DNA from: a virus
Lineage: Duplodnaviria > Heunggongvirae > Uroviricota > Caudoviricetes
DNA length: 64,000 nucleotides
Virus record (IMG/VR): IMGVR_UViG_3300013288_000004
Span: 191,360 to 255,359 of that record
Reading direction: 5' to 3' (one strand)
Shown here: piece by piece, positions 1 through 64,000 of the stretch
Numbering within the stretch: position 1 is the first letter of the stretch
Layout: every line of letters begins with the position of its first letter
Position numbers and translations under genes: made by a program
The notes under the pieces: generated by a model
What the model was told of the DNA's origin: nothing
What the model saw: the letters and a program-made list of their open reading frames with translations, nothing else
Databases searched by the model: none

Positions 1-304
1 TGTCACCCTGCCTTCTATATTTTGGCATACAGTAAAATACTCTTAATTGAAAATATTCAGTATTAACAACTGTAATAATATCTCCACTTATGATGCCAGT
101 AACCATGTCATCGTTTACTATTCCTAAAGTTAGGAACTTTCCGTCAACATGTTCTATGATGGGCTTCTGTCTTTCATATCCTGTCAATTTTCCATTATCT
201 TTTAACCATTTCATGGAATCTTCAATCTGAGAAGATTGATAATTATTTAATGGAGTTGTTCTAGAGGTCATTTCTGACAGAATATTTAAATCATTTAATT
301 TCAT
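1..304 (-). CDS. GNAT-like acetyltransferase, partial (runs off the window start)
   Basis: Hand translation from ATG at 304: MKLNDLNILSEM...FYCMPKYRRQG; the ending resembles GNAT motif A (V.P.YRRQG). Not in the ORF track. Confidence 0.5.
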   Translation of the reverse strand, partial: MKLNDLNILSEMTSRTTPLNNYQSSQIEDSMKWLKDNGKLTGYERQKPIIEHVDGKFLTLGIVNDDMVTGIISGDIITVVNTEYFQLRVFYCMPKYRRQGD

Positions 305-309
305 ATTGC

Positions 310-1140
310 TCACATAAATTCATTTTTAAAATCCTCTAGCGTTATTACTGTGACACCGAGTTCTTGAGCTTTCTTGTATTTCGAAGAGGCTGAATCAACT
401 GATGCACAAATCAAATGAGTTGTCTTCTTACTAACTCCCGATCCAACTTTACCACCATTCATTTCAATGAAATTCTGTAATGTTGAATCTCTGAAACCAG
501 TTAATACAACATTTAAATGTGAAAGATCAGATGATACCGCTTTCTTCTCCACAAGATTGACATAATCTTTTAATTTTGTCAATAGTGCGAGAGCATCATC
601 AATTCCGGACATAATCATTTTAGCCGTAGTAGTATCAAACCCAACCATATTAACAATATCATCCTCGGTTAAATTCTTGATCGCATGTATACCATTGCAT
701 TGGTTTAGTAACATCTTAGATTTTCTAACACCAAATCCAGCACCAAAATATCTCAGCGATCCCAAAAACTCTTCTGGTGGAAGTTTCTGTAACTTATTGT
801 GTAAACTGGTGTGAATCTTCTTACCATTGATGCCGATGATCTTCATCCATTCTGGCTCAAGTAGATCAAGCAAAAATACAATAATTTCTTCGTATGGCAA
901 ATGGTATAACTGATACGCTTCAAACATAGACTTCAACGTTGCCTCTTTCAAAAGGTCAACCTTAAATGTTTCGAAGAATGCCAAGACTTGTTCGAATTTT
1001 ACCTTTGGGTGATTGTTATGATTATTTACAATAATTTCTACCCCTGACTGATTCCATTGCCAGTTTCCTTCTCCTAAGATTTCGTTAATAGAGTCGTTGA
1101 AATATTTTTCAAATTTATCCATAAAATTTTTTATACCCAT
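310..1140 (-). CDS. ligA: NAD-dependent DNA ligase, C-terminal part (HhH repeats + BRCT)
   Basis: HhH-like GAGFGVRKS and VGFDTTTA; BRCT VVLTGFRD...GGKVGSGVSKKTTHLI...SKYKKAQELGVTVI. Confidence 0.9.
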   Translation of the reverse strand: MGIKNFMDKFEKYFNDSINEILGEGNWQWNQSGVEIIVNNHNNHPKVKFEQVLAFFETFKVDLLKEATLKSMFEAYQLYHLPYEEIIVFLLDLLEPEWMKIIGINGKKIHTSLHNKLQKLPPEEFLGSLRYFGAGFGVRKSKMLLNQCNGIHAIKNLTEDDIVNMVGFDTTTAKMIMSGIDDALALLTKLKDYVNLVEKKAVSSDLSHLNVVLTGFRDSTLQNFIEMNGGKVGSGVSKKTTHLICASVDSASSKYKKAQELGVTVITLEDFKNEFM

Positions 1141-1155
1141 AAATAGATTCTAGGT

Positions 1156-1184
1156 ATTCTAAATCTTTTTTCTGAATATGTCAA
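1156..1184 (-). promoter_or_regulatory. sigma70-type promoter for the ligase C-terminal gene
   Basis: Minus strand TTGACA-N17-TAGAAT; the -10 box ends 15 nt before the ATG at 1140. Confidence 0.7.
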
Positions 1185-1208
1185 ATGGAAAACCAAGAAT
1201 GACTAAAA

Positions 1209-1994
1209 ATGACTAAAAAATTAACAAACGAAGAATTTATAACAAAAGCAAACAAAATTCATAATAATAAATATGATTACAATAAAACAATATATGACGG
1301 CTATTATAACAAAATTATAATAGTATGTCCAATACACGGGGATTTTACACAAAAGCCAGCAGATCATTTAGGAGATGCTAACGGATGTCAAAAATGTAAA
1401 AGTGTTTCACTTGCAACACAGCAAACTTTAACAAGAGAAGAAGTTATAAACAGATGTAATAGAGTACATAATTTTAAATATTTGTATGACGATATGGTGT
1501 ATATCAAAAATAATATAAAAATCATTATAACTTGTAAAGAGCATGGGAAGTTTCTTATGGTCCCAGCGAAACATTTTATGGGCAGAGGATGTCCAATATG
1601 TTCAAAATCATTCTCCAGTGGAGAACTAAAAGTTAAACAGATATTAGAAGAATTACATATAGATTATAAAATGAATAAACAATTTCCGGGGTTGATAGGA
1701 GATTACAGACCCCTAAAATACGATTTTTATTTGGAACAATTACATCTAATAATAGAATATGATGGTGAATTTCATTCTAACTATAAATGCGCTTTTGATG
1801 CCAAAAATTTATCAGAAAATGAAATGTACAGACGTTTCTTAAAAATACGACGATACGATCTCATCAAAAATAAATATTGCGAGGATAATAATATTCCATT
1901 ATTACGTATTTCATATAAAAAATATTCTTATAAATTGATTCGCAAAGAAATTATAAATTTTTTAAATTTAAACGGGACTACTTATTACACTTAA
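1209..1994 (+). mobile_element. Free-standing homing endonuclease (CxxH-GCxxC Zn-binding repeats + Vsr/PD-(D/E)xK-like nuclease)
   Basis: Repeats CPIHGDF..HLGDANGCQKC and CKEHGKF..HFMGRGCPIC; C-terminal KYDFYL..LIIEYDGEFH..DLIKNKYC..PLLRI. Sits antisense inside ligA. Confidence 0.85.
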
Positions 1995-3089
1995 TATTTG
2001 TGGTATAACCGATCCAGCTTTTGCAACAATTACTTTAGCACCCGGCATTATTTTATTGTCATATATAAATCTTGCGTTGTGACCGGTAGCGTATGTCACA
2101 GTTGACCCCTCCATCTCTGTTGGTACAATTTTAACCTTTGGTTTAAGTAAACCCCCCTTAGACAGTTCCCAGAGGACATCGACAACCGAGACTTCGCGAT
2201 AAGCATCCTTTGAAAGATTCTTATATTTGACAGAATGTTCTGGATTTAGCGATGACGAATTCGACTGCAAAGAAATATTCTTGTACGATTCTGTAGTAAG
2301 AACCAAACCGTCCAGCATATATTCTGATTTTTCTTTTCGATCTGCAACCATCTTACCAAGATCGGCATCGTTGAGTTTGTCAACCCCGACCATTTGATAT
2401 GCAACTACGGAAAATCCGTACTTCTTGAGCAATTCCAACTCTTCGGACTTCTTAAGATTGCTTACACCATCGACAATTTCATATGCGACCACTTCGAAAT
2501 CATTTAACACATCTTCTGTTGGGATTTTTCTATTAAGAATACCGGCGACCATGTTACGGCTGTTCTTGAATTCGTTTGCATACTTATATTCAAAGATAGA
2601 GTTCTTAATGATCACTTCGGCTCTGACTACAAGATCATCAGGATTTAAATAACCAACATCTGCCGTTTTTGGTACATTTGGAATAAGCTGAATATTTCTT
2701 GTAATGTCCGCACCCTCTGAACCATTACCCCTAGAGAATGCCTGTGCAAACTTACCATCACGATAAACTAATAGACACGAACACCCATCTAGTTTATCAG
2801 ACGAGATAACTTCTTTAACATTATATTTTTCAATCCAATTGAGAATATCATTATCATCATAAACTTGATTCAATGAACCCATTGGATATGGTAACGGGAC
2901 TTTCCCACCACGAACATCCGAGCCGACACCAGTGAAATACTGATTGGATGGATCTAGCAACTTTAATTTGTTTCTAAGATTCTCATATTTGTCATCGTCA
3001 AGAACGTCATCAGTGACTGAGGTATTGAAATATAATTCATCGTATTTCTTTAATTCTACTACTAATTGTGCAATGACATCCATAAACAT
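1968..3089 (-). CDS. ligA: NAD-dependent DNA ligase, N-terminal part (adenylation + OB domains)
   Basis: SDKLDG active-site motif, SRGNGSEGADIT, RNMVAG, LDGLV, and OB-fold end ATGHN...AKAGSVIPQI. Confidence 0.93.
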   Translation of the reverse strand: MFMDVIAQLVVELKKYDELYFNTSVTDDVLDDDKYENLRNKLKLLDPSNQYFTGVGSDVRGGKVPLPYPMGSLNQVYDDNDILNWIEKYNVKEVISSDKLDGCSCLLVYRDGKFAQAFSRGNGSEGADITRNIQLIPNVPKTADVGYLNPDDLVVRAEVIIKNSIFEYKYANEFKNSRNMVAGILNRKIPTEDVLNDFEVVAYEIVDGVSNLKKSEELELLKKYGFSVVAYQMVGVDKLNDADLGKMVADRKEKSEYMLDGLVLTTESYKNISLQSNSSSLNPEHSVKYKNLSKDAYREVSVVDVLWELSKGGLLKPKVKIVPTEMEGSTVTYATGHNARFIYDNKIMPGAKVIVAKAGSVIPQILSVISSPV

Positions 3090-3131
3090 TCCTATGATTT
3101 TTGTGTATCATAGCAGATGTTGGTGCACCGT

Positions 3132-3764
3132 TCAATCTCTTGCAGCTTGCACGAAATCCTTAACTTTTATTGGATCAAAGTCGTAGAATGAACTTGATAT
3201 TCCAGTTGCTACCAATGCATGTGTTATATAATTCTTATAACTATGAATGTTCTCTGGTGTCAATCCGCTTGCTAGTGCTAGCTTGGGAAAGTGTTCCAAA
3301 TTCTGCATTTTTTCTAATGATGCAGCAACTCCGGTTGCGCTGCCAGATGTTGTTGGTATTCTATTTTTGCTAAGAATTGTTTCGCCAGTGGCTATAAAAT
3401 CCACATCTTTCTTTTGATATTTAAAAGCAAATGACTCATATATTTCCATGCTCTTTTTGTTCGTAAGAAGTTCAATCGGTTGATCATATCTCTCTGGTAT
3501 TAGATTATCTGTCCAAATCATATCAAAACATTCATAATGATTCACTAATCCAACCATGAATTCAGTAAAAAGAAAATTTATGCCTATTTTCTTTTCTGGG
3601 TAATTTTCTTTCAACTCTCTACAGACCGATGGTAAAATTGATTCAGCGTCTGGATTGTCCATGTTTATTAAAAAGACGCCATCGCATCCATTCCCAAAGA
3701 CGATTTCAGCATTCTTAAACGCTGCATCTTTTGTTGAGAAATGTATTACTGGTAATATTATCAT
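3132..3764 (-). CDS. BtpA/SgcQ-like TIM-barrel protein
   Basis: LPVIH start, DGVFLIN, IGINFL, TTSGSATG, LASGLTPENI, ALVATG. Confidence 0.65.
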   Translation of the reverse strand: MIILPVIHFSTKDAAFKNAEIVFGNGCDGVFLINMDNPDAESILPSVCRELKENYPEKKIGINFLFTEFMVGLVNHYECFDMIWTDNLIPERYDQPIELLTNKKSMEIYESFAFKYQKKDVDFIATGETILSKNRIPTTSGSATGVAASLEKMQNLEHFPKLALASGLTPENIHSYKNYITHALVATGISSSFYDFDPIKVKDFVQAARD

Positions 3765-4258
3765 AAAGATTTTGCGAAATTATCGTTTATTGGTTCGTCG
3801 TACTCTGATTCTATCCCAATGATACCAAGCTTGTCTAGTAAACTCTGGTCTGGCACTTCTCCATCATAATCATATGATAATGTTATATGTGGTTTATATT
3901 CTGGGAACTTTTCTTCAACATCATATTGTCCGACGATGTCAGAATGTCTTGCATGTAAATCATCGCAGTCTAATTCCATAACCAAACATTTCGATCCGGG
4001 ATTTTGGGAATTGTCAAACAAAGTGAAACCTTTTGGTTTAGCCTTGTAACCTGCTGGATTTTTCGCGGTGAATCCATCTAAATTCTTTTTATCTGAATAC
4101 ACCAATGTGGAATGTAATTTATCTTGCGGGATTGGATTCTTTAACTTTAATTCTGCCATCAAATCCATTATTCTCTTTTTAGTATCATCATCAAATCTAA
4201 CACCTACATATGTCCCTGCTGGCATTTCTTTGTTATAGTAAATTTCTGATAGTTTCAT
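3761..4258 (-). CDS. acb1: T4 57B/Acb1-like 2H phosphoesterase (anti-CBASS)
   Basis: GTYVGVRF, NPIPQDKLHSTLVYS, LVMELD..LHARH, YKPHITLSYD and EYDEPI are co-linear with the T4 57B sequence as I recall it. Confidence 0.85.
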   Translation of the reverse strand: MKLSEIYYNKEMPAGTYVGVRFDDDTKKRIMDLMAELKLKNPIPQDKLHSTLVYSDKKNLDGFTAKNPAGYKAKPKGFTLFDNSQNPGSKCLVMELDCDDLHARHSDIVGQYDVEEKFPEYKPHITLSYDYDGEVPDQSLLDKLGIIGIESEYDEPINDNFAKSL

Positions 4259-4548
4259 GGTTTGTCCAATTCTGAATTATCTTTATTTATTGGATGAAGA
4301 GCTTCCTTGAAATAATCTGCGGCTTGATTCAACACTTCATAGATTGGTTTGTCTAAAGCGTAATCACCAATTTGTACACTTTTTATTTGTACAATGCCTT
4401 CATATTTAAAAGATTTACTTTTATGAACTGCCACGGATAACATTAATTTACCGACATCATCTGTCAATGACACTACAACATCATCACAATTTAACTTTTT
4501 CTTAAAGTAGTTAAATATCTTTTTTATATTTTTTGTTCTTGTTTTCAT
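4255..4548 (-). CDS. hypothetical protein
   Basis: ORF with ATGA-type overlaps at both ends. Confidence 0.65.
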   Translation of the reverse strand: MKTRTKNIKKIFNYFKKKLNCDDVVVSLTDDVGKLMLSVAVHKSKSFKYEGIVQIKSVQIGDYALDKPIYEVLNQAADYFKEALHPINKDNSELDKP

Positions 4549-4742
4549 AAATCGTCCACTGTAGTTATATGATATAAATCTTCATGTCGTACCCATACAT
4601 TAAATCCATCAGTATCCTGTGAATTTATAGGTCTGATTTCCATCAGTATATCATCTTTTGACGAATCTCGCTTGTTTGAGCGTATGGCCTGCCTGCCTGT
4701 AGATTCCCACTCTTTTCCATTATAAATGAATTTTGACATCAC
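4545..4742 (-). CDS. hypothetical protein
   Basis: 65 aa ORF coupled to the downstream gene. Confidence 0.6.
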   Translation of the reverse strand: MMSKFIYNGKEWESTGRQAIRSNKRDSSKDDILMEIRPINSQDTDGFNVWVRHEDLYHITTVDDL

Positions 4743-4758
4743 ATTTTCACCATTTTTA

Positions 4759-4766
4759 TATAAATA
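4759..4766 (+). promoter_or_regulatory. T4-type late promoter
   Basis: TATAAATA in the intergenic gap upstream of phoH. Confidence 0.6.
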
Positions 4767-4840
4767 ATTTTTGTGTCACGGCAATATTTATAATTTGATT
4801 TGTATCGTGATGCCCGCCAACCATAGGAACAACATGACAC

Positions 4841-5629
4841 ATGGCTCAAAAAATGCGTTCTCGTAAAGATAGGCAGATAAAAGAATTAACTGAAGTACTG
4901 GAAACAAATGGAAAAGCGATTACGGAGGGTCCACGCAAGAAAAATTTTACAAATCACGATTTAAGACACATTCGACCATTAAACGCAGCGCAAGAATCAA
5001 TGTTTGAATCATATTTTCAAGGTAATAATATCATAGCACATGGCTCGGCTGGAACCGGGAAGTCGTACTGCGCACTATTCTTGGCTTTAAATGATTTACT
5101 AAACAAGAAAGCTGGCGCATCCAAGATAATGATAGTCCGAAGCGCAGTCCAAGGAAGAGATATTGGCGCACTTCCCGGCACGATTTTCGAAAAATTACAG
5201 CCATATGAAACTCCTTATCAAGATATAGTAGCCAGTCTAATGGGAAAATTCGATGCATATGATAATATGAAATCATTGGGGCTGATTGAATTTATACCGA
5301 CATCATTCGTTAGAGGATTAACATGGGACAACACCATAGTAATCATCGATGAAATACAAAATATGAATTTTCACGAATTGAATTCAATAGTTACTAGAAT
5401 AGGAGAAAACAGCAGAGTAATAGCATGTGGTGATATAATTCAAAATGATCTATTTAACAAAAAGAATGAAGTTACCGGTATGCCAAAATTCTTAGAGGTT
5501 GCAAGACGTTCTGGCGTTTTTGATGATATATTATTTACTAGAAATGATATAGTAAGAAGTGATTTTGTTAAAAAGTGGATTTGTGCATTAGAAGACACGG
5601 ACAAAGTAGTATCTGTTAGAGCCGCTTAA
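4841..5629 (+). CDS. phoH: PhoH-family ATPase
   Basis: HGSAGTGKS, IGALPG...KLQPY, SFVRGLTWDN..VIIDEIQN, TRIGENSR..CGD..QND, DIVRS. Confidence 0.95.
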   Translation: MAQKMRSRKDRQIKELTEVLETNGKAITEGPRKKNFTNHDLRHIRPLNAAQESMFESYFQGNNIIAHGSAGTGKSYCALFLALNDLLNKKAGASKIMIVRSAVQGRDIGALPGTIFEKLQPYETPYQDIVASLMGKFDAYDNMKSLGLIEFIPTSFVRGLTWDNTIVIIDEIQNMNFHELNSIVTRIGENSRVIACGDIIQNDLFNKKNEVTGMPKFLEVARRSGVFDDILFTRNDIVRSDFVKKWICALEDTDKVVSVRAA

Positions 5630-5660
5630 AACGATGGGTGCGCTTTGCACCCATCGTTTT
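5628..5660. terminator. Bidirectional intrinsic terminator
   Basis: aaaacgatgggtgc-gcttt-gcacccatcgtttt between convergent phoH and the HNH gene. Confidence 0.85.
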
Positions 5661-6815
5661 TTATATTCCGCAAACATCTTCAAAAACTTGCATGTCTGAT
5701 AAATCCAAATGTCTATATTTTGATGTCAAAATTCTGTTACGATGCATTGCCATTTTTTTATGTGAATACCGTTTCTTCATTGTGTGACAAGATATTCCAA
5801 AATAAGATAACATGAAATTATAATCATAACATATAAATTGTTCATCACCATCTCGAAAAGAATAAACCCATGATGAAGTCCCCTCTCTAGCATGGGACTC
5901 TTTCAAACCTTTACTTATTTTCGGTCCCATACTTTTTGCCCAATCACCAGATGATTTATATAGTAAATGTTTTTTATAATTACCCGGATCAAACTCTCTA
6001 CCACAACACTCACATTTAATTTTTTTAGATGCTAAAATGGCTATCATCTTTCTGGCACTTTCTTTTTGTACATCGGTCTTCTTGAATGTTTTCATATAAT
6101 CAGAAACGATTTTCTTATGTTCTTCCGATCTGGTCATACCTGTTGATATACCAACCCACTCACTCGTTGCATAATAAATGTTTTCATCTATGAGCTTTTT
6201 TTCTCCAGTAATTACATTTCTTGCCATTACTTTATTTTTTCTTTCACTAACTCTTTCTCCAGTAAGAAATGCTAATTTCATTTTTTCAATAATTTCTGGT
6301 GAATTTTTTATTCCTTTGCGAATATGTTTATAATTGTTTGCATCAGACTCATATATGGATTTATCCAATAATTCAAACTCACCAGTAATTAAATTTATTA
6401 CTGGGACTCTGTTTATAAATTGTGAATTTAATTTTAAATATTCATTCATTTGTTTCTGCAATACTGCAAATTCTCTAGATGTTATGTATGTTGCACCCAT
6501 CACATGTGACATTAAATAGAATGCACTTCGCATTGCAGAATCATTCGGAAATGCTCTATACATTATCCAATGTATTAAATAATGTGCCCTATGTGGAATA
6601 GTAAGCAAATTCTCATTATCATTATTACCTCCCCAACTTCTTGGAATGATATGATGAGTTGGATATTTCATACTACCGCGCCTCTTAACCGATGGGTATT
6701 TTACACATAATCCTTTAATAAATTTTATAAGCCTGTGTAAATAATGTATATTCACCTTTGGATTATGTTCCATTGTTGAATAGTATTCAACAACTTTGCT
6801 ACAATCTTTCTTCAT
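5661..6815 (-). mobile_element. HNH homing endonuclease with NUMOD3-like repeats
   Basis: THHIIPRSWGGNNDNENL..HRAHYLIH; later GMTRSEEHKKIVS-type DNA-binding repeats. Confidence 0.85.
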
Positions 6816-6924
6816 ACTCTTCTCCCGGTATAAATCTATTTATGATTCTTACCGGGAAAGTTAAATAAAAAGTGGATTACAGCATTAGAAGAGTCAAATG
6901 TTGTTAACATAAAAGCAGCATAAA

Positions 6925-6952
6925 GAAGAAGGGGCCGAACGGCCCCTTCTTC
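6925..6952 (-). terminator. Intrinsic terminator
   Basis: gaagaaggggcc-gaac-ggccccttcttc at the end of the minus-strand gene run. Confidence 0.8.
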
Positions 6953-7163
6953 ATCTAATGCCAACCATATCAGCAATCAAATTATAATAATCATAATTAG
7001 CAGACAATTTAATATATGATTTATCTACTAACATATTATAAAGATTTTTAGATATATTACATAATGTTTTATTACTTTTTATAGCGGTAATAATAATCCT
7101 ATCATTCTCTGATCGCGCATGAACATCAAAAATCTTATTGCCACATAATGCAACCGTGATCAC
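6951..7163 (-). CDS. hypothetical protein
   Basis: 70 aa ORF overlapping the upstream stop. Confidence 0.55.
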   Translation of the reverse strand: MITVALCGNKIFDVHARSENDRIIITAIKSNKTLCNISKNLYNMLVDKSYIKLSANYDYYNLIADMVGIR

Positions 7164-7444
7164 GCCAGATCCTTATACGTTGATACGAAAAGACAATCCA
7201 GCTTATTCAACTGATCAGCATATTTGAGAATATCTTTAAGATCTGGGTCAGCATATCTATCGGAAAATATAATTACTTTTTCTGTTGGTTTAACGGCTAA
7301 GAGATAATTTAAGAAGTTCTTAAATGGTAAATTTACCGCACCGGAAATAGAACCGTCCCTATATGAAACTGGTGAACGAACATCCACCAGTTTTGCTCCC
7401 TTCTGTACCAACTTGATTGCACGCTCTTTTGTAATCTTGTTCAT
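7160..7444 (-). CDS. Rhodanese-like domain protein
   Basis: LVDVRSPVSYRDGSISGAVNLPF. Confidence 0.75.
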   Translation of the reverse strand: MNKITKERAIKLVQKGAKLVDVRSPVSYRDGSISGAVNLPFKNFLNYLLAVKPTEKVIIFSDRYADPDLKDILKYADQLNKLDCLFVSTYKDLA

Positions 7445-7487
7445 GTCATTCTTCCCTATAGTTAATGACTACGGGAAGATGATAACA

Positions 7488-8048
7488 TCATACTTCCACG
7501 TATTCTACCGCCTGTATAATATTATGTATGACTTTATCATACTCGTGATTTCTATTCCACGGATGATGAAATAATACCGGATGTCTTACCTTACCACTTT
7601 CTTTATAATCTGTTATATTTTTAAATGAATCATCTACCGCCAAATCAATAACTCCATATTTCTCTATTGCTTTATATTTAGACTGATTGTGAAACGTTAC
7701 GTACAAGTCATGATATGGTATTTTATGTTCTTCCAACCACTGTTTGGTTATTTCTACAGCTTGTGGGTGCCATCCTCTTGCTGTAACCATTAATACTAAA
7801 TAATTATTATCGATAAGATGTTGACAAAATTTTACAGAATCATCTAACGGTTTTGTTTTTCTTAAAACATCTGATTCTATTAAACAGGCTCTAAAGTCCG
7901 CTACTGTCATCCCATATATACTAGCCAGATCGTAAACATCCCAATCCTCCCAATGAATATTCTTTCCAGTATATTCATTGAGAACATTCATCAATGGATC
8001 TCTGAGATTTGCAATCGTGTCATCAATATCAATAACTGCGACTCTCAC
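7488..8048 (-). CDS. 5'(3')-deoxyribonucleotidase (HAD, NT5C-like)
   Basis: DIDDTIAN, VTARG, AVDDS, HPWNR. Confidence 0.85.
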   Translation of the reverse strand: MRVAVIDIDDTIANLRDPLMNVLNEYTGKNIHWEDWDVYDLASIYGMTVADFRACLIESDVLRKTKPLDDSVKFCQHLIDNNYLVLMVTARGWHPQAVEITKQWLEEHKIPYHDLYVTFHNQSKYKAIEKYGVIDLAVDDSFKNITDYKESGKVRHPVLFHHPWNRNHEYDKVIHNIIQAVEYVEV

Positions 8049-8623
8049 TGTTCTAGCTCTTTTCTTTCTGAAACCAAATCTCTATTATCTGCCAAATCAT
8101 CCGAATATTTGTCTGGGAATCTTACACGTAGCTTTCTAATGACCTTATCAGGCGGATCATTCGGATCTATTCCAAATACATTACATAATAGTGTACCATA
8201 CCATGAGTTCGTACCACCAGCACCGTCTGCTAATTCCTCTGCCAAATTATGTATGTCAATTTCACCAGTTTGAATATATTTCAGAAGAATACTTGCTAAC
8301 TCCCCAGTTTCTGTCATGATACCTAACATACCATGAATAGCCCTAGTGTCTACATTTTCTAACTTTCTTGACTTATCATTACCAGCATAAAAAATATCGT
8401 CAGATAATGCTTCTAATTTACTTGGAAGTTCCCCGATTAATTTATTATACTTAGCATCTTTATTATAAAAAATTTTCTTTTTGTAACCGTCTAAAACTTC
8501 TGATAAGAGAATGAACGCTTCGATTATATAACAAAGCTCATCCTTATTAGTTACAATTTCTGGAATTACTGATTCGGTTCTTAGTGCATCTTTTTGAAAT
8601 TTATACAGATCCATTTTTATCAT
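8045..8623 (-). CDS. MazG-like nucleotide pyrophosphohydrolase
   Basis: YKFQKDALRT, HGMLGIMTETGEL, NLAEELAD, KLRVRFPDKYS. Confidence 0.8.
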   Translation of the reverse strand: MIKMDLYKFQKDALRTESVIPEIVTNKDELCYIIEAFILLSEVLDGYKKKIFYNKDAKYNKLIGELPSKLEALSDDIFYAGNDKSRKLENVDTRAIHGMLGIMTETGELASILLKYIQTGEIDIHNLAEELADGAGGTNSWYGTLLCNVFGIDPNDPPDKVIRKLRVRFPDKYSDDLADNRDLVSERKELEQ

Positions 8624-9008
8624 TCACCTTTTTTATTAAATTTTCTACCATTGGTTTCATTAGTAATGAAATATTCGATTGTGTATTAGCATTATATTCT
8701 ATATTGAAGAAGCTAAATTCTTGAAGCTGTTGGTCCGGATGGTATGTGACATAGATTTCATGACCATAAGCGGAAATAGTTTTTTCCACTGTGCCATTCC
8801 ACTTATTGTAAACCGTGTTTTTGACACGAGACTCTCTACCATTATCTAAATCTGCCATAATCAACATCAACCATGACACGAACAAATCATAATTTGATCT
8901 TTCATACGAAGCTTGTCTTCCTTCGGACAAGATGTTCTGAATTTGTTTTTCATCTTCTGGAATTGATTCCAAAAATTCATATAATGAATGTTTCTTCACT
9001 AACTTCAT
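8601..9008 (-). CDS. hypothetical protein
   Basis: ORF in an operon-like run. Confidence 0.65.
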   Translation of the reverse strand: MKLVKKHSLYEFLESIPEDEKQIQNILSEGRQASYERSNYDLFVSWLMLIMADLDNGRESRVKNTVYNKWNGTVEKTISAYGHEIYVTYHPDQQLQEFSFFNIEYNANTQSNISLLMKPMVENLIKKVNDKNGSV

Positions 9009-9072
9009 GGTTTGTCCTTGTAATTAACTGTGACTACAATAGCATGTAGGCATCATTACATCAAGTGTTGTG

Positions 9073-9567
9073 TTAAATAATATAACAATTATCACGAGAG
9101 TATTTTTCGAAGTATTCTATAACCTTTGAATACTCTGGATATTTTAATTGTTTTTCTTTTAAAATCGAAAGAACATTTTCTGTTACGTTTCCTTCAGATT
9201 TGCATTCTAAAAATGCATGATATAACGCATTTCCTATCATCTTGCTAGGTGGCGCTGTGGGTAAGCCTATAATATCTTCAGCCCAACATTTAGCACACGA
9301 ACACGGAAAAGCGGTACAATCCCCTACATGTGGTTCTGTTAAGGCTTTTACTGCTTCCTCGGCATACTTTTCGATATCAGAGATTTCTCTACAAAATTCT
9401 AAAGCTTTGTCTATCGAAACGCCTTTTTCATCAGTCAAATAATACTTAACTGTAAATAAATCATCCTCAAGTTGCCTAGCAATATATTTCCATTTAAAAA
9501 TCTCTTTTTCCTTATCATCTAAGAAAATTTTAACATGTAATGGGTTTCTGTCGTAGCTTATTCTCAT
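9073..9567 (-). CDS. hypothetical protein with Cys cluster (HVGDCTAFPCSCAKC)
   Basis: ORF in the run; possible metal-binding motif. Confidence 0.65.
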   Translation of the reverse strand: MRISYDRNPLHVKIFLDDKEKEIFKWKYIARQLEDDLFTVKYYLTDEKGVSIDKALEFCREISDIEKYAEEAVKALTEPHVGDCTAFPCSCAKCWAEDIIGLPTAPPSKMIGNALYHAFLECKSEGNVTENVLSILKEKQLKYPEYSKVIEYFEKYSRDNCYII

Positions 9568-10265
9568 GGTATTGATTCGGCAAAATTAAAAGTTGATTCT
9601 ATATAATTTCTATCTTGTGTAAAAATTGGACACTCATAATCAATTTCTCCATTTCTAACACAAGTACCACGCCTAAAACGTACTAACTGCTCATTCCAAT
9701 TGATGTTAAATTTATTCATTAACATATCTTGCACTTCAGAGGTATTCTTACCATGTAATTCTTTAGAAGAAAACTTAGATTGTGCTAAAGAGTTAATACT
9801 ATTTCGTGTGGCATCTTTCTGCCTCCAGATAAAGTAATTTGTAACTTCGTCAAATGGAATATTAAATACTCTAGAATCAAATAATGCTGGCGCTGTGTTA
9901 AACGGATGTTTAAATATAGTATTAAAATATGCAGTAGCTATGCTGGCCGAGATACTTGTCATCTTCTGTACATTGTTACCAAACCATCTATCAGTATTCA
10001 GATTCTTCCAATCTTGAATCAAAATTGAAATCTCGTCGGATTGTGTATAACCAAATACAGCACCTTGAATCTCATGACAAAGAATTCTAGTAACTTCTGC
10101 CATTGCAGAATTTAATGTAAAATCAAACGGTTTTTGTAAACCTCTGACGTAAGAGTGAAAGGCGCGCCCATCGGCGCGCATAATAACTGGAGTTCTAGAC
10201 AACAAATGACTTTGGCTTACTGACTCGTAAGACTTCATGCGCGTTGAAAAATCATCATACTTCAT
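9564..10265 (-). CDS. tRNA(His) guanylyltransferase Thg1-like protein
   Basis: RADGRAFH, YTQSDEISIL, FDSRVF, YFIWRQKDATRNSI. Confidence 0.9.
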   Translation of the reverse strand: MKYDDFSTRMKSYESVSQSHLLSRTPVIMRADGRAFHSYVRGLQKPFDFTLNSAMAEVTRILCHEIQGAVFGYTQSDEISILIQDWKNLNTDRWFGNNVQKMTSISASIATAYFNTIFKHPFNTAPALFDSRVFNIPFDEVTNYFIWRQKDATRNSINSLAQSKFSSKELHGKNTSEVQDMLMNKFNINWNEQLVRFRRGTCVRNGEIDYECPIFTQDRNYIESTFNFAESIP

Positions 10266-10266
10266 A

Positions 10267-11322
10267 TCAATTTCCTATTGTGTATTTTTCATATGTTGTA
10301 TTCAGCCTATTATTGACTTTGATCAATGTAGCGCGTTTTGTCGCTTCTTTCAACTTCTCTGCGCCAACGTATGTACACATACTTCTGATAGCGCCACACA
10401 GTTCCTCTGCGATAGGCTCTACAGAGCCTCTGTAGGGCACCATAGTCGTTCTACCTTCAGATGCCTTATACGATGCTCTTCCACCATAAAACTCTTCCAT
10501 GGCACTGTTGGAGGACATTCCAAAGAATTTCTTATATTTTTTTCCATCAATTTCTTCCACTCCACCAACACATTCATCAGTACCTGAAAAAAATGTGCCC
10601 AACATAATAAAATCACTACCTCCACATATTGCGATATTAACATCCGCTGGTTGTGCGCAACCGCCATCACTACATATTTGGCCTTTCAAACCGTGGACCG
10701 CATCAGCAGTATCAATAACTGTCGATAATTGTGGACGCCCTACACCAGCTATTCTACGAGTCAGGCACATTTGCCCCCCGCCAATTCCGCAACGAACCAC
10801 ATCTGCACCAGCCAGAATCAATTCTGCTGCCATTTCACCAGTAACAACGTTCCCGGCCATAATAACTAAATCTGGATATAATGATCTTAACTTTCTAATT
10901 GATTTAACATACTCATCGGTGTATCCGTTAGCGCATTCACATAAGATCTTTTCTATTTTATAATCACAATCGCGGATGACTCGATAGAGTTTATCAAAAT
11001 CATTTTCTACTATACCCATAGAATACCAAGTATTATTGACAATATTTTTATCAGTTTCACTGAAAAATTGAATTAGATCGTATGTGGAATAGTGTTTATG
11101 TAACGCTGTCATCATATTATATTTTGACAGGGCGTGTGCCATAGCGAATGTACCAGTAAGCATATTGCTGGCGATAATTGGTGTTCCCGTCCACGTCTTA
11201 CCAGTATGTCTAAATGTGAACGTTCTTGTAATATCAACATCTTTCCTAGACTTTAGAGTAGAACGTTTTGGTAGGATCAAAACATCTGAAAAATCTAATT
11301 GTTCTTGTAATTCTAATCTCAT
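10267..11322 (-). CDS. guaC: GMP reductase
   Basis: LDFSDVLILPKRSTLKSR, ANGY, AGNVVT, GIGGGQMCLTR, SDGGC, FFGMSS, RASYKASEG. Confidence 0.92.
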   Translation of the reverse strand: MRLELQEQLDFSDVLILPKRSTLKSRKDVDITRTFTFRHTGKTWTGTPIIASNMLTGTFAMAHALSKYNMMTALHKHYSTYDLIQFFSETDKNIVNNTWYSMGIVENDFDKLYRVIRDCDYKIEKILCECANGYTDEYVKSIRKLRSLYPDLVIMAGNVVTGEMAAELILAGADVVRCGIGGGQMCLTRRIAGVGRPQLSTVIDTADAVHGLKGQICSDGGCAQPADVNIAICGGSDFIMLGTFFSGTDECVGGVEEIDGKKYKKFFGMSSNSAMEEFYGGRASYKASEGRTTMVPYRGSVEPIAEELCGAIRSMCTYVGAEKLKEATKRATLIKVNNRLNTTYEKYTIGN

Positions 11323-11332
11323 TTATATTCCT

Positions 11333-11770
11333 TTAGGCTAATGGGTATGATCGGATCAAACGCATAATGTCAATAAAATTGTCGGTGTTGTCTGGTATAT
11401 GTGCAAACTGTTCCAATTCCTCTCTTGAGAATTCTGGAAAAATTACACCAACACATGTCAGGGCACCATTTAATGATGCCGCATCTTCGGTGAAAAAGTC
11501 AAATGGATAACCACAATTTTTCTCTTCCAGCACGTCGTGTATACAAGATAAACCATAACAATTACCACCGTTTAATATGATTATTGTTTTACCACAATGC
11601 GCCCAGTTGCTCAAAGAGTGTGCTGCACCAGCGCTTGAGTATTGGTATTTGTCGAATAATTCAGACACTAAGTGTGCGGTCTGCAACCCTCTCTGTAAAT
11701 CAGAGAGATAATAATTAACAAAGCTATATAACCGCAATGGTGCTTGTATGATCTCTTCTAATGTTCTCAC
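11333..11770 (-). CDS. Possible peptidyl-tRNA hydrolase II-like protein
   Basis: QTAH...W...KTIIILNGG...FTEDAASLNGALTCVG resembles the PTH2 pattern. Confidence 0.45.
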   Translation of the reverse strand: MRTLEEIIQAPLRLYSFVNYYLSDLQRGLQTAHLVSELFDKYQYSSAGAAHSLSNWAHCGKTIIILNGGNCYGLSCIHDVLEEKNCGYPFDFFTEDAASLNGALTCVGVIFPEFSREELEQFAHIPDNTDNFIDIMRLIRSYPLA

Positions 11771-11780
11771 ATGTAAATCC

Positions 11781-11972
11781 TCAAATATCTACCAACTTTG
11801 GTCGCATTACCATAGAATAATCTTCTTTGGTTGCTGTTTCCGCAAACTCATTATTTTTATCATTCATAAATTTAATGGCAGATGAATAATCTTCAAACAT
11901 TACATCTTCACCATTTTTATAATCCCCGTTTCCAGAGAAATGAACTACTTGTACTGTATAAACAACCGCCAT
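11781..11972 (-). CDS. hypothetical protein
   Basis: 63 aa ORF with SD (AAGGA) upstream. Confidence 0.6.
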   Translation of the reverse strand: MAVVYTVQVVHFSGNGDYKNGEDVMFEDYSSAIKFMNDKNNEFAETATKEDYSMVMRPKLVDI

Positions 11973-11984
11973 TATTATTTTTCC

Positions 11985-12500
11985 TTAGTTATATAACCAA
12001 ACTGTATGTGCTAATTCTGGAGCTAGCCAGAATGTTTCTTTACATGTTAAATTTTCTGGTATTACTAGATGATTATCACATTCATAGTCTCCAAATATTC
12101 TGGTGACTGATAATTCTTCTATATGAAAAATCTTAAAACCTTCTTCATAAATTTTCTTTCCTCCGCATAATACCAGTTCTTCATCCAAAAAGGAAGAGTT
12201 TAAACTGTCCAGAGAAGTAACACATCTCACACCATCTATAGGGTTAGAAGTTACCAATATAATTTTTCTACCCGGCAAAGGATCTTGTTTATTTTTAGAG
12301 TAAGTCAGTAAATCAGAATATGTTATTCTTCCCATTACACAAGTTTTATCTTCAGTATATCGTTTAAAATATTGAAAATCTTCTTTGACTCTCCAAGGGA
12401 TTTTACCTTTAACAGACATACCATTGTTCTTATCTAATGCTACAATTGCTTTTACTTTTCTTTTCATGTTTAAATTTCCAAACATGTTTAAGTGTATCAA
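11985..12500 (-). CDS. frd: Dihydrofolate reductase (true start probably a downstream Met)
   Basis: AIVALDKNNGM..IPW..EDFQYFK..T..VMGRITY..LPGR..LCGGKKIY. Confidence 0.92.
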   Translation of the reverse strand: MIHLNMFGNLNMKRKVKAIVALDKNNGMSVKGKIPWRVKEDFQYFKRYTEDKTCVMGRITYSDLLTYSKNKQDPLPGRKIILVTSNPIDGVRCVTSLDSLNSSFLDEELVLCGGKKIYEEGFKIFHIEELSVTRIFGDYECDNHLVIPENLTCKETFWLAPELAHTVWLYN

Positions 12501-12519
12501 TTAATATCTACAATGTCAA
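12491..12519 (-). promoter_or_regulatory. sigma70-type promoter upstream of DHFR
   Basis: TTGACA-N17-TACACT on the minus strand. Confidence 0.65.
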
Positions 12520-12527
12520 CATAAATA
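12520..12527 (+). promoter_or_regulatory. Late-type promoter for the acidic protein/endolysin pair
   Basis: CATAAATA 22 nt upstream of the ATG at 12550. Confidence 0.55.
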
Positions 12528-12549
12528 TAAGACATATTGGAGTTTTATA

Positions 12550-12945
12550 ATGGGAAGAGAATTTTCTAGTTTTTTTAATAATGAACAGAATGATGAAGAT
12601 GAATATGGTTTCGGCGACGATTCCTTAGAATCTGACGACTATGAAGGGATGGATGATGAAGATGGGTTCGAAGACGACATAGAAGATGATGAATTTGATT
12701 TAGAATTGGATGACATTAGACCTGATGATGAAGAATCATTTGATAGTGAAGATGAGCAGACAATCGACCCGGAAATGGATGATGGCGAAATTGATATATC
12801 CGACATTATCAAAAAACTTGATGCTCTTGATGCAGGCGAAGATATTGAATCCGAAGAAGATTCTGAATTAGATGACGAATCCGAAGATGGTGAATCAGAT
12901 GAATTACCTTCAGATGATGAAGAAGATTTTATATTCTTGGACTAA
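12550..12945 (+). CDS. Extremely acidic protein
   Basis: Roughly half Asp/Glu with very few basic residues; GGAG SD. Confidence 0.75.
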   Translation: MGREFSSFFNNEQNDEDEYGFGDDSLESDDYEGMDDEDGFEDDIEDDEFDLELDDIRPDDEESFDSEDEQTIDPEMDDGEIDISDIIKKLDALDAGEDIESEEDSELDDESEDGESDELPSDDEEDFIFLD

Positions 12946-12951
12946 AAACAT

Positions 12952-13383
12952 ATGCCATATTCTAAAAAAACTATAGACCATTTTGTATTCGAAGAGGGTC
13001 TACGCCTAAACAAATATCTAGACACTACTGGACATTGGACAATTGGTATTGGCCATAAATTAACAAAAGAAGATCTTGGGAATAATTTATCCACCATAAC
13101 CAAAGAACAGGCTTATGAAATTCTGGAAAAAGATCTAGACATTGCCAAGAAAGATACTAAAAGAATCTTTCCAGAATATGACACATATCCAGAAAACGTT
13201 AAGCTAGCTTTGCTGGATATGACGTTCAACCTTGGATATAGTGGTTTGTCTAAATTCGTTGTAACTATTCCTCTGGTTAAACAGAGGAAATTCAAAGAAG
13301 CTGCTGATCAGGCTATGAAAAGCTTATGGGCTAGACAAGTTCCGAACAGAGCAAAACGTGTAACTAAATTACTGGCGGGTTGA
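12952..13383 (+). CDS. T4-type lysozyme (GH24) / endolysin
   Basis: FEEGLRLNKYLDTTGHWTIGIGH catalytic E-D-T motif; DMTFNLG; SLWARQVPNRAKR. Confidence 0.93.
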   Translation: MPYSKKTIDHFVFEEGLRLNKYLDTTGHWTIGIGHKLTKEDLGNNLSTITKEQAYEILEKDLDIAKKDTKRIFPEYDTYPENVKLALLDMTFNLGYSGLSKFVVTIPLVKQRKFKEAADQAMKSLWARQVPNRAKRVTKLLAG

Positions 13384-13611
13384 ACCGAAGAAACTAGTTA
13401 ACCAAGTCATGAATCGTCCAAACAGTGTAGCATTAACTACAATGTCTTCGACATTGTTTTCTGCACGCTTGATAGCTGTCTGAACTTCTTTTTCGGTGAA
13501 CAAACCATATACTAACTCACCATCCAACTTCTTAATTGATGAAATATAATACACATTTGCTGAACCGAATTTACGGTCTTTATTGTCAATTGGTTTGTTA
13601 ATATTAATCAT
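13369..13611 (-). CDS. hypothetical protein
   Basis: ORF with AAGGA SD, convergent with the lysozyme. Confidence 0.65.
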   Translation of the reverse strand: MININKPIDNKDRKFGSANVYYISSIKKLDGELVYGLFTEKEVQTAIKRAENNVEDIVVNATLFGRFMTWLTSFFGSTRQ

Positions 13612-13622
13612 TATTTAATTCC

Positions 13623-13985
13623 TTAGTTTAATAATTGTGGTTTAGCTTTTATTTTAATCGGTTGAACCGATTTTGCTTTTTTTATAATTGAATTAGAATC
13701 TACAGGTCTTTTACCTTTTGATTTATCAATCGACCAAGTGATATGGTACAGACTTCCGTCAGATCTTTCAACATTACCGTCTATGGCCACTAGGAACGCT
13801 TGTACGCCATCTTCTGATACCAACCCTATCACGACTATGTCTTCAGTCTCTGGAGGCAGAGGATGCCCTTTAGTGACACCAAATTCAACAGTTATATGAT
13901 GACCGATGAAATCTGGATAATCTTGATTAAACAATTCTTTAAGTTTATTGATAGACTTATCTGTTAGAACGTATGCGGTATACAT
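13623..13985 (-). CDS. 2H phosphoesterase family protein (start revised to MYTAY)
   Basis: Two HxT motifs, GHHITVEFG and LYHITWS. Confidence 0.7.
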   Translation of the reverse strand: MYTAYVLTDKSINKLKELFNQDYPDFIGHHITVEFGVTKGHPLPPETEDIVVIGLVSEDGVQAFLVAIDGNVERSDGSLYHITWSIDKSKGKRPVDSNSIIKKAKSVQPIKIKAKPQLLN

Positions 13986-13986
13986 T

Positions 13987-14166
13987 TTAATACCTTTCGC
14001 GAATCTCATTCAGTTGAAACAGCATCGATAATGCGTCAACAAGGTCTTCATTATCTTCATAATCTTCTTGATCATAACTTCTTAAATCTATATCGAAATT
14101 AGTAAGCAATTCTTGCTTGATTTCGTCAAACTTATCCAATATAACTTCTAAAATTTCTTCACTCAT
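13987..14166 (-). CDS. Small acidic hypothetical protein (59 aa, not in track)
   Basis: Hand translation MSEEILEVILDKFDEIKQ...NEIRERY fills the gap between neighbours. Confidence 0.6.
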   Translation of the reverse strand: MSEEILEVILDKFDEIKQELLTNFDIDLRSYDQEDYEDNEDLVDALSMLFQLNEIRERY

Positions 14167-14175
14167 TTTTGATCA

Positions 14176-14343
14176 TTACCCTAGTAGAAATTGTGAGCCA
14201 TTTTTTGTTATAGGGATGATATTGGCCAATTGTTTATCATCTTCCGAAAGAGAATCCTTAACTTTCATTACTTCATTTATATCATGTCGTTCGCAAATTA
14301 CTTTACCTTTTACTACTAGACGAAATGTAATTTCATCATTCAT
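14176..14343 (-). CDS. Small hypothetical protein (55 aa, not in track)
   Basis: MNDEITFRLVVKG...NIIPITKNGSQFLLG; AAGG SD upstream. Confidence 0.6.
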   Translation of the reverse strand: MNDEITFRLVVKGKVICERHDINEVMKVKDSLSEDDKQLANIIPITKNGSQFLLG

Positions 14344-14404
14344 TTATACATACCTTTTAGTTACTACTTTATATATTGTTGTTTTAATAAAACGTGCAAA
14401 AATT

Positions 14405-14426
14405 ACGGGGCCATAATTGGCCCCGT
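14405..14426 (-). terminator. Intrinsic terminator
   Basis: acggggcca-taat-tggccccgt downstream of the HNH gene. Confidence 0.75.
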
Positions 14427-14450
14427 TTCGTCTATTGTAGTTCTGGCGAT

Positions 14451-15062
14451 CTAATTCTGCCATATTCTTGAATGTTTAGAAACTCCAACGCTCAAGAAGT
14501 CCATTTGACAGGCTAGTATGCGTCTATTCTGTAGAATTAACGATTCCGCATGACTTGGGACATAGGGTAAATATGCCAGCTTCATGTCTGCTTGTTCTGG
14601 TGTACGGTCGCCCTTCCACTGATTACAAGAAACGCATGCAGTAACAACGTTTTCCCAAGTGTCCTTACCACCCTTAGAAACAGGATGAATATGGTCTCTG
14701 GTCAAAATATTACGTTTAAAAGTTCCAACACAATATGCACAAATGTTTCTATCACGTTCAAACAGTGTTTTGTTTGAAAGGGTAGGACTATTTTTACGAT
14801 ATTTGCTTGGTGATATATCGTTGTCAACAGCAATTATGGTATCCATTGTCAATATTGACTGCTGTCCAGTTTTTGCGTTTGTGCCTCCACGCAGCACGAC
14901 ATTGTGTTCACCCAAAGACCAAAGTACTTTGTCCTTAGCGTAGTAATAGCACGCTGCCTGATAATCAATCCATTTCAAAGCTTCTCCACCCTTGTTCAAG
15001 AGTAAGATAGCTGGTAATGGTGATCTTTCAGTTACATGTAATTTACTTTTTTCCGTTTTCAT
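14451..15062 (-). CDS. HNH endonuclease (McrA-like)
   Basis: RDRNICAYC..TRDHIHPVSKGG..WENVVTACVSCNQWKG. Confidence 0.88.
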   Translation of the reverse strand: MKTEKSKLHVTERSPLPAILLLNKGGEALKWIDYQAACYYYAKDKVLWSLGEHNVVLRGGTNAKTGQQSILTMDTIIAVDNDISPSKYRKNSPTLSNKTLFERDRNICAYCVGTFKRNILTRDHIHPVSKGGKDTWENVVTACVSCNQWKGDRTPEQADMKLAYLPYVPSHAESLILQNRRILACQMDFLSVGVSKHSRIWQN

Positions 15063-15547
15063 TATTGCACCTGTATAGTCCTGTCAAAATTTTCATCCGC
15101 AGAAATTGGATCAAAACTCTTAAGCATATTTAGTATTACGTCTTCTGGAACGAATTTACCAGATGTTTGAGCACGCTTTCTATTACGTTCGAATAGAGTT
15201 TTTGTATCACAATCAAAAACTACAGCGATCTTTTCATAATTGTCAAGGCCACTAATAATAGACTTTCTCTTCTTTGACCCCATATTTGTCTGGTCATAAA
15301 TTATATTTCTATTATTATTTACAGCTTCTCTAAAGTCTGCTTTCATCATAGCGGTAGCTCTACCAATAAATTTTTGCCATCCTTGCGAATAATTCAGACC
15401 TTCAGCAGCAGACAAATCTTCTATGATATTATCAGAAGAAATGACGACGAAATCTTCTTTTTGAGAAGCTAAAAATTTATTTATCCATGTACTCTTACCA
15501 GAACATGGCGCTCCAATACATACATAGATTTTAGGTTTCGTTTCCAT
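15062..15547 (-). CDS. P-loop kinase (AAA_33 / polynucleotide kinase-like)
   Basis: IGAPCSGKSTW, ISSDNI, DQTN...R, RNRKR. Confidence 0.8.
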   Translation of the reverse strand: METKPKIYVCIGAPCSGKSTWINKFLASQKEDFVVISSDNIIEDLSAAEGLNYSQGWQKFIGRATAMMKADFREAVNNNRNIIYDQTNMGSKKRKSIISGLDNYEKIAVVFDCDTKTLFERNRKRAQTSGKFVPEDVILNMLKSFDPISADENFDRTIQVQ

Positions 15548-16019
15548 TGATAAACTCTCTTTCGTAATTTCGAGTTACTATACCAGCTTCATCGAACATC
15601 TGCAAGGAAATTTTTGCGTCATCTTCCCACCTAGATACAGCGTGGTCCGCTGTTTGTAAATATACTACAGTTTTAATCCCAGATTGAATAATATTTCTAG
15701 CACATGTTGAACATGGACACATAGTAACATAAATTGTGCAATGTAATGTTGGTATACCAACAATGTTCATATTGCTTAAACAATTTTCTTCGGCATGACT
15801 GAAATACTTATACTTTAACGGGCGCTGATTCCTATCTTCCACGTCATCATCCAACCCTCTAGGGATGCCATTGTACCCAACAGATCTAACTATTTTATAA
15901 TCGTCTACAATGATAGCCCCAACGGTGGTGGAATTGTCCTTCGACCATGATGAAACTTCATGAGCAAGTTTCAGAAATCGTCTATCCCACTTCTCAAAAT
16001 TACTCATGTTTGTAAACAA
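15531..16019 (-). CDS. cd: dCMP deaminase
   Basis: SWSKD..VGAII..GYNGIPRG, HAEEN, PCSTC. Confidence 0.92.
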   Translation of the reverse strand: MFTNMSNFEKWDRRFLKLAHEVSSWSKDNSTTVGAIIVDDYKIVRSVGYNGIPRGLDDDVEDRNQRPLKYKYFSHAEENCLSNMNIVGIPTLHCTIYVTMCPCSTCARNIIQSGIKTVVYLQTADHAVSRWEDDAKISLQMFDEAGIVTRNYEREFINGNET

Positions 16020-16534
16020 TTAATTAAATTATCCAGCAATCTTTCTCTGACTGACATCAATGCTTTACCTAAAAGGTTCTCACCTTGCCATTTAGATTCG
16101 TCTAAAATGTCTGGATGGTCAACACCCATTCCTATACCGAAAATGCGATCATATGGACTTGCTTCACAAATTATTTTATTCTTAGTTTGCAACAGAATTC
16201 TCTGAAGGTCTAAATTTTGTGAAAATTTACCAAGGACGGATAGTTCCATTGCCAAGTAACGGGCCTTAGACCACTTATCATCGTCGTACCCTTTAACTAG
16301 CCTACCAGCACGCTTTTGTGCTGCTGGATCGTCAGTCCCCATGATAACCTTCAACGCTTCTTCGTCTTTGAAGAAGAGAGCCTTTGTTGCTATAAATTGT
16401 TGTTCGGAACAATTGAATTTCTGCCCAAGATATTCGTACTCACATGGATACCAATTAGAAAATGGTCCACCATAGAAGAATACATACTTGTCTGTTTCAA
16501 AATGACCGGGTACTTTCTGTGTAAAGTTATGCAT
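16004..16534 (-). CDS. NADAR family protein (start revised to MHNF)
   Basis: FSNWYPC..SEQQF..KALFFKD..KRAGRLVKGYDDDKW..EASPYDRIFGIG..GENLLGKALM. Confidence 0.92.
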   Translation of the reverse strand: MHNFTQKVPGHFETDKYVFFYGGPFSNWYPCEYEYLGQKFNCSEQQFIATKALFFKDEEALKVIMGTDDPAAQKRAGRLVKGYDDDKWSKARYLAMELSVLGKFSQNLDLQRILLQTKNKIICEASPYDRIFGIGMGVDHPDILDESKWQGENLLGKALMSVRERLLDNLINCLQT

Positions 16535-16548
16535 AGTTTTTTCCATTA

Positions 16549-16586
16549 AAAAAGCCACAGTGAGTATGACTCGTCTGTGGCTTTTT
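16549..16586 (-). terminator. Terminator-like hairpin after hsp20
   Basis: aaaaagccacag...ctgtggcttttt; lies inside the over-extended NADAR ORF call. Confidence 0.7.
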
Positions 16587-16610
16587 GTCAAACATGATTT
16601 GACAGAATGT

Positions 16611-17144
16611 TTATTCAATCTTTACCAATCGTTCCTTTCGAATAGGTTCGACCTTCTTATTTGGTGGCGTAACATTAACAGTTAGCAAACCATTTTCAAA
16701 TGTCACATCATGTACCTCACTATCCTTTGATATGGTAAATCGCAACTCTTTCTTTGAAAAGGAAAGTTTCTTATGGAATGCTTTCACTTTAGCTTTCGAT
16801 CCTATTTCTAACGGTTCTTCTTCTGATTTATTTTCTGCAATAATTTGAAGAATTTTATCCTCTAGGATTTTAATGGTAATTTGGTCTTTAGAGAATCCAG
16901 CCAACGCAACGTCGATTCTATATGTACCATCAACCAAATGTACATCATATGGCGGCTGTGATGCTGTTATTTCATCCATAGCAAAATCACTAGATAGTGA
17001 CCAAGATCCTATTCCATTAAATAGCGAATCCATTAAATCGAATCGTCGATCTAACGATTTTTGTACATTTTGTATATAGTTATCTGCTAAACTAGTAACT
17101 GGCGCATTAAACTTCTTAACTGCATTTGTAGTATTTTTAAACAT
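16611..17144 (-). CDS. Small heat-shock protein (Hsp20/IbpA-like)
   Basis: PPYDV..YRIDVALAGFSKDQI..FENGLLTV; AAAGGAG SD. Confidence 0.9.
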   Translation of the reverse strand: MFKNTTNAVKKFNAPVTSLADNYIQNVQKSLDRRFDLMDSLFNGIGSWSLSSDFAMDEITASQPPYDVHLVDGTYRIDVALAGFSKDQITIKILEDKILQIIAENKSEEEPLEIGSKAKVKAFHKKLSFSKKELRFTISKDSEVHDVTFENGLLTVNVTPPNKKVEPIRKERLVKIE

Positions 17145-17219
17145 AATTTTTCTCCTTTATAGCAAGTTATGTTTTTATGATCCCATTCGGCGATCAATTT
17201 GCTGATCATTCAGCACTAC

Positions 17220-17250
17220 TATTTATAGGAGATTTTGGGTACATTGTCAA
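17220..17250 (-). promoter_or_regulatory. Composite sigma70/late promoter for hsp20
   Basis: TTGACA-N17-TATAAA, whose -10 is part of a TATAAATA late box. Confidence 0.65.
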
Positions 17251-17269
17251 GTCACAATTGTAAAAATAT

Positions 17270-17557
17270 TTAAAATTCTATTCCATCTACATCATTGCAA
17301 ATCTGTATAAGATAATCACCGTGGCATGCTTTTGGTTTGCAGAAACAAACTAGATTTTTACCTTTCAAATCCTGTATAATTTCATGTTTCAATTCTGGAT
17401 TGCTTTCAACATAATCAATATATTTTTCGATTACCTGTCCTCTTGTACCGTCTACGCCACGAATGAAGGGGTTCCCATAATATGAACCCCTTCCAATATA
17501 CACACAATCGTTTGGCCTATTTTCGTCAGATATGTTATAAACTTTTGGCATCATCAC
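17270..17557 (-). CDS. DUF4326-family protein
   Basis: VYIGRGSYYGNPF..LKGKNLVCFCKPKACHGDYL. Confidence 0.85.
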   Translation of the reverse strand: MMMPKVYNISDENRPNDCVYIGRGSYYGNPFIRGVDGTRGQVIEKYIDYVESNPELKHEIIQDLKGKNLVCFCKPKACHGDYLIQICNDVDGIEF

Positions 17558-18966
17558 TTTTTAATAAAACTATTCGCCCTATTACGAATAATATCAAATG
17601 TTTCAAAATATGATTCTATTGGACCATTTTCATACGCTAATACCATTTCATCATGTTGATAATCTTCAATATCTTCAATCCTAGTTGTATGATAGCCTGA
17701 ATCATCCGTGACGAGTGTCAATTCACCACGTTTAGACGCTTTAGATAAATCAGTCTTGGGATTTTTAAACACATCACGCTGGACTCCATTAACAGTAATA
17801 CTTGAACATTTCATAGCATACTTATAAGAATCCCTATCTACTTTTTGTAATGTTCCAGCGCCCATACCGAATGCTAAATTTGACATACTCAAACCTTCTT
17901 TTAAAAGATTTTCTATGATCAATGGGATTGAATTTATAGTAATACCATCACCTTGAATAACTCTCACATGATTAGGCAACACTTTATAACCTTTAGAATT
18001 AATAGTATATCCTTCTAGTTCCATCAATCGTTTAATCACTTCGATAGGCATAGTTAGAGGATTCCCTGAATCTGGACGTAATACTATTGTGGCGCCTTTA
18101 GCTTTAACAGCACTCAAAAGCTTAGGATTCTTATTCCACATATCTATTGCAGCGAATGTATCATAACTATCAATTACGCAAGCAAACATGGCACCGGGTT
18201 TAGCATATTTGTTGACCATGTTAATATATGCATCTTCTTCGCAGTCTTCACCCCAACTGGTCATTGTAGAATGCTCTGATGCGGAAATTGAAAAACCACA
18301 AACGTCTGAATAATAGTTTTCTATAGCACATGTGATACCAGCTAACGTATCAGTGCCCTTGAAATTAACAAGGTGTGCACAATTACCAATTGATGCAGAT
18401 TCTAAAGAGCTAACGCCACGAAAACCGAAACAATGCAACTTAAAATCAATTTCTGAATCAGGGTCGTCAGATGATTCTACCAGAGCATCGTAAATGTACT
18501 GTTTAGCTAAAAATGAATTACTGGCTACAGTACTACCATACCAGAAGTTTTGCAACAATGCGGTTTCCAAGAAAGATGTAAGCCAGAAACATTCTGGATC
18601 TGTATTCTCAATTGTCAGCAATACATTATTTGTCGGAATAACTGAGCCTTCCCTCACGGAGCGAATCTTCACTGGTAGAACCCCATTGTGTTTTTCTACA
18701 ATGTACTCCCAACCTGTTCGATTAAACTCTAGCCCGTGTGCAGTCAAGAGCGTGGCAGCTTGCTCAATATCTTCTTTGGTAACTGGTTTAATCAGATAAT
18801 TTTTAATGAAATACTGCAATCCGAAAACCATTACACTATGCGTAATAGTACTACCACGGCTTTCTATATAAGAAAAGACTTTTTGTGTGTTTTTTGGATA
18901 CTGTTGGTAGTGTGTGTGCTTATAACTATCAGTGAAAAGTATTAAATTGTTTTTTAGATTTGTCAT
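17554..18966 (-). CDS. nadV: Nicotinamide phosphoribosyltransferase (start revised to MTNLK)
   Basis: TDSYKHTH..QYP, GLQYFIK, HCFGFRG, HLVNFKGTDT, ASEHS, DSYD, IVLRPDSG, IQGDG, FGMGAG. Confidence 0.95.
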   Translation of the reverse strand: MTNLKNNLILFTDSYKHTHYQQYPKNTQKVFSYIESRGSTITHSVMVFGLQYFIKNYLIKPVTKEDIEQAATLLTAHGLEFNRTGWEYIVEKHNGVLPVKIRSVREGSVIPTNNVLLTIENTDPECFWLTSFLETALLQNFWYGSTVASNSFLAKQYIYDALVESSDDPDSEIDFKLHCFGFRGVSSLESASIGNCAHLVNFKGTDTLAGITCAIENYYSDVCGFSISASEHSTMTSWGEDCEEDAYINMVNKYAKPGAMFACVIDSYDTFAAIDMWNKNPKLLSAVKAKGATIVLRPDSGNPLTMPIEVIKRLMELEGYTINSKGYKVLPNHVRVIQGDGITINSIPLIIENLLKEGLSMSNLAFGMGAGTLQKVDRDSYKYAMKCSSITVNGVQRDVFKNPKTDLSKASKRGELTLVTDDSGYHTTRIEDIEDYQHDEMVLAYENGPIESYFETFDIIRNRANSFIKK

Positions 18967-18986
18967 GACCATAACTCCTATGTGTC
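18967..18986 (-). promoter_or_regulatory. Conserved SD-containing hairpin/operator, copy 1 (nadV)
   Basis: GACACATAGGAGTTATGGTC immediately before the ATG. Confidence 0.7.
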
Positions 18987-19019
18987 GTGTTTGTACAATA
19001 CTATTTATGCTTCTGATTG

Positions 19020-19568
19020 TCAATCATGTAGATCATACTTCTCAATTTTATCTTTTGGTCCAATTACTTCTTTACTTATAATTTTATTCATGTTATAAAG
19101 AACCATCATCTTTTCACCCCAACCAAATGGAGAACTGACCATCGTATAGTCTACTCCATTTTTAACTAAAAATTCTCTAAGATCGCTAACATTTGCAGTC
19201 CTAAGACCATCATAGTTTATGATAATTGTTATCATTCTATCAGCTACAACTGAGCCATTCTGTTCATATTTACTAATAGCTTCTAGAACTTCTTTGCGTT
19301 TTTTAACTATACAATACGTATTAACAAACTGTGCTATATCTGGTAAAGGAATAAATGAATTATTACTATCGCTACCTTGTTCAACCGTTATTCTATAGAA
19401 TTTTCTATTACCTTTAGCGTATTTCTTAGCAGTACCATAATGGGTTGTTAAATATAATCCCGGACCATACTCCCACTTTCCAGAACGAGTCTGGATCGGT
19501 AGGTCTAGATTCCCACCATGCCAGAATTGCATGGGTTCATTTGATTCGAAAATATTTTCCAGTTTCAT
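19020..19568 (-). CDS. ADP-ribosyltransferase-like protein (H-Y-E type)
   Basis: FWHGG..GPGLYLTT..AKKYA..GEKMMVLYN. Confidence 0.55.
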   Translation of the reverse strand: MKLENIFESNEPMQFWHGGNLDLPIQTRSGKWEYGPGLYLTTHYGTAKKYAKGNRKFYRITVEQGSDSNNSFIPLPDIAQFVNTYCIVKKRKEVLEAISKYEQNGSVVADRMITIIINYDGLRTANVSDLREFLVKNGVDYTMVSSPFGWGEKMMVLYNMNKIISKEVIGPKDKIEKYDLHD

Positions 19569-19589
19569 AAAATTCACAAATTATGTAAA

Positions 19590-19597
19590 TATTTATA
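19590..19597 (-). promoter_or_regulatory. T4-type late promoter
   Basis: TATAAATA directly upstream of the ART-like gene. Confidence 0.65.
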
Positions 19598-19901
19598 ACA
19601 CTCCCTGTTCAACAATAGATGATACATCTTGGGTACGATTTTCAAATCTGCGTCTCTGTTTTTCTACGTATTCGCTTAAAGTCTGTTTTGCCTCTAATAA
19701 AGAGGAGAAAGTGTATTCATAATCATTTCTAAACATCTCAATAGTGCCATGTATGTCCAACGTATACCAAGGACAACCCCATGAAGATATATCTTTTATG
19801 TACACTTTAAAATATGTACGCGATACGTGCCCACTATGGATGTTTGTAACATTATGCTGTTTTATCTCGTATTTGAAAACTGGTCGCTTTGGCTTAGACA
19901 T
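19593..19901 (-). CDS. hypothetical protein
   Basis: ORF with AAAGG SD. Confidence 0.65.
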   Translation of the reverse strand: MSKPKRPVFKYEIKQHNVTNIHSGHVSRTYFKVYIKDISSWGCPWYTLDIHGTIEMFRNDYEYTFSSLLEAKQTLSEYVEKQRRRFENRTQDVSSIVEQGVL

Positions 19902-19961
19902 GAATTATACCTTTTTCGATGGTAATAACGTTTTTATTAAACAACTTTAAAATGAATGAGA

Positions 19962-20339
19962 TCATAAGTAAACAATTCCATTTTCTTCTATGATTTCTGT
20001 TTTAACTATTTGTCTTTCGATACACTCAGATAAAGCTTTAAGGATGGGGACGAGTTCACTAACGGTGAACACATAATTATCATAGTCGTTAATCATCTCA
20101 CATGCTGGAATAAAATCCTCTAAGCGTGGGTAGTACGTATGGACTGGGGTTGGACCATCATACTTAGAATATTTTCCGATAAGTACAGATTTCCAATCTT
20201 CACAATCGGGCTTACTAACGTGCATAACACATAAGGGTAACCTACGATCACCACCGAATTCAATTCTTATAAATTTATATAATTTATATTTGAATAGTTC
20301 TTTACTGGTATGCACAACTGTCACATTCTCATCAATCAT
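19962..20339 (-). CDS. hypothetical protein
   Basis: ORF overlapping the HD gene stop (ATGA). Confidence 0.65.
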   Translation of the reverse strand: MIDENVTVVHTSKELFKYKLYKFIRIEFGGDRRLPLCVMHVSKPDCEDWKSVLIGKYSKYDGPTPVHTYYPRLEDFIPACEMINDYDNYVFTVSELVPILKALSECIERQIVKTEIIEENGIVYL

Positions 20340-20974
20340 GACAATAACTCCAAATAATCATTAGCTTCTTTAATCTTTTCATCGACTATATTCTGGTTGA
20401 ACTTCTGCTTACCCCATTCTGAGATAAATTTGAGATTTGTAAAGAAACCGGCTTGCATCTTGAATACATCAATAGGGCTTACGCACATTTCAGAGGAAAG
20501 TCCAAAAATGATTTCCTGAACCCACACTGGGCTAAGACCTTGACTCAAATCAGCATCCCTTAAAATTGCTTCTTCAAGGCTCAAATGATCCGCCGAAACA
20601 ATATGTGGGAACTGCGTTGTCCTGATCATGGAAGCGATCAATTCCAAATCTTGTTCGTCATATGGATGAATGTTCTTTGTTAATCCTCTAATTGAGATCT
20701 CTATATTCAGATCATCATTACCGCTTCGACCCGGATGATCAAAATCGTGAAACATGGCGGCGATCAAAAGATTTCGCATTTGTTTAGGTGACATAATATC
20801 TTTGTAGAACACACACGCATCATAACACAACCATGTCACATGAAACATATGACGAAAGTTGTGGTACGGATTCTTTAAATTTTTTGCAGAAGTCATGACG
20901 ACCTGAAAATAATGTTTCAGGTCGCCTTCATAGACATCATCAATATTCTTGATTATTTCTGGTAAATTTGCCAT
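20336..20974 (-). CDS. HD-domain phosphohydrolase, class-I cyclic nucleotide PDE-like
   Basis: NPYHNFRH..V, LLIAAMFHDFDHPG, ILRDADL. Confidence 0.75.
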   Translation of the reverse strand: MANLPEIIKNIDDVYEGDLKHYFQVVMTSAKNLKNPYHNFRHMFHVTWLCYDACVFYKDIMSPKQMRNLLIAAMFHDFDHPGRSGNDDLNIEISIRGLTKNIHPYDEQDLELIASMIRTTQFPHIVSADHLSLEEAILRDADLSQGLSPVWVQEIIFGLSSEMCVSPIDVFKMQAGFFTNLKFISEWGKQKFNQNIVDEKIKEANDYLELLS

Positions 20975-21568
20975 TTACATTCCTTTTAATTTATTTGGTA
21001 CAATTTCTTCATGCATCCAATGTGTGCCGGTTGTTACGTGGTTCTTGCGAACGAACTTTGCTACAGACTGTGCGAAATCTTCATAAGAAAATGCATCAGC
21101 AAGTCTTACAACATAACCTTCCATAGAACCATCGTCAACAAACAGCGACTTAATGTAACCTTCACTGAAAATACCATCATACAACACTTTCACCGGAGTA
21201 ACACCGAGCAACTGAAACCATTCTACAGTCTCATCCCATGAAAGGCAAACGTTGTTATCATCCCACATGGAGAAACCATAAAAATATGATTCCAGATCAT
21301 TATATTCAATGGAGTGTTTGGCGTATAAATTTTCACCACATATCCTAAAATTCTCTGGGATATTGTGCTGAAATTCAGCAGCAAACTTCTTTAACCAATC
21401 TCTTGATGGATGATTGGCAGAGTCTAAAGAACGTGCATGTGTACGATCATTATAAATTGAACAATTATGAACAAGAATGCCGTTAGCGAAAAAATTGTTA
21501 TTCTTCTTAACAGAAATATCATATTTTTTCGATGTGTTATCTATCTTTTTTATTGATTTTATCTTCAT
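20975..21568 (-). CDS. RNA ligase C-terminal part preceded by a 35 aa C-intein
   Basis: KYDISV..NNFFANGILVHN/C, then HARSLDS..HPSRDW..ICGENLYAKHSI..EGYVVR..AKFVR. Confidence 0.9.
   Translation of the reverse strand: MKIKSIKKIDNTSKKYDISVKKNNNFFANGILVHNCSIYNDRTHARSLDSANHPSRDWLKKFAAEFQHNIPENFRICGENLYAKHSIEYNDLESYFYGFSMWDDNNVCLSWDETVEWFQLLGVTPVKVLYDGIFSEGYIKSLFVDDGSMEGYVVRLADAFSYEDFAQSVAKFVRKNHVTTGTHWMHEEIVPNKLKGM
21464..21568 (-). mobile_element. Split intein, C-terminal half (IntC)
   Basis: Blocks F and G ending HN, followed by a Cys as the +1 nucleophile. Confidence 0.92.
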
Positions 21569-22577
21569 AGTGATTTACTATTATTGATGAGACTATAGCA
21601 TACAATTCTTCGTCTGTTATGTCAACCATATCAGATTCCCATATATAATATACCCTATAGTTGTATTTTTCGGCTAGTTCCTTTTTGACTATATCTTTTT
21701 CCCATATTTCTTTTGCTGTTTTTTTACATTTTTGATATGAAAAAACTAAATCGTCTTCTTTATACATTTTGGGGTTTGCATGAAAATAATCACCATTAAC
21801 TTCTATAATTATATTAGTCTGATCAATTAGAAAATCATAACTACGATTTCGTATCCATTTTTGTCGAGTATGTGCAACATTATTTGCTACCAAAATATTA
21901 CTTACCCTATCTTCTAGTTTAGACTTTCCAAATTTGCTGTCTAACCTTGTTCTTTTTTGTATTATTGCGGCTTGTTGTTCTTTTGACAATCCCTTCCAAT
22001 AATTACTAGTACTTTCACCGAGTCTTTTACCTATTAATTTTCTATACTCAAGAGTCTGAGAAGCCCACCATTTGGTAAAATTTCCGTATCTATTTGGTAA
22101 ACTCTTAACTCCATATTTCGTAATCATTAAATCTGGCAGCATTTTTTTAAACTTTTCATCTTTAAATATGTTAGACACGCCATAATTTTTCATAAATGTT
22201 GCAGCTACTTTATCCTTTACAATTTGTGATTTAGCTGGATTATCTACACCATATTTTTTTAAATTAGTTTGCTTTCTTTGTTCTTTTATGACTTCACATT
22301 GTAAAGATTCTTTATGAGACCTACTTTCTATTGAATGATACTTCAATAGAAAGTAGAAAATACTAGAACCCATAAAATATAATTCAGTATATATTTTATA
22401 TGCTGATATTTTATCTTCAATATACATTTTATGTAACAAATCTTTTGATATAAAAAGATTATTATATTTTAATAATTTTATTCTCTTTTCATTTTTACTT
22501 ATATCATCTTTATCACAAAAATAAACATGTCTGCCATTTTGTGGGTTAATTTCTTTATTACATATATAACATTTCAT
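21537..22577 (-). mobile_element. Free-standing Vsr/DUF559-like homing endonuclease
   Basis: KQTNLKKYGVDN-type repeats; SKLE..YDFLI..IIIEVNGDYFHANP..D..K..LA..YRVYYIWESD. Confidence 0.88.
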
Positions 22578-22598
22578 TCAAATACTCCGTTTAAAGAG

Positions 22599-22606
22599 TA
22601 TTTATC
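22599..22606 (-). promoter_or_regulatory. Late-type promoter for the endonuclease/IntC genes
   Basis: GATAAATA between the IntN gene and the HEG; GGAG SD follows. Confidence 0.5.
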
Positions 22607-22617
22607 AAAAAAGATGG

Positions 22618-22920
22618 CTATAGCAATTTTTTTACTTGATCACTTTCTAATATATCTTTAACACGTCTATAACAATTTAGATTGTCTACCCAAATATAAT
22701 GTTGTTCTGTAACTATCAAAATGGTTCCGTCTTCTAATTCTATTTCATACCACTGCGAATCGTTATCGTGAACTGATACAGCATAAACCTCTTGCATTTC
22801 TATAACATCAGAAACCATGTCATATGATTTAACTAATAAACCGACTAATTTATTGTCTACAATTTCTTTTATTGTTTTTGGGCCTAACGAAGTTTCGAGA
22901 ATGGTATCTCCGTCAAGACA
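22618..22920 (-). mobile_element. Split intein, N-terminal half (IntN)
   Basis: Starts CLDGDTILET, contains TEQH, ends at a stop codon with no endonuclease domain. Confidence 0.92.
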
Positions 22921-23067
22921 GTTTTCCCCGTCATACTTCTCAGAAACTACTACACGCTTACCAATAAAATTATCAAGACTTTTCAACATCTTGTCATCGT
23001 TGGTCATACCTTCGCTCCAGCTAAAATGAAGCGTGCGCGGATATTTTTTATATTTTGAGGCGTTCAT
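22618..23067 (-). CDS. RNA ligase N-terminal part (49 aa) fused to a 100 aa N-intein
   Basis: KYPRTLHFSWS..EKYDGEN, then CLDGDT..(block A)..LIVTEQHYIW (block B). Confidence 0.9.
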   Translation of the reverse strand: MNASKYKKYPRTLHFSWSEGMTNDDKMLKSLDNFIGKRVVVSEKYDGENCLDGDTILETSLGPKTIKEIVDNKLVGLLVKSYDMVSDVIEMQEVYAVSVHDNDSQWYEIELEDGTILIVTEQHYIWVDNLNCYRRVKDILESDQVKKLL

Positions 23068-23121
23068 GGCACATGCTCTAAAGATTAAGTAAAGCTATGA
23101 TATCAACCATTTCTTCCTGTG

Positions 23122-23517
23122 TCAAAGAGTTTTTTCACCAAATACAAAAATATCTACTGTAATAAATTGTAAGTCACTAACTAACTTGGTATCTTCGTCA
23201 ACAAATCCGACTGACCTCATCGCACCCTTGATAGGGAGCTTATCATTTTTACATTTTTGTGCAATTTTTCCCATCGGGGTATCTAGTAACTTAATTGTGG
23301 CCATCAATCTATCACCATCCATTCTTGCTGATACAACGGTATGAGATACATTTTCCACAGTAATGAGGGAATCTTTACCTATACCAAATTCTCCAAATGG
23401 AGGAAGCTCTGATTCGTTAATGTTATTACATACTTTGGTTAACTCTTCTAATGGAAATATGCGACCAGCACTGTCTGGTGTATTAGCCTGTTTCAATAAC
23501 ACTTCAATTGTATTCAT
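23122..23517 (-). CDS. Degenerate T4 gp21-like prohead protease paralog
   Basis: GRIFPLEEL, GEF, VSH, IKLLDTPMGKI follow the family pattern, but the GELxH His and GVSSRG Ser appear lost. Confidence 0.55.
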   Translation of the reverse strand: MNTIEVLLKQANTPDSAGRIFPLEELTKVCNNINESELPPFGEFGIGKDSLITVENVSHTVVSARMDGDRLMATIKLLDTPMGKIAQKCKNDKLPIKGAMRSVGFVDEDTKLVSDLQFITVDIFVFGEKTL

Positions 23518-23726
23518 ATAATCTCTCCAAAAATTAACAATTTTTCCACAATAAGATAAAATGCATATGGCGGAAAGAATATACTAAAGAATGTTGACCA
23601 AAATCCTTGTGCAATAACAATACCAGCTAACCATAAAAAGGACAGTGAGTATGTAACAATTAATACTAATACTTCACTTACAAGTTTTGTTATTGCTACA
23701 ACAGCGTTATTCATATGTAAATCCAT
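23514..23726 (-). CDS. Small membrane protein
   Basis: Two hydrophobic segments. Confidence 0.65.
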   Translation of the reverse strand: MDLHMNNAVVAITKLVSEVLVLIVTYSLSFLWLAGIVIAQGFWSTFFSIFFPPYAFYLIVEKLLIFGEII

Positions 23727-23748
23727 TTGTTTTTACTCTTAAGTCAAA

Positions 23749-23777
23749 ATTATATCGAGTTTGAACAACATTGTCAA
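23749..23777 (-). promoter_or_regulatory. Consensus sigma70 promoter
   Basis: Perfect TTGACA-N17-TATAAT heading the minus-strand run that contains the split-intein ligase. Confidence 0.85.
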
Positions 23778-23832
23778 TAATTTTTGGTACTTTCGCCGCA
23801 CATATGACTAAATATAAGAAAAAGGTAAAATT

Positions 23833-24678
23833 ATGAATTATTACGTATACGTCTACTTAGACACAAGAAAACCGGGTGAATATGTTTATGGCGACCTTCA
23901 ATTTAATTATGAACCATTTTATATTGGTAAAGGTAAAGGAAGTAGAGACAAACAACATTTACAAGAATATCACCTAAAGCATTCAAATAATAAAATGAAA
24001 AACGGAATTATTAATAAAATTATTAATTCTGGACTACAGCCAATGTTTTTGAGAATGAAAGAAAATTTGAATAATCAACAATCTATTGACATTGAAAAGC
24101 ATTTCATCAAATTGATAGGGAGAAGAAACTTACACAAAGGCCCATTAGCTAACTTAACTGATGGTGGAGAAGGAAATGAAGGGTGGATCGTTTCTAATGA
24201 AACAAAAGAGCTTTGGAGTAAACAGCGTAAAGGTAAAAAACAGACGGAAGCGCAATATAAAGCTAATTGTTCACGCGGACCTATGACAGAAGAACATAGA
24301 AGAAAAATATCAGAATCACAAAAGGGAAAAACAAGATTAACACCAGAACAATATAAAGAGAACGGATTAAAGCAGCGTGGGAAAAAAATGTCACAAGAAA
24401 CAAAAGATAAAATGAGCAAGCAGCGAAAAGGTAAAAAACAGACGGAAGCGCAATATAAAGCTAATTGCAACAGAATTGCAACGCGAATCCCTTTTCCATC
24501 TTATAATGATTTAAAAATATTATTGGTGGAGCACTCTATAAAATCATTGCCACAATACAAAAATTTTGTTAAACAAATGGTTCATATGAAATTACCAATA
24601 CAACTAAAACAATGTTATGAACTTAGGAACGAATGGATCTCATATGATGATATTTTTGGAAGAGAAACGGTAGCTTAA
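23833..24678 (+). mobile_element. GIY-YIG homing endonuclease with NUMOD3 repeats
   Basis: YYVYVYLD..PFYIGKGKGSR..E..I..L.N.TDGGEG; MTEEHRRKISESQKGK. Confidence 0.88.
24223..24467 (+). repeat. 47 bp direct repeat (24223-24269, 24421-24467), one mismatch
   Basis: cagcg[t/a]aaaggtaaaaaacagacggaagcgcaatataaagctaattg; encodes QRKGKKQTEAQYKANC twice. Confidence 0.9.
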
Positions 24679-24691
24679 GCTACCGTTTCTC
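24662..24691. terminator. Perfect 30 bp palindrome at a convergent junction
   Basis: gagaaacggtagctt|aagctaccgtttctc spans both stop codons. Confidence 0.8.
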
Positions 24692-25316
24692 ACTCACCAT
24701 ATTCCTCCCAAGAATCTTTAAACATTTCTTTTAATCTATCTAGATATTGCATTGTCTTAATCTTGTACATAGGTACACCACCAGCAAAGTTACCTTTACG
24801 TTCCGTACCTTTACAGATAACACCTTCTACTACATCATACTTTCCTTCGCGAACATCTTGAACCAATTCATAGTTCAATTCTGTAGTTGCAAAAACTCTA
24901 GGAATTTCTGTGACAGATCCAATACGATTAATGAAATTTTCTGGACCCATAAATGATTTGATCTTTGGATCATAAACATCAAATACAGTTAACTTGTGCG
25001 GTTCATCATCAACATGTCTACCGGCAAATGAGTTATCACCATGATATTCAGAAAATACAATTATGTTATCGGCCTTAGTTTTATCTGTAAAATATTTTGA
25101 CAGTGCGTCTGCACGTGTTTCATTAAAAAGTTTTACAATATTCCCCCAATAATCAGTTGACTCATCAACCAACTGTGTGCGCGTGCCAAATAGATTGAAC
25201 CCGTGTTTACGGGTCCATTTGGCTCTAAAATTAGAGCCGTCTATTTTTTCAAATACAAAAACCATCTGACCAAACTTGGCTTTCTTTGTATTTTTCATTG
25301 ATGGATATTCAAACAT
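24690..25316 (-). CDS. Second RNA ligase-like nucleotidyltransferase
   Basis: FEKIDGSNF, FGTR, FSEYHG, FDV, EGVICKG, KIKT. Confidence 0.8.
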   Translation of the reverse strand: MFEYPSMKNTKKAKFGQMVFVFEKIDGSNFRAKWTRKHGFNLFGTRTQLVDESTDYWGNIVKLFNETRADALSKYFTDKTKADNIIVFSEYHGDNSFAGRHVDDEPHKLTVFDVYDPKIKSFMGPENFINRIGSVTEIPRVFATTELNYELVQDVREGKYDVVEGVICKGTERKGNFAGGVPMYKIKTMQYLDRLKEMFKDSWEEYGE

Positions 25317-25533
25317 TTTTTAATTTCCAATTGTCATCTAATTTTACTTTTTGTTCTCTAATCAATTTGAATATCAAAAACTTCATATCAGTGGAATCAA
25401 ATATATTAATATTCCAACCATCTTCTTTATAAGATTTCAGGACATCTAAAAGAGATAGCGGGTGCCCTCTTCTTAATTTACTCAATAACCATTCTTCTGT
25501 TGCTTTTTCTTGATTGTTCACGGAAATTCTCAA
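25309..25533 (-). CDS. hypothetical protein (possible winged helix)
   Basis: 74 aa ORF coupled to both neighbours. Confidence 0.55.
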   Translation of the reverse strand: MRISVNNQEKATEEWLLSKLRRGHPLSLLDVLKSYKEDGWNINIFDSTDMKFLIFKLIREQKVKLDDNWKLKNV

Positions 25534-25877
25534 TTTCTCGTTTCTATCTTACCAGAATTTGCAATTTCTACAAGTGCATCGACATTTACATGTGGATTGA
25601 ATATTCGGGCATTCTTGTAATAAAAGTTTTCACTAGCCTCATGCTCTACAGCAGCTAGAACCGCTTTGTAAGCCGTTCTGACGATCTCTGACGTTACCAT
25701 GTGGTAAGATAGTTGCCACTTCCTGCAATACTGTCTCTCGACGTTTCCTGAGTCATTACAAGCACCCATAAACTGTATCTGTAAATATGGTACATCATTT
25801 TTTTCTTTTACAATGAATTCCCAATTTGAGAATTTTATTTGTTGTACGATTTGTTTAATTTGTTCTAAATTTTTCAT
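25530..25877 (-). CDS. Conserved-looking phage protein of unknown function (start revised to MKNLEQ)
   Basis: RKWQLSYHM..SEIVRTAYKAV..EHEASENF..IFNPH; carries the operator hairpin. Confidence 0.75.
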   Translation of the reverse strand: MKNLEQIKQIVQQIKFSNWEFIVKEKNDVPYLQIQFMGACNDSGNVERQYCRKWQLSYHMVTSEIVRTAYKAVLAAVEHEASENFYYKNARIFNPHVNVDALVEIANSGKIETRN

Positions 25878-25897
25878 GACCATAACTCCTATGTGTC
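25878..25897 (-). promoter_or_regulatory. Conserved SD-containing hairpin/operator, copy 2
   Basis: GACACATAGGAGTTATGGTC, identical to copy 1. Confidence 0.7.
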
Positions 25898-25908
25898 AAA
25901 TTTTTATT

Positions 25909-26976
25909 TTATAATCTATTCAAGAAATACAACACTAGGTCCATATGATCCTCGAATAACTTATTTCTCATGTTTCTAATTTCCGCGAAAGAAAACCAAT
26001 GCGCGTCAGAGGCATCGTCCAAACCGCTGACACGCGGGAGGTCATTATTGTCATCCAGCTTAATGCAATAAGCACTGGTAATGGTTCGTCCATTCTTAAT
26101 GAAGACTCTCCCACGTAATGAACGATCAGGATGGTCAAAAATTTTATGATCTACAATTGATCCTCTTAATACTTTTTCTGGAACCTTTATGCCAGTCTCT
26201 TCTCTGAGTTCCCTAATCATGGCATCTTCAAGAGTTTCGTCGGGGTGGACGTGCCCGCCCGGAATAGCCCAGAGAGATTTTCCCGGATTGTTCTTACGTT
26301 TAATTAAAAGAACATGGCCAGATTGTACTACCACCGCATCAACAGTAATGAAATTTAATGAGTATTCTTTAGGGAATGACAAAAACTTCTTGTCATAATT
26401 TACTGCGTCCTCATATTCAGAGCATAATGGATGAAATTCTGCTTTTGTTTGAAACTTCTCTAAGAAGTGATAAACGCCAACAGGCACAGCAGCTTTGACG
26501 AATTGCAGATGGCCAGAGAAATATAATTCTCTAACTTTAGTCGCATCAATATGCTTACCACCAGTAGAATCTAAAATCGCTGTTTCTATATAGTCCCACT
26601 GTTTAAAGTAGTTTATATACGATTCCGTCTTTTGATCTTTCTTTGCACCAAGCAGACAAACCGACTTATCACCGTTTGTAATTTCGTCAACACTGTTCAA
26701 AAGAGAAGCTGCCCAATTGGCGTTATTGTACAATTGGTCTTCAACATAGGTGAAAATAATTTTGTCACATTCTTCACCAGTTAGACATGACTGTATCATT
26801 TCAATACGTTCATTGACTGTGAATGGTGATTTTATTGTTCGTGGAGAATTTGCAGAACCAAGAACTATGATAAGTTTATGGCTTGTTTTTAGCGCATCTC
26901 GTACTGTAACTAAATGGCCTAAATGAAATGGTTGGAACCTTCCGATGTATACAGCATAATTATATGTATAAGGCAT
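25909..26976 (-). CDS. nadM: Bifunctional NMN adenylyltransferase / ADP-ribose pyrophosphatase (NadM-Nudix)
   Basis: YIGRFQPFHLGH; DATKVRE; Nudix box PGGHVHPDETLEDAMIRELREETGI. Confidence 0.95.
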   Translation of the reverse strand: MPYTYNYAVYIGRFQPFHLGHLVTVRDALKTSHKLIIVLGSANSPRTIKSPFTVNERIEMIQSCLTGEECDKIIFTYVEDQLYNNANWAASLLNSVDEITNGDKSVCLLGAKKDQKTESYINYFKQWDYIETAILDSTGGKHIDATKVRELYFSGHLQFVKAAVPVGVYHFLEKFQTKAEFHPLCSEYEDAVNYDKKFLSFPKEYSLNFITVDAVVVQSGHVLLIKRKNNPGKSLWAIPGGHVHPDETLEDAMIRELREETGIKVPEKVLRGSIVDHKIFDHPDRSLRGRVFIKNGRTITSAYCIKLDDNNDLPRVSGLDDASDAHWFSFAEIRNMRNKLFEDHMDLVLYFLNRL

Positions 26977-26996
26977 GACGATAACTCCTATCTGTC
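26977..26996 (-). promoter_or_regulatory. Conserved SD-containing hairpin/operator, copy 3 (nadM)
   Basis: GACAGATAGGAGTTATCGTC; two substitutions that swap a C-G pair for G-C. Confidence 0.7.
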
Positions 26997-27012
26997 AGTT
27001 TTATTTATCAGC

Positions 27013-27183
27013 TTAAATTTCTGCTATCTTGTCGCTGATTATTGCCAAGATGGTTTCTTTACATGCACCACAACCTGTGGATATATTCATTCTGTCAAAG
27101 ATCTCTTCTGGGTTTTTAATTCCAGAAGAGATCTGTTGCTCAATCTCTTCTAACTTAACATCATCACATAAACATATGTACAT
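27013..27183 (-). CDS. bfd: Bfd-like [2Fe-2S] protein (56 aa, not in track)
   Basis: Hand translation MYICLCDDV...STGCGACKETI has the CxC...CxxC ligand set. Confidence 0.8.
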   Translation of the reverse strand: MYICLCDDVKLEEIEQQISSGIKNPEEIFDRMNISTGCGACKETILAIISDKIAEI

Positions 27184-27184
27184 A

Positions 27185-28024
27185 TTACCCCTGAGTTAAA
27201 TATTTTATTAGTTGATTTGGTAACCAATGTAAATATTGTCCAGCCAGAGTAGTATGATAAATTACTGCCTGTTTGTAACCTTCCTGATCGTTAGAAGATA
27301 AGTTCTGGAGAATTTGTTCTATACATTCTATAGCTTGAACTTTCACGCTATGATCATTGTAGCCTTTCTCATCGTCAATTGCAATGCTATCTTCTATCTC
27401 TCTGATGCGATCTTTACACGCCTTTATAACATCTTTAGGTGTCTTGTATTTGTTAAGCTTCGCAGTGTCAGAATCATAATGAATAGAATTTACAGAATTC
27501 AGGGCTTTCTTTACAATTTTATCAAAATCGTCCGAAGTGAAAGCGTTAGGAGTTTCAAACTTGACTTCCGGCACTTCCTTCTGTTCTTCCGCTATAACAG
27601 CAGGCTGCACTTCTACTTGTGTTTCAATAACCTGTTCCATCTTTTCTTCAACAGTTTCTTCAACAACTGGTTCAGTAACTTTCACGGATTCGTCATATGA
27701 TTCCGCCTTATTTACATACTTTTGGGTCTCTGATTTTCCGCGTCTATGTAATTCACTAACACAGTAATTAATTTCATCAGCATAATAGCCGTACTTAGAC
27801 TTCGGACTATCTGGATTAGCTTTAATGGCTTCTTGAGCATCTTTAATAATATATCGCAACTGTTCTTCTGACATGTTCTTAACCTTAGCGGCATAAGCAG
27901 CATGGTCGAAATGCGGTCTGTCATAATTTTCTTTAATCGGATCTAATCCGGCCAAAACTCTTAAGCGATTGATCATGTTCATTTTTATTTTCCTAATAAT
28001 TATATGATGATATGTTTGTTCCAT
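27185..28024 (-). CDS. hypothetical protein, possibly head-associated
   Basis: Long ORF with an NRLRVLAGL..KE leader and a Glu/Val-rich linker; start probably near 27982. Confidence 0.7.
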   Translation of the reverse strand: MEQTYHHIIIRKIKMNMINRLRVLAGLDPIKENYDRPHFDHAAYAAKVKNMSEEQLRYIIKDAQEAIKANPDSPKSKYGYYADEINYCVSELHRRGKSETQKYVNKAESYDESVKVTEPVVEETVEEKMEQVIETQVEVQPAVIAEEQKEVPEVKFETPNAFTSDDFDKIVKKALNSVNSIHYDSDTAKLNKYKTPKDVIKACKDRIREIEDSIAIDDEKGYNDHSVKVQAIECIEQILQNLSSNDQEGYKQAVIYHTTLAGQYLHWLPNQLIKYLTQG

Positions 28025-28335
28025 TTACCATTCAAACCTCTTGAATCCGCTAGGTTTTTTACAGCATAATCCAATAATTTAACATATTGGTCCCATCGTG
28101 TCTTCATGTAAGCTAATGGTTTAGGAACATTTAATTCGTCTAATGAAAAATCAACAAGTTCGACTGGACTATTCCATTCTTTTTTCTTGTCTTTGCTATT
28201 TCTGTTTATGCCTTTTTGAATGTAGATCATAGTATCAAAAGGAAATGGGTCTCTCACATCGTCAGATATGAAAATACCCTTTTCCTTTGGTTTACGACCT
28301 TCATTTAAAATTTCACTCAGCTTTCGCATTTTCAA
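28000..28335 (-). CDS. hypothetical protein
   Basis: MRKLSEILNEG leader. Confidence 0.65.
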   Translation of the reverse strand: MKMRKLSEILNEGRKPKEKGIFISDDVRDPFPFDTMIYIQKGINRNSKDKKKEWNSPVELVDFSLDELNVPKPLAYMKTRWDQYVKLLDYAVKNLADSRGLNGKWNKHIII

Positions 28336-28828
28336 TATTTTCTCTTGATTGTTCTTGAAGTTGATCGAAATAATCCTCAGTTATTATAATATCTTTCAAA
28401 TGCTGCTGATTTCCTATGAAATAATCTTCGGTAGATTCTACACCTTCCACTGGTGCAGAAGTGGCCAGTGGTAGGTCATCAACAGTATCTGACAAATCTT
28501 CTAGTTTCTTTTTAGATTTATCCGCCAATTCATCATATTTATTTATAATACTTTCTAATATTATCACATAACCTTCATATTGTTCCAATGACAATCTGGC
28601 TATTCTCGCAGCCTTACCGGGATTAGTTTTCAACTCTTTCTTAAGTTCAGGAGTAGAATACTGTTTATATAAAAACTCTGGTTTTTCTACCTTTGGTGGT
28701 TTTGGGACAATATAAAATGGGATAGGCTTGTCCACATAGACAATCTCTTTTTCTGGTGTAGTTTGACACGCTGCCAGAAATATCGACACCACTAGTACTG
28801 ATATAATTTTTTTCATTTTAAAATGCAT
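28313..28828 (-). CDS. Lipoprotein, o-spanin (Rz1)-like
   Basis: Signal peptide with lipobox FLAAC, followed by Pro-rich VPKPPKVEKP. Confidence 0.65.
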   Translation of the reverse strand: MHFKMKKIISVLVVSIFLAACQTTPEKEIVYVDKPIPFYIVPKPPKVEKPEFLYKQYSTPELKKELKTNPGKAARIARLSLEQYEGYVIILESIINKYDELADKSKKKLEDLSDTVDDLPLATSAPVEGVESTEDYFIGNQQHLKDIIITEDYFDQLQEQSRENIENAKAE

Positions 28829-29267
28829 CCACTAATTCTGAAATACTGTCTTCGCACGTCTCGGCAAATTTATCTTGGTTCAATTGTTTAATAATATTTG
28901 TATTATTGCCGTTAATTTTGTTATATTTTTCTATCTGTGTTCTCAAATCTTGAATTTCAATATTAAATGCAACTGTGGCCTCTGCTGCTTCTGTGATAGT
29001 ATTTGATAGTTTATCATAATTTAAGCGACATTTGTTATTATCTTCTTGTAAATTAGTTATCATCATTTTTGCATTAGACAACTCTAGTTTAAGATTATCT
29101 TTCTGTAAATTTAATACGTAAACAGCCGCTGACAATCCTAGCATTGCTACAATGGATAATGTTTTATAATTAAAAATCATGGATACCCATGTTGGAGATG
29201 GAACAAAACCAAATCCTTGTGGCGTTTCTTGATTATCAATTTTATATTCTGGAGTTTCTTGACTCAT
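28818..29267 (-). CDS. i-spanin (Rz)-like protein
   Basis: Single TM helix followed by a coiled coil with two Cys; immediately upstream of the lipoprotein. Confidence 0.6.
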   Translation of the reverse strand: MSQETPEYKIDNQETPQGFGFVPSPTWVSMIFNYKTLSIVAMLGLSAAVYVLNLQKDNLKLELSNAKMMITNLQEDNNKCRLNYDKLSNTITEAAEATVAFNIEIQDLRTQIEKYNKINGNNTNIIKQLNQDKFAETCEDSISELVDAF

Positions 29268-29536
29268 CGTTTTTGCTTCCTGTTCGCTAATGATCTTACA
29301 TCATTCATATCCGCTTTTATATTTGTAGCGGCCTTATTATGGTTGGCTTGTAATTTTTTAAGACTATTTGACAACATGGATATTATTTTATCCTGTTCCT
29401 TGATAGATTTTTCCATTTGCGCAATAGTCTTATCTTGAGAATCTACATGTTTCTCAAGTTTAGAAATCTGTGACAACGCTCTATATAAATGGCTGTCCAG
29501 TTTCTTTATGTCTTCTGTAATTTTCTCTATTGACAT
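29264..29536 (-). CDS. Coiled-coil hypothetical protein
   Basis: Heptad-rich 90 aa ORF. Confidence 0.65.
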   Translation of the reverse strand: MSIEKITEDIKKLDSHLYRALSQISKLEKHVDSQDKTIAQMEKSIKEQDKIISMLSNSLKKLQANHNKAATNIKADMNDVRSLANRKQKR

Positions 29537-30069
29537 AAATTCCTCATATTATTAATAGCTAAGACCATACCATTTACTTTGTTAATTGAATTCTTAGTTG
29601 GTATATTAACATTAAATACATCAAAAACCTCATCAAGATATGTACAATTAAATAATAAATGCGAAGCGTGCAGCAAGTCGATATATTTATTAATTTTTAC
29701 ATTCATGTCCATTCTAGAAAACATATCTTCAAGTAATGGAATGGTAAACGATTCTGCGGCAGTACAAATAAATGTTATATCATCAAATACTACATCTTCG
29801 TCTTGTCTGAACAAGTAATTTACAAACGATTCAACCACCTCTTCAATAGGTGACCCATATTCTTCGATATCATTTTGTGTAAAGCCGTGATATTTTTCTG
29901 TACCGTTTATATGGACATCTTTTACGATATAAAAGAATTCATCTTTATTTTTTTCTAACGTCAAAAAATCTATCTCTAAGGCAGAGATAGATACAATGTC
30001 GATGCCGCTTACATTTTTATTTTTTGGCAATCCATTAGAGTCTATTGATATAACTACATATTTTTTCAT
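29527..30069 (-). CDS. DnaQ/DEDD exonuclease-like protein with degenerate active site
   Basis: VVISIDSNGL..IVSISAL..YHGFTQ..PIEEVVESF resembles the epsilon fold, but the ExoI DxE is not intact. Confidence 0.55.
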   Translation of the reverse strand: MKKYVVISIDSNGLPKNKNVSGIDIVSISALEIDFLTLEKNKDEFFYIVKDVHINGTEKYHGFTQNDIEEYGSPIEEVVESFVNYLFRQDEDVVFDDITFICTAAESFTIPLLEDMFSRMDMNVKINKYIDLLHASHLLFNCTYLDEVFDVFNVNIPTKNSINKVNGMVLAINNMRNLCQ

Positions 30070-30638
30070 TCACGATAACCTTCAATTAAATAATCATCAA
30101 ATTCATTTACACGACTCATTCTATTAGAACTTTTAATCCAATTGCAAGAGTGTTGCCAAACTAATCTCGTCAAATATGCATCGTATGCATCATTAAATAA
30201 ATCATTCGTTGGTCTAACTCCATCATTAGTTGCAATTAGAGTTTTTTCTATTTTAAAATTACATTTGATCTTTTTCTGGTTGGCATGGCACGCAGATTCA
30301 AATGCGTGCAGCCAATTTGTTAGATCATTAAATCTTCCTAAATTTATAACAGAGAATGCTAATATGTCCATAAATGACCTTTCTACTAGGAGAAATCTAG
30401 TATAATATTGGTAATTGAACACCTCGCTATGTAGTTTCAAAATATCTAATTGAAAATCACATAACATATTTTTATCAGAATAAATTTTCTGCAAATCTCC
30501 ACCATATCTATTTACGATAGTTCTAGCACTTTTCGTTGGATATACAGTTATGTTAGTTTTAAACTCTGAATGTCTTATTATGTCATTAATAAATGTTGTT
30601 TTGCCTTGACCTTGAGAAGCACTAATAGTGAAAATCAT
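30066..30638 (-). CDS. P-loop protein (AAA_28 / nucleotide kinase-like)
   Basis: ISASQGQGKTT, VERSFMDILAF, DGVR. Confidence 0.7.
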   Translation of the reverse strand: MIFTISASQGQGKTTFINDIIRHSEFKTNITVYPTKSARTIVNRYGGDLQKIYSDKNMLCDFQLDILKLHSEVFNYQYYTRFLLVERSFMDILAFSVINLGRFNDLTNWLHAFESACHANQKKIKCNFKIEKTLIATNDGVRPTNDLFNDAYDAYLTRLVWQHSCNWIKSSNRMSRVNEFDDYLIEGYRE

Positions 30639-30853
30639 CTGTAACCTTTAACTATATTCATCAACATTTTATCATACTTCTTCTTTGCCAGTTCTTTTTT
30701 GAGTTGTGAAGAGTCTTTAGATTTCATTATGGCTTTTAATTCAAAAAGCTTGACCACTAAATTTTTAGTGGTCTGGTCATGTGTTATAAATTCAGCGCCA
30801 GAAGTATCATTTTCCGGCGCTTTTTCTGGTGTGACAGTGTTATGTGTATTCAT
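30635..30853 (-). CDS. hypothetical protein
   Basis: 72 aa ORF. Confidence 0.55.
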   Translation of the reverse strand: MNTHNTVTPEKAPENDTSGAEFITHDQTTKNLVVKLFELKAIMKSKDSSQLKKELAKKKYDKMLMNIVKGYR

Positions 30854-30906
30854 GCTTTTAATCCGCTGTGCCTTTTAGCATAGCACGGTTTAAAGACTCT
30901 GTAAAG

Positions 30907-31578
30907 TTAGTTAGGCAGCCCAAATAAATTCAAAAACTGCACGTTCCCGAGTGACGTTAATTTAGCAGTTTGCGTATTATCCTTGGATCTACCTGTTTGT
31001 GGAGAAATATCAGTACCGTCTAATATAGCTCTTCTCAATTTCATCTCATGTTTTATATCTTTACCCACATTATACAACCATAGTTCCTCAAAAGTAGAAT
31101 CTTCTGCTTCTCTTTTGTAAACTAAAAATGCTCCGGGTATCGATCTGACATTTCCTTGATAATTTTGATCTTGCGATTCTTCACCAAATCCACCCTCGTC
31201 ATCTTCGAATTCATCGTCTTCGCCGTCTAGAGAGTCATCCTCAAATTCATCAGAAAATTCATCGTCACTTCCAAACTGTTCGTCATCATCTGATAAATCA
31301 TCCTCTAATCCATCATCGTCAAAATCATCAGAGAATTCATCATCTTCCATATCGGAATCAAAATCATCAGAGAATTCTGAATCACCATCATCCATCATCT
31401 CTTGCTCATCTGGATCTGGTCCAGAAGCTGCTGGTTCAAATTCGTCAGAACTCCCAATATCTGGATCATATGAATCCGCATCTTCGTCATCAATTTCCAG
31501 ATCATAATCATCATAATCATCATCTGGTGTATCAATCTCTTCCATACGATAAATCTTTAATTCTCTTAGTAATTTCAT
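30907..31578 (-). CDS. Protein with a long acidic N-terminal tract and a folded C-domain
   Basis: About 130 aa D/E tract, then YQGNVRSIPGAFLVYKR..EELWLYN..GNVQFL. Confidence 0.75.
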   Translation of the reverse strand: MKLLRELKIYRMEEIDTPDDDYDDYDLEIDDEDADSYDPDIGSSDEFEPAASGPDPDEQEMMDDGDSEFSDDFDSDMEDDEFSDDFDDDGLEDDLSDDDEQFGSDDEFSDEFEDDSLDGEDDEFEDDEGGFGEESQDQNYQGNVRSIPGAFLVYKREAEDSTFEELWLYNVGKDIKHEMKLRRAILDGTDISPQTGRSKDNTQTAKLTSLGNVQFLNLFGLPN

Positions 31579-31599
31579 TTCGTTTTTTCCAGTTTTAAT

Positions 31600-31617
31600 T
31601 ATTTATCGCCATAAATA
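31600..31617. promoter_or_regulatory. Back-to-back divergent late-type promoters
   Basis: GATAAATA on minus (31600-31607) and CATAAATA on plus (31610-31617). Confidence 0.55.
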
Positions 31618-31623
31618 TGTTTT

Positions 31624-31896
31624 ATGAAAAGATTTTACCAAATTTATATCGATCCGAATACTGGAAACAAAGTCATCTTTGATGATGAGAGTGGTTGTGT
31701 GTCTGGCTCTATTGGAGTATCAGGTAGTCATGTGTATACAATACAACATAATTTTGGAACTAATGCTATTATATGTAACGTTTATAGTTCTGATAATCAA
31801 CTAGTTATACCGGATAAACTGAGAATAATAGATATAAATACCATCGAAATAACAGTGTCCACAATAGAACATATTAATATATCGATAATAGCATGA
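31624..31896 (+). CDS. hypothetical protein (possible virion component)
   Basis: HNFGT..CNVY..VIPD beta-rich pattern. Confidence 0.6.
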   Translation: MKRFYQIYIDPNTGNKVIFDDESGCVSGSIGVSGSHVYTIQHNFGTNAIICNVYSSDNQLVIPDKLRIIDINTIEITVSTIEHINISIIA

Positions 31897-32342
31897 AAAA
31901 AATCCAACTAGTACCAGAGAATTACCCAGAGAATTATAATGGATACAGATTCGTATCTCTAATCAAATATAATGAAAAATCACAAATAACAATTATCGAC
32001 AATGTCATATCGGATAACATTCATGCTTTTGTGTTGGATGAATGTCAAGCCCTTAATTTAGACGAAACCACATTAATAACATATGCCGAAGATTGGTTCA
32101 ATAAAGACTCTCATCGAATACCGTTTTCCATATTTCTTTCTAAAAACAATGTAGGAGCAGAATATTACAGAACAATAAAATGCTTTCCTCTCGATTTTGT
32201 GTCAAGAGTATTGGGACCATTGTTTTGTTTTAATATGGGAAATCCTTTGAAAGTTAAGAGGAAAAGAAAGAAAGATATTCCGGATAACGTTGAAATTGTA
32301 TACAAGGGTCGTTCAATCGAACCTTATAATCAAATTATTTGA
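31893..32342 (+). CDS. hypothetical protein
   Basis: ATGA-coupled ORF. Confidence 0.7.
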   Translation: MKKIQLVPENYPENYNGYRFVSLIKYNEKSQITIIDNVISDNIHAFVLDECQALNLDETTLITYAEDWFNKDSHRIPFSIFLSKNNVGAEYYRTIKCFPLDFVSRVLGPLFCFNMGNPLKVKRKRKKDIPDNVEIVYKGRSIEPYNQII

Positions 32343-32652
32343 TTTCGGAATTTTTCGTATTTAAAAGTGCTTTACCTTTTTGTGTTAAATTTCCTTTATC
32401 GTCTATAAATCCATTATAAGACAATACTTTTTCTCCCATGTTATTAATTGTATAACCAGCCGGATTATATTTTATTAACTGCATTCTCTTTAAATATGCA
32501 GTTGCATTGATCAATTTTTCACTGGAATTTATATATTCTAATGCCAATTCTGGGGTTGGGCTTGAAAAAATCAATAATAAACTGTACGCTTGATGCATAC
32601 CTAATTTAATAGAATTTACATTTTCATTAATCGAGTCTAATATAGTAAACAT
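32335..32652 (-). CDS. hypothetical protein
   Basis: Coupled to the DnaE-like fragment. Confidence 0.65.
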   Translation of the reverse strand: MFTILDSINENVNSIKLGMHQAYSLLLIFSSPTPELALEYINSSEKLINATAYLKRMQLIKYNPAGYTINNMGEKVLSYNGFIDDKGNLTQKGKALLNTKNSEIK

Positions 32653-33218
32653 TATATATCTGCGCCTAGTTTTATCAAATTCATCTGCAAAATAATATTA
32701 AGTGCGTATGCAATAGCATGGGATTTTCTAAGATCACTCTCATCTATTTTATCATACAACACTTTTCTAACCTCATGCTTTGATTTTATATATTTATCAA
32801 TTAATATAGTTTTGTTTGGACGAATAAGAGCTAATATATCTGCCAAATCTTCAATTGATTGTGGTTTGCATTTTTCAATTAGATCAAAATGTTTTTTGAT
32901 ATGAAATAATTTTTCGACTACTGATTTATAGTTAAGTAATGTCCAATCCGGTTTCATGTTTAAAACTGTCAGCACCTCATCTCTACTTTCGAATGATTTC
33001 AAAAGATTAAGATGTAATAAATCTATTTTTAGATAACCGTATTCTTGTGCTTGTTGGTATGGTATAGCTGACAAATGAGAGTCCATATCTGTGGGAATAG
33101 TCTGTAAATAAATGCCAACTGGATGAGGTTTAAGAACACCATTTTCAACCATGGAGGCGCGAATCATTTTCAAATTACTTAGATCTGTACGGGGGTCAAT
33201 GTCAATGTCGATATCCAT
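32652..33218 (-). CDS. Family-C DNA polymerase (DnaE-like) catalytic fragment B
   Basis: DIDID, HPVGIY, GYLKIDLLHL, KPQSIEDLADILALIRP, KSHAIAYA. Confidence 0.82.
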   Translation of the reverse strand: MDIDIDIDPRTDLSNLKMIRASMVENGVLKPHPVGIYLQTIPTDMDSHLSAIPYQQAQEYGYLKIDLLHLNLLKSFESRDEVLTVLNMKPDWTLLNYKSVVEKLFHIKKHFDLIEKCKPQSIEDLADILALIRPNKTILIDKYIKSKHEVRKVLYDKIDESDLRKSHAIAYALNIILQMNLIKLGADI

Positions 33219-33853
33219 ATTGTGTACTCCTCATAAATTTCTTTCAGTTTATCTATATTATCAATATCATCTATCTCTTTCAATTTAGATTCGAGTTTTT
33301 GTTGGCTTCTCAACAACAAAAGATAATACATCTCTTTCTGCTTTATGAAGTATTCTACAACATTCTCAACACTTTCTCCAGTTATGTCCATATAACTTTT
33401 TATAAAATGACAATCTTGAAGGTTGTTAGTATTCTGGTATTTTTCTGCTTCTTTATATCTTTCATCCATCAAATGTATGTTGGTTAAATATGAACAAATA
33501 TCTATATCCAAACGCTTAGAATAATAATATTTAACCAATTTTATTACGTTATCTCTATAATGGTCTATATTCGTTGTATCAACTGAAGAGTATCTGACCA
33601 GTTCTGGAATTTCCGAATCTAATTGTTCAAGTTTACTTTGTAATTCTTGCGGACTAGTACAAGATGATCTAGTACATTTACGTAAATCATCTCTCCATTT
33701 CAACCATTTATGTTGTTTTAAAACACCAGACCCTACTTGTAATATCCAATCACTATTCTGCAATAACCTCATTTTATATGAAATCGGACTAATCCAATCC
33801 CTATCCTCCGTAAATTTTGTCGGAGATGTAATAATGTTTGTTATCTTTTTCAT
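33179..33853 (-). CDS. Tail fibre assembly chaperone-like protein
   Basis: RLLQNSDW..WLKWRDDLR resembles the R..LL..SDW..W..YRQ.LRD motif. Confidence 0.55.
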   Translation of the reverse strand: MKKITNIITSPTKFTEDRDWISPISYKMRLLQNSDWILQVGSGVLKQHKWLKWRDDLRKCTRSSCTSPQELQSKLEQLDSEIPELVRYSSVDTTNIDHYRDNVIKLVKYYYSKRLDIDICSYLTNIHLMDERYKEAEKYQNTNNLQDCHFIKSYMDITGESVENVVEYFIKQKEMYYLLLLRSQQKLESKLKEIDDIDNIDKLKEIYEEYTIWISTLTLTPVQI

Positions 33854-33859
33854 TTTTGA

Positions 33860-34465
33860 TTATGGTGGAGGATTCAATGGACCGGGGGTATTACCCTTCA
33901 TACCAATAATAAGATAGTTTGCGCATCCAGATACCGCAGTAGGTACTAAATTTTCTCTATAACGCATGGTTACTTTACCATCGCTAGATGTAAAACACCA
34001 AATTAAACTTGCATAAACAGGTACATTAGCTGCTGATACAATCCACGCACATTCTGAATATGGGAATACATAACCACTTTCGCTAACTGGTTGTGGTAAA
34101 TATTCACCATTACTTATGATTCCCGAATTTGCTGCATAATCTCCAGTCAAACTCAATGGTAGCCATTCTGTTCCATCCCAAAAAAATGGTCTATCTTGCG
34201 TACTGTTCAACCATAATTGTCCCTCTAGGGGATTAGAAAGCAAATCATCAATAGCGACTGACAAATCTGGATTACCAATATTATCAGGATCTTCCGGGCA
34301 CGCAAAATGTTCAAGCAGATGAAGCATATTTTCATTCATCTCTTGGCCATACCGCAATCTAGTTCTACCGAACAATGTTACATCATGATCAGTATTAATA
34401 TCTTTTGGTACCAATGTTATTGGCGTCTGCCCAGAATCTGTAAATTTTACATTATAGTCAGTCAT
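33860..34465 (-). CDS. Virion fibre/baseplate-associated protein, paralog 1
   Basis: LFGRTRLRYGQEMNENMLHLLEHFA..GQLWLNS..WDGTEW, shared with the two upstream genes. Confidence 0.75.
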   Translation of the reverse strand: MTDYNVKFTDSGQTPITLVPKDINTDHDVTLFGRTRLRYGQEMNENMLHLLEHFACPEDPDNIGNPDLSVAIDDLLSNPLEGQLWLNSTQDRPFFWDGTEWLPLSLTGDYAANSGIISNGEYLPQPVSESGYVFPYSECAWIVSAANVPVYASLIWCFTSSDGKVTMRYRENLVPTAVSGCANYLIIGMKGNTPGPLNPPP

Positions 34466-34632
34466 TTTACTTCATCAAACCCTTCTAATTTTGCGCCTAA
34501 CATTTTTTCTGAAAACTCTGACTTATCTATTTCATAGACGTCATAACCTTTTGCTTCAGCATTTTCTTTATTTATAGGATTTATAGCAGACCCTATAATA
34601 ATATTATCAGATTTTCTAACTAGTATATACAT
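34462..34632 (-). CDS. Small hypothetical protein (56 aa, not in track)
   Basis: MYILVRKSDNIIIG...LEGFDEVK; its TGA overlaps the next ATG. Confidence 0.65.
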   Translation of the reverse strand: MYILVRKSDNIIIGSAINPINKENAEAKGYDVYEIDKSEFSEKMLGAKLEGFDEVK

Positions 34633-34633
34633 A

Positions 34634-36049
34634 TTATGCCGTGTACTCCAAATACCAATCGTCGGTCACAGTCGTCTGTAATCCGGACACCGTGTCGGTC
34701 ACAGTAACAGATGCTGTACCATAGGCCGATGCATTATTGGCTGTCGGACATGTTCGTGATATGGCATCTTGAACAGTATAACTAGTGCCACTGCCACTAA
34801 ATCCAACGTTACCCACCAACATTCCAGTTTGCCCAGTAATGCTATTACTCCACGAATATGAGTAACTTCCAGAACCTCCAGACACTGTTATTGAGTTACC
34901 GCAGGAAACTTGTGCTGTTTGTGGATCTTCTGGATCGCATGGGAATGGTGACCAAGTATGGAAACCATTACATTGTCCGGGTATAGTAAATTGAACCGAT
35001 GGTGGTAATGGCGATGAAGATGGTGTTATTGTCACAGCCGGTGTGGTAGTCACGTCAGGTGTTGTGGTCACAGCCGGTGTGGTAGTCACGTCAGGTGTTG
35101 GCGTCACTGTTGGCGTCACTGTTGGCGTCACTGCTGGCGTTTCTGTTGGATATGGAGTAGCACCTACAGACAGAGTTGGATTTGGGGTCTCATCTGGTGT
35201 AGACGCCGGGGTCGCACTCAATGATATCGTAGGGGTGTTACTCGGTGTAATATTTGGCGGCGACACATCAGTTGGGGTTACCGTTGGGGTTACCGTTGGG
35301 GTCGCGGTAATAGATGGTGTTACCGTTGGGGTTACTGTATTAGACGGTGTAGTTCCTATAGAAGTTGAAGGTGTAGGTGTAATGGAAATACTCGGTGTAG
35401 GAGTTGGTGTCAAGCTTGGCGGTGGTGCATATGCGCATCCAATACCACCATTGTTAATATTTCCTTTGATTCCTATTATGAGATAATTGGCAAACATAGA
35501 TCCAACATCAGAAGAACCGGTTATGCGATATTGTGATGTCACTACTGCGTTAGTATCAGTGGTACACACATAATAATCAAAAGGACCATACATTGCTACA
35601 TGTGAAACCGCCCAAATGCACTCGGACAAAGAATAAGTATATCCTGTTATAGGATGCACTGGTAATGGTAATGTGTCGCCATCAAAAATAAATCCCCAAT
35701 TTGCGCATACATTATTTTTAGTGGATAGCGGTTCCCAGATATCCAAAGAAGAATTCCATGAATAGAAAGTCTTATTAGATTTGTTATACCATAGCTGACC
35801 CTGTGTCGGGTTCTTCAAAACATTTTCGGTAGTCTGATCCAAGTCTGGTACAACTGGATCTGATCCAGTTAATTCATATGCGGCAAAATTTTCTAATAAT
35901 CTTAGAAGACTTTCATTTAACTGTTCGCCATATTCAAGAAAACCTCTACCGAACAGATTTACATCTAATGCATAATCCACTTCTGTCTCAGAATCTACAG
36001 GTATATAAGATTTATTTACATCTGTGAATTTAATATCATACGTACTCAT
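34634..36049 (-). CDS. Virion fibre-like protein, paralog 2, with Thr/Pro linker
   Basis: Same N-domain, about 140 aa TPTV-rich linker, Cys-containing beta C-domain. Confidence 0.8.
   Translation of the reverse strand: MSTYDIKFTDVNKSYIPVDSETEVDYALDVNLFGRGFLEYGEQLNESLLRLLENFAAYELTGSDPVVPDLDQTTENVLKNPTQGQLWYNKSNKTFYSWNSSLDIWEPLSTKNNVCANWGFIFDGDTLPLPVHPITGYTYSLSECIWAVSHVAMYGPFDYYVCTTDTNAVVTSQYRITGSSDVGSMFANYLIIGIKGNINNGGIGCAYAPPPSLTPTPTPSISITPTPSTSIGTTPSNTVTPTVTPSITATPTVTPTVTPTDVSPPNITPSNTPTISLSATPASTPDETPNPTLSVGATPYPTETPAVTPTVTPTVTPTPDVTTTPAVTTTPDVTTTPAVTITPSSSPLPPSVQFTIPGQCNGFHTWSPFPCDPEDPQTAQVSCGNSITVSGGSGSYSYSWSNSITGQTGMLVGNVGFSGSGTSYTVQDAISRTCPTANNASAYGTASVTVTDTVSGLQTTVTDDWYLEYTA
35031..35133. 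repeat. Coding tandem repeats (34 bp x2 at 36 bp spacing; 12 bp x2.75)
   Basis: gtcacagccggtgtggtagtcacgtcaggtgttg twice, then gcgtcactgttg repeats. Confidence 0.85.
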
Positions 36050-36052
36050 ATA

Positions 36053-37513
36053 TTATGCACCGCCCCATTCAAAAGTTGTTGTATCTGTATCTGTCGCAGT
36101 ATTACCCATAGAATCTTGAACAGTAACAGTGAACAAGGCATTCAATATCTTAGATCCCCCCGGACAAGTTCCAGCTATACAAGCAACACTTCTTATCTCA
36201 AACGCTCCTGTTATATTGGAACCAGAGACACTACATGATGATGTAGTCACAGCAAATTCTGGTCCCGTTGCACCAGTTAGAGATAGAGAATGACTAACGA
36301 TGGAATAAGGCGCAATTCCGCCAGTGATAGGGCCGGAATATGACCCGGTGACAACCCTCTTATACTGTGTGATATCACAACCGTAGCCAGCCTGTACACA
36401 CTGTTCTAAAGAACCGTTTATACTAGCAACAACATTTAATGGTGCCACTGAACTCTTAGTCGGAGTTGGGGTTACTGTTGGAGTTCTTGTTGGTGTAGGT
36501 GTTACAGTTCTTGTTGGTGTTACAGATGGAGTTCTTGTTGGTGTAACAGAAACCGATGGTACCGGCGATCTCGTAGGTGTAGGAGTTACCGTTCTAGTTG
36601 GTGTTCTAGTTGGAGTCACAGACGGAGTCCTAGTTGGAGTTCTTGTTACGGATGGCGAAGCTCCTACTGATAAAGAAGGTTGTATCGATTCTGTCGGTGA
36701 TGGGGTTACGGTTGGTGTGGCTGTCAATGATGGGGTCGCTGTTACAGATGGTGATGCTCCATTTGTTGGAGTCACCGATGGTGTAATCGTTGGAGTCACC
36801 GATGGTGTTGTACCCACAGAAGTAGATGGTGTTGGGGTAACAGTAGATGTAATAGATGGAGTTGGAGTAGGAGTTGAGGGTGGAACCACCGCACAATCTA
36901 TTGTGCCCAAATCGTTATTATTACGAATGCCTAACACCATGTAATTCGCGCACGCATTTGTCAATCCGCTACCAGTTAATAATCTATATTGAGATGTTAC
37001 CAGACCATCATTATCTACTGTACAAATAAAATAATCTACATCATCAGGCATATAAAATGGTGACACGAAAAATACACACTCATCCGCTGTAAATTGATAA
37101 CCTGTTACAGAACTTACTGGGAGTGGTATATTCTGACCATGTGAGATGACTCCAGAATTACCCGCCACATCGTCCATTCTTGATAGTGGCACCCATTTCG
37201 TACCATCCCAAAAATATAAACGAGTGTTTGTGGAATTGTACCAAAATTGTCCATATACCGGACGTTCCAACAATTCTTCGTGGGCCGTATCAAAATCTGG
37301 GTTGCCGGGATTGTCAGCATCTTCAGGGCATGCAAAATTTTCAAGAATGTGAACGACATTCTCGTTAAAGATTTTTCCATATTCTAATCTAGATTTACCC
37401 GGAAAAGCTATATCAGCTTCATCAGTAATTAGGGCATTTTTCCCTACTGTTATAGTTCCATTAGCTGGATCTGTAAATCTCACAACATATGCATTTACAT
37501 TACAACTTGCCAT
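36053..37513 (-). CDS. Virion fibre-like protein, paralog 3, with Thr/Pro linker
   Basis: Same N-domain, TPTRTPSV-rich linker, Cys-containing C-domain. Confidence 0.8.
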   Translation of the reverse strand: MASCNVNAYVVRFTDPANGTITVGKNALITDEADIAFPGKSRLEYGKIFNENVVHILENFACPEDADNPGNPDFDTAHEELLERPVYGQFWYNSTNTRLYFWDGTKWVPLSRMDDVAGNSGVISHGQNIPLPVSSVTGYQFTADECVFFVSPFYMPDDVDYFICTVDNDGLVTSQYRLLTGSGLTNACANYMVLGIRNNNDLGTIDCAVVPPSTPTPTPSITSTVTPTPSTSVGTTPSVTPTITPSVTPTNGASPSVTATPSLTATPTVTPSPTESIQPSLSVGASPSVTRTPTRTPSVTPTRTPTRTVTPTPTRSPVPSVSVTPTRTPSVTPTRTVTPTPTRTPTVTPTPTKSSVAPLNVVASINGSLEQCVQAGYGCDITQYKRVVTGSYSGPITGGIAPYSIVSHSLSLTGATGPEFAVTTSSCSVSGSNITGAFEIRSVACIAGTCPGGSKILNALFTVTVQDSMGNTATDTDTTTFEWGGA

Positions 37514-37535
37514 TTGATACCCTTCATAATGTTCT

Positions 37536-37595
37536 TATTTATGCAAATCAAAGCTGTCGATTTACAATTATATTGAATATATGAAGATATTTATA
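37536..37595 (-). promoter_or_regulatory. Late promoters upstream of the fibre gene run
   Basis: TATAAATA at 37588-37595 and CATAAATA at 37536-37543. Confidence 0.55.
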
Positions 37596-38262
37596 TGTTG
37601 TGAGTTTTCGCCATAGCTAAAATAGTTTTTGTGACTTCTTTATTATTCCTCATTTTCTCTAGCCATTTGTTCCTATCAATTATCGAATCGCATATCACTT
37701 TCTCTTCTCTTGTTAGTTTTTTATTATAAACATAATCAAAAGCGCTAGAAAATAATAGATACCATGGTGATAATGCTCTAGAATGGATGAATTTTGTTAT
37801 CTCATCAAAATTTAAATATAATAAAACTTCATTAGGTTTACAACCTATTATATTAGATAAATTAACAATTGTTTTCATGGAAATCCGAAATTGCTTTTCG
37901 GCAGGGACGGTATTGTCAAAATGGATTAGATAATCTATATAGACTTCATCCATATACCAATTGTTTGGTAGTAATTTAAGATCTGAGCAAAATTTAATAT
38001 AATGCTGGGGGTCTGGTATACCATTCTTTCTAACAAAAGAAAGCAGACTACTAAAAATAGTATAGTATCTGGACTGTATGAAAGCTTTGTAATTTGGTTC
38101 TCTGTGACCGCACGAGGATCTCCAATATTTGTAAAGATTCCAAATGGCTAAACCATCCGCAGACCTAGATTCCTTGTCTCTTTCTAAAAATTTACAAGAG
38201 TGATTAATCCTCTCATCCGAAGATTTATAAACATAATCACAATAAACACATTTTTCTGTCAT
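37591..38262 (-). CDS. hypothetical protein with N-terminal C2HC motif
   Basis: CVYC..H.C start; conserved-looking SPWYLL. Confidence 0.7.
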   Translation of the reverse strand: MTEKCVYCDYVYKSSDERINHSCKFLERDKESRSADGLAIWNLYKYWRSSCGHREPNYKAFIQSRYYTIFSSLLSFVRKNGIPDPQHYIKFCSDLKLLPNNWYMDEVYIDYLIHFDNTVPAEKQFRISMKTIVNLSNIIGCKPNEVLLYLNFDEITKFIHSRALSPWYLLFSSAFDYVYNKKLTREEKVICDSIIDRNKWLEKMRNNKEVTKTILAMAKTHNI

Positions 38263-38699
38263 TTTAACTTTTTGATCTGTTCGTTGTCATAGCCTAACTC
38301 TTCCGCCATTGAAAGTAAATCGTCCAGTTTTATTGATTTCTCATATAACAAAGCTTCTTTATGAGTACAATCATAATATTCTTGGATAAGTTGTGAGCGT
38401 AATGTGGAACGTTCTTGCTTTTTCCTTTTATTCCAAGAGTACATTTTCTTTGACGTTGAGCAACACAGTAAAAGCCGTGTTAATAGTTTCTTCTCTTTGT
38501 GTAAAGAGAAGACGAATGGATTTAACACTGAGTTTAATCTAGTTATTTGTTTGGTGTCTTTAGTGCCAGACAGCCACCGCATAATGACAAGCGGCTGCAA
38601 TGTTTTTTCTTGATCCGGTGTTAATTCTGAAAAATAATCCACATCAAAATTATCAATACGTTTCAACACTTCAAATATGTCTAATTTATTGTCACTCAT
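38259..38699 (-). CDS. Clamp-loader small subunit (gp62-like)
   Basis: DIFEVL..PLVIMRWLS..IQEYYDCTHKEALLY; near the gp44-like gene. Confidence 0.55.
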   Translation of the reverse strand: MSDNKLDIFEVLKRIDNFDVDYFSELTPDQEKTLQPLVIMRWLSGTKDTKQITRLNSVLNPFVFSLHKEKKLLTRLLLCCSTSKKMYSWNKRKKQERSTLRSQLIQEYYDCTHKEALLYEKSIKLDDLLSMAEELGYDNEQIKKLK

Positions 38700-38991
38700 A
38701 TAATTTTAATTTCTTGTTGCAAAATTTACACAAAATTACACCATCGTCCAATTGTACCAATTGATCATCTGGGTGTATACAAGTCTCAGTCATCTCTTTT
38801 CTGATTTCGTGTATCTCATCAAAGAATGGTTGTTTTTGTAACTGAATTTCTAAAATCTGGTCCTCCAGCGGTTTCAATTTATTGTCTATAATATCTTTTA
38901 ACTTCTTTTCTCTGCGTTTCCATGCCAGTACGTCGGCTTTGTCAAAACTCGCTCTTATTTTCTTAATAATTTCTTCCATTTCATATTCCAT
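38692..38991 (-). CDS. hypothetical protein (coiled coil + C-H-CxxC)
   Basis: CIHP..CKFC. Confidence 0.65.
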   Translation of the reverse strand: MEYEMEEIIKKIRASFDKADVLAWKRREKKLKDIIDNKLKPLEDQILEIQLQKQPFFDEIHEIRKEMTETCIHPDDQLVQLDDGVILCKFCNKKLKLYE

Positions 38992-39937
38992 GTAATTTGA
39001 TTAACATCGCCATAAAGTTTATTTCTTTGTCAGTAACCAAAGAATGTTTATACATGCTGTCAGCTATGGTAACAATACCGGCCTTCCATTTGTTAACATC
39101 CTTAAACTTAGTAACATCTTCAAGATACTCATAGAAAAACCTATAGTATTCTAGGAAGTCATCATCCGATATATTACCGGATACTGAATTTCTGATAGAA
39201 TCCCAATTAGCTTTTTCCTGACCAATTGCTTCCAGAAGTTCTACCTTATCTCCCAAGGATTTGTCATCGTCTATACTAGCAACCACCAATTTACCATCGG
39301 ACACACTAGCATGGACACTATCTATAAATTTACGAAAATCTGGGTATGTTTTATTGAGAATATCTTCAATTATATTGATGTCGTCATCGGTCTCACACGG
39401 TATTCCATTCTCTGTCAACATATGAATAACTCTAACGCACATTTCGCCACGATCTAACGCTTTGAACTCCATGGCCTCGCATCTGGATTTAACTTCTTTC
39501 ATTATCTTATGTGGATAATTACACGAAAGTATAAATGTAACATTGTCAGCACGATCTTCCATCATCGTTCTCAATGTCGCTTGCGCATTTGGTGACAAGT
39601 AATCACATTCGTCTATGTATACTATCTTATACCCAGATTCAGATATTGGAGCTAATTTAGTAAACTCATCAATCTTAGACCGCATAACATCCACTGAATT
39701 TTCTTTTGAACCGTCGATACGTATATAATCCATATCATCGATATTCAAATAGCTTTTGAGTAAGAATGCTAATGTGGTTTTACCAGTTCCCGGTGGTCCA
39801 TATAAAAACAAGTGCGGCAATGATCCACTTTTTATAAAATCTTGGACTCGTCTTTTAATTGTTTCAGATGGAAAAATATAATCTTCTAGTAGGTGTGGCC
39901 TATATTGCATAGACCATTCTTTCTTCTTCAAGCTCAT
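38981..39937 (-). CDS. 44: Clamp-loader ATPase subunit (gp44/RFC-like)
   Basis: QYRP..LFLYGPPGTGKTT..IDECDYLSPNAQATLR..FILSCNY..SRC. Confidence 0.93.
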   Translation of the reverse strand: MSLKKKEWSMQYRPHLLEDYIFPSETIKRRVQDFIKSGSLPHLFLYGPPGTGKTTLAFLLKSYLNIDDMDYIRIDGSKENSVDVMRSKIDEFTKLAPISESGYKIVYIDECDYLSPNAQATLRTMMEDRADNVTFILSCNYPHKIMKEVKSRCEAMEFKALDRGEMCVRVIHMLTENGIPCETDDDINIIEDILNKTYPDFRKFIDSVHASVSDGKLVVASIDDDKSLGDKVELLEAIGQEKANWDSIRNSVSGNISDDDFLEYYRFFYEYLEDVTKFKDVNKWKAGIVTIADSMYKHSLVTDKEINFMAMLIKLHGI

Positions 39938-39985
39938 GTTGGATTCCTATGATCTTTTGATCATATCACAACATTATCTACCATA

Positions 39986-40753
39986 TCAAGCTTCTTGGAT
40001 AAATTTAGCCATTGCTTTAGATTTTACAGAATTCTGATGATTATCTTCAATTATTGAAACAGTGTTAGCGCGTTTCTTTCTTTGTTTTAATACATTATTA
40101 AACGCTATTGTTAGCGCTATGGCGAATGGATCAAAAACAAAAACAATGATCAAGATTAATATAGTTATAGCCTTATCTTGCTCTATCCCGAATACTTCTG
40201 TAATAAAAACTATTGGGCCAATCTTTGCGGATTCTTCAACATTTTTGGTCTTTATTTCTAGTATCTGTTTTTCTACAAAGGGAATATCTGTAGATAGTTG
40301 GGCCAATTCCACTTCAAAAGATTTCATCAATCTTTGTTTTGCTGTAACATAATTGTTACCAACACTTTGAATCTGTTTGTCTATATCCAATTTTCTTTCT
40401 TTATAAGTCTTCAATTGATCTTCAAGAATGATAAGTGTTTCTTGGTCTTGTTGAACAGATATGGTTGTCGTTTGGTGAGCGGACATCAAATAACCAGATA
40501 TACCCATAGAAGTTATAGAAACTAATATAAAGATACTGATGACAAGATAAGTCTTAAGAAATAATGATGTCTCTTTCCAATAGTTATACAAATACGATGT
40601 TATGACTATTTTACCAAGTTCTAACGAACCACCCATAATTAAAACGCTAATAAAAGAGCCAGAGAACAATTTCGCTAACCCTATAACAGAAAAATAGGCA
40701 GCGCTACCAGCCACTGCCATCATAGACAAAAACAACAACACAAGTAGAAACAT
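39986..40753 (-). CDS. Membrane protein with coiled coil
   Basis: Three N-terminal TM helices, a coiled coil, and a C-terminal TM with IVFVFDPFAIAL. Confidence 0.8.
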   Translation of the reverse strand: MFLLVLLFLSMMAVAGSAAYFSVIGLAKLFSGSFISVLIMGGSLELGKIVITSYLYNYWKETSLFLKTYLVISIFILVSITSMGISGYLMSAHQTTTISVQQDQETLIILEDQLKTYKERKLDIDKQIQSVGNNYVTAKQRLMKSFEVELAQLSTDIPFVEKQILEIKTKNVEESAKIGPIVFITEVFGIEQDKAITILILIIVFVFDPFAIALTIAFNNVLKQRKKRANTVSIIEDNHQNSVKSKAMAKFIQEA

Positions 40754-41065
40754 TTACATCGTTTCCGGTTTTTCTTTCGAAACCAAAAGAACTTTGTCAA
40801 TATTAGTCATCCAATAATCTTTTTTATTCATAGTAAGATTATTAGCCCACTGTAACGGTTCAATGAAAATAAAATCACCAACTTCCACATCTTTTACTTC
40901 GGGACCAATGTGTAAAACTTCGCCCCATCTCCCAATTTCCATATCAGATCTCTTATCAATAACACTGAACCCCCAATCGGTTTTATTTTCAAAACCTTTT
41001 TGTGCCGATAATTCCTGAATGAATCTAAACAATATATTTTTCTTAACTGGAGTAATAGACTTCAT
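40754..41065 (-). CDS. GroES-like co-chaperonin
   Basis: ITPVKKNILF..WGEVLHIGPEVKDVEVGDFI. Confidence 0.8.
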   Translation of the reverse strand: MKSITPVKKNILFRFIQELSAQKGFENKTDWGFSVIDKRSDMEIGRWGEVLHIGPEVKDVEVGDFIFIEPLQWANNLTMNKKDYWMTNIDKVLLVSKEKPETM

Positions 41066-41066
41066 T

Positions 41067-41432
41067 TCACTTACCTTTTACTTTTCTATTAAGTTTTTCC
41101 GTAACCTCAGATGCAGATTCTAAATTAGTTAAATCCATTGATAACACCGTTTGTATCTCTGTTTCTGCGTCCACCGGTTTTACATCATTGGTAGCCTTGT
41201 TAGCTCTCTGTTTATCCAGAGCCTTTCTCATGTTTGCTTCGTTAACCTGCTGCTGATGAAACATCTCTCTAACTTTACGCTTAGTAGAGTTCTTTCGCTT
41301 ACGACGACCCTGTATCAAATTTTCTCTGTGTTTAACAGTATCACTTTCTGGAATGTTATTTATTTGTAGGCGAAGTAAGTCAAAATCTACTTTCTCACCT
41401 CGGATTGAATTTACTATTTTTTTATCACTCAT
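41067..41432 (-). CDS. hypothetical protein
   Basis: SIRGEKVDFD start; late promoter upstream. Confidence 0.7.
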   Translation of the reverse strand: MSDKKIVNSIRGEKVDFDLLRLQINNIPESDTVKHRENLIQGRRKRKNSTKRKVREMFHQQQVNEANMRKALDKQRANKATNDVKPVDAETEIQTVLSMDLTNLESASEVTEKLNRKVKGK

Positions 41433-41457
41433 TGATGCGGTGCCCTTTTTGTTTATC

Positions 41458-41465
41458 TATTTATA
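41458..41465 (-). promoter_or_regulatory. T4-type late promoter
   Basis: TATAAATA. Confidence 0.6.
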
Positions 41466-41489
41466 TGCTTCTTAGGCATAAAAAACCTT

Positions 41490-42032
41490 CTATCTAAAAA
41501 ATTCTTTACAATCTATGTCATATTTTATACAATCTACACAATGAAGACCAAATATGAACAAAATATAACTAGCACATGAAGAACCTCTTCCAACTCCCCA
41601 TACTACATTATTTTCTTTGAAATAATCTATTAAGAATAATATCGCACGAAACAAATCGCCCATATTCATGTTATCTATTAACTGAGATTCATATAAAATT
41701 CTTGATATAGCTTTAGAATTATATTCTCTATCGCGTTTCATTCTGTCCAATTTTATTAGACAATAATCCATTATATTAATGTCTAAATATTTTTTAGGTA
41801 TATCCCAATTGGACTCAATATTATTATTACTATATTTAACCTCTAGAGGAATTTTGGATATTAAATTATATTTTTTAATATTCTGTGTAACTTCTTCGGC
41901 AAAACATTTATCAATACATAAACCTTGTAGCATTCTTTCGCATAATTGTTCTTCATTTAGCGAATAATTTCCATCAAACCACAAAGTTTTATCATTTAAT
42001 TTTGTAAACTCATTATGCAAAGGGTGATTCAT
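41490..42032 (-). CDS. Family-C DNA polymerase (DnaE-like) fragment A
   Basis: RILYESQLI..VVWGVGRGSSCASYILFIFGLHCVDCIKYDI..EFF. Confidence 0.82.
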   Translation of the reverse strand: MNHPLHNEFTKLNDKTLWFDGNYSLNEEQLCERMLQGLCIDKCFAEEVTQNIKKYNLISKIPLEVKYSNNNIESNWDIPKKYLDINIMDYCLIKLDRMKRDREYNSKAISRILYESQLIDNMNMGDLFRAILFLIDYFKENNVVWGVGRGSSCASYILFIFGLHCVDCIKYDIDCKEFFR

Positions 42033-42363
42033 ACTTTTCTTTATTAACTATTGGCACGTCAATGATACCACCACCGGCAGCAGCCCTCTTCATAGCCTCC
42101 AATTGTTCTGGACTATGAATAGTATAATTAGGAGCTACTGGTGGGTTTCTAGCGTAATCTTCTAAAGATACTGGGGAGTTGTACGTTTGTGCGGCATTAG
42201 GGTTCTGAACTTGGCCTCTCTCTGGTAAAAACACACCCTCTTCCAACTCATCGATTTTTTGTAGAATGGTTTTCCATTGTTTTGCTGTAGGTTTCCAAGC
42301 TTCTCTATCTTCTTGAAATGCTAACACACCTTCAAGCCACATTTTAAATTCTTTTACTTTCAT
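42013..42363 (-). CDS. hypothetical protein
   Basis: EFKMWLEGV..W.PT.KQWKTI. Confidence 0.7.
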   Translation of the reverse strand: MKVKEFKMWLEGVLAFQEDREAWKPTAKQWKTILQKIDELEEGVFLPERGQVQNPNAAQTYNSPVSLEDYARNPPVAPNYTIHSPEQLEAMKRAAAGGGIIDVPIVNKEKYESPFA

Positions 42364-42364
42364 T

Positions 42365-42850
42365 TTACATTATATCCCAGACAGTTTTATTTTTTAAATA
42401 CTTATTATATACATCAACACTTGACAGCATTATCCAATTATTTGGTCCTAATGCATGACATAGCATTTGATTTCTATGCAATGCAATTGTATATATGTTC
42501 ACAGATTGTATGTAGTCCACGCACCTAACGGGTATATACGCTTGTTTCATCTTTCTGTGATTCATTACCAATGCTGTATACATCCCTTTTGTTAAGTCAG
42601 AAGTCACGAGAGTATCTAAATCGTGCGTGTCTTCTGAAGACACCAACATGTGCCAACTTGCTGGCACTTTTATAACATATCCCATTACTTCTATTACTAA
42701 TGCTGGTGTGTTAATACACTCTAACATTTTTATTTTAGATAAACGAAAATCCATTTCTGCTAAATTAAGAGTCCAAAAGTAATTGGACTTAATTGGACTA
42801 TCTAAATTATCAATTATTATTGGGTTTGATTCATCGTCTGAAATGATCAT
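42365..42850 (-). CDS. hypothetical protein (beta-rich)
   Basis: Coupled ORF directly downstream of the UvsW-like gene. Confidence 0.7.
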   Translation of the reverse strand: MIISDDESNPIIIDNLDSPIKSNYFWTLNLAEMDFRLSKIKMLECINTPALVIEVMGYVIKVPASWHMLVSSEDTHDLDTLVTSDLTKGMYTALVMNHRKMKQAYIPVRCVDYIQSVNIYTIALHRNQMLCHALGPNNWIMLSSVDVYNKYLKNKTVWDIM

Positions 42851-42890
42851 TAAATATCCGGAATTATATTTTTATATTGTAAACTGATTT

Positions 42891-44426
42891 TCAATCAATG
42901 TCAACTACTTCATCATCAATTAGCTGGTTTAGGACATTATATGTCTCATTTGGTTTCAATTGAATTTTAGAATTCTTAAATTTATATTTTTCTTTCTTAT
43001 AAAAAGCTATTCTCTTTTTATAGTGTATCATTGAGTATTTTAAATTTGAATGTATGTCAAACACATTAATATGAGTTTTGTCGTGTGCTTTTCTTAAACC
43101 ACGACCCAGTGACTGAATGACTCGAATATAGCTCTTGCCGGCATCAATAATAACTAGGTTCTTGATTCTAGGTATATCCAATCCGGCCTGAACTAATTTA
43201 TAAGTAGAAAAGTGAACTATATCGTCTCTGTTGGCATATGATTTATATACAGTTTGTCTTTCCTTGGATTTTGTCTGACCGTATATGAATACGGATTCTG
43301 GTATTAACGCTTGTAATTTCTTACCGTGTTTAATGGAATTTAGAATTACTAATGTGTTTCCAGTACGAGCTATATTAGAAATATATTTTACCAACTCTTC
43401 ATTTCTATTATCATTTTTAGTTATATATGATGCTTCTGAACTATAGTCTGGGAAATATCCTAATATAAAATCTTTATATGATATCTCAGTCTCTTCATTT
43501 TCTTTTTGGAATAATCTATATTGTGGATTCAAATCTTCGGTAAATTCTACACAATTAATCTCTATATCAGCTAGCCAACCCTTTTCTATCAATTCACTTG
43601 CTGCGACTTCATAAACGAGTTCACCGAAACAACATCTCATCATCATTTGACCGCATTCATCCTCTGGCATGGTACCAGTCATTGCTACTTTTAATGGCAT
43701 ATGATTAGAATGCTCTGATATGATTTCGGATACTTTTGCCCCTGAAAGTGTATGGCACTCGTCCAATATAACCGCTTTAAATAACTTCAACACGTCTGGA
43801 TTATGTTGAATCGCTTGCCAAGTTGATATCACATTATCATGATCTACAACTTTTGACTTTCCGGAATATTCTCCAACATCTACACCACACCTAACAAAAG
43901 TTTCCTTAGTTTGAGTAACTAGATCATAATTAGGTACTATCACAATTGTTTTGAACGACTGATTATTAAATATCTCACACAACGCTGCTGTTATGATAGT
44001 TTTACCAGCACCCGTACCGGCTCTAAGAATTCCACCATAATTGGAAAGTAAAGCATTCACAGCTTCCACTTGGTGTGTGCCCAAAGTTATTTGTCTATGA
44101 AAAAAATAATCCTTGTCAATCGGATTAAACTGTATTTGATACTCTTTTCTTTTATCTACAATAGAAAAATTGGTATAACCAAATTGTTCTAATTTTACTA
44201 TAATTTCTTCCGCTAAATTAGCTGCGGTCAAACCATTTTGAGAAAAAAATCTTTTCTTTCCATCCCATCTACCTAACTTGTATAATGGGTGAAAAAAATA
44301 CTTGTCAGTTAGAAAACCATACTTATTATAAAAGTAATCATAATGTTGCCGAAGCAATCCAGAGAACAAACAGTTATATTCATTTATAAAAGTTATTGTA
44401 ACTTTATTTTTTATAGTTTCAATCAT
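42891..44426 (-). CDS. uvsW: UvsW-like SF2 helicase
   Basis: KLGRWDG, AGTGAGKT, DECH, MTGT, GLDIP, QSLGRGLR. Confidence 0.92.
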   Translation of the reverse strand: MIETIKNKVTITFINEYNCLFSGLLRQHYDYFYNKYGFLTDKYFFHPLYKLGRWDGKKRFFSQNGLTAANLAEEIIVKLEQFGYTNFSIVDKRKEYQIQFNPIDKDYFFHRQITLGTHQVEAVNALLSNYGGILRAGTGAGKTIITAALCEIFNNQSFKTIVIVPNYDLVTQTKETFVRCGVDVGEYSGKSKVVDHDNVISTWQAIQHNPDVLKLFKAVILDECHTLSGAKVSEIISEHSNHMPLKVAMTGTMPEDECGQMMMRCCFGELVYEVAASELIEKGWLADIEINCVEFTEDLNPQYRLFQKENEETEISYKDFILGYFPDYSSEASYITKNDNRNEELVKYISNIARTGNTLVILNSIKHGKKLQALIPESVFIYGQTKSKERQTVYKSYANRDDIVHFSTYKLVQAGLDIPRIKNLVIIDAGKSYIRVIQSLGRGLRKAHDKTHINVFDIHSNLKYSMIHYKKRIAFYKKEKYKFKNSKIQLKPNETYNVLNQLIDDEVVDID

Positions 44427-44889
44427 CGTAAATAACTGTCTCTTGAATTGCTGCTACTCTAATCTTTGTTATATTATTTAATGCATAACCACGCTGCTCA
44501 AATGATGAAACAGCGGATCTAGCTTTCATATATAATTCTTTAACCTTCAATGCTTTTTTCTGAATGTCAATAAATGATGGGTGATCATCCGCCATTCTTT
44601 CTAGCATTCGCTCGCCATAAGTTTTGTCTGATCTTTCTATGATCAGACGAATTACTCTCATTTTTATTTCTTTCACTTTTATTTCTAGATAGTCATTCAA
44701 AATTTCTATCTCAACACGTAATTGATCGTAATATGAATACAAAGAAGGTTGCTCTTGATTACATAATTGGATTGTCTTATTTTTCAATGAAACATCTTCT
44801 TTTAATTCTCTATTCAGGACTAACGAGTAGGCGGCAATTATTTTGTCTAAGTTTGACAAATCTTCAGATAATTCATCTATTATTGCCAT
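44419..44889 (-). CDS. uvsY: UvsY-like recombination mediator
   Basis: Helical protein ending FEQRGYALNNITKIRVA; lies between uvsX and uvsW. Confidence 0.7.
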   Translation of the reverse strand: MAIIDELSEDLSNLDKIIAAYSLVLNRELKEDVSLKNKTIQLCNQEQPSLYSYYDQLRVEIEILNDYLEIKVKEIKMRVIRLIIERSDKTYGERMLERMADDHPSFIDIQKKALKVKELYMKARSAVSSFEQRGYALNNITKIRVAAIQETVIYDD

Positions 44890-45516
44890 TTAATTTACAC
44901 TCATGTTTTGATTTTCCATTACTTCTATTATTTTTAAATTCACAATCTGCTGGTCATTCAATGAATTTATATCAAAACCAAGTATACTGATATCTTCAGG
45001 TTTTGTCAAAATTTCTAATATATCTGCAAATTCTGGATTTTCTATTATATGAGTTTCTAAAATATTAATGTTTATATTATCTTCGTCTAGTGGTAATGTA
45101 TTATATTTTAATAATTTTTCTACGGTATCTTCTTTTGAAGTTGCGGCTATATGATTAACATCCTTAATGTTTTTGTATATGACAAATGCAGAATTAGTAT
45201 CCAATGCTTTCAAAGAAACCATCAACTCTATATTTTGTAAAAATTTATTACAATTACTCTCGTCTATCACTACCTGTCCCTTATTTGTATTGACAATGTC
45301 CCCAACATTCGGAGACATATTAAGCCTTAACATACAAAAACCGGGCAGAACATCCATACGCTCCAGCGATAATAAAGTCATTTTACGGACTTTATTTAAA
45401 AAATATTGAACGGCCTTTATAATATTTGGCTCAACAATTTCAATTACATTATTTGTAATATTATCGAAATCTACGTCTCTTTTGCACAATAGTGAAGAAA
45501 TTTTTGGAGTTTCCAT
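44890..45516 (-). CDS. hypothetical protein
   Basis: 208 aa ORF in the recombination cluster. Confidence 0.7.
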   Translation of the reverse strand: METPKISSLLCKRDVDFDNITNNVIEIVEPNIIKAVQYFLNKVRKMTLLSLERMDVLPGFCMLRLNMSPNVGDIVNTNKGQVVIDESNCNKFLQNIELMVSLKALDTNSAFVIYKNIKDVNHIAATSKEDTVEKLLKYNTLPLDEDNININILETHIIENPEFADILEILTKPEDISILGFDINSLNDQQIVNLKIIEVMENQNMSVN

Positions 45517-45533
45517 CAGAGTCCTTTAAAAGA

Positions 45534-45557
45534 AGAGAGGGGTAAATACCCCTCTCT
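45534..45557 (-). terminator. Terminator-like hairpin after uvsX
   Basis: agagaggggta-aa-tacccctctct. Confidence 0.7.
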
Positions 45558-45583
45558 ATATTTACCATATTATCAAATCAAAA

Positions 45584-46657
45584 TCAATCACTTAATGCGA
45601 GTTCTTCTAATTTTTGCCTCTTAGCGTCTTCTGCTGAAACTTTTGGTAATTCTTCTTCACCGCTCATTTCCACAACTAGAGATTCTCGCTCTCTTAAAAT
45701 CAAGTCTTCCAAAACCTGATCTTGAATGTCCTTAAACTTACTAGATTGAAATTTAGAATCTTTATATGTATACCACGCACCATTTCTCTTAATTATTCCT
45801 AGAGACTCAGCAGCTTGTAATATACCATCATATGGGTCTAAACCAGTATCATAAGGAACTGTCAATTCTACCTGTTGGAAAGGTTTAGTAAATCTTACTT
45901 TCCAACCGAAAGCTTTCATACGTATACCATCAATTTGACGAGTAGTCTTATCTCTATCAAATAAACGTGAGAATAAAACTATCTGTGAGAATGGAAACTT
46001 CAATGATTCTGTCATTTTAAATGGTGGGTAGGCATTCGGCGTCTGATCGACGTATACCTGTTTGGTGGCAACCACGGCTACTGGCATATCTTGAATATCC
46101 TGCATAATTGTTACTAACAATTGTTTCAACTTCTTAGCATGCAACCCCTGATCATTATTCAATTCACCAGTCTTTTCGTAGGCATCCAATGCATTATGAA
46201 TGAACAAAAAGTCTAGAGAATCAATACATATTAATAATTTCTTTGGATCTTCACCAGCTTCACCATTTCGATACATTGAGAGAATAGTATTCACTGCGTT
46301 AATGCATAAATTGACCTCATTGACGGAGATTCTGACGAAATCTTCTCTATCAACATCCACACCGATTGCTCTCAGGTAATCATAATCCAGCGCATTCTCA
46401 GTATCTATCACTAAAACTGAACAGTCCTGCTTCTGAGCGGATTTTATCACGTTCCCTAGTACGAATGACTTACCTGACCCGGATGGCCCTACGAGGGCTG
46501 TAAGACGTCCCTGTGGTATCCCTTTCCTATAACTACCTGACATAATTTTATTAAGTACAAATGATCCAGTATCTATCCAAAACTTTGGAATACCGTCACC
46601 CATTCCTATACCTTCTATTTTTGAAACTTTTGTTTTAAACTTTTGAAATGCACTCAT
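45584..46657 (-). CDS. uvsX: UvsX/RecA-like recombinase
   Basis: IDTGS..GIPQGR..GPSGSGKS..IDTENA..IDS. Confidence 0.93.
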   Translation of the reverse strand: MSAFQKFKTKVSKIEGIGMGDGIPKFWIDTGSFVLNKIMSGSYRKGIPQGRLTALVGPSGSGKSFVLGNVIKSAQKQDCSVLVIDTENALDYDYLRAIGVDVDREDFVRISVNEVNLCINAVNTILSMYRNGEAGEDPKKLLICIDSLDFLFIHNALDAYEKTGELNNDQGLHAKKLKQLLVTIMQDIQDMPVAVVATKQVYVDQTPNAYPPFKMTESLKFPFSQIVLFSRLFDRDKTTRQIDGIRMKAFGWKVRFTKPFQQVELTVPYDTGLDPYDGILQAAESLGIIKRNGAWYTYKDSKFQSSKFKDIQDQVLEDLILRERESLVVEMSGEEELPKVSAEDAKRQKLEELALSD

Positions 46658-46677
46658 ATTAATTTCCTTTAGAAAAG

Positions 46678-46712
46678 AAAAAGCCGGGGGCTATGAAAAC
46701 CCCCGGCTTTTT
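46678..46712 (-). terminator. Intrinsic terminator after gene 32
   Basis: aaaaagccggggg-ctatgaaaa-cccccggcttttt. Confidence 0.85.
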
Positions 46713-46721
46713 TACATCATC

Positions 46722-47642
46722 TTACTTCTTTTTGAAACGATCTCTAATCTTAGCTACCGCATCACTTTCTACGACAGTCTCTGTAGATGGTGAAACTGCG
46801 CTAGCAGCCACTTGTTCAACCACTGAAACTTTAGGACTTTCCACCGTCTTTGGTGTAATAACTTCCTGTTCCGCTGGAGTGTCGCTATGATCTTCATCGT
46901 CTTCCGCAACATCTTCACCCGTCTGATGTGCTGACAATAGTTTTTCAACCTTATCCAAACCGGGATTAGGTGGTAGGTATGTTGACAAATCAACAGGCTC
47001 TTCCACTAAATGACGATACTCTTCTGGGATTGGACTCGTGCTGTTAATGAACTTGGAATTCAAATCATAAACAGCATATTCACCATCCTTGTCCTTTCGG
47101 ATGATAAAGTTATTACCGGCATCAAGATCCCACGGATTACTATTCATTGGGTCTATCTCGTCGGTCATCTGCGCCATCATCTTCTTGAGCAACTGATTGC
47201 CTATGAAAGTCTTTATGACTTTACCCTTGAAGGTTTCGCCAGTTTCCGGATCAGGTGGTAATGGGTCTTCCAACACTAACACACGAACTGCTGCGGACTT
47301 CTTACGATAATAATACTTACCATTCTTACTCTGCTTGCCTTCCTGCTTGTAATATACTCTTGAAAGTTCACAAATAGGGCACTTTTCGCCATATTGTGTT
47401 AAACAAGGAATTGTGCGATCTTTTCCTGCGATTGACAAAGTGTGTGTCAATTTTTCAGCGAAAAAGATATTTGGATTATCTTGATTAGCATCTTCCAATA
47501 ATCTGATTATTGCGTGCTGACCAACTTCCATATTCCAGAATGGATATACATCCTTACTTCTCTGATTATTATCGTATGATGATTTCTTTTCTGTTTGTTC
47601 TTTAATATGCTTCTTTAAATCTGCTAATGTACGTCTGCTCAT
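46722..47642 (-). CDS. 32: Single-stranded DNA-binding protein (gp32-like)
   Basis: IIRLL..CLTQYGEKCPICE..GNNF..YDLNSKF; AGGAG SD. Confidence 0.85.
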   Translation of the reverse strand: MSRRTLADLKKHIKEQTEKKSSYDNNQRSKDVYPFWNMEVGQHAIIRLLEDANQDNPNIFFAEKLTHTLSIAGKDRTIPCLTQYGEKCPICELSRVYYKQEGKQSKNGKYYYRKKSAAVRVLVLEDPLPPDPETGETFKGKVIKTFIGNQLLKKMMAQMTDEIDPMNSNPWDLDAGNNFIIRKDKDGEYAVYDLNSKFINSTSPIPEEYRHLVEEPVDLSTYLPPNPGLDKVEKLLSAHQTGEDVAEDDEDHSDTPAEQEVITPKTVESPKVSVVEQVAASAVSPSTETVVESDAVAKIRDRFKKK

Positions 47643-47769
47643 AATAATTCTCCTATAGTCTATATTATCTTCTTGCAGTCTCGTCCGATATTCTGGACAT
47701 TAAGTCTAATTCATTTCTCTTAACGCTACCTATATTGCCCTACATTCTGTGCGTTGTCAAATGTAGTTT

Positions 47770-48294
47770 TTATTTGAGAACCCCGGCACCTATTAATTCG
47801 TCGGATAATCTCAAAATATGTTTACACACTCCCGGTTCTCTCGTTGGGTTGCGTAATGGTCTATCTGTCTTCTTTATATATGGTTCCGGTGGATCGCCGA
47901 ACAAAGAATCGTCTTTTTGATTCCAAACAGAGAACATATAATAAAAATCTAAACAAGTACAAGATACTGATACGGGCCAGCGATTTCTTTTTATCGAATA
48001 AATATAAAACACATCGTTACGTGTCTTTATTTCGACTTTCCATCTATTATCCTGTTCCACGTATGTCACACGATCAAACATGATCGAAGTCTTATATTTA
48101 TTCAACTTTGTCCGTGTATTTGCAGTAACCAATAATTTTTTATCTTCTACATACGGGATGTATGTCAAATTATCAACTAATACCTGTCTTGACTTTTGAT
48201 CTCTTGGAGTATCAAAAAGCAAATTAGTATTAGCCTTCAAATAGTGAATAGTAGATTTTTCGATTAAAATATTTTCCATATATGTATTTATCAT
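47770..48294 (-). CDS. SWIM-type zinc-finger protein
   Basis: VSCTCLDF...GVCKHI. Confidence 0.65.
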   Translation of the reverse strand: MINTYMENILIEKSTIHYLKANTNLLFDTPRDQKSRQVLVDNLTYIPYVEDKKLLVTANTRTKLNKYKTSIMFDRVTYVEQDNRWKVEIKTRNDVFYIYSIKRNRWPVSVSCTCLDFYYMFSVWNQKDDSLFGDPPEPYIKKTDRPLRNPTREPGVCKHILRLSDELIGAGVLK

Positions 48295-49844
48295 GCAATC
48301 ATGGGAAGTGGTAATTCATCTTCCTCCGTATTAGAAGTCTTCCAATCGTTTTCCTCGACATTCTCAAACGTATAGTATATACCATACGCTCTATCATCGA
48401 AATCACTCATTTGTTCTATCATTCTTAATATTATTAACATTGCCATAACTCTGTCATCGTTAGCCCCCGGTTGCGCTTGATATGTCTGTCCAGTTCTAAT
48501 ATATCTTTTACATTCGGTCAGAAACTCTATGGAATTTACTTTTAATATTTCATTTTCAATTACTTTTTTAAGTCGCAAAGAAAATTTCATCTTATTTCTT
48601 AAATCCGTGAAAAATCCAACACGAACTTTTCTGACATCACTTTTTGATGCCGCCTGAATTAATCCAGCTTGTAATTCGCCTTCATCGGTTAGATACAGCG
48701 CTGCTATTCCCTCACCAACACCGTTGTTTTCAAATGAGAAGAAAACTGTAGCACCGAAACTTGCAATATAGTTACATATATTTTTAATTTTTGCATACAC
48801 CGATGCAGAGTCTAAAATGTTGGTCGTTACTTCCATAACTTGTTCTAATGATGGGAACTCCACGACTTGAATAACGCTGTAATCCAGTCCCGTTCCTGTA
48901 GCTGGGTCGCAACCGACAAGATATGTCATTTTAGGATTTATATTTTTCCACAATTTTTCTCCAGCTATCTCTAGAACTGGAATTTTATTGTGAATAGAAT
49001 CTTCTAACTTCTGTAATACATAATCTTCAAACAGTGTGCCAGACGCTGTGATGAATTTACATTCATACTCCTGATCCCATAGGCGTTGACCAACTTCTCG
49101 TATTCTTTCATTTTTAAACTGTTCATCTCTTCCCGGAACAGCATTCCACGGTATAAACATATAAGCAAAATCATTATTCCCTAATTCTGCACCCCTACAT
49201 AATTTTGAATATAAATCGGTGTCGCCATTTGGAGTTGATGTTATTATACATCCACCACCAGTAGCCAGTGTTGGCATAATAGAACCCCAGAATTCTTCTT
49301 GAATATTTGGCCTGACAAACGCTAATTCGTCACAAAATAGTAAACTGATTGAAAGCCCACGACCGGAATTTGGTGTAGTGGACAATGATATTATTTTTGA
49401 GCCATTATCAAATGCCGCTGTATGTTTATTCCACGCATCATCAGATATGCCACATTTGATATGCTCTGGAACCTCCAAATACATTTTTTGAATTCTGTCA
49501 ATGATTTCCTTCGCTGCACCAGAGTCTTTCGAAACACACAACACATTAACATTGTCTGTAAACATGGCAAACCATAATAAATATGCAGCTACAGTTTGAC
49601 TTTTTCCACTCTGGCGTGCTGAGCGGACGATACTTTTTTTCTTAGAATGAAACATTCTAATCATGTCTTTTTGAAAATCAAAAAGCTTGAACGGCACGAT
49701 ACCCTTTGTTGGATGTTGTACTTTGACAAAAGTATCAATAAAATATATTGGATCTATACGACATTTGGCCAATTGCTGGATTTCTTTCATTCCATATTGA
49801 ACTTCTACATTGGCTTTTTTAATTCCATAAACTTTTCTACCCAT
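48291..49844 (-). CDS. 17: Terminase large subunit (gp17-like)
   Basis: ARQSGKS, CDELAF, ITSTPNG, GCDPATGTGLDYS, NDDRVMA. Confidence 0.95.
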   Translation of the reverse strand: MGRKVYGIKKANVEVQYGMKEIQQLAKCRIDPIYFIDTFVKVQHPTKGIVPFKLFDFQKDMIRMFHSKKKSIVRSARQSGKSQTVAAYLLWFAMFTDNVNVLCVSKDSGAAKEIIDRIQKMYLEVPEHIKCGISDDAWNKHTAAFDNGSKIISLSTTPNSGRGLSISLLFCDELAFVRPNIQEEFWGSIMPTLATGGGCIITSTPNGDTDLYSKLCRGAELGNNDFAYMFIPWNAVPGRDEQFKNERIREVGQRLWDQEYECKFITASGTLFEDYVLQKLEDSIHNKIPVLEIAGEKLWKNINPKMTYLVGCDPATGTGLDYSVIQVVEFPSLEQVMEVTTNILDSASVYAKIKNICNYIASFGATVFFSFENNGVGEGIAALYLTDEGELQAGLIQAASKSDVRKVRVGFFTDLRNKMKFSLRLKKVIENEILKVNSIEFLTECKRYIRTGQTYQAQPGANDDRVMAMLIILRMIEQMSDFDDRAYGIYYTFENVEENDWKTSNTEEDELPLPMIA

Positions 49845-49895
49845 ACTTCACCAAATAATATATGTTATTTATTTGGTGATTTTTTTACCGTACTA

Positions 49896-50600
49896 TCAAT
49901 TCAATCCAATATATTTTGTATATAACGCTGGTCGTCTATCTAGTATTCTCATTATATCTACAACTTTGTTTTTATCCATCATACTATAATTATCGAATAG
50001 AACTACATCGACAATTTTTCCTCGCAAATAATCTACATGATTATTCAATGATGTACACTGAACCGAAGTTTGCTTTTGCATCTGTCTATTAAGTTCTTCT
50101 GTTGCTGAAACTATGACAACCTTCTGCTTCTGATTTTTATATTTCTTTGCAATTTCTAATAAAATTGTAGTATTACCATGACGTCTAAATCCACTTAGTT
50201 GGAATACTGGCAATATTGCGTATTGTGACTGATCACCAGAATACATATCATCATATAATTTTAATAAAGCTAATACACTCTTTTTATATTCCGTATATGG
50301 ATTGTCTTTATGTGAGACTGAAGTAGCTATGAATTTAATATAGTCACTCTCGGCCAAATTTGTAGCAATATGGACCATAGTTACTTTTGCATCTCTTACT
50401 ATGGTTTTTTTGTTTTCATCTATTAACGTAAAATGTTTTAAAGTCCCTAATTGTTCTAATATTATTTTATGTAGTATTGGGTCTTTACTTTGTATGGATA
50501 TTTTATAATCCATGTCCATAGTTTGAGATACTATAAAATCCTCTAATTCAATAGACGTGCCATTTAAAATTAATAATTTATCGTTCATTATATTTTCCAT
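49896..50600 (-). CDS. hypothetical protein with degenerate P-loop in the C-half
   Basis: GFRRHGNTT..DVVLFD. Confidence 0.6.
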   Translation of the reverse strand: MENIMNDKLLILNGTSIELEDFIVSQTMDMDYKISIQSKDPILHKIILEQLGTLKHFTLIDENKKTIVRDAKVTMVHIATNLAESDYIKFIATSVSHKDNPYTEYKKSVLALLKLYDDMYSGDQSQYAILPVFQLSGFRRHGNTTILLEIAKKYKNQKQKVVIVSATEELNRQMQKQTSVQCTSLNNHVDYLRGKIVDVVLFDNYSMMDKNKVVDIMRILDRRPALYTKYIGLN

Positions 50601-50610
50601 TTATAGTTTT

Positions 50611-52290
50611 TTATAAACGCCATTTACCATTAATAATATTAATTAATGTTCTTGTTCCATTTGGATAAATTATGCAGTGGGTATGAAGCCATGATGACGG
50701 CCCCTTTCTATATTCAAGATTTAATTTAGAACTTACTCCAACTTGGAAACAGCCTTCATATATCGATGGACTGTGACTATGCGCTATAATTGTCTTGGGA
50801 CCAATTTTACTAAAACTTTTTACGTTGCCTTTAGCGCCATTGGGACCGATATCACCATGGAAACCGATTTCAATTCCATTGATCATAAAATCTTCATCAC
50901 GTTTTAGAAATTTTGTTCTATCTATACATTTAAGACCAGTTTGTGATTCTGGATTTGATGCCCAAAATTCAAATGGTTCGATGGTGCTATATCCAGTATC
51001 AGTTACTTTTATATTACAACATTGGTGATATTTCAAATAGTAATAAAATCTTGCATTTTCTGGATCGTTTTTGGGTTCTGACCTCATAAGCCATTTTTCT
51101 AAAACTTCATCGTGATTACTACGCACAATAATATTTTTGGAAAACGACGGAGTGGTTTCATCTATATAATTTGCTGTAATTTGTAATTCTGCTTCTACGT
51201 TGTTTCTAGCAATTAAATACGGATCATTAGTTTTTGAAAATGTATGTTTAGCATAATTTAAGATATCCGAATCATCATGATGGTGATTTCGCGCATATCC
51301 ATCGTTTACATCATGTCGTACAATATATTTTGGTTGTAGTTGATTAACTATAGAAAATCTATCAATATAAGTCGCCTTTTTTACTTCTTCATTAGCAAAT
51401 ATAGCGTGTTCGTCACCAGTAACTAACGCAGTTATATGTGCGTTAGTTACGCTATTACCACTATAGAATTTATTAAGATCATAGAATGATCCATCTATAT
51501 TGTCTGCGTGTATATGTCTGATATGGAACACGCCATCATCTTCTAGTTCAAGAACAATGGCAGCAAAGTTATGATGGAAATCACCTTTCCAGCCAGCTTT
51601 TGAATCAGTATAATTTTTCTCGGTAATTGATCCTGTTGTGGTCAATATCTTTGGTAACTTCTTGTTAGGTGTCGCAACGGTTTTTAATTGAATTTTAGGA
51701 TGCGCAAAAATCGCGGATGAACAGTGAGTATAACTATCCAACCCCGTCAAAGGTTCTACCGCTGTTGGTTGAATTTTCACCTTTCCAATCATCATAAGAG
51801 AATCGGTAAGTCGGACATCATCTTCTATCAAAAATTCTTTTATCTGTGGTGCCCACCAATCGTCATTCTTGTTATTTTGAGTAAATAAAGATGTTGGGTT
51901 TTTATATCTATACGGTATGACCAATAACCTAGCATTGTTTATTTCACAATATGATAAAATAGAGTTCAAAAACTTTTGATGAATGGGAGTTGCATTTTGT
52001 GCAGACGTAATTACATATCTATTATGTTGTAATTTACTTGAGTCACTTACTTCATGTCGTAGTATTGAATCGTTTAATTTGTCCAATTTTAATTGGTCTA
52101 TCTTAGCATTCCCAGACTTCATTTCTGGTAAATTCATGCCGGTTTCTTTAAGAACCGCTAATCTTCTACGTCTTACACTGTCCAATTGTATATTTAAATA
52201 ATTAGCAAATTGCTCCTTGGTAAAATTCAATTTATACGCTTCCAAATACAGTCTTATAAATTCTTTCTGTGATAAAGTCTTTCCAATCAT
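50611..52290 (-). CDS. Calcineurin-like metallophosphoesterase with N-terminal helical domain
   Basis: GDEH, HDVNDG, SNHD, FHGD, AHSH. Confidence 0.75.
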   Translation of the reverse strand: MIGKTLSQKEFIRLYLEAYKLNFTKEQFANYLNIQLDSVRRRRLAVLKETGMNLPEMKSGNAKIDQLKLDKLNDSILRHEVSDSSKLQHNRYVITSAQNATPIHQKFLNSILSYCEINNARLLVIPYRYKNPTSLFTQNNKNDDWWAPQIKEFLIEDDVRLTDSLMMIGKVKIQPTAVEPLTGLDSYTHCSSAIFAHPKIQLKTVATPNKKLPKILTTTGSITEKNYTDSKAGWKGDFHHNFAAIVLELEDDGVFHIRHIHADNIDGSFYDLNKFYSGNSVTNAHITALVTGDEHAIFANEEVKKATYIDRFSIVNQLQPKYIVRHDVNDGYARNHHHDDSDILNYAKHTFSKTNDPYLIARNNVEAELQITANYIDETTPSFSKNIIVRSNHDEVLEKWLMRSEPKNDPENARFYYYLKYHQCCNIKVTDTGYSTIEPFEFWASNPESQTGLKCIDRTKFLKRDEDFMINGIEIGFHGDIGPNGAKGNVKSFSKIGPKTIIAHSHSPSIYEGCFQVGVSSKLNLEYRKGPSSWLHTHCIIYPNGTRTLINIINGKWRL

Positions 52291-52751
52291 TCTTCAATAT
52301 CTCCGTCTATTATAATCGCACCACTTTTTAATTGTTCTAACATGGCATTTCTATCCATGAAGACATTATTATTAACAATCTTATTAGCGCCACCGGGTTT
52401 AGATTGTTTCTTAGCTAATTTGTCTTTTTCTTGTTTTATCTTCATTTTTTGTTGGATGGCAGATAGTGCCGTCCCTAGAATTTGGTTACTAACCTCACCC
52501 AATCTAGCCTTTTGTCTAGGATCACCGACCCTATCCATTTCATCCCGTAACATATCAAAAGCATTTAACGCTTCTTTCTTTATTTCGGAAAGTTCATCTT
52601 CGATTTCTACATCTTTATCATCGTATGTTACATGTGATACGGATTGTTCATCTTCCCTTTCTGTATGTGTCATTAGAGTTGAATTACTTTCAATCCCTAA
52701 AAACTCTTCCATGGGGTGATCGGTCGCAACCGTTACTTGTTTTTTTGCCAT
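52287..52751 (-). CDS. Possible terminase small subunit (gp16-like)
   Basis: Helical core, then NNNVFMDRNAMLEQLK; close to gp17. Confidence 0.5.
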   Translation of the reverse strand: MAKKQVTVATDHPMEEFLGIESNSTLMTHTEREDEQSVSHVTYDDKDVEIEDELSEIKKEALNAFDMLRDEMDRVGDPRQKARLGEVSNQILGTALSAIQQKMKIKQEKDKLAKKQSKPGGANKIVNNNVFMDRNAMLEQLKSGAIIIDGDIEE

Positions 52752-52756
52752 TTATA

Positions 52757-52993
52757 TTAATCTTCTATATAATTAGGCATATTTATCGGCATAAATTTAG
52801 TATTTTCTATATGCCTTAGTTCATCTGTTATTGATTTACCTCTAGACGATTCATACCATTGACCAAAAGTTAATAATTTTTTTTGATAAGTTTCAATGTG
52901 ATGAAGATCCACTCCTAGCAATAATAATTGTCTACAATAGAACGAACAATAATCCCTATACTCCAATAACAAATTATCTCTATCAATTTTCAT
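52757..52993 (-). CDS. hypothetical protein
   Basis: 78 aa coupled ORF. Confidence 0.6.
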   Translation of the reverse strand: MKIDRDNLLLEYRDYCSFYCRQLLLLGVDLHHIETYQKKLLTFGQWYESSRGKSITDELRHIENTKFMPINMPNYIED

Positions 52994-53240
52994 TTGATGA
53001 TGGATCGACTGGTGGTGCCGCTGGCACAGGCGGGGATAATTCGTCCTTAATCAACTTCTGAATTTTAGCCTGTTGAGTAGCAAATGCTGTTACATATACC
53101 TTCATCTCTCTTTCAAACAGAACTAATTTTTCTCTTAAATAGTCATAGAACTCAATTTCTTTGCGAACTTCTTTCGAGAATTCGTCCACTGGTATCATCT
53201 TATCTTTGTATGTAAAATGTTTGGTTTTTTCGATTTCCAT
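52983..53240 (-). CDS. hypothetical protein
   Basis: AAGGA SD. Confidence 0.65.
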   Translation of the reverse strand: MEIEKTKHFTYKDKMIPVDEFSKEVRKEIEFYDYLREKLVLFEREMKVYVTAFATQQAKIQKLIKDELSPPVPAAPPVDPSSNEN

Positions 53241-53249
53241 TTTGATCCT

Positions 53250-54740
53250 TTATTTGTCAATGGTTACATATGATTCTAAATCATCACTCATCAAATTCTG
53301 CATAAATGAAGTCATCTTTGATAACTTGTCTATGTCAGATTTTATTTGTTGCTCTTCGTATTGTAAAGTATTATTGACACCCGTGTCAATGTCAAGGAAT
53401 TCTGCCACCAGTGGATTATGTGTTATTCGTTCATCATCGTCTTCAGTTACCATTCCACTTTCTATCAGATGTTTTATGTGCTTCTTTCTATCCGATAATG
53501 ATGCAACAAGTTTCATCGGACCAGCCATATCAGTAATTTTCAGTGTCGATGTTGAATACTTCAACATTGCTTGTTCACCAACGCCGTCAGAATATCTAGT
53601 CTTCAAGAAGAATATTAACAATTCTCCTTTCATCTTCATGCTATCGCTCATGAATATGGAGATATAATTGTCAACGGTATTGACTTTGGTGATACCACCA
53701 GCAATAACTGCTTGTGTTGGTGCCGCTTCTCCTATAGCATCTCTGGTCTGTTGCGATGCAGATACACCAATCATATCATATTCAAATATTAATTCAGCAA
53801 GCTCTTCGGTCTTGTCCTTATCTTGTTCTGATACTGATAGTTGCTTCTTACCACCATTTGGCGACATTTTATCCAAATAGTCTACCAATAAGACATCTGG
53901 AACCTTTCCATGTTCAAGTTCATATTGTTTCAAATACGATCTAATATCGTTGGTAGTATGCCTACCAATCATTCTTTTTATGCGTAAAGAACCTACACCA
54001 TTGTTTCTAGTCTGAATGATACTAGAAACAATTTTTGGAATATTATCTCGCCACTCTTTAATAGAATAGTTTGTTAAGATTGCTGCGGCACGCAGGAAAA
54101 TCTGATCTTCCGGTAATTCCAGAGATATGTATAAAACGTCTAAACCTTGTAATGAATAATTCACAGCAAGATTGGTCATCATAACTGATTTACCACCGCC
54201 AGAATTTGCGGAGAACAGGGTCAACTGTTTTCTAAATAATCCACCACCGAGTCTTTTATCTAAATCTGCAATACCAGTAGTGTATCCTACTGCTTGTTCT
54301 TTTAATTTCTCAAATGAGGACTCTGGGTCTTGATAAAAATCCAACCCCAAATCTACGGCTAGCGATATGCTAGTAGCCTTCATTATGGCTTCATATAAAA
54401 CAGATAGATTTCCCTTATCCACCTCTGGCATGCTCTCAGTCACAGCATTCCTAACCGCTCTCTGTTTACAGAAGAGTTCTATACTATCACACGCAAACTT
54501 ATATTCACCCTTTGTCACGGTCTTGACGGCAAATGGCTCTCCGTCCACATCAAATTTAGAATTTAATATAGACGGGTCTACGATATCATTATATTTGGAA
54601 TAATAGTCTTTGATAAAAGCCACGACACCCTTCAGTTTAGGGTGAAAAAATGCTGGGTCTACTATAGAATTACATCTTGTAAAAACGTCTTGTGATGATA
54701 GTAAATGTGTTACTATCAATCTCTCTTCTTTTATATTCAT
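53250..54740 (-). CDS. 41: Replicative DnaB-like helicase (gp41-like)
   Basis: TTGI..LD..GG..ANSGGGKS..SLELPE..VDYLD..SASQQTR..LKTRYS. Confidence 0.93.
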   Translation of the reverse strand: MNIKEERLIVTHLLSSQDVFTRCNSIVDPAFFHPKLKGVVAFIKDYYSKYNDIVDPSILNSKFDVDGEPFAVKTVTKGEYKFACDSIELFCKQRAVRNAVTESMPEVDKGNLSVLYEAIMKATSISLAVDLGLDFYQDPESSFEKLKEQAVGYTTGIADLDKRLGGGLFRKQLTLFSANSGGGKSVMMTNLAVNYSLQGLDVLYISLELPEDQIFLRAAAILTNYSIKEWRDNIPKIVSSIIQTRNNGVGSLRIKRMIGRHTTNDIRSYLKQYELEHGKVPDVLLVDYLDKMSPNGGKKQLSVSEQDKDKTEELAELIFEYDMIGVSASQQTRDAIGEAAPTQAVIAGGITKVNTVDNYISIFMSDSMKMKGELLIFFLKTRYSDGVGEQAMLKYSTSTLKITDMAGPMKLVASLSDRKKHIKHLIESGMVTEDDDERITHNPLVAEFLDIDTGVNNTLQYEEQQIKSDIDKLSKMTSFMQNLMSDDLESYVTIDK

Positions 54741-54748
54741 TAAGTTCC

Positions 54749-56485
54749 TTAAGAGTTTAAGGTTTTATCAACGTCCTTAATTGATACCACTTTTGTTGAA
54801 TTCACTGTAGGAGCTTTTAATTCTTCTATAGCAGATTTTGCGTTCTTCAATTCTTTACGTCGATCTCTTTCCAAGAAAATCCACTGATTTTTTATGCTAG
54901 ACCATCTATACAATCGCGCAGCAATGTCGGCCCCTAAATTAGTATATGTAAGTCTATGATAATCACCATCTTGTGGAGTTGCTGGAAATTCATCACCTTC
55001 CGTATAGGGTAAACCATTTGGCGGTAATGCGTCAATCCCTAAAGCATCGCGTCTTCTATCTAATTTTTGTAGATTCATGAACGGTCTATCATTACTAAAT
55101 TGTAGCAATTCGTCTGATAGTTTAGGAACATTGGCGAAATCAGAACCCTCTTGAGGAACCATTGTGTTGGCGTCTGCTTTTATTGTTTGTGATATATTGT
55201 GCAAATCCTGATACTTTTCATTATTACCATCATATATGTCAGATAGTCCCATAGTATTAATTTTAGCGGTATTTTTTCCGAAAATATCTCTGGTTTCTGT
55301 GGACGCCAATGCTGGTGTGCATATTAACATCTGCATGGTAGGTTTCCAATTTGGTGTATAACTATTCACGCTCCATCCAACTGATTGTACTTCTACATAC
55401 TTCTTTACTGGGCGTAAGGTAGAAGTGTATTGTGTTTCGCTTGGAAGTTCTATTATATCACCTATGACAAATGGTCTACCAAGTCTAGTAACAGCCTGAT
55501 CAAATGATACCTCTAAAGCATATTCGTTATCATCCATCAATTGTCCCCATTTACCCATAGTGCTTCTCATGTCTAATGGTGTGTATTGGGCCTTTAGTTT
55601 TATAGGTAATAGTGCATATTCTATATCTCTATTTTCTAGAAATATTCTATCTTGTATATTGTAAATATGAGTATCTTCATAGTCCATCATCTGTAAAGCC
55701 TGAACGCTCCAATAATCGTTTGGACCGCCATTGAATGTTATAGGACGCAATCTCCACCAACGAGATGGTACAGTTTTTCTAACAGAGATCGTCACCAAAC
55801 CGTCACAGTCAGGTAATTGGACTACTGCCGCTCCATACCATATCACACCATCATTGGAGCGCTCTAGCCTCGCTGTGGTCACTCTGTTGGTTGAGCAATT
55901 TTGTTTTATTCTTATTCTTGTTACATCTTTCTTTACATATGTGTCAATACCATAACGAAGGCGACCATTGTCTAAACGAATTGGGCCAAAATCATACCCA
56001 ATATATGATTTAGCAGCAACATCTGTTCCAAATTCTTGCGATCTCCACTCTGTTATATACTTATCAAATGCATTCAACGGTTCAAAACCCGGTAGATAAC
56101 TTGAAGCGATTGCTGCTCCACTACCGGTCAAATCTGTCAATGCTCCTTGTTCGTGCACACCTAACATTTTATATACATTTATATCCGCACCGCCAATATT
56201 TAAAGCTTCTTCTATTACTGAGGATATTAAACATGATTCTGGTCCAGTAGATAAATCATATCCAGTGCATAAATTGGATGATGGGCATATTACTCCAGAT
56301 GGTGTTGTTACGCATGATGGAGTACCGCCACTCGTCGGTGGAGTAGTCGCAATTGGACGACCTTGGTCATCAAGTTCACAGTTACCAACCTGAGTTAATG
56401 GATCTTCGTTTGTTATCCCACAATCAGCCCCGGATAAATTTAATTCTTGTTTTGGTGGTAGATTACATGATTGACAGTCTGCCAT
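54749..56485 (-). CDS. Neck/head-completion protein (gp14-like) with an inserted discoidin-like domain
   Basis: GGADINVY..IQDRIFLENRD..LGR..GDIIELP; insert contains WYGAAV..RWWRL..WSVQALQM. Confidence 0.65.
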   Translation of the reverse strand: MADCQSCNLPPKQELNLSGADCGITNEDPLTQVGNCELDDQGRPIATTPPTSGGTPSCVTTPSGVICPSSNLCTGYDLSTGPESCLISSVIEEALNIGGADINVYKMLGVHEQGALTDLTGSGAAIASSYLPGFEPLNAFDKYITEWRSQEFGTDVAAKSYIGYDFGPIRLDNGRLRYGIDTYVKKDVTRIRIKQNCSTNRVTTARLERSNDGVIWYGAAVVQLPDCDGLVTISVRKTVPSRWWRLRPITFNGGPNDYWSVQALQMMDYEDTHIYNIQDRIFLENRDIEYALLPIKLKAQYTPLDMRSTMGKWGQLMDDNEYALEVSFDQAVTRLGRPFVIGDIIELPSETQYTSTLRPVKKYVEVQSVGWSVNSYTPNWKPTMQMLICTPALASTETRDIFGKNTAKINTMGLSDIYDGNNEKYQDLHNISQTIKADANTMVPQEGSDFANVPKLSDELLQFSNDRPFMNLQKLDRRRDALGIDALPPNGLPYTEGDEFPATPQDGDYHRLTYTNLGADIAARLYRWSSIKNQWIFLERDRRKELKNAKSAIEELKAPTVNSTKVVSIKDVDKTLNS

Positions 56486-56488
56486 GGG

Positions 56489-59416
56489 TTATCCTATTAT
56501 CAACATTGGCGCAGCACCATATTCATGCAAATTCTGCATAGACCAATCGGTTAGCATCAAACGCAGTTCCTGCTTCTCTGTTTCTGCCTGTGTAATCAAT
56601 TCTTGCGAATTTAAGGTTGTGCTGCCACTTGGTCCCGGTAAAGTCTGGAACTTGCCTCTAATCTGAGAGAGAATCTGTTTAGCTTCTGCAACCGCCCATC
56701 TCTGTAACCATAAATTGGTTTGGCGATCAGTCATCAAATCCTGTTCAGTTCTTTCAAATGTTGCATCAACCAAAACTCTTTCATTTCCGGGAATGATTTG
56801 CTGTACTTTTAACTCTCTATTATATTCATACCAACTATAAGTTATTTTTGTAGCGAAAAGAGTTTCTAATTCTTCGATATATGAAGCCACTAAATGATAT
56901 GTTAATATATCGAAAGTTCCCATGGTGTATAATTGTTGAATTGCAGAATATGCGAATAATTCATTATTACCACCCGACCCTATTTTTAACCATCCGGGTT
57001 TCATTCTATGAATAGCCATGATATCAACAATTTTATTAAATCCAACACATTTGTTAGTCATTATATAAGTTTGTTGATTCTTCTTTAAATCTAAGAAAAA
57101 ATATCCCCTACGAACGGCTGCTCCAGAATATTTTCTCAGTTCTGCAAGTGCATTGTTTATACAAACATCAATTTCTTCTTTCTTCAATTCAACTCTAACA
57201 GATCCAGCGCCTAGAGTGCTTCTAATTATTGAATGAAGCTCTCTTCTCTCATCTGGTGAACCATCATCACCAACTCCAAGCTGAAGATAGGACTGACCGC
57301 CAGCAAGCCCCGATGCTCCAGAAATTGGTTCATAATAGATAACACGCTGCGTCATGTTAGATAATAAATCTGTATTCTCTGTAACTATTTCGACGCCGTA
57401 TTGGCAACCAGCATCTCTGGTAAAAAATCTAAGTACGCTTCTACCATCTTTCTTAGTAGGAGCTATCAACTCTACATTAGCAATAGACAATTTGACCACC
57501 CATGTAGACCCGTTCCAAGAATATAATTTTTCATCTAATACATTGAACCACAATGTTCCCACTGCTGGAGTTAATGGTACATATGATGGAGTTACAACCG
57601 TCCACCCCAAACCATTCCAAATGTTAAGTATTTCCGTTTCAGGATTGTACCAATATTCACCATCCTCTATTTCATATGGATCTTCTAGACTGATTATAGG
57701 ATCTAATAATGTCCACTCTGAACCATCATATACATAATAGTTAGTACCGTCAAACCAAACGGTATCCGGAGACATATTATCAGGGTCTTGCGGAGAATCT
57801 ATGTAATCAGCAACTCCACATGAACTGTCGCGGATAACCTTTAAAGTGTTATCATCCGGGTTAAACCATACAGCGCATTCTGGTAAAGTCGCAGCCTCCG
57901 ATGGGTCCGTATCAGTTCTAAAGAATGTATCCGGCAGAACCCATTGAGAATTAACAACATCCCAGATATACAAATCATCTATCGTTGTTGCGGTATTCCA
58001 CCACAAATCACATGATTTTCTATCCATAGGGTCGGTAGGGTACGAAGTAAACTCTTGTACAACCCACAACAGGTCTTCATTATCTCTTCTGTATAAAACT
58101 CTTTCGGTTGGAACATACCAGAATACAGTGTTAATCGGATATTCTTCATTCGGATCATCACCATCTTCATTCCTTTCCGCATAAACAACAACATTTAATT
58201 CTGACCACTGATCGCCAACATATTGATACATCAACTCGTCAGTCTCATTAAACCAAAAATCACCTGTTTCTAAATCGTTTGGATCTTTATCTGATAATAA
58301 TACTAACTTTTCTTTCCATCGTTTTTCTCTATCATCCCACTTATAGAACAAATCGATAGCATCGTCATACCAGAAAGTATTACATGATAATAATGGTGGT
58401 AATAATGGATTTCTAGTTTGTATATAAACACATAGTTTACACCAATGGTTTCCATCCCATTGATACACGTCAGTACCATTAAACCACAATTCTCCACATG
58501 ATAAATCAGTTGGAGTACTGGATGCATTTATAGTCTCTACCAAAACCCACCCAGACGTTTCATATCTGTAAAGGTTTGTTCCAGACAACCAGTATTCACC
58601 CATCTGTGGAATAGATGGATCATTATCAGAAACAATTATTTCAATTGTATTATGTGTTAAACCGGTCCATTGGTATAGTTTAGCATTTGTCTTATCAAGA
58701 TATAGATGATCTTTTGACGGGTATGTTTCACTGATGATTGGGTTCTCTAAGAGGGCGAACTGTTTATTGAATTCTTTTACCAAATCACCAAAATTAATAG
58801 CATTAACACCATTAATATTAACAGTGTACTCTACATCATTTATGCTTATTTTTTGTGTATAATTTGTATGACGCAAACCGGTCTTTAAAGATGGTTTTAT
58901 TCCTCCAACCACATCTATACCGACATCCTGATATGCTACTATATCTGGTGCACCACCTTCCTGTTCTCCGGTAGGGAGCGAATAAGCATGAACACCTTCT
59001 CTATGATATCTACCAACCTTATCAACAGCATAAGCAGAAAAATAATATGGAGTTTTTTCCAACACGTTATTTACAACTAATCTAGTTGTTGTTTTATTGT
59101 GATAGAACGCTCCAACTACTAGGGCACCGTCAATTACATCACCAACATGTAAATTTTTATCCGCTGTTGGATCATAAGAATAATACGTAGCATCAGTTGG
59201 AGATGTTGAAAGATAATTTGCAGCTTTAGAATTTACAGTAATGACTATTCCGTCATATGCGCCCGGAACATCTGAACCGCAACCCGCCGCTGGTGCTGGA
59301 ACATTCCAAGTAAGAATAGCCGTATTATTTGCGCCACGCTCATACTTAAGAGTGATCTCTCGCCCCTCTTTTATAATAGCGTTAGGAGCGTCGGCAAAAT
59401 TATCATAGATACCCAT
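56489..59416 (-). CDS. Greatly enlarged neck protein (gp13-like C-terminus) with Trp-rich repeats
   Basis: C-terminal LGAGSVRVEL..CINNAL..W...A.A.AKQIL.QIRGKF..GP.G..LN; many G.LWFN/WDG repeats. Confidence 0.75.
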   Translation of the reverse strand: MGIYDNFADAPNAIIKEGREITLKYERGANNTAILTWNVPAPAAGCGSDVPGAYDGIVITVNSKAANYLSTSPTDATYYSYDPTADKNLHVGDVIDGALVVGAFYHNKTTTRLVVNNVLEKTPYYFSAYAVDKVGRYHREGVHAYSLPTGEQEGGAPDIVAYQDVGIDVVGGIKPSLKTGLRHTNYTQKISINDVEYTVNINGVNAINFGDLVKEFNKQFALLENPIISETYPSKDHLYLDKTNAKLYQWTGLTHNTIEIIVSDNDPSIPQMGEYWLSGTNLYRYETSGWVLVETINASSTPTDLSCGELWFNGTDVYQWDGNHWCKLCVYIQTRNPLLPPLLSCNTFWYDDAIDLFYKWDDREKRWKEKLVLLSDKDPNDLETGDFWFNETDELMYQYVGDQWSELNVVVYAERNEDGDDPNEEYPINTVFWYVPTERVLYRRDNEDLLWVVQEFTSYPTDPMDRKSCDLWWNTATTIDDLYIWDVVNSQWVLPDTFFRTDTDPSEAATLPECAVWFNPDDNTLKVIRDSSCGVADYIDSPQDPDNMSPDTVWFDGTNYYVYDGSEWTLLDPIISLEDPYEIEDGEYWYNPETEILNIWNGLGWTVVTPSYVPLTPAVGTLWFNVLDEKLYSWNGSTWVVKLSIANVELIAPTKKDGRSVLRFFTRDAGCQYGVEIVTENTDLLSNMTQRVIYYEPISGASGLAGGQSYLQLGVGDDGSPDERRELHSIIRSTLGAGSVRVELKKEEIDVCINNALAELRKYSGAAVRRGYFFLDLKKNQQTYIMTNKCVGFNKIVDIMAIHRMKPGWLKIGSGGNNELFAYSAIQQLYTMGTFDILTYHLVASYIEELETLFATKITYSWYEYNRELKVQQIIPGNERVLVDATFERTEQDLMTDRQTNLWLQRWAVAEAKQILSQIRGKFQTLPGPSGSTTLNSQELITQAETEKQELRLMLTDWSMQNLHEYGAAPMLIIG

Positions 59417-59440
59417 TTAATAAATCCTAATATATAGGAT

Positions 59441-59448
59441 TATTTATA
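59441..59448 (-). promoter_or_regulatory. T4-type late promoter
   Basis: TATAAATA upstream of the neck genes. Confidence 0.65.
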
Positions 59449-59452
59449 GATA

Positions 59453-60109
59453 TCAATGTTCAATAACGTTGCCTTTATATGTCTGCCCAGCAATGTCACC
59501 ATTTAAATCTCTCAATGACCTCTCAGCATCTCCAACTAATGCAACCAATAATAAATTCATAATCAAAAAGAATGTATTAGTACGTGTCTTATTATTAGTA
59601 TAAACACTAGAATCGGTCAATATTGTAACATATTCATTAATCATTCCGAAATTTGGTGATGCCCAATTTTTAAATTTGTTAATAGCGGCTACCGGTATTT
59701 GTTGTTGAGAACAATCGGCAACCCACGAATTTATAGAAGACACCATAATGTTGCTAATCTCAACGCCCCATCTATCAGAATCCCAATCCTCCATATTCAT
59801 ATCAGTTATTTCCATGCATGTTTCATAAAAACGTTTAGTCAATAGATATAACATATCAATAAAGACTTGTTGTTTTACCGGAGTATCTGGGGAAATTTGT
59901 AAATTAGGTAATTCAACCATCATTCGATATTGAGCATATCGAAAAAATGGATGATATTTTAAATTTGCTTCATCTTCAACATTTTTATCGGAAAACAAAG
60001 GAGCGAATGATTTTTCTTTAACTATAAGTAGATAAGCGAATATTACAATACAAAAGATAAGGAAGCCTCCCCACCCATAAGTAGATAAAAAATCTAATAA
60101 TTTTTCCAT
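59453..60109 (-). CDS. Single-pass membrane protein
   Basis: N-terminal TM GGFLIFCIVIFAYLLIV. Confidence 0.7.
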   Translation of the reverse strand: MEKLLDFLSTYGWGGFLIFCIVIFAYLLIVKEKSFAPLFSDKNVEDEANLKYHPFFRYAQYRMMVELPNLQISPDTPVKQQVFIDMLYLLTKRFYETCMEITDMNMEDWDSDRWGVEISNIMVSSINSWVADCSQQQIPVAAINKFKNWASPNFGMINEYVTILTDSSVYTNNKTRTNTFFLIMNLLLVALVGDAERSLRDLNGDIAGQTYKGNVIEH

Positions 60110-60158
60110 TACTCTTCCAAAAATTTGTCTATAATATTTATTTTACGCGCACAAATTT

Positions 60159-60470
60159 TCAGATTAAAATGCAGGTCGAATCTACCCAGTTGTTAAATTT
60201 GGATATTGACCACGAGGGAAACAATTTAGCGCCCTCATTAATACAGATAAATCTGGCAACCAGATTGTCACCATCTTTTTCCCATGTAACTTCTATAACA
60301 TCTTTTGGTTTTAATGAAATATAGTCTTTTTCATTATCATCTATGTGTTCTGATACTGGCAATTTACAGTATTTGGTAACATAATACATTTTCTTAATTT
60401 TGGCAGCATCTTCCGCAGCCATCCTTAGTACATTTTTAGATTCTATATACTCACTAAATGTCAAAAACAT
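60159..60470 (-). CDS. hypothetical protein with a CTS-like leader
   Basis: MFLTFSEYIES; late promoter upstream. Confidence 0.7.
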   Translation of the reverse strand: MFLTFSEYIESKNVLRMAAEDAAKIKKMYYVTKYCKLPVSEHIDDNEKDYISLKPKDVIEVTWEKDGDNLVARFICINEGAKLFPSWSISKFNNWVDSTCILI

Positions 60471-60491
60471 ATTCTATCTTCTTTTTTATAG

Positions 60492-60499
60492 TATTTATA
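60492..60499 (-). promoter_or_regulatory. T4-type late promoter
   Basis: TATAAATA. Confidence 0.65.
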
Positions 60500-60928
60500 T
60501 TATGATGGGAGATATTGCTTAATCATCAAATCTTCATTGTCTTTAATACCTAAAGACAAGAATTCTTTGACAGCATTACTACTAGAAGTTATCGCCCACT
60601 TATTACCAACATACCCCAATGATCTACCCAGCCCTATACAGCCTCTAAGGTCGTCCATGGTGTTTGCAGCGTGAAACAGTATAGCAGACCTCTGAAAGTT
60701 TGAATCCTCCTGTAGACTCACTGTGCCCCCTACAACAGCTAGTGTTCTACCGAACGTAGGAGAATTATACCAAACGACCTTATAACGTCCTTCTGGAATG
60801 CATGATACGGATTTTTTATTATCTTCCCATGGTCTTTCAATTGTGAAATATCTATTCTCACCATAGATCAAACGTCCAAAGGCTCCGAATGGTGTATAAC
60901 CGAATCGTTCTAATAAAATGTAACTCAT
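60500..60928 (-). CDS. DUF5675-family protein (L,D-peptidase-like)
   Basis: FGRL..FTIERPWEDNK..SCIPEGRY..RSAILFHAAN..GCIGLG..SSNA. Confidence 0.8.
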   Translation of the reverse strand: MSYILLERFGYTPFGAFGRLIYGENRYFTIERPWEDNKKSVSCIPEGRYKVVWYNSPTFGRTLAVVGGTVSLQEDSNFQRSAILFHAANTMDDLRGCIGLGRSLGYVGNKWAITSSSNAVKEFLSLGIKDNEDLMIKQYLPS

Positions 60929-61224
60929 GTAAATTCCTTAATTAATTCGGAATATTTAGTAACAGTAATTGGAACTATGAAATTATTCTTAAGATGGAAT
61001 ATTCTGAAAATTACATCATTTTCATCAGGTAAAGGAATACACCTAAAAAAATATAACGGGAATGCTTTTGATAATAATATTCCTAATTTATTCGCAGTTG
61101 TATAATCGTTAACCTCAAAAGGATAAGATTTTAATATGTTGCCAAAAGCTTGTTTTTGCTCTTCATCAATATTATTAAAAAATTTGTCAATCATCTTTAC
61201 TCTCATTTTGTTGATATTTATCAT
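60925..61224 (-). CDS. hypothetical protein
   Basis: Coupled ORF. Confidence 0.6.
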   Translation of the reverse strand: MININKMRVKMIDKFFNNIDEEQKQAFGNILKSYPFEVNDYTTANKLGILLSKAFPLYFFRCIPLPDENDVIFRIFHLKNNFIVPITVTKYSELIKEFT

Positions 61225-61292
61225 TGTAAATTGTTAAAGTACGGAGTTTTTTTACTGTTCTAAATAATTTGTATAGAAATAAGAGAAAATAA

Positions 61293-63128
61293 ATGAAATA
61301 CACCCGCGAACACATAGAAGGTTTGGTCGTACACATCATACTCGACAAACCACTTGATATAGATGATACATTAGAAATTTATATACAAAAAGAACTTATA
61401 AAGAAATTGCACAATGACGGTGTAATAGTATTTGTATCAAATATGAAAACAGATACTAAAAACCACGAATATAATATTAGAGTAATTATTTTTGATTCAA
61501 ACTTAACATTACAAGATTTCATTATATTATATAATGCGGACACGTTATCTCGCTATGGGGTAAAAAGTTGGGTATTTAGTACGGAAGACATACGAAAAGA
61601 AAAAATGGCGTCCGACCAAAAATATGCCGATGTTGTGAAATTCTATTCCGAAAATAATGGGCGCGTGGAACCAAAAACATCAACATATGATTATGACGAA
61701 ATTAAAAATATAGTATTTAATGTTTGTGATAATAATTTAAACAGAGAAAGTGAAAAGGTTAATCTGTCTGAATTATCAAATAAAATAAAAGCAGCTATTG
61801 AACCCGTAATGAAAAAGACTACAGATACATTACATGTATGGACTGAATATGTTGATATGTTGAATAAGAATGGTTTTCATTCTAAAATGGGAGACATAAC
61901 TATCCATGTTGATATATTCGAAGCTCCATTTGGCAAGCTTTATAACTTTGTATTTGTATATCAAACCACTACAAAAGAAACCATAAAACAGGAAGAAAAA
62001 CCTCTTGAGGTTTATAATTATACAGAGTTACAGTACATTATAAAACAATGTTGCTCGAATAATATGCCTAATTTATCCAAAGATAAACTCATTAGAGATA
62101 TAACATTGGCAATCAAACCAAAATTACTATCACAATTACACACAATAGAAGTGATAATCCAAAATGGTTGCTCAGATAATGCTATAGTCGCTAATGTGAA
62201 CATATTGAGTTACAACAAAAAAATATTCAATATTTTCGTTACATATAAAGCACCTAAATCATTACAATCTGAGGTAGAACCAATGAGCACATCGACAAAC
62301 AAAAATTATAAAGAACATATCGAAAACATAATACATAAAGCGGTAAGAACTCATTATGACTGGAAAAAATATAAGTCAATGGATGAATATGTTGGTGCCA
62401 TGGTATACAACTATTGTTTAAATCATGAAGACATTGAGTTCAAAGAAATAACAAACGAAGGAAAATCACTGTTCAATGATTACCAATATAAAGTGACTCT
62501 GATGAACTTAAACACTAATATGGAAGAAGGTTTGTTGATTGTTGGAAGTTTCGAAAGAGCCATTCACAATTTAGAAAAAAATTGGTTAGAGCAAGAAGAG
62601 ATACCTCTCAAAGTACCTACCAAACAATCCACTTCATATGACGGTTCTGATGTTCATTATAATTCATATTGTAGAGTCAAGAAACTATACTCAGGTTATG
62701 GTTGCGGTCAACCTAACGAAAAGCTAGAAATAGAACATAAAGAAAACACCAACTACCCGGCATTTTTAACTAAGAGTGATATGGGAATATTAGCAACCTT
62801 GACCAAGGTCTTTTTATTACATGGTGATACCACATATGATAATTACGTATTAGAACAAGCTGATCAACTATTACCAGACAAGAAATTTAAGATAGTAAGA
62901 AAAGATAAATTGGAAGACTCTTATTTCTATGTTTCCAATCACGCAGAATCGGTATGGTCAAAAGTCACATTATTAGAGCTAGTCAAACCAACCATAGAGA
63001 AACAGTTGAATAAAAAGGTTGAAATAGATTATGAACAGTTGCAGATACTGATAAAATCGTACAATGATAATGGCGGGAACATAATGTATGATTATGATAA
63101 TGATAGGTTGATTGAACGGTTGGACTGA
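61293..63128 (+). CDS. Large hypothetical protein with divergent repeated domains
   Basis: Recurrent YDYDEIKNIV / YNYTELQYII / NYKEHIENII / YTREHIEGLV segments. Confidence 0.8.
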   Translation: MKYTREHIEGLVVHIILDKPLDIDDTLEIYIQKELIKKLHNDGVIVFVSNMKTDTKNHEYNIRVIIFDSNLTLQDFIILYNADTLSRYGVKSWVFSTEDIRKEKMASDQKYADVVKFYSENNGRVEPKTSTYDYDEIKNIVFNVCDNNLNRESEKVNLSELSNKIKAAIEPVMKKTTDTLHVWTEYVDMLNKNGFHSKMGDITIHVDIFEAPFGKLYNFVFVYQTTTKETIKQEEKPLEVYNYTELQYIIKQCCSNNMPNLSKDKLIRDITLAIKPKLLSQLHTIEVIIQNGCSDNAIVANVNILSYNKKIFNIFVTYKAPKSLQSEVEPMSTSTNKNYKEHIENIIHKAVRTHYDWKKYKSMDEYVGAMVYNYCLNHEDIEFKEITNEGKSLFNDYQYKVTLMNLNTNMEEGLLIVGSFERAIHNLEKNWLEQEEIPLKVPTKQSTSYDGSDVHYNSYCRVKKLYSGYGCGQPNEKLEIEHKENTNYPAFLTKSDMGILATLTKVFLLHGDTTYDNYVLEQADQLLPDKKFKIVRKDKLEDSYFYVSNHAESVWSKVTLLELVKPTIEKQLNKKVEIDYEQLQILIKSYNDNGGNIMYDYDNDRLIERLD

Positions 63129-63133
63129 AATAA

Positions 63134-63167
63134 AAAAGAGGAATGTTGATATCAACATTCCTCTTTT
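63134..63167. terminator. Perfect 34 bp palindrome at a convergent junction
   Basis: aaaagaggaatgttgat|atcaacattcctctttt. Confidence 0.85.
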
Positions 63168-63175
63168 GGTAAACG

Positions 63176-64000
63176 TTATTTATTATCTATAGTAAATTTG
63201 AAATTACCACAATCCCAAAACCTATCATATCCAAGGTTCAACATATTTTGATATTCCGTCAGCTTTTCATCGAACTCATTTGGGAATAATTTTTTAATAT
63301 TATGTTTAGCAAACTTAAAGCGATGGTGGACAACACCATCTTTTGAATAGTAATAATTTTGATCAGAATCTTGGTCTTGGGTAAATCCTAAAGTTTTATA
63401 TAAATTTCCAGACTTACTCCAACGTTTATCAGCATAACTATAGATCTGTTTCCATTTATAATTATCTTTAAAATACTTCAGCATTTTAGATGCTGTGCCA
63501 ACTACATTATAATTAACATCAGATGCAAAACGCGAAAGCTCATACACACCTTCTTCAAATTTCTTTTTCATAATCATACGCGGAGTCGTCATAGTCATAA
63601 CAGAAACCAATTTATCGCCTAAAAAACATCCAATCTTAATAGGCGAATTGCAATTACCTTGGACATGGTTCGCCAATAGAAAATCTTTCTTTTCTTTATT
63701 TGAAATTTCTCTTACCGTACATTTTCTAGCATATATTTTTTGTTTGTTATTCAAACCAACTATATGACGAATTTTCGAAAGTATTAAATTCTTGTGATTG
63801 TCCCATTCATGCTCAAAAACTGGAACATAATGAAAGCCTGCGTCTTTAGCTGCTTTATATGTGTTTAGGTTTAATCTTCTATTAAGATTGAACGATTCTT
63901 TATTTTCTTCAAATAATAGTAGAGAAAACAATGTATCATTATATTTTAGATCGAAAGAGTGATCGTTTATTTGGAAATTCTCTTCAAAGATATTATTGAA
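63176..64000 (-). mobile_element. Homing endonuclease (Hef-like C-terminus), 5'-truncated by the window
   Basis: KIYARKC.VREI..FLLANHVQG..YELSRF..SYADKRWS.G..Y..GF..WDCG; the frame stays open to 64000. Confidence 0.75.

Follow-up and report, generated by a model that had tools for sequence, protein, structure and literature searches.

The DNA ligase of a 307-kb uncultured phage is encoded by two separate ORFs on the minus strand, with an endonuclease ORF lying between them (Table 1). This split-gene layout is real and, judging from sequence comparison, the split ligase is probably functional. We consider it likely that this is a NAD+-dependent DNA ligase gene in pieces, made by a mobile homing-endonuclease cassette, and that its two polypeptides re-associate non-covalently. 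The window, to which all coordinates refer, is the whole stretch of 64,000 nucleotides of phage DNA that was analysed.

Table 1. Features of the split ligase locus
Feature	Position	Strand	Description
Ligase C-half	310..1122	minus	270 aa; leader, Cys-less WxWN β-hairpin module, HhH region and BRCT
Leader peptide	1063..1122	minus	MDKFEKYFNDSINEILGEGN; amphipathic helix replacing the ..PKMP.. linker of intact alleles
Sigma70-like promoter into C-half	1156..1184	minus	TTGACA-17-TAGAAT; 11/12 consensus; inside the 68-nt gap (1141-1208)
Free-standing homing endonuclease gene	1209..1994	plus	261 aa; antisense to ligase
3'-to-3' overlap	1968..1994		27 nt; last 8 codons and stop of N-half are the reverse complement of the last codons of the endonuclease
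Ligase N-half	1968..3083	minus	371 aa; domain Ia, nucleotidyltransferase and OB
Left flank	1971..2186	minus	reduced identity to intact P0016; cassette-type tail ...VIPQILSVISSPV
Promoter-like site 5' of N-half	3107..3135	minus	TTGAAC-17-TATGAT with TG; consensus scan 9/12, extended -10
Intact-allele junction, P0016 type			sequence ...VIPFLTKTIKSVEPKMPP...

Organization of the ligase locus

LigA is a single polypeptide, while here the two ORFs are 827 nt apart, from the N-half stop to an ATG at 1140, and the ligase strand of this gap has stops in every frame (13–20 per frame). The original prediction had described an N-half that stops right after GSVIPQILSVISSPV, an in-frame stop four codons 5' of the C-half Met (TAG at 1150–1152) and a 68-nt remainder between ATG 1140 and the endonuclease start; all are present. 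The antisense endonuclease ORF that it placed in the gap is also there, and Pfam searches agree with it that intein motifs are absent. Its choice of the Met at 1140 as the C-half start is less fortunate. This in-frame ATG would give a C-half of 276 aa, but at its site relatives have a Shine-Dalgarno-like AGGG/AGGA, and 1122 is the likelier start. The N-half would be 373 aa long if it began at an upstream in-frame ATG (3089), and the public gene call P0015 corresponds to the 371-aa form. The true starts are likely the second ATGs, 3083 (MDVIAQ...) and 1122 (MDKFEKYF...), because these are conserved in relatives. The start at 3083 is preceded by AGGA, which is kept in the related loci L008 and L010, and L014 has a similar AAAGGA. 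A similar GCTATGAT element also lies 5' of the N-half in L010 and L014, and the promoter-like site at 3107–3135 is a weakly supported candidate. The overlap of the N-half and endonuclease 3' ends recurs in the same form, with lengths of 12–53 nt, in all six split loci measured.

Domains of the two ligase halves

The N-half matches the NAD-ligase adenylation domain (PF01653, 3e-32) and the OB domain (PF03120, 9e-16) of Pfam. In an alignment of 70 sequences, the window among them, invariant columns hold its KLDG, with the adenylation lysine K97, and its motifs Ia, III, IV and V. This half retains every motif residue that is invariant in the family: R118, G119 and G121; E156; D258 and G259; K286 and K288; G357 and P361. 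In domain Ia, residues Y18, D30, Y33 and D34 vary little or not at all, and the TIGR00575 match begins at model position 3. We take these four residues to be the equivalents of the NMN-contact residues of the E. coli enzyme.

The C-half matches the BRCT model of Pfam (8e-13), and its matches to LigA models (positions 415–651 of TIGR00575 and 500–661 of PRK07956) cover their HhH and BRCT region; it also matches positions 403–653 of phrog_3869. The Pfam HhH models score below threshold on the C-half of the window. Family-invariant residues are retained here as well, for example G97, N99 and G100; G127, G129, G131, R133 and K134; and G209-F-R-D212. No Cys4 zinc finger follows the OB domain, and residues 1–50 of the C-half are free of cysteine; the XacN1-like family as a whole has a WxWN...VE hairpin module in place of this finger.

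The break lies exactly between the OB domain and the next module. Alignment of the halves to intact jumbo-phage LigA, as the original prediction had proposed, shows that no ligase residues are missing at the break, either against the XacN1, Xoo-sp13 and RAS14 ligases or against P0016. This is the sole DNA ligase of the complete 306,759-bp genome, in which PF01653 has one match and PF01068 has none.

The endonuclease between the halves

The N-terminus of the endonuclease has two Cys/His zinc-ribbon-like repeats (DUF723-like), and the C-terminus is a predicted Vsr-like nuclease domain with E183-Y-D185-G-x-x-H189. The alignment columns of the Cys/His residues and of E-Y-D-G..H, including E183, D185 and H189, are invariant. 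The profile matches are phrog_559 (1.6e-48), phrog_9084 ('homing endonuclease') and phrog_7140 ('intron encoded nuclease'), while Pfam DUF2726 reaches only 0.0097. The AlphaFold model has a mean pLDDT of 83. Its best Foldseek matches in the PDB are the I-Bth0305I catalytic domain (PDB entry 3r3p, TM-score by target 0.73) and Vsr (PDB entries 1cw0 and 1vsr), with a probability of 0.99–1.00 but a weak E of ~0.02 and an identity of 10–20%. Sequence-level searches of the PDB with the endonuclease or its profile as query gave nothing meaningful. As the modelled fold looks Vsr-like, the PHROG label 'HNH endonuclease' for this insert is probably wrong. The genome has one copy of the endonuclease gene. 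A consensus scan of the plus strand of the gap found no promoter of at least 9/12 ending before 1209.

Expression signals and peptides at the break

Split alleles have a sigma70-like promoter, an ATG and a leader on the C-half throughout, and usually a Shine-Dalgarno sequence. At the place equivalent to that in the window, the promoter scores 9–11/12 in all seven split loci, and its -10 hexamer ends 23–35 nt before the ATG. For six of the seven, at most 2.7% of random 75-nt windows from the same locus equal this score. The leader follows a pattern of approximately [FY]-[DEN]-x-[YWF]-F-x-x-[SKM]-[ILM]-x-x-[ILV]-x-G...W.WN in 8/8 stand-alone C-halves, and the pattern is missing in 100 of 103 intact homologues. 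Promoter, Shine-Dalgarno-like sequence, ATG and leader are retained across cassettes whose endonucleases are only 40–50% identical. On the other side of the break, the tails of most split alleles are of the VIPQI(L/V).V.. type regardless of ligase backbone, and the tail, like the leader, is missing in 100 of 103 intact alleles. The residues derived from the insertion number about 5–10 in the tail and about 20 in the leader.

In the mechanism that we propose, the cassette would insert just after the OB domain and replace the short ..PKMP.. linker. The 3' end of the antisense Vsr-like endonuclease gene would give the upstream ligase half its tail and stop codon, and the cassette would also bring a sigma70-type promoter, a ribosome-binding region, an ATG and about 20 leader codons to the downstream half. 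Tail and leader are fused in frame in the alleles P0029, P0057 and P0126, and the closest tail match to P0029 is the split allele P0031.

Both the leader and the N-terminus of the ligase contain ..YFN.., and MAFFT aligned the two. An origin of the leader as a duplicated ligase N-terminus was nevertheless rejected as unsupported: Smith-Waterman scores against shuffled leaders gave p = 0.03–0.8, and the best-match positions are unlike among six loci.

The halves could in principle be rejoined through a group I intron whose ORF is antisense, through trans-splicing of a split intein or through ribosomal bypassing, and Dassa et al. (PMC2677866) did describe fractured phage genes in which an endonuclease gene lies between the two parts of a split intein. 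Rejoining is nonetheless very improbable here, with a non-ORF spacer of just 30–79 nt, too few tail and leader residues to make up intein halves, and a C-half that has its own promoter and ATG. An Rfam search of window positions 1–3600 at E<=5 returned chance snoRNA and lncRNA matches only, which led us to reject a group I or II intron, and a scan at the gathering threshold found no intron in five related loci. An intein or split intein was rejected as well, since no Pfam Hint or intein model matches and the residues added at the break are too few. To our knowledge, all ribosomal bypasses are far shorter than 827 nt.

Predicted assembly of the halves

In our reading of separate halves that re-associate, the two polypeptides would be translated separately, bind each other and have ligase activity together. 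The first (Ia-NTase-OB, 371 aa) would supply all catalytic motifs, and the second (leader-hairpin-HhH-BRCT, 270 aa) the DNA-clamping part. The leader helix and WxWN hairpin of the C-half would lie against the N-half OB domain, and this non-covalent re-association would rebuild the NTase-OB-HhH clamp around nicked DNA.

Co-folding of the two chains, which the original prediction had suggested, agrees with such an interface. The two halves give an ipSAE of 0.72 against 0.34 for the best control. They pass a mark that 58 of 80 solved complexes attain, as do 2 of 110 mismatched pairs, although resemblance to the intact enzyme may account for this, since both are parts of a single enzyme family whose structures have been solved. 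Between runs, at least 89% of the contacts are shared, and the partner pLDDT is at least 84. The lowest-error contacts are those of leader and hairpin with OB residues 305–313 and 336–347. The leader residues in contact (2–4, 7–8, 11–12 and 15–16) make up its conserved hydrophobic face.

The products might instead be independent, with the N-half acting alone as a minimal ligase and the HhH-BRCT protein having a separate DNA-binding or scaffolding role. Every catalytic motif does sit in the N-half; ligase domains are modular, and BRCT domains serve as protein-recruitment modules in other contexts. We find independent products improbable, however. The C-half is co-located with the N-half and retains the invariant residues of the ligase family, and in the co-fold model its conserved leader docks on the OB domain. 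Moreover, a stretch of 19 bp of DNA is clamped jointly by the NTase, OB and HhH domains of LigA, with HhH positioned by the module that follows OB (review PMC5052709).

If the halves cooperate, NAD+ ligases would possess a natural and repeatedly used split point, after the OB domain and with a short portable docking helix. Such a split point would aid both the design of split-ligase tools and the understanding of clamp assembly on DNA. For annotation, both ORFs should be named as subunits of a single ligase.

Distribution and mobility of the cassette

Among the 119 top ligase homologues, about 16 are split and 103 are intact. The split ones are seen as about 16 stand-alone N-halves of 366–393 aa, with the break of P0033 lying elsewhere; presence of the endonuclease was checked on the own contig for five of these 16. 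The three-part layout with complete half ORFs is also found in L008, L009, L010, L011 and L014/L015, and in L013 it is truncated by the contig end. A tree of 70 homologues, 13 of them split, has the split rows scattered. Near-identical sister pairs differ in state (the window and P0016, P0069 and P0072, P0031 and P0044, P0032 and P0046), and the split L011 is sister to the intact XacN1 with a support of 100/99.

The ligase of the window far from the junction is 97–100% identical to the intact 623-aa P0016, from which we take the insertion to be recent. Identity of the N-half is 90–100% over residues 1–300 and then drops to 80, 67 and 53% nearing the break, while the C-half is 87% identical to the corresponding part of P0016 over its full length and 100% in the last ~110 aa. 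These gradients on both flanks of the insertion are probable co-conversion tracts. The breakpoints at the DNA level coincide with the ends of the endonuclease ORF. The window endonuclease shares 74% identity with its L014 counterpart and 46% with the one in L010, and the window ligase is closest to L010 (83/90%). Two endonuclease lineages are evidently swapped independently of the ligase backbone, and by these comparisons the endonuclease is clearly mobile. The split therefore appears as recurrent invasion by a mobile cassette, recent in the window phage, and is not an old fixed feature of the lineage. From the co-conversion gradients and the scattered presence and absence we infer that the cassette cuts intact ligase alleles and is copied in during repair.

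A recent insertion also means that the intact halves and their low dN largely reflect selection while the gene was whole, and are weaker evidence of selection. Between the window and L008, the halves have a dN of 0.13–0.17 and the endonuclease one of 0.57, values that say little on post-split selection as the invasions are recent and repeated. The dN/dS ratio for this pair was dropped, with synonymous sites saturated (pS >= 0.75).

These observations bear on the possibility that the ligase was simply inactivated, a selfish endonuclease having broken a dispensable gene with halves still intact only because the invasions are recent. Besides the recent event in the window, the at least 11 independent state changes that the tree requires, the few deep clades with split alleles and the 103 intact homologues fit a mildly harmful, short-lived state, and the LigA of the host could stand in for a dead phage ligase. 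We nevertheless consider inactivation unlikely. The split gene is the only ligase of the phage. The original prediction had named decay of the C-half among relatives as a sign against a two-subunit ligase, and no internal stop occurs in 8 stand-alone C-halves or in about 16 stand-alone N-halves. One clade (P0047, P0055, P0059 and P0081) remains split over branch lengths of 0.17–0.4, and T5-like phages keep an equivalent split. A heedless selfish insert has no need of a conserved promoter, ATG and amphipathic leader for the downstream half; these cassette-supplied elements are the strongest argument that the halves work together.

Beyond the association of the two halves, we can imagine with slightly less than even confidence a self-contained, 'host-sparing' gene-splitting cassette. 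Alleles invaded by it would work on as heterodimers, and it would have invaded the jumbo-phage ligase family many times. The fused alleles P0029, P0057 and P0126 would be remnants after loss of the endonuclease, and the T5-like split an older relic at the same hotspot. If the halves cooperate, a single family would display the homing cycle in a coding gene, from empty site through split and endonuclease swap to a possible in-frame scar, and would show how a selfish element can limit its own damage via the expression signals and assembly peptide that it carries. This would also give a plausible origin for the long-annotated and unexplained two-gene ligase of T5-like phages.

Comparison with known systems

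The split ligase is not a new kind of arrangement, having close precedents in the ligA/ligB genes of T5-like phages, in nrdA/mobE of phage Aeh1 and in the 'fractured genes' of Dassa et al. Phage T5 encodes NAD-dependent ligase subunits of the same enzyme family, ligA (T5.116, 323 aa) and ligB (T5.117, 259 aa). T5 LigA ends in ...GGVIPCIVERVYD just past the OB motif, which is homologous to the end of the window N-half, and promoters that serve the downstream half lie in a short gap, as in the window. In contrast to the window, the 202-nt gap of T5 has no endonuclease gene, and LigB has no leader and starts directly at the Cys4 zinc finger that is absent from this phage family. At least 80% of the locus is present in 431 T5-like genomes; 40 of these were listed, almost all with two annotated ligase genes. 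The T5 split seems to be fixed, whereas that in the window family is polymorphic. A limited literature search found annotation-level mentions only, and no biochemistry, for T5 LigA/LigB; nor did it find a paper on an intein-less ligase gene broken by a free-standing endonuclease, which leaves the absence of such a paper unproven. Comparative and co-fold evidence is in favor of the two-subunit ligase originally predicted, with separate polypeptides, a cut between OB and the zinc-finger-equivalent module that precedes HhH, and no splicing, but it is less novel in view of the T5 precedent.

In Aeromonas phage Aeh1, the essential DNA-metabolism gene nrdA is split by the free-standing endonuclease gene mobE with no intron or intein, and the C- and N-terminal tails derived from the mobE insertion are essential for NrdA activity (Crona et al. 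2011, PMC3045599). The parallel to Aeh1 had been drawn in the original prediction. It applies to the layout and the tails: in both phages two ORFs are collinear with one intact homologue, an endonuclease ORF lies between them and the tails derive from the insertion. The split of a ligase at the ligA/ligB boundary was already known from T5. The window differs from Aeh1 in the enzyme (ligase rather than ribonucleotide reductase) and in its endonuclease, which is probably Vsr-like, is antisense and overlaps the upstream half. The window family further shows repeated invasion at the population level and alleles in which tail and leader form an in-frame fusion, while its function is a predicted one.

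Dassa et al. (2009, PMC2677866) described phage DNA-metabolism genes broken by a free-standing endonuclease, sometimes with inserted gene-control elements. One of them is an intein-less SbcD-like gene split by a Vsr-like endonuclease, with additional residues flanking the break on either side. Their fractured genes mostly have split inteins, unlike the window ligase, and their ligase case is a Felix01-like one with a split intein, of a different family and at a different site. The window endonuclease in turn best matches I-Bth0305I (PDB entry 3r3p) and Vsr in its fold, and its N-terminal DNA-binding part consists of paired DUF723-like zinc-ribbon repeats.

Organization of the split ligase locus

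The source record is complete (306,759 bp, with direct terminal repeats in IMG/VR) and has a G+C content of 36%. The only DNA ligase of the phage, of either cofactor class, is encoded in two halves, with an endonuclease ORF on the opposite strand between them. Its 3' end and that of the N-half overlap by 27 nt, and a 68-nt gap separates it from the C-half, whose ATG at 1140 has a TAG four codons upstream. All three ligase-strand frames are closed in the intervening 827 nt, with 13–20 stops each. The layout proposed in the original prediction is therefore borne out in every detail. Comparison with relatives indicates that the second ATG of each half is the likely start. For the N-half this is 3083 (MDVIAQ...), which follows a conserved AGGA and gives the 371 aa of the public gene call P0015; for the C-half it is 1122 (MDKFEKYF...; 270 aa). 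In relatives the position of the ATG at 1140 is an AGGG/AGGA ribosome-binding sequence.

Features of the ligase locus and its surroundings (window positions, except for the tmRNA gene)
Feature	Position	Strand	Remark
C-half	310-1140	minus	276 aa; BRCT; aligns to HhH-BRCT part of LigA models
σ70-like promoter of C-half	1184-1156	minus	TTGACA-17-TAGAAT
Endonuclease ORF	1209-1994	plus	261 aa, between ligase halves
N-half	1968-3089	minus	373 aa; NAD-ligase adenylation and OB domains
Acb1-family (PF23474) gene	3761-4258	minus	One to two genes upstream of ligase
tmRNA gene	G000:C1:188776-189111 (locus L022 2777-3112)	minus	~2.25-2.6 kb before window start

Intact ligases from the Xanthomonas phages XacN1 and Xoo-sp13 and from Stenotrophomonas phage RAS14, 43–46% identical, served as references for mapping the break. 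In the alignment, the N-half stops a few residues past the OB motif G-x-V-I-P and the C-half restarts at the WxWN...VE module, a cysteine-free β-hairpin that lies between OB and HhH in the XacN1-like phage ligase family and takes the place of the Cys4 zinc finger found in bacterial LigA. The alignment shows no loss of ligase residues, which the original prediction had proposed to look for. The N-half retains every family-invariant catalytic and Ia residue, and the C-half the invariant HhH/BRCT residues.

The proposed absence of an intein or intron also holds. No intron matches Rfam in the window at E ≤ 5, nor in five related loci, and no intein matches Pfam. The junction adds only a tail of 5–10 residues and a leader of ~20 residues, too short for split-intein halves.

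Identity and mobility of the insert

The endonuclease ORF matches phrog_559 at 1.6e-48 and also PHROGs that bear the names 'homing endonuclease' and 'intron encoded nuclease'; more than 1,000 phage records contain homologues, and a single genome often has several. In the structural model (mean pLDDT 83), a nuclease domain follows two zinc-ribbon-like repeats. Its top three distinct hits in the PDB are to the catalytic domain of I-Bth0305I and to Vsr, with weak E-values. Residues E183, D185 and H189 are invariant. Given these fold matches and invariant residues, the phrog_559 label 'HNH endonuclease' is probably a misnomer, the modeled domain resembling Vsr/I-Bth0305I and not HNH.

The insert is a mobile homing endonuclease. 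The same three-part layout is found in loci L008 (a 315-kb IMG/VR phage), L009, L010, L011 and L014/L015, and in L013, which is truncated by the contig end; C-halves of these split loci are 46–90% identical to that of the window. Split alleles are mixed among intact ones: the sister of intact XacN1 is the split L011 (support 100/99), and L012, uninterrupted at the junction, shares 81–84% identity with split L009. About 16 of the best 119 homologues are stand-alone N-halves and 103 are intact, a count based on length in which five of the 16 are verified on their own contig and one, P0033, breaks elsewhere. On a ligase tree built from the first 300 residues, the 13 split rows involve at least 11 state changes and cluster no more than with shuffled labels, and near-identical split/intact sister pairs are present. 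The endonuclease tree conflicts with the ligase tree; the window ligase is nearest to that of L010 (83/90%), whereas its endonuclease is 74% identical to that of L014 and only 46% to that of L010. DNA breakpoints coincide with the ends of the endonuclease ORF.

The intact allele P0016 (623 aa) is 90–100% identical to the window ligase over residues 1–300 and 100% over the last ~110, and identity declines steadily toward the insertion, to 53% on one side and 32% on the other. Such a gradient is the signature that co-conversion in homing would be expected to leave. Near-identity to P0016, the gradients and the other evidence of mobility show that invasion of this phage lineage is recent.

Two alleles differ in other ways. 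P0033 (393 aa) retains an ..EPQLPP.. linker and breaks ~12 residues downstream of the other split alleles; it may have arisen separately, by another insertion or by a frameshift. In L012 (1-330) the ligase ORF starts only within the adenylation domain; the preceding 327 nt are non-ligase sequence and hold an antisense ORF of 65 aa that contains Cys/His pairs. This is either a second site of insertion in the ligase gene or an artefact of the contig.

Conserved signals carried with the endonuclease

The N-half tail is similar in most split alleles (...VIPQI[LV].V..) and is encoded on the reverse strand of the endonuclease 3' end. The 30–79-nt gap of every split locus contains a σ70-like promoter whose -10 hexamer ends 23–35 nt before the ATG; in six of the seven loci, at most 2.7% of random same-locus windows give a match of equal quality. 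For the window, comparison with relatives backs this promoter and, with the start codon 18 nt beyond the ATG at 1140, predicts a 5' untranslated mRNA leader of ~27 nt. A Shine-Dalgarno-like sequence precedes the ATG in most split loci. Every C-half opens with a conserved amphipathic leader, approximately [FY]-[DEN]-x-[YW]-F-x-x-[SK]-[IL]-x-x-[ILV]-x-G...W.WN, which stands in place of the ..PKMP.. linker of intact alleles. In three proteins of intact length (P0029, P0057 and P0126) the tail runs in frame into the leader and the endonuclease is absent; these either are scars left when an endonuclease was lost or represent the allele type first invaded.

Tail, promoter, translation signals and leader are conserved across cassettes whose endonucleases are just 40–50% identical. 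Such conservation is difficult to account for if it is of no consequence whether the C-half is expressed and docks properly. Alternatively, the split could be a knockout that is tolerated because the host ligase covers for it. Since the invasions are both recent and repeated, the intactness of the halves is weak evidence of selection after the split; we nevertheless consider a knockout unlikely.

Predicted assembly of the two halves

The original prediction had proposed a two-subunit enzyme assembling non-covalently. The break at the OB/HhH boundary and the predicted docking agree with this. Co-folding of the two halves scores 0.72 compared with 0.34 for the best control, a mark that 58 of 80 solved complexes reach, as do 2 of 110 mismatched pairs. 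Two points call for caution: the family alignments used were made in the present analysis, and structures of this enzyme family have been solved, so that part of the success may stem from the folding model having learned the intact fold. Runs show at least 89% contact agreement, with partner pLDDT of at least 84. Contacts with the lowest error link leader residues 4, 7, 8, 11 and 12, which lie on the conserved hydrophobic face, and hairpin residues 23 and 27–31 to OB residues 305–313 and 336–347. The model supports, but does not prove, binding of the two halves.

LigA surrounds the nick with its NTase, OB and HhH domains, the last of which is positioned by the module that follows OB (PMC5052709). 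In the split enzyme the halves would be translated separately. The N-half could adenylate itself with NAD+, as all needed motifs are present, and the C-half would provide the HhH clamp and BRCT. The leader helix and hairpin would re-attach the C-half to the OB domain, replacing the severed linker, and the pair may thus be active.

Genomic neighborhood

Acb1-family counterparts also lie one to two genes upstream of the ligase in L009, L010, L014 and L021, and some relatives have Acb2/Tad1-hairpin and Tad2-like genes downstream, which places the ligase in a counter-defence neighborhood. The phage tmRNA scores 103 bits with Rfam beta_tmRNA (gathering score 84) and 98.5 bits with tmRNA_permuted; the betaproteobacterial model being the best match hints at the host group. 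Relatives have the gene conserved at ~3 kb downstream of their ligase (L008 8520-8859, L010 7189-7413 and L014 8763-8984).

Comparison with known systems

Phage T5, Aeh1 nrdA/mobE and the 'fractured genes' of Dassa et al. are close precedents, so this kind of event is already known. T5 ligA (323 aa) and ligB (259 aa) are split at a position homologous to the window break, and 431 T5-like genomes contain at least 80% of the locus, with two ligase genes annotated in nearly all of the 40 listed. The 202-nt ligA/ligB gap has promoters but, unlike the window locus, no endonuclease, and T5 LigB retains the Cys4 finger, unlike the window's ligase family. The T5 genes are called 'subunits A and B' in PMC3632103; our literature search found no biochemistry of LigA/LigB. 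In Aeh1, tails made by the insertion are essential to the split enzyme (PMC3045599), and the paper of Dassa et al. (PMC2677866) gives the first description of the Vsr-like endonuclease family. The present case differs from these precedents in host gene and site, in an endonuclease that is antisense and overlapping, in the absence of an intein, and in an unusually complete population picture.

Follow-up and report, generated by a model that had tools for sequence, protein, structure and literature searches.

A 20-nt hairpin displaying the Shine-Dalgarno (SD) sequence in its loop directly precedes the start codons of three genes of a jumbo-phage NAD module, namely nadV, nadM-Nudix and a gene for a 115-aa protein, here called unk115. 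Judged from comparative data, the hairpin is a real RNA structure, and very probably represents an undescribed translation-control element of a known anti-defence pathway. The narrower reading, that it serves as a shared translational operator for the NAD+-reconstitution genes, has in our estimate about an even chance of being correct. NAD+ reconstitution pathway 2 (NARP2) is a recently recognised phage counter-measure to NAD+-depleting immunity, e.g. Thoeris, DSR and SIR2-HerA. In phage KVP40 it comprises NadV/Nampt and NatV/Nmnat-Nudix, over-produces NAD+ and consumes PRPP, and the KVP40 operon is toxic in E. coli (bioRxiv 10.1101/2024.02.11.579819). That preprint describes the enzymes and their anti-defence role, and a term search of its text retrieved no RNA element. 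No paper on the hairpin motif or on phage control of NARP2 was found in the literature; as a small, covarying, widespread and NAD-gene-specific RNA element, the hairpin would be the first regulatory handle on this pathway.

Hairpin copies and genes of the NAD module

The window, i.e. the whole 64,000-nt stretch of phage DNA that was analysed, contains three exact matches to GACA[C/G]ATAGGAGTTAT[G/C]GTC followed by ATG, all on the minus strand (18964-18986, 25875-25897 and 26974-26996), in agreement with a sequence-only reading that had placed a copy directly before the ATG of nadV, of the unknown gene and of nadM. Copy 1 (GAC-A-CAUA-GGAGU-UAUG-GUC, 18967-18986) abuts the nadV AUG (18964-18966) and scores 46.4 bits with covariance model R1. 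Copy 2 (25878-25897), identical in sequence, abuts the unk115 AUG (25875-25877) and scores 50.2 bits, its U at position -1 being able to pair with the A of that AUG. Copy 3 (GAC-A-GAUA-GGAGU-UAUC-GUC, 26977-26996; 42.1 bits) abuts the nadM AUG (26974-26976) and, as originally noticed, differs solely by the swap of a C-G pair for G-C. The pattern had no match in 100 shuffles of the sequence. Further copies, with up to three mismatches allowed, were not found in the window, which bears out the first impression by eye; the complete 306,759-bp genome likewise holds these three only, plus one three-mismatch site elsewhere that forms no hairpin. Since the flanks of the three copies are unrelated in sequence, segmental duplication does not account for them. 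Near-identical phage records were searched for and none was found. The datasets listed as containing this DNA are bioreactor-sludge metagenomes, perhaps the source sample itself, and no RNA dataset is among them.

The hairpin is the minimum free energy fold (about -5 kcal/mol) both in isolation and in its native context. If the first ATG is taken as the start, the open reading frames begin two codons too soon, at an AUG that lies in frame within the 3' arm, whereas the AUG after the stem has a proper 8-nt SD spacing and agrees with the N-termini of homologs. Among the 88 GGAG-N5-10-ATG starts of the genome, only three have a fully paired spacer, and these are the NAD-module copies.

The first gene, nadV (17554-18966, minus strand), encodes a 470-aa nicotinamide phosphoribosyltransferase (NAMPT; Pfam NAMPT_N 1.5e-30, NAPRTase 3e-45), and nadM-Nudix (25909-26976, minus strand) a 355-aa NMN adenylyltransferase with a Nudix domain (CTP_transf_like 5e-13, NUDIX 9e-21). 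By Pfam, a NAMPT-family phosphoribosyltransferase and an NMN adenylyltransferase, the gene pair that defines NARP2, thus occur together in this phage. A sigma-70-like promoter match, TTGACA-17-TATTGT (18995-19023, minus strand; consensus match only), ends 8 nt before hairpin 1 and is conserved in G002; an nadV transcript made from it would start practically at the hairpin. Upstream of nadM, the minus-strand gene of a 56-aa BFD-like [2Fe-2S] protein (27013-27183; Fer2_BFD 2.7e-12) ends 16 nt before hairpin 3, and a BFD-like gene also lies near nadM in L218, G004 and G007.

The third gene, unk115 (25530-25877, minus strand), belongs to no Pfam family and is conserved next to nadM/nadV in several lineages of phages, with synteny to the NAD module in L216, L218 and L039. 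Its roughly 50 homologs are all annotated as hypothetical. The AF2 model is confident (pLDDT 90.6), and no convincing fold match emerged from Foldseek against the PDB (E>=0.036), from AFDB (uncharacterised proteins only) or from the atlas (<=0.81); similarity to type-III chaperones or YbjN-like proteins was rejected, as VIA-align Z scores (<=6.0) lay within the tool's stated noise range.

Covariation, constraint and restriction to NAD genes

An alignment of 27 instances from 13 phage contigs amply upheld the proposal of a covarying RNA-level hairpin with a 5' bulged A and the SD in its loop. Pairing was retained in 94.4% of the cells, vs 16-50% in slid controls; six of the eight pairs showed compensatory change with both sides altered, and none of 500 shuffles reached the covariation score. 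The element consists of an optional U-A closing pair using the A of AUG (18 of 27 instances), a 3-bp outer stem of free sequence, an unpaired 5' A (26 of 27, C in one), a 4-bp inner stem (C/G)AUA/UAU(G/C) and a 5-nt loop GGAGN (27 of 27), followed by the AUG, with the SD unpaired in every instance. At least nine outer stems were recognised (GAC/GUC, AUC/GAU, AAU/AUU, GUC/GAC, UGC/GCG, UGC/GCA, GUU/AAC, GAU/AUC and GGU/ACC), together with C-G to G-C and A-U to U-A swaps in the inner stem.

The core is constrained more strongly than the outer stem, its apparent invariance deriving in part from search patterns in which the core was fixed. In a NadM clade assembled by protein search instead of motif search, the (C/G)AUA core was present in 11 of 11 members, alongside six outer-stem variants; the branches of this clade exceed one substitution per site in a quick tree, where L092, and probably L058, are mislabelled owing to start-codon choice. 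An identical 23-mer leader precedes NadV proteins that are only 46-55% identical. The nadV alleles of G000 and G002 have been swapped, the junction falling some 20-30 nt into the coding sequence, with the leader remaining identical; leaders can recombine independently of the gene, so that protein divergence overstates their age. Over wider distances the inner stem changes as well (UAUA in XacN1, CUAA in RAS14, GGAA in DLP_6), and contig c1231 has UUAG at nadM and CAUA at nadV. Because the inner stem also varies freely, the broad class has no constant features beyond its pairing and its SD loop, and a purely structural role would account for these too.

The association with NAD genes is tight. 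When viral contigs were scanned with the core pattern, 18 of the 19 matches with a fully paired outer stem preceded NAMPT, NadM or unk115, vs 2 of 40 matches with fewer outer pairs (Fisher p=5e-12). In bacteria and archaea, none of 120 core matches preceded an NAD gene, and the outer stem paired in 5.8%, which equals the chance rate. In the complete jumbo-phage genomes G000, G002, G004 and G009, model R1 recovered sites at NAD genes only (33-50 bits), the next-best match staying below 20 bits; the enrichment predicted for the genome and its relatives was thus obtained, and the suggestion that the hairpin marks an NAD-salvage regulon held, with no occurrence before unrelated genes in these genomes. 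Inserted genes that separate nadM from nadV have no such hairpin.

Single-protein searches returned only loci of close relatives, and alignment queries were needed for more. Across 80 protein-fetched phage loci, SD-loop hairpins occurred at 56 of 75 NAD-gene starts vs 16 of 172 neighbours (odds ratio 29, p=1e-24). Leaders of this architecture, built on different stem sequences, stand before nadV or nadM in the cultured Xanthomonas and Stenotrophomonas phages XacN1, Xoo-sp13, RAS14, DLP_6 and LucasX. These leaders were read directly, and the presence of the architecture there makes the hairpin directly testable; in RAS14, a paired-spacer start occurs only at nadV (1 of 80 starts). Short-query blastn against GenBank phages, which is unable to detect 14-nt cores, gave chance-level matches only.

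Proposed control of initiation and competing explanations

The hairpin forms the translation-initiation region of nadV and nadM-Nudix, the NARP2 genes, joined in this lineage by unk115. A 30S subunit can dock on the loop-exposed SD; because the 8-nt SD-AUG spacer is wholly paired, often together with the first base of the start codon, initiation would require melting of this weak stem (about -5 kcal/mol). In the mechanism we propose, a protein reading the bulged A, the inner stem and the loop would clamp the hairpin, setting the output of the pathway enzymes jointly and keeping a PRPP-consuming, potentially toxic pathway in check. We infer that a protein binds, and likewise the sign of the regulation and the identity of the reader.

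A serious, although on balance less probable, rival explanation dispenses with a dedicated reader: the hairpin alone would fix the local fold of the initiation region, displaying the SD, pairing the spacer and hiding the in-frame upstream AUG, so that nadM and nadV would initiate at matched rates, independent of context and deliberately kept limited, possibly with 5'-end protection where a promoter sits just upstream. Several observations suit such a module: the broad class conserves only pairing and the SD loop, with wholly different stems between lineages, compensatory change leaves the outer stem free to diverge, the weakness of the stem would let ribosomes open it, an nadV transcript from the promoter-like site in G000 and G002 would have the hairpin at its 5' end, and a reader was not found among unk115 and phage-encoded CsrA. 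It fails, however, to account for the restriction to NAD genes among about 88 SD-led genes, and leaves unexplained both the near-constancy of the inner stem and the bulged A throughout a deep NadM clade whose outer stem drifts, and the lack of hairpins before the operon's inserted genes.

An RNA processing or stability signal appears improbable. Endoribonucleases of the T4 RegB type cut GGAG in SD sequences, and such an enzyme, or a host one, could recognise the loop SD for timed mRNA shut-off; GGAG is indeed exposed in the loop, only a single functional set of genes carries the element, and the phages are large and lytic, with genes for RNA repair (RNA ligases) nearby. Yet about 85 other GGAG ribosome-binding sites in the genome lie outside hairpins, and cleavage of this kind would require neither the bulge nor the paired spacer. 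A RegB (PF10715) homolog was not detected, in a search lacking a positive control, as the control genomes were likewise silent.

The sequence is also an imperfect inverted repeat, and nadV alleles were exchanged between G000 and G002 with the leader unchanged, so that an element acting in DNA could be envisaged, either the operator of a dimeric NrtR-like regulator or a recombination joint for exchanging NAD-gene cassettes. We consider this very unlikely, and the DNA operator that had been named as the alternative is disfavoured. The single-base bulge offsets the half-sites and breaks dyad symmetry, and the symmetric conserved half-sites of an NrtR-type operator, which a Nudix-wHTH regulator reads, are absent; the outer arms keep complementarity rather than sequence, whereas a palindrome read by a protein would show the reverse. 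In addition, the G-U pairs of the G003 nadM and DLP_6 copies would become C-A mismatches if read on the opposite strand, all copies lie on the coding strand, nearly every stem ending 0-2 nt upstream of the start codon, and NadM-Nudix has no DNA-binding or helix-turn-helix domain by Pfam. A T7/SP6-like promoter (GACAC-ATAGGAG) was rejected too, because compensatory changes alter the outer arm and any transcript initiated at that site would be without its SD.

NAD+-I and NAD+-II riboswitches exist, class II also acting at the SD, and the element is linked to NAD genes, but direct binding of NAD+, NMN or ADP-ribose by the hairpin is scarcely credible, given that an element of 20 nt whose 5-nt loop is taken up by the SD provides no pocket, conserved flanking sequence and a second helix are missing, with no further hairpin upstream in this family, stems vary freely among lineages, and Rfam families, including the nadA and pnuC motifs, gave no relevant match at E<=10 over positions 17000-28500.

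Candidate readers and relation to known systems

For the proposed translational operator, the candidate readers would be, in order, NadM-Nudix as a regulator of the pathway it belongs to, a different protein of the phage, and the CsrA/RsmA of the host. The specific idea that NadM-Nudix, whose clade the hairpin tracks, reads it, and that occupancy by NAD+, NMN or ADP-ribose decides on clamping, is a speculative one that we regard as unlikely. If true, it would represent a protein-based, NAD-responsive translational switch in phages, by which a costly NAD+-rebuilding counter-defence would be turned on only once host NADase immunity fires.

The product of the unknown gene, put forward earlier as a reader, fails as a general one: the complete hairpin-bearing genomes G004 and G009 lack unk115, and in L218 the gene has an ordinary ribosome-binding site. 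From the initial proposal of coordinated translational control, the RNA hairpin and its NAD-gene specificity stand, and unk115 as the general reader does not. A search of five phage genomes for CsrA, in which the control worked, detected none, and a second GGA near the hairpin is not enriched (0.62 per 60 nt upstream vs 0.66 expected from genome composition). The search of the phage genomes for T4 RegA gave no matches, the controls being likewise silent, and that for an antisense partner RNA in the genome gave one 12-mer match, about the chance expectation.

The coat-protein operators of the RNA phages MS2, PP7 and Qbeta are short hairpins with an unpaired 5'-strand purine over the initiation region, and initiation is blocked when the hairpin is clamped; the PP7 bulge is placed 4 bp below its loop. 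The phage hairpin shares the unpaired 5' purine overlapping the initiation region, with the bulge positioned as in PP7. It differs in that the loop holds the SD, whereas coat operators have the start codon in the stem, and in that it occurs in dsDNA jumbo phages before two or three metabolic genes instead of the replicase, with a reader that is only proposed. A small structured site at the ribosome-binding site is likewise typical of T4 gp43, gp32 and RegA, of E. coli ThrRS on thrS and of PyrR on pyr leaders. There, a pathway or phage protein sets a defined gene set; here the protein is only proposed, and one NAD hairpin is common to two different enzymes.

CsrA/RsmA sites resemble the element in having GGA in the loop of a short hairpin over the SD with a free stem sequence, which suits the broad class. 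The NAD hairpin, by contrast, is single-site where two or more sites would be expected, and its restriction to NAD genes is unexpected for a global regulator. The NAD+-II riboswitch (pnuC motif) and RNA thermometers are also cis-acting RNAs at the SD of an NAD- or stress-related gene, but these are larger and sequester the SD by pairing; SD-sequestering thermometers (ROSE, fourU) were rejected on the unpaired SD of every instance.

A further close counterpart is NARP2 itself, as the hairpin-led genes encode its enzymes, NAMPT and NMNAT-Nudix. This phage lineage differs by adding the conserved 115-aa partner gene, and the hairpin provides a sequence and structure signature by which other genes of the NAD module can be found, the 115-aa gene being an example.

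Three hairpins at start codons in the window

The 23-mer GACA[C/G]ATAGGAGTTAT[G/C]GTC-ATG, comprising a 20-nt hairpin and the start codon that follows it, occurs at 18964-18986, 25875-25897 and 26974-26996, in each case on the minus strand, as are the genes there. These exact matches confirm the sequence-only reading, which had placed one copy at the ATG of each of nadV, a gene of unassigned function and nadM. The products are, respectively, a 470-aa NAMPT (nadV, 17554-18966), a 115-aa protein (unk115, 25530-25877) for which no Pfam family match was found, and a 355-aa NMNAT-Nudix fusion (nadM-Nudix, 25909-26976). The impression gained by eye that the window holds no further copy was upheld even at 3 mismatches, and shuffled sequence gave zero 23-mer matches. 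The record containing the window is a complete virus genome (306,759 bp, direct terminal repeats, 36% G+C), in the whole of which these three are the only copies; their flanking sequences are unrelated on both sides.

In the proposed fold, three outer base pairs are followed by one unpaired A and four inner pairs, which close a GGAGU loop displaying the Shine-Dalgarno (SD) sequence; the AUG comes after the stem at the canonical 8-nt spacing from the SD. Energy calculation puts this structure at the minimum, about -5 kcal/mol, whether the element is folded by itself or within 110 nt of native context. Leaders of this family have no second hairpin of the two-hairpin type. An in-frame AUG within the 3' arm (25881-25883 and 18970-18972, minus strand) shifts ORF calls two codons early, and gene callers use it for nadV and for unk115 (117 versus 115 aa in database entries); lying only 2 nt past the SD, it is unlikely to be a real start. 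When ORFs of at least 50 codons with GGAG-N5-10-ATG were surveyed across the window's genome (n = 88), the whole spacer was paired in an SD-loop hairpin of at least 6 bp at three starts, namely the three NAD-module sites, so this is not a general style of ribosome-binding site (RBS) in the phage.

Covariation and restriction to NAD genes

IMG/VR was scanned three times, with the constraint lifted in turn from the inner stem, the outer stem, and the outer stem together with the fifth loop base. With the inner stem free, every true match was CAUA/UAUG and came from other large phage contigs, in front of unk115, nadV or nadM; the rest had few pairs, and their ORFs were unrelated or absent. With the core fixed, 18 of the 19 matches in which all three outer pairs form precede NAMPT, NadM or unk115 (including a 526-aa protein in locus L173 that is also a NAMPT), compared with 2/40 where the outer stem is incompletely paired (Fisher p=5e-12). 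The single fully paired match without a NAD gene behind it, UGU-A-CAUA-GGAGA-UAUG-ACG (locus L174, 96-118, plus strand), precedes just an ORF of 43 aa close to the end of a contig and could reflect chance or truncated context. The outer stems recovered were GAC/GUC, AUC/GAU, AAU/AUU, GUC/GAC, UGC/GCG, UGC/GCA, GUU/AAC, GAU/AUC and GGU/ACC; inner-stem variants were GAUA/UAUC, at nadM of the window and of the phage genome G002, and CUUA/UAAG, at nadV of phage genome G007.

When 27 instances, drawn from 13 contigs, were aligned without gaps, 94.4% of cells were paired, against 16-50% with the partners slid, and both-sided changes occurred in 6/8 pairs; the observed covariation was reached by 0/500 shuffles, which bears out in relatives the covariation first proposed from the window. 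Bacterial and archaeal genomes, serving as a negative control, gave at least 120 matches to the same core; among the matches listed, none had a NAD gene downstream, and 5.8% formed a complete outer stem, as expected by chance.

A covariance model, a check proposed in the sequence-only reading, was made from these 27 instances and run on two large fragments and four complete jumbo-phage genomes (307-350 kb). Its only matches were NAD-gene sites, at 33-50 bits, rather than many unrelated genes, and no other site in the set exceeded 20 bits. Where other genomes carry insertions between nadM and nadV, the inserted genes, among them an HNH endonuclease and small ORFs, have ordinary RBSs. The same core also lies upstream of a 69-aa gene family (MMGLKKRNKPKEST...) in sample 3300045988 (L153, L162, L166, L171, L179, L180, L182), where the outer arms AUC/GAU pair only with a two-base bulge (AA); it may be a distant variant, or else an unrelated RBS that arose by convergence.

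The wider class and possible sequence-specific reading of the core

Among GenBank phages, even the nearest NadV proteins reach only 46-57% identity, and blastn with the motif found no copy there. The leaders of these phages, cultured ones included, were read directly and show the same architecture with other stems: ACUG-A-UAUA-GGAGU-UAUA-CAGU-AUG at nadV of XacN1, AUC-A-CUAA-GGAGU-UUAG-GAU at nadV of Xoo-sp13 and RAS14, GCAA-A-GGAA-GGAGU-UUCC-UUGU-AUG at nadM of DLP_6, and GACU-U-GAA-GGAAC-UUC-AGUC-AUG at nadV of LucasX. In RAS14, an SD-loop hairpin of at least 6 bp occurs at 1/80 GGAG starts, that of nadV, while Xanthomonas phage X1 carries a bulge-less AGAAA-GGAGU-UUUCU before nadM and nadV alike, the hairpin 13-mer being confined to those two sites in 200 kb.

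Across 80 NadM loci chosen by protein similarity, with neighbouring genes of the same phages as controls, a fully paired SD-loop hairpin was present at 56/75 nadM/nadV starts and at 16/172 of the neighbours, for an odds ratio of 29 (p=1e-24). Because the rows are phylogenetically related, such p-values overstate independence, although the controls were drawn from the same phages. With family A left out, the counts were 44/62 and 13/169. A distinct large phage clade, covering many loci (L080-L151), has conserved leaders of its own, UUUG-GGAGC-CAAA-U-AUG at nadM (covariant AUUG/CAAU) and G-AUAA-GGAGU-UUAU-C-AUG at nadV.

Whether the core is read sequence-specifically is the point that divides a shared operator from a purely structural module. 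In its favour, window-type leaders fall within one clade of 11 protein-fetched loci (SH-aLRT 94 in a quick IQ-TREE NadM tree), in which 11/11 members keep the bulge, ten with A and one with C, as well as a (C/G)AUA inner stem, despite six outer-stem variants and NadM branches exceeding 1 substitution per site; the identical 23-mer also precedes NadV proteins that are 46-55% identical. However, two scans held the core fixed, biasing the sample towards core conservation, and the inner stem varies freely outside this clade; one contig (c1231) has UUAG at nadM and CAUA at nadV.

Moreover, leader inheritance can be separate from that of the gene. Between the window's genome and its close relative G002 (locus L045; window 18940-19023, minus strand), NadM is 85% and unk115 83% identical, but NadV only 46%. 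Around the start of nadV, 30/30 positions agree from -10 to +20 and 22/30 from -40 to -11, a stretch that takes in the -10 hexamer, spacer and hairpin as well as the first seven codons, against only 51% DNA identity in the remainder of nadV. Judged from this comparison, the leader behaves as a cassette retained through gene replacement.

Proposed mechanism and candidate readers

The loop leaves the SD unpaired, and the weak stem takes up the entire spacer, along with the A of the AUG in 18/27 instances. A 30S subunit could dock on the loop SD, while start-codon placement would need the stem to open, so that any stem stabiliser would act as a translational repressor; with one element in common, the pathway genes would be coupled in their output. 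According to Osterman et al. (bioRxiv 10.1101/2024.02.11.579819), the phage NAD+ reconstitution pathway NARP2 consumes PRPP and makes excess NAD+ even when no defence system is present, and the KVP40 operon was toxic in E. coli, which would provide a rationale for such control.

An operator clamped by a protein is the reading we favour, with confidence about evenly balanced. A module acting in cis only, with which the free inner stems beyond the clade would agree better than the constant core within it, is a possible but distinctly less probable explanation. A processing signal is improbable, an element acting at the DNA level still more so, and a riboswitch the least credible; no Rfam family match to the hairpin was found. 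Small RBS hairpins co-regulating a gene set are a known kind of element, and no paper on such an RNA element was found; as far as the literature found extends, the hairpin itself, its tie to an anti-defence pathway and its spread across phages are undescribed.

For a protein-clamped operator, three readers had been suggested. NadM-Nudix co-varies with leader type, and nadV has been swapped while the leader was unchanged, which makes NadM, tentatively and by sequence comparison, a better enzyme candidate than the nadV product. A CsrA gene was not found in the phages, nor was a second GGA enriched near the hairpin, but host CsrA/RsmA is possible; it fits the broad class, with GGA in the loop and free stems, better than the restriction to NAD genes.

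The unk115 product is ruled out as a general reader, being missing from G004 and G009, both complete and hairpin-bearing; with an ordinary RBS at unk115 in locus L218, where the hairpin is kept at nadM and nadV, it appears instead as a regulated member in one lineage. Its place beside nadM/nadV, in the order NadM-unk115-...-NAMPT, is conserved across several lineages, down to 50% identity, and it is likewise a neighbour in a 79.6-kb phage without the hairpin, where a PRTase, a 138-aa product, unk115 and NadV are clustered and stop and start overlap; the loci besides the window are L039, L216 and L218. Its roughly 50 homologs, all 'hypothetical', have invariant RKW, HE and H residues; the confidently predicted structure is alpha-beta-beta-beta-alpha (pLDDT 90.6), and structure comparison found no convincing relative and no known fold or function.

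A gene for a BFD-like [2Fe-2S] protein (56 aa, 27013-27183, minus strand) stops 16 nt short of the nadM hairpin, and L218, G004 and G007 have similar small genes upstream of nadM. NADAR (DUF1768-like) genes, themselves without the hairpin, lie near nadM in several hairpin-bearing phages: at 7351-7908 of L218 by Pfam, and, by sequence reading only, at 1230-1790 of L078 (G004) and 544-1052 of L084 (G007). Between unk115 and nadV lie RNA-ligase-family genes (20975-23067 and 24690-25316, minus strand), one of which seems to be split by the halves of an intein (matches to Intein_splicing and Hint), an HD/PDEase-domain protein (20336-20974) and, on the opposite strand, a GIY-YIG/NUMOD3 homing endonuclease (23833-24678, plus strand).

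Follow-up and report, generated by a model that had tools for sequence, protein, structure and literature searches.

The locus under study lies at positions 20975-23067 of the window, that is, of the whole 64,000-nucleotide stretch of DNA that was analysed, which comes from the genome of an uncultured phage from bioreactor sludge (306,759 bp, ~307 kb, with direct terminal repeats). The ORF listing and the sequence place three open reading frames here, all on the minus strand, encoding the N-terminal half of an RNA ligase, an endonuclease and the C-terminal half of the ligase. The first gene (23067-22618, 149 aa) begins with a 49 aa N-extein (22921..23067) whose end, ...VVVSEKYDGEN, contains motif I of the ligase (EKYDGEN) with the adenylated lysine; it is followed by an IntN of 100 aa plus the stop codon (22618..22920), which starts CLDGDT, has TEQH as its block B (T71/H74 of the intein) and extends beyond it to ...QVKKLL-stop. 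The second gene (22577-21537, 346 aa) encodes a free-standing EDxHD (Vsr-like) homing endonuclease, and its 3' end overlaps the start of the third by 32 nt (21537..21568, from the ORF coordinates). The third gene (21568-20975, 197 aa) opens with a 35 aa IntC (21464..21568), comprising block F (YDISV...NFFANG) and block G (ILVHN), and continues with the C-extein (20975..21463), which has 162 aa counting the Cys+1 nucleophile with which it starts, plus the stop codon; the C-half thus runs from FFANGILVHN into CSIYNDRTHARSLDS... Joined, the two exteins make a ligase of 49 + 162 = 211 aa. Both ligase ORFs (23067..22618 and 21568..20975) agree with the earlier note, which had described a 49 aa N-extein plus a 100 aa IntN (CLDGDT...TEQH) and a 35 aa IntC preceding the C-extein of a 211 aa ligase.

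The host enzyme is recognizable from both of its pieces. The PHROG RNA ligase families match residues 2-51 of the N-half, and the N-extein is 88% identical to the N-terminus of an uninterrupted ligase (P0016), while the C-half matches the Pfam family RNA_ligase PF09414 with E = 3.4e-24; no match was obtained to an NCBIfam model for the ligase. The C-extein carries the remaining nucleotidyltransferase motifs (ICGENLY, FYGFS, EGYVVR and AKFVRK), so that the downstream ligase motifs III, IIIa, IV and V are present, with a predicted adenylyltransferase fold. Across 41 intact homologues, K44, D46 and G47 of motif I are invariant, and so are G92-E93-N94, F110/F113, E164-G165-x-V167-x-R169 and K185-x-V187-R188 further downstream. 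For the intact allele, an AF2 model (pLDDT 91.6) gave matches to REL1, NgrRnl, Rnl3 and T4 Rnl2/Rnl1 at TM ~0.5. With the break at EKYDGEN and the rest of the enzyme matching PF09414, the insertion indeed falls directly after the adenylation motif of an RNA ligase, as had been claimed.

The two intein halves carry the signatures of a single splicing domain. Pfam Intein_splicing is found on both (E = 7.6e-4 and 2.6e-7), each half alone scoring under the gathering cut-off, as is expected for half a domain, and the NCBIfam model of the intein C-terminal region, TIGR01443, is matched with 36.5 bits against a cut-off of 15.6. The residue set of a class-1 intein is complete, with Cys1, T-x-x-H, the block F Asp, the terminal His-Asn and Cys+1; Cys1 (Cys50 of the N-half) directly follows EKYDGEN and its column is invariant in 150 relatives, and the block B Thr is at least 90% conserved (alignment A2). 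The halves have opposite charges, being IntN acidic (9 K/R and 20 D/E, net -11) and IntC basic (8 K/R and 2 D/E, net +6). A complex prediction of IntN(44-149) with IntC(1-45) gave an ipSAE of 0.79, the best control reaching 0.01, with a contact agreement between runs of at least 91% and a partner pLDDT of at least 73; the ipSAE mark is attained by 51 of 78 solved complexes and by 2 of 108 mismatched pairs. The predicted pairing suggests that IntN and IntC assemble into a single Hint domain, but since complexes of split inteins (Npu DnaE and others) have been solved, the result may reflect likeness to these rather than splicing by the present pair. Estimated dN/dS values are 0.08 for the N-extein, 0.10 for IntN (against the relative L004), 0.00 for IntC, 0.11 for the C-extein, and 0.14 and 0.04 for the endonuclease, all of them rough because dS is ~1, near saturation; IntC differs from that of the relative L009 by 11 synonymous and 0 nonsynonymous changes. 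By these estimates (dN/dS 0-0.14) all parts of the cassette and of the ligase are under purifying selection.

The endonuclease (21537..22577) is composed of an N-terminal CCHC zinc knuckle, a helical DUF7487 region (Pfam E = 1e-9) and a C-terminal EDxHD (Vsr-like) nuclease domain, and also matches PHROG homing endonuclease families. In 53 homologues C3, E259, H266 and D295 are invariant and C6, H17, C21 and D263 nearly so, D263 being conserved in at least 90%. Its AF2 model (pLDDT 90.6) is matched by Foldseek to the catalytic domain of I-Bth0305I, 3R3P (probability 1.00, TM 0.79 by target, rmsd 3.1-3.6), and also to the Vsr structures 1CW0 and 1VSR. The gene has its own ATG and a GGAG ribosome-binding site (22585-22588), and is set apart from the IntN gene by a 40-nt spacer in which folding predicts a 10 bp RNA hairpin (22579..22604, minus strand) that buries the GGAG; this hairpin is kept in L004, and a different one is found in the distant relative L002, where the endonuclease also overlaps the downstream gene, by 44 nt.

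Other control signals are less distinct. The 5' arm of the hairpin overlaps GATAAATA, one mismatch from the T4-type late promoter box TATAAATA; the reading of it as a late promoter is weak because it is off consensus and because the window holds no excess of exact TATAAATA copies (11 found, 12.6 expected). Likewise, a candidate sigma-70-like promoter lies ~30 nt upstream of the N-half gene (23097..23125, minus strand; TTGACA-17-TATCAT, TG-extended, 11/12 matches), and is weak since such sites are no commoner in the region than in shuffled sequences (30 found, 26.4 expected). A further match upstream of the IntC gene, TTGACA-17-TATGCT, is kept in L009 but was rejected as a promoter, its conservation being uninformative within coding sequence. 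The IntC gene is not preceded by any clear Shine-Dalgarno sequence, and an Rfam scan of the locus returned no intron or other RNA family.

Relatives of the locus exist in both split and uninterrupted form. The three-gene layout recurs in the 85%/82% relative (L004 + L009), in the far more divergent L002/L003, whose N-half is only 42% identical, and the fractured layout is found also in L011 and L012. All 14 of the N-halves are split at K-x-D-G-E-N/C, and between 48 and 50 among the best 120 C-half homologues start with IntC, the junction in 48 allelic C-halves being HN/C in 41 and HN/S in 7. Repetition of the split layout in dozens of independent metagenomic loci places it far beyond chance. 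Close relatives hold uninterrupted alleles in which KxDGE(N/T) is followed by T. One such empty allele (P0016) occupies L001:6001-6651, L001 being a relative that shares many neighbour genes in a different order, and another (P0024) is 90% identical in the C-extein. Among 70 intact homologues, KxDGEN is followed by T in 54, by S in 10 and by other residues in 6, with Cys or Ser at +1 in 11 of the 70. Since the intact alleles mostly read Thr at this position, the Cys/Ser nucleophile is specific to occupied alleles. A split and an intact allele (P0027 and P0051) are 98% identical and have two of their three differences at +1 and +3. In a tree of the exteins split and intact alleles are interspersed, requiring at least 12 changes, 4 of which are forced by well-supported branches. 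The reads of four DNA runs contain no joint revealing a co-existing intein-less allele, their patchy cover making this uninformative either way.

Searches centred on the intein itself reveal a large family. IntN relatives number 524 in all. Of the best 150 from a search of 1.8 billion proteins, 149 are split, ending ~100 aa after Cys1, the exception (P0254) running on for 422 aa past it; at least 127 of these 150 interrupt an RNA or DNA ligase in its nucleotidyltransferase motif I. The clade of split inteins that targets the ligase adenylation motif exceeds 140 sequence clusters (E up to 1e-10). The site classes are intermixed on the IntN tree, and with 99 columns, too few to order host switches, it is this intermixing alone that we use. 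Within deposited phages, neither the locus nor 20 kb of the window has near-identical DNA, in a search from which the window's own record may have been masked, and among 50,697 deposited phage genomes the intein is present in no ligase. Two phage matches were set aside. In Lak phages the matches to the two exteins are separated by 1.4 kb, which had pointed to an intein, but when TAG is read as Q motif I is continuous (GENCTVY), the ligase gene being interrupted further downstream by a TnpB-like ORF, not an intein; and the IntN-like match in Streptococcus phage vB_SagM-GXN1, within an unannotated 868-aa ORF that is not a ligase, belongs to another split intein, one with a Vsr-like domain fused to it.

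Taken together, we are highly confident that this is a genuine fractured gene, in which a small, stand-alone RNA ligase of the ATP type has its motif I interrupted by a mobile cassette and would have its product restored by trans-splicing. The cassette consists of IntN, the free-standing EDxHD/Vsr-like endonuclease gene and IntC, inserted between Asn49 and residue +1. The earlier note had likewise proposed a naturally split intein of the fractured-gene type, and the splicing residues, the purifying selection, the predicted co-folding, the empty alleles and the EDxHD endonuclease all speak for it. The sequence shows that each piece of the ligase is made as a protein of its own; their intein halves would then associate electrostatically and fold to one Hint domain, and trans-splicing would yield EKYDGEN-CSIYNDR..., restoring the adenylation site. 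As it is splicing that restores this site, the ligase would work only afterwards. The endonuclease may cut the intein-less ligase alleles of co-infecting relatives, repair then copying the whole cassette (homing), and such cleavage is indirectly suggested by the way in which near-identical exteins sporadically have or lack the cassette. The hairpin over the ribosome-binding site probably throttles translation of the endonuclease.

A different scenario would be that the halves never splice, and are either the decaying remnant of an endonuclease invasion, the function being covered by another ligase, or use the intein as a non-covalent dimerisation handle. Indeed, the genome has a second, paralogous PF09414 ligase at 24690-25316, only 1.6 kb away, and for this reason the split ligase need not be essential. 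However, both intein halves and both exteins are under strong purifying selection, and the nucleophiles, the TxxH and the HN residues are retained in ~50 divergent loci; moreover, the preference for Cys/Ser at +1 in occupied alleles, against 11 of 70 intact ones, mostly with Thr, can be understood only if splicing chemistry operates, and we thus regard a non-splicing element as quite improbable. It is harder still to credit that an assembly or sequencing error has introduced false stop codons into one continuous cis-splicing intein with an in-frame endonuclease domain. Many inteins do have internal endonuclease domains, and P0254 runs on past Cys1, but the other 149 of the 150 related clusters stop ~100 aa after Cys1, the endonuclease gene has an ATG, a GGAG site and a 40-nt spacer of its own and a 32-nt out-of-frame overlap with the IntC gene, the stops and starts are identical in independent assemblies from different samples, and two other runs gave contigs identical over the N-half region.

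The third alternative leaves the intein as described and concerns the host enzyme, which instead of an RNA-repair ligase could be a nucleotidyltransferase with a part in NAD/ADP-ribose metabolism, its substrate being for example NAD-derived or ADP-ribosylated. The gene has NAD-salvage genes as its neighbours in the window, in L001, in L009 and in the distant L002 (NAMPT, NMNAT-Nudix, an NMN transporter, a NadR-like gene, nicotinamidase and NAD synthase), and its 211-aa protein is an adenylyltransferase domain alone, without a nucleic-acid-binding appendage. On the other hand, a gene neighbourhood is suggestive at most, and every Pfam, PHROG and fold match is to an RNA ligase (REL1, NgrRnl, Rnl3, T4 Rnl2, Rnl1), although with a TM of only ~0.5; we therefore hold an NAD-related role to be unlikely, and retain the reading of a split RNA ligase.

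On a wider scale, we lean towards viewing the element as one tip of a very large, undescribed radiation of split inteins with EDxHD endonucleases, which would be specialised on the nucleotidyltransferase motif I (K-x-D/H/E-G) and would have jumped repeatedly between unrelated ligase families, namely stand-alone PF09414, PHA02142/Rnl2 type, T4 Rnl1 type and NAD-dependent DNA ligase. If true, hundreds of divergent, possibly mutually orthogonal trans-splicing pairs would be on offer, together with a natural system for the study of ectopic intein transfer through a shared active-site motif. Protein engineering relies heavily on naturally split inteins such as Npu DnaE, gp41-1 and NrdJ-1, and any new pair that is remote from these is a candidate for orthogonal use; the present pair has the canonical size of 100 + 35 aa, a strong charge complementarity and the native junction GEN/CSI. 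From the biological side, the active site of a phage RNA-repair-type ligase would exist only after protein splicing, and a clade of split inteins targets the ligase adenylation motif across several enzyme families.

In respect to known systems, the DnaE split inteins of cyanobacteria (Npu/Ssp) have fragments of ~102 + 36 aa, and the resemblance in size that had been claimed holds, with 100 + 35 aa here; an acidic IntN, a basic IntC and class-1 chemistry with Cys1 and Cys+1 are also shared. The DnaE halves, however, are encoded at distant loci with no endonuclease between them, while here they share one locus with an endonuclease. In a phmmer search of the PDB, the best intein match of IntN was PI-PkoII (E = 0.019), with DnaE inteins at E = 0.54 or worse, and IntC matched the Spl DnaX mini-intein (E = 0.0058) and NrdJ-1 (E = 0.64). 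This PDB sequence search returned no near-identical intein catalogued at the same site, be it gp41-1, NrdJ-1, IMPDH-1 or Npu DnaE. The intein is thus, in sequence, distant from every solved intein, a distance that is compatible with orthogonality without demonstrating it. Its nearest IntN matches among the 50,697 deposited phage genomes, at ~35% identity, are the NrdA split inteins of the Campylobacter phage CP220/CPt10 type, whose Hef endonucleases are distant homologues of the present one; there the host gene is a ribonucleotide reductase, and here an RNA ligase. A full-text literature search found no paper on split inteins in nucleotidyltransferase (ATP-type) RNA ligases, the cis-inteins in RtcB-type and 'tRNA-splicing ligase' genes of actinophages being a different matter. 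The suggestion of an unusual host gene therefore stands in so far as no described case was found, but not as regards rarity, since the split-ligase intein is common (~50 of the 120 nearest homologues) and belongs to a large clade.

The endonuclease resembles I-Bth0305I, the prototype of the EDxHD (Vsr-like) homing endonuclease family (PMC3239194; PDB 3R3P), in its E...D-x-x-H...D residues, in its fold and in the fusion of an N-terminal DNA-binding region to a C-terminal nuclease. Unlike I-Bth0305I, which resides in a group I intron in recA, it is encoded by a gene of its own between intein halves, combines a CCHC zinc knuckle with a DUF7487 helical region, and is only ~20% identical to 3R3P. 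The closest parallel for the locus as a whole is the fractured-gene layout known since Dassa, London, Stoddard, Schueler-Furman and Pietrokovski 2009 (PMC2677866), who described gp41-1/-8, NrdJ-1, IMPDH-1, NrdA-2, DnaE, one DNA ligase and terminase as cases, with a hairpin in the 5' UTR of the endonuclease, often with the TATAAATA late-promoter box, and an overlap of the endonuclease 3' end with the downstream gene. The same order of host-N plus IntN, a same-strand Vsr-like endonuclease gene and IntC plus host-C is found here, as are the 3' overlap and the phage/metagenomic origin, and a predicted hairpin, here with an off-consensus box, lies just 5' of the endonuclease start. The EDxHD gene at 22577-21537 is a free-standing endonuclease between the halves, such as the earlier note had named for phage fractured genes. 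The differences are in the host, a PF09414 RNA ligase being absent from the eight enzyme types of that paper, and in the insertion point, K-x-D-G-E-N/C inside motif I: the element is a fractured gene of the known kind, at a new host gene and a new site.

The split ligase locus lies on the minus strand of the window, where the ORF listing and the sequence reveal three closely packed ORFs. ORF A (23067..22618, minus strand, 149 aa) encodes the start of a small RNA ligase through motif I, whose end (...VVVSEKYDGEN) runs unbroken into a 100-aa IntN that starts with Cys, contains T-E-Q-H (block B) and is closed by a stop codon. A spacer of 40 nt separates it from ORF B (22577..21537, minus strand, 346 aa), whose final 32 nt are overlapped by ORF C (21568..20975, minus strand, 197 aa), which comprises a 35-aa IntC ending in ...FFANGILVHN, then Cys and 161 further ligase residues. 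The coordinates, lengths and junction put forward in the earlier note are all correct. In Pfam, each half hits the intein splicing domain and ORF C also hits PF09414 RNA_ligase (E = 3.4e-24); the NCBIfam intein C-terminal model scores above its cut-off. Matches to PHROG RNA-ligase families cover the initial 50 residues of ORF A and positions 34-195 of ORF C. The split gene is confirmed, and its interpretation as an RNA ligase carrying a split intein is supported by domains, conservation of the split, selection, predicted co-folding and the mobility pattern; we infer trans-splicing, homing and ligase activity at this locus.

The split is conserved among relatives. A word-indexed search recovered fourteen metagenomic proteins (129-159 aa) with the same build as ORF A, the break falling at K-x-D-G-E-N↓C in 14/14 (here and below the arrow marks the insertion point). 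With ORF C as query, 3,947 homologues were obtained; an IntC stands at the N-terminus of 48-50 of the top 120, its end reading HN↓C (41) or HN↓S (7), and the remainder are uninterrupted ligases. In the uninterrupted ligases the residue following KxDGEN is Thr (54), Ser (10) or other (6), and the Cys nucleophile is thus a property of occupied alleles. Contig look-up showed the full three-gene layout in a distant relative (L002/L003: 144 aa; 349 aa DUF7487/Vsr; 206 aa; 44-nt overlap) despite an N-half only 42% identical, and a second time in an 85%/82% relative that is represented by two contigs, L004 and L009, from a single sample.

The two intein halves have opposite charge, IntN being acidic (9 K/R, 20 D/E) and IntC basic (8 K/R, 2 D/E), a polarity shared with the DnaE split inteins. 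Prediction of a complex between IntN (residues 44-149) and IntC extended by ten extein residues gave an ipSAE of 0.79 versus 0.01 in the best of three controls, a result which, since split-intein complexes have already been solved, may possibly reflect mere likeness to these rather than splicing by the pair. Of 78 solved complexes 51 attain this ipSAE mark, as do 2 of 108 mismatched pairs; contacts agree to at least 91% across three runs, with a partner pLDDT of at least 73.

Codon-by-codon comparison of the window with L004/L009 (Nei-Gojobori) yielded dN/dS values of 0.08 for the N-extein, 0.10 for IntN, 0 for IntC (0 nonsynonymous and 11 synonymous differences), 0.11 for the C-extein, and 0.14 and 0.04 for the two halves of the endonuclease; these ratios are rough because dS is about 1, but their direction is unambiguous and shows that all parts are maintained. 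Such low values in intein halves, exteins and endonuclease argue against the split ligase being a dead gene. The host enzyme is a bare catalytic domain of 211-216 aa. Across 41 intact homologues, motif I (K44-x-D46-G47-E48), G-E-N (III), the aromatic F110/F113 (IIIa), E-G-x-V-x-R (IV) and K-x-V-R (V) are invariant. For the intact allele P0016, the structural model (pLDDT 91.6) gives matches at TM ~0.5 to adenylyltransferase domains: those of T. brucei REL1, Naegleria Rnl, archaeal Rnl3 and T4 Rnl2/Rnl1. The true substrate is put in question by the surrounding NAD-salvage genes, found in four independent phage contexts of widely differing sequence (window 17554-26976; L001, L002, L009). Among them are NAMPT, NMNAT-Nudix and DUF4326; L002 adds an NMN transporter, a NadR-like gene, a nicotinamidase and NAD synthase. 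Such surroundings hint that the small ligase may be functionally tied to NAD metabolism, and an NAD-linked substrate other than RNA ends is kept as an unlikely side alternative.

Two further genes lie near the split ligase. A second, uninterrupted PF09414 RNA ligase paralogue (24690-25316, minus strand, 208 aa) has Phe after its motif I, FEKIDGSN, and hence no nucleophile at the equivalent site; both ligases are also present in the relative L001. Directly downstream of the split ligase is an HD-domain protein with a PDEase_I signature (20336-20974, minus strand), which in L001 (L001:2574-3212) adjoins the other ligase and could act as a phosphoesterase partner in RNA end healing instead of as a cyclic-nucleotide enzyme.

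ORF B matches DUF7487 (Pfam) and homing-endonuclease families (PHROG). The Hef endonucleases encoded by Campylobacter phages are distant relatives of it, as are 'VSR endonuclease' ORFs in Aeromonas phages. Alignment of 53 homologues shows C3, D248, E259, H266, D295, W313 and E314 to be invariant and C6, H17, C21 and D263 at least 90% conserved, which gives an N-terminal CCHC knuckle and an E...D-x-x-H...D signature. In the AlphaFold model (pLDDT 90.6) the C-terminal domain fits the catalytic domain of I-Bth0305I (3R3P; probability 1.00, TM 0.79 by target) and also E. coli Vsr. The EDxHD family, for which I-Bth0305I serves as prototype, was first recognized in the context of fractured genes (PMC3239194; PMC2677866). 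The spacer upstream of ORF B forms a 10-bp hairpin, kept in L004, which buries the GGAG ribosome-binding site; such hairpins occur in 15/16 endonuclease leaders of Dassa et al., often with a TATAAATA box (PMC2677866), whereas the box here is GATAAATA and TATAAATA is not enriched across the window. Throttling of ORF B translation by the hairpin is plausible, and a late promoter at the GATAAATA box is unproven. DUF7487-family endonucleases also occur outside inteins in these phages: in L001, whose ligase is intact, the ligase is directly followed by a TnpB/IS605 OrfB gene, and NAMPT by a free-standing DUF7487 endonuclease of 302 aa on the opposite strand (L001:6944-8089 and L001:9836-10744). The window itself has a free-standing GIY-YIG/NUMOD3 homing endonuclease (23833-24678, plus strand, opposite to the ligase), flanked on one side by the second ligase and on the other by a 131-aa ORF (23122-23517) whose match to a head-maturation-protease PHROG is only partial.

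In a tree of 118 C-exteins the split or intact state changes at least 12 times, 4 of these changes being forced by well-supported branches. The nearest extein relative of the window, P0024 (90% identity), is intact and the next, P0023, is split; P0016, also intact, comes from a genome sharing many neighbouring genes with the window in a different order. The split P0027 and the intact P0051 are 98% identical over 163 residues, with two of three differences at junction positions +1 and +3 (CSI versus FSG). Recent homing or precise loss is expected to leave this pattern. In Prevotella phage Lak-A1 (MK250016.1, 2489-4319, TAG read as Q) the ligase motif I is continuous, as GEN-C, with Cys at the position equal to +1 of split alleles, and the gene is interrupted farther downstream by a 420-aa TnpB-like ORF.

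The record containing the window has 306,759 bp with direct terminal repeats and is judged complete (IMG/VR). Its DNA is also present in bioreactor-sludge and wastewater metagenomes, none of the deposited phage genomes is close to the window at the DNA level, and the proteins of neighbouring genes find their best matches in jumbo phages that infect Stenotrophomonas, Xanthomonas and Ralstonia. Outside the window, the same genome carries a full-length intein within an 887-aa ORF (C1:173341-174423, 65.6 bits) and a weaker C-terminal Hint/intein match in a 655-aa ORF (C1:35910-36245).

The 100-aa IntN alone, searched without length filter against 1.84 billion representative proteins, gave 524 matches with E values of 1e-3 or lower, of which 140 reach 1e-10 or lower. 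All but one of the 150 top-ranking matches stop roughly 100 aa past Cys1, and these 149 are therefore split. Insertion sites among the 150 include KxDG↓ (69 clusters), KxHG↓ (36), KxEG↓ (10), one or two residues further on, which is the window's register (12), (K)TDExR↓ (11) and RG(D/N)G↓ (3), so that 127 clusters have the site at K-x-(D/H/E)-G or at most 2 residues away. PHA02142-type RNA ligases with an OB domain predominate among N-exteins (61 clusters), with T4 Rnl1-type (18) and NAD-dependent DNA ligases (3) also represented; in a scan of ten N-exteins, the (K)TDExR↓ cases tested were PHA02142-type (5/5) and the RG(D/N)G↓ cases NAD-dependent DNA ligases (2/2). P0150, P0161, P0165, P0181 and others show (K)TDExR, in PHA02142-type OB-fold RNA ligases, and RG(D/N)G as additional insertion sites of the clade in ligases. 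Site classes are intermixed in the IntN tree, the window's class requiring at least 4 changes on well-supported branches, and event order is beyond the reach of its 99 columns. The same IntN-endonuclease-IntC cassette is carried by L011 (KVHG↓...HN↓TSF, resembling T4 Rnl2 motif I) and L012 (EKIDG↓...HN↓SLIQ, PF09511 Rnl1-type). In the latter the endonuclease is in two ORFs (L012:1244-2373; a 204-aa DUF7487 part and a 140-aa Vsr part) and both intein halves look intact, which fits endonuclease decay after fixation. In Streptococcus phage vB_SagM-GXN1 (PQ819873.1, 1756-4717) an unannotated 868-aa ORF starts with an IntC-like segment and later has an IntN that continues in frame into a Vsr-like endonuclease domain, the next ORF (124 aa) starting with another IntC; this looks like a twice-fractured structural or packaging gene missed by annotators.

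As to novelty, the earlier note did not place the host gene among described cases. The hosts of Dassa et al. 2009 are gp41, IMPDH, DnaE, NrdA, NrdJ, one Felix-01-like DNA ligase, terminase and an unknown protein, an RNA ligase being absent (PMC2677866), and our full-text searches, with reading of the most relevant hits, turned up no paper connecting split inteins with nucleotidyltransferase-type RNA ligases. The actinophage RNA-ligase inteins in the literature have RtcB-like and 'tRNA-splicing ligase' hosts. The window's intein is remote from solved inteins, and was found in a ligase in 0 of 50,697 deposited phage genomes. Within its clade the element is ordinary and of moderate interest, the more valuable lead being the clade as a whole, whose split inteins number in the hundreds and target the adenylation motif of ligases. 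The layout of the locus is the same as that of the fractured genes of Dassa et al. and is already known; the window's element stands apart in its host subfamily and in the KxDGEN↓C register.
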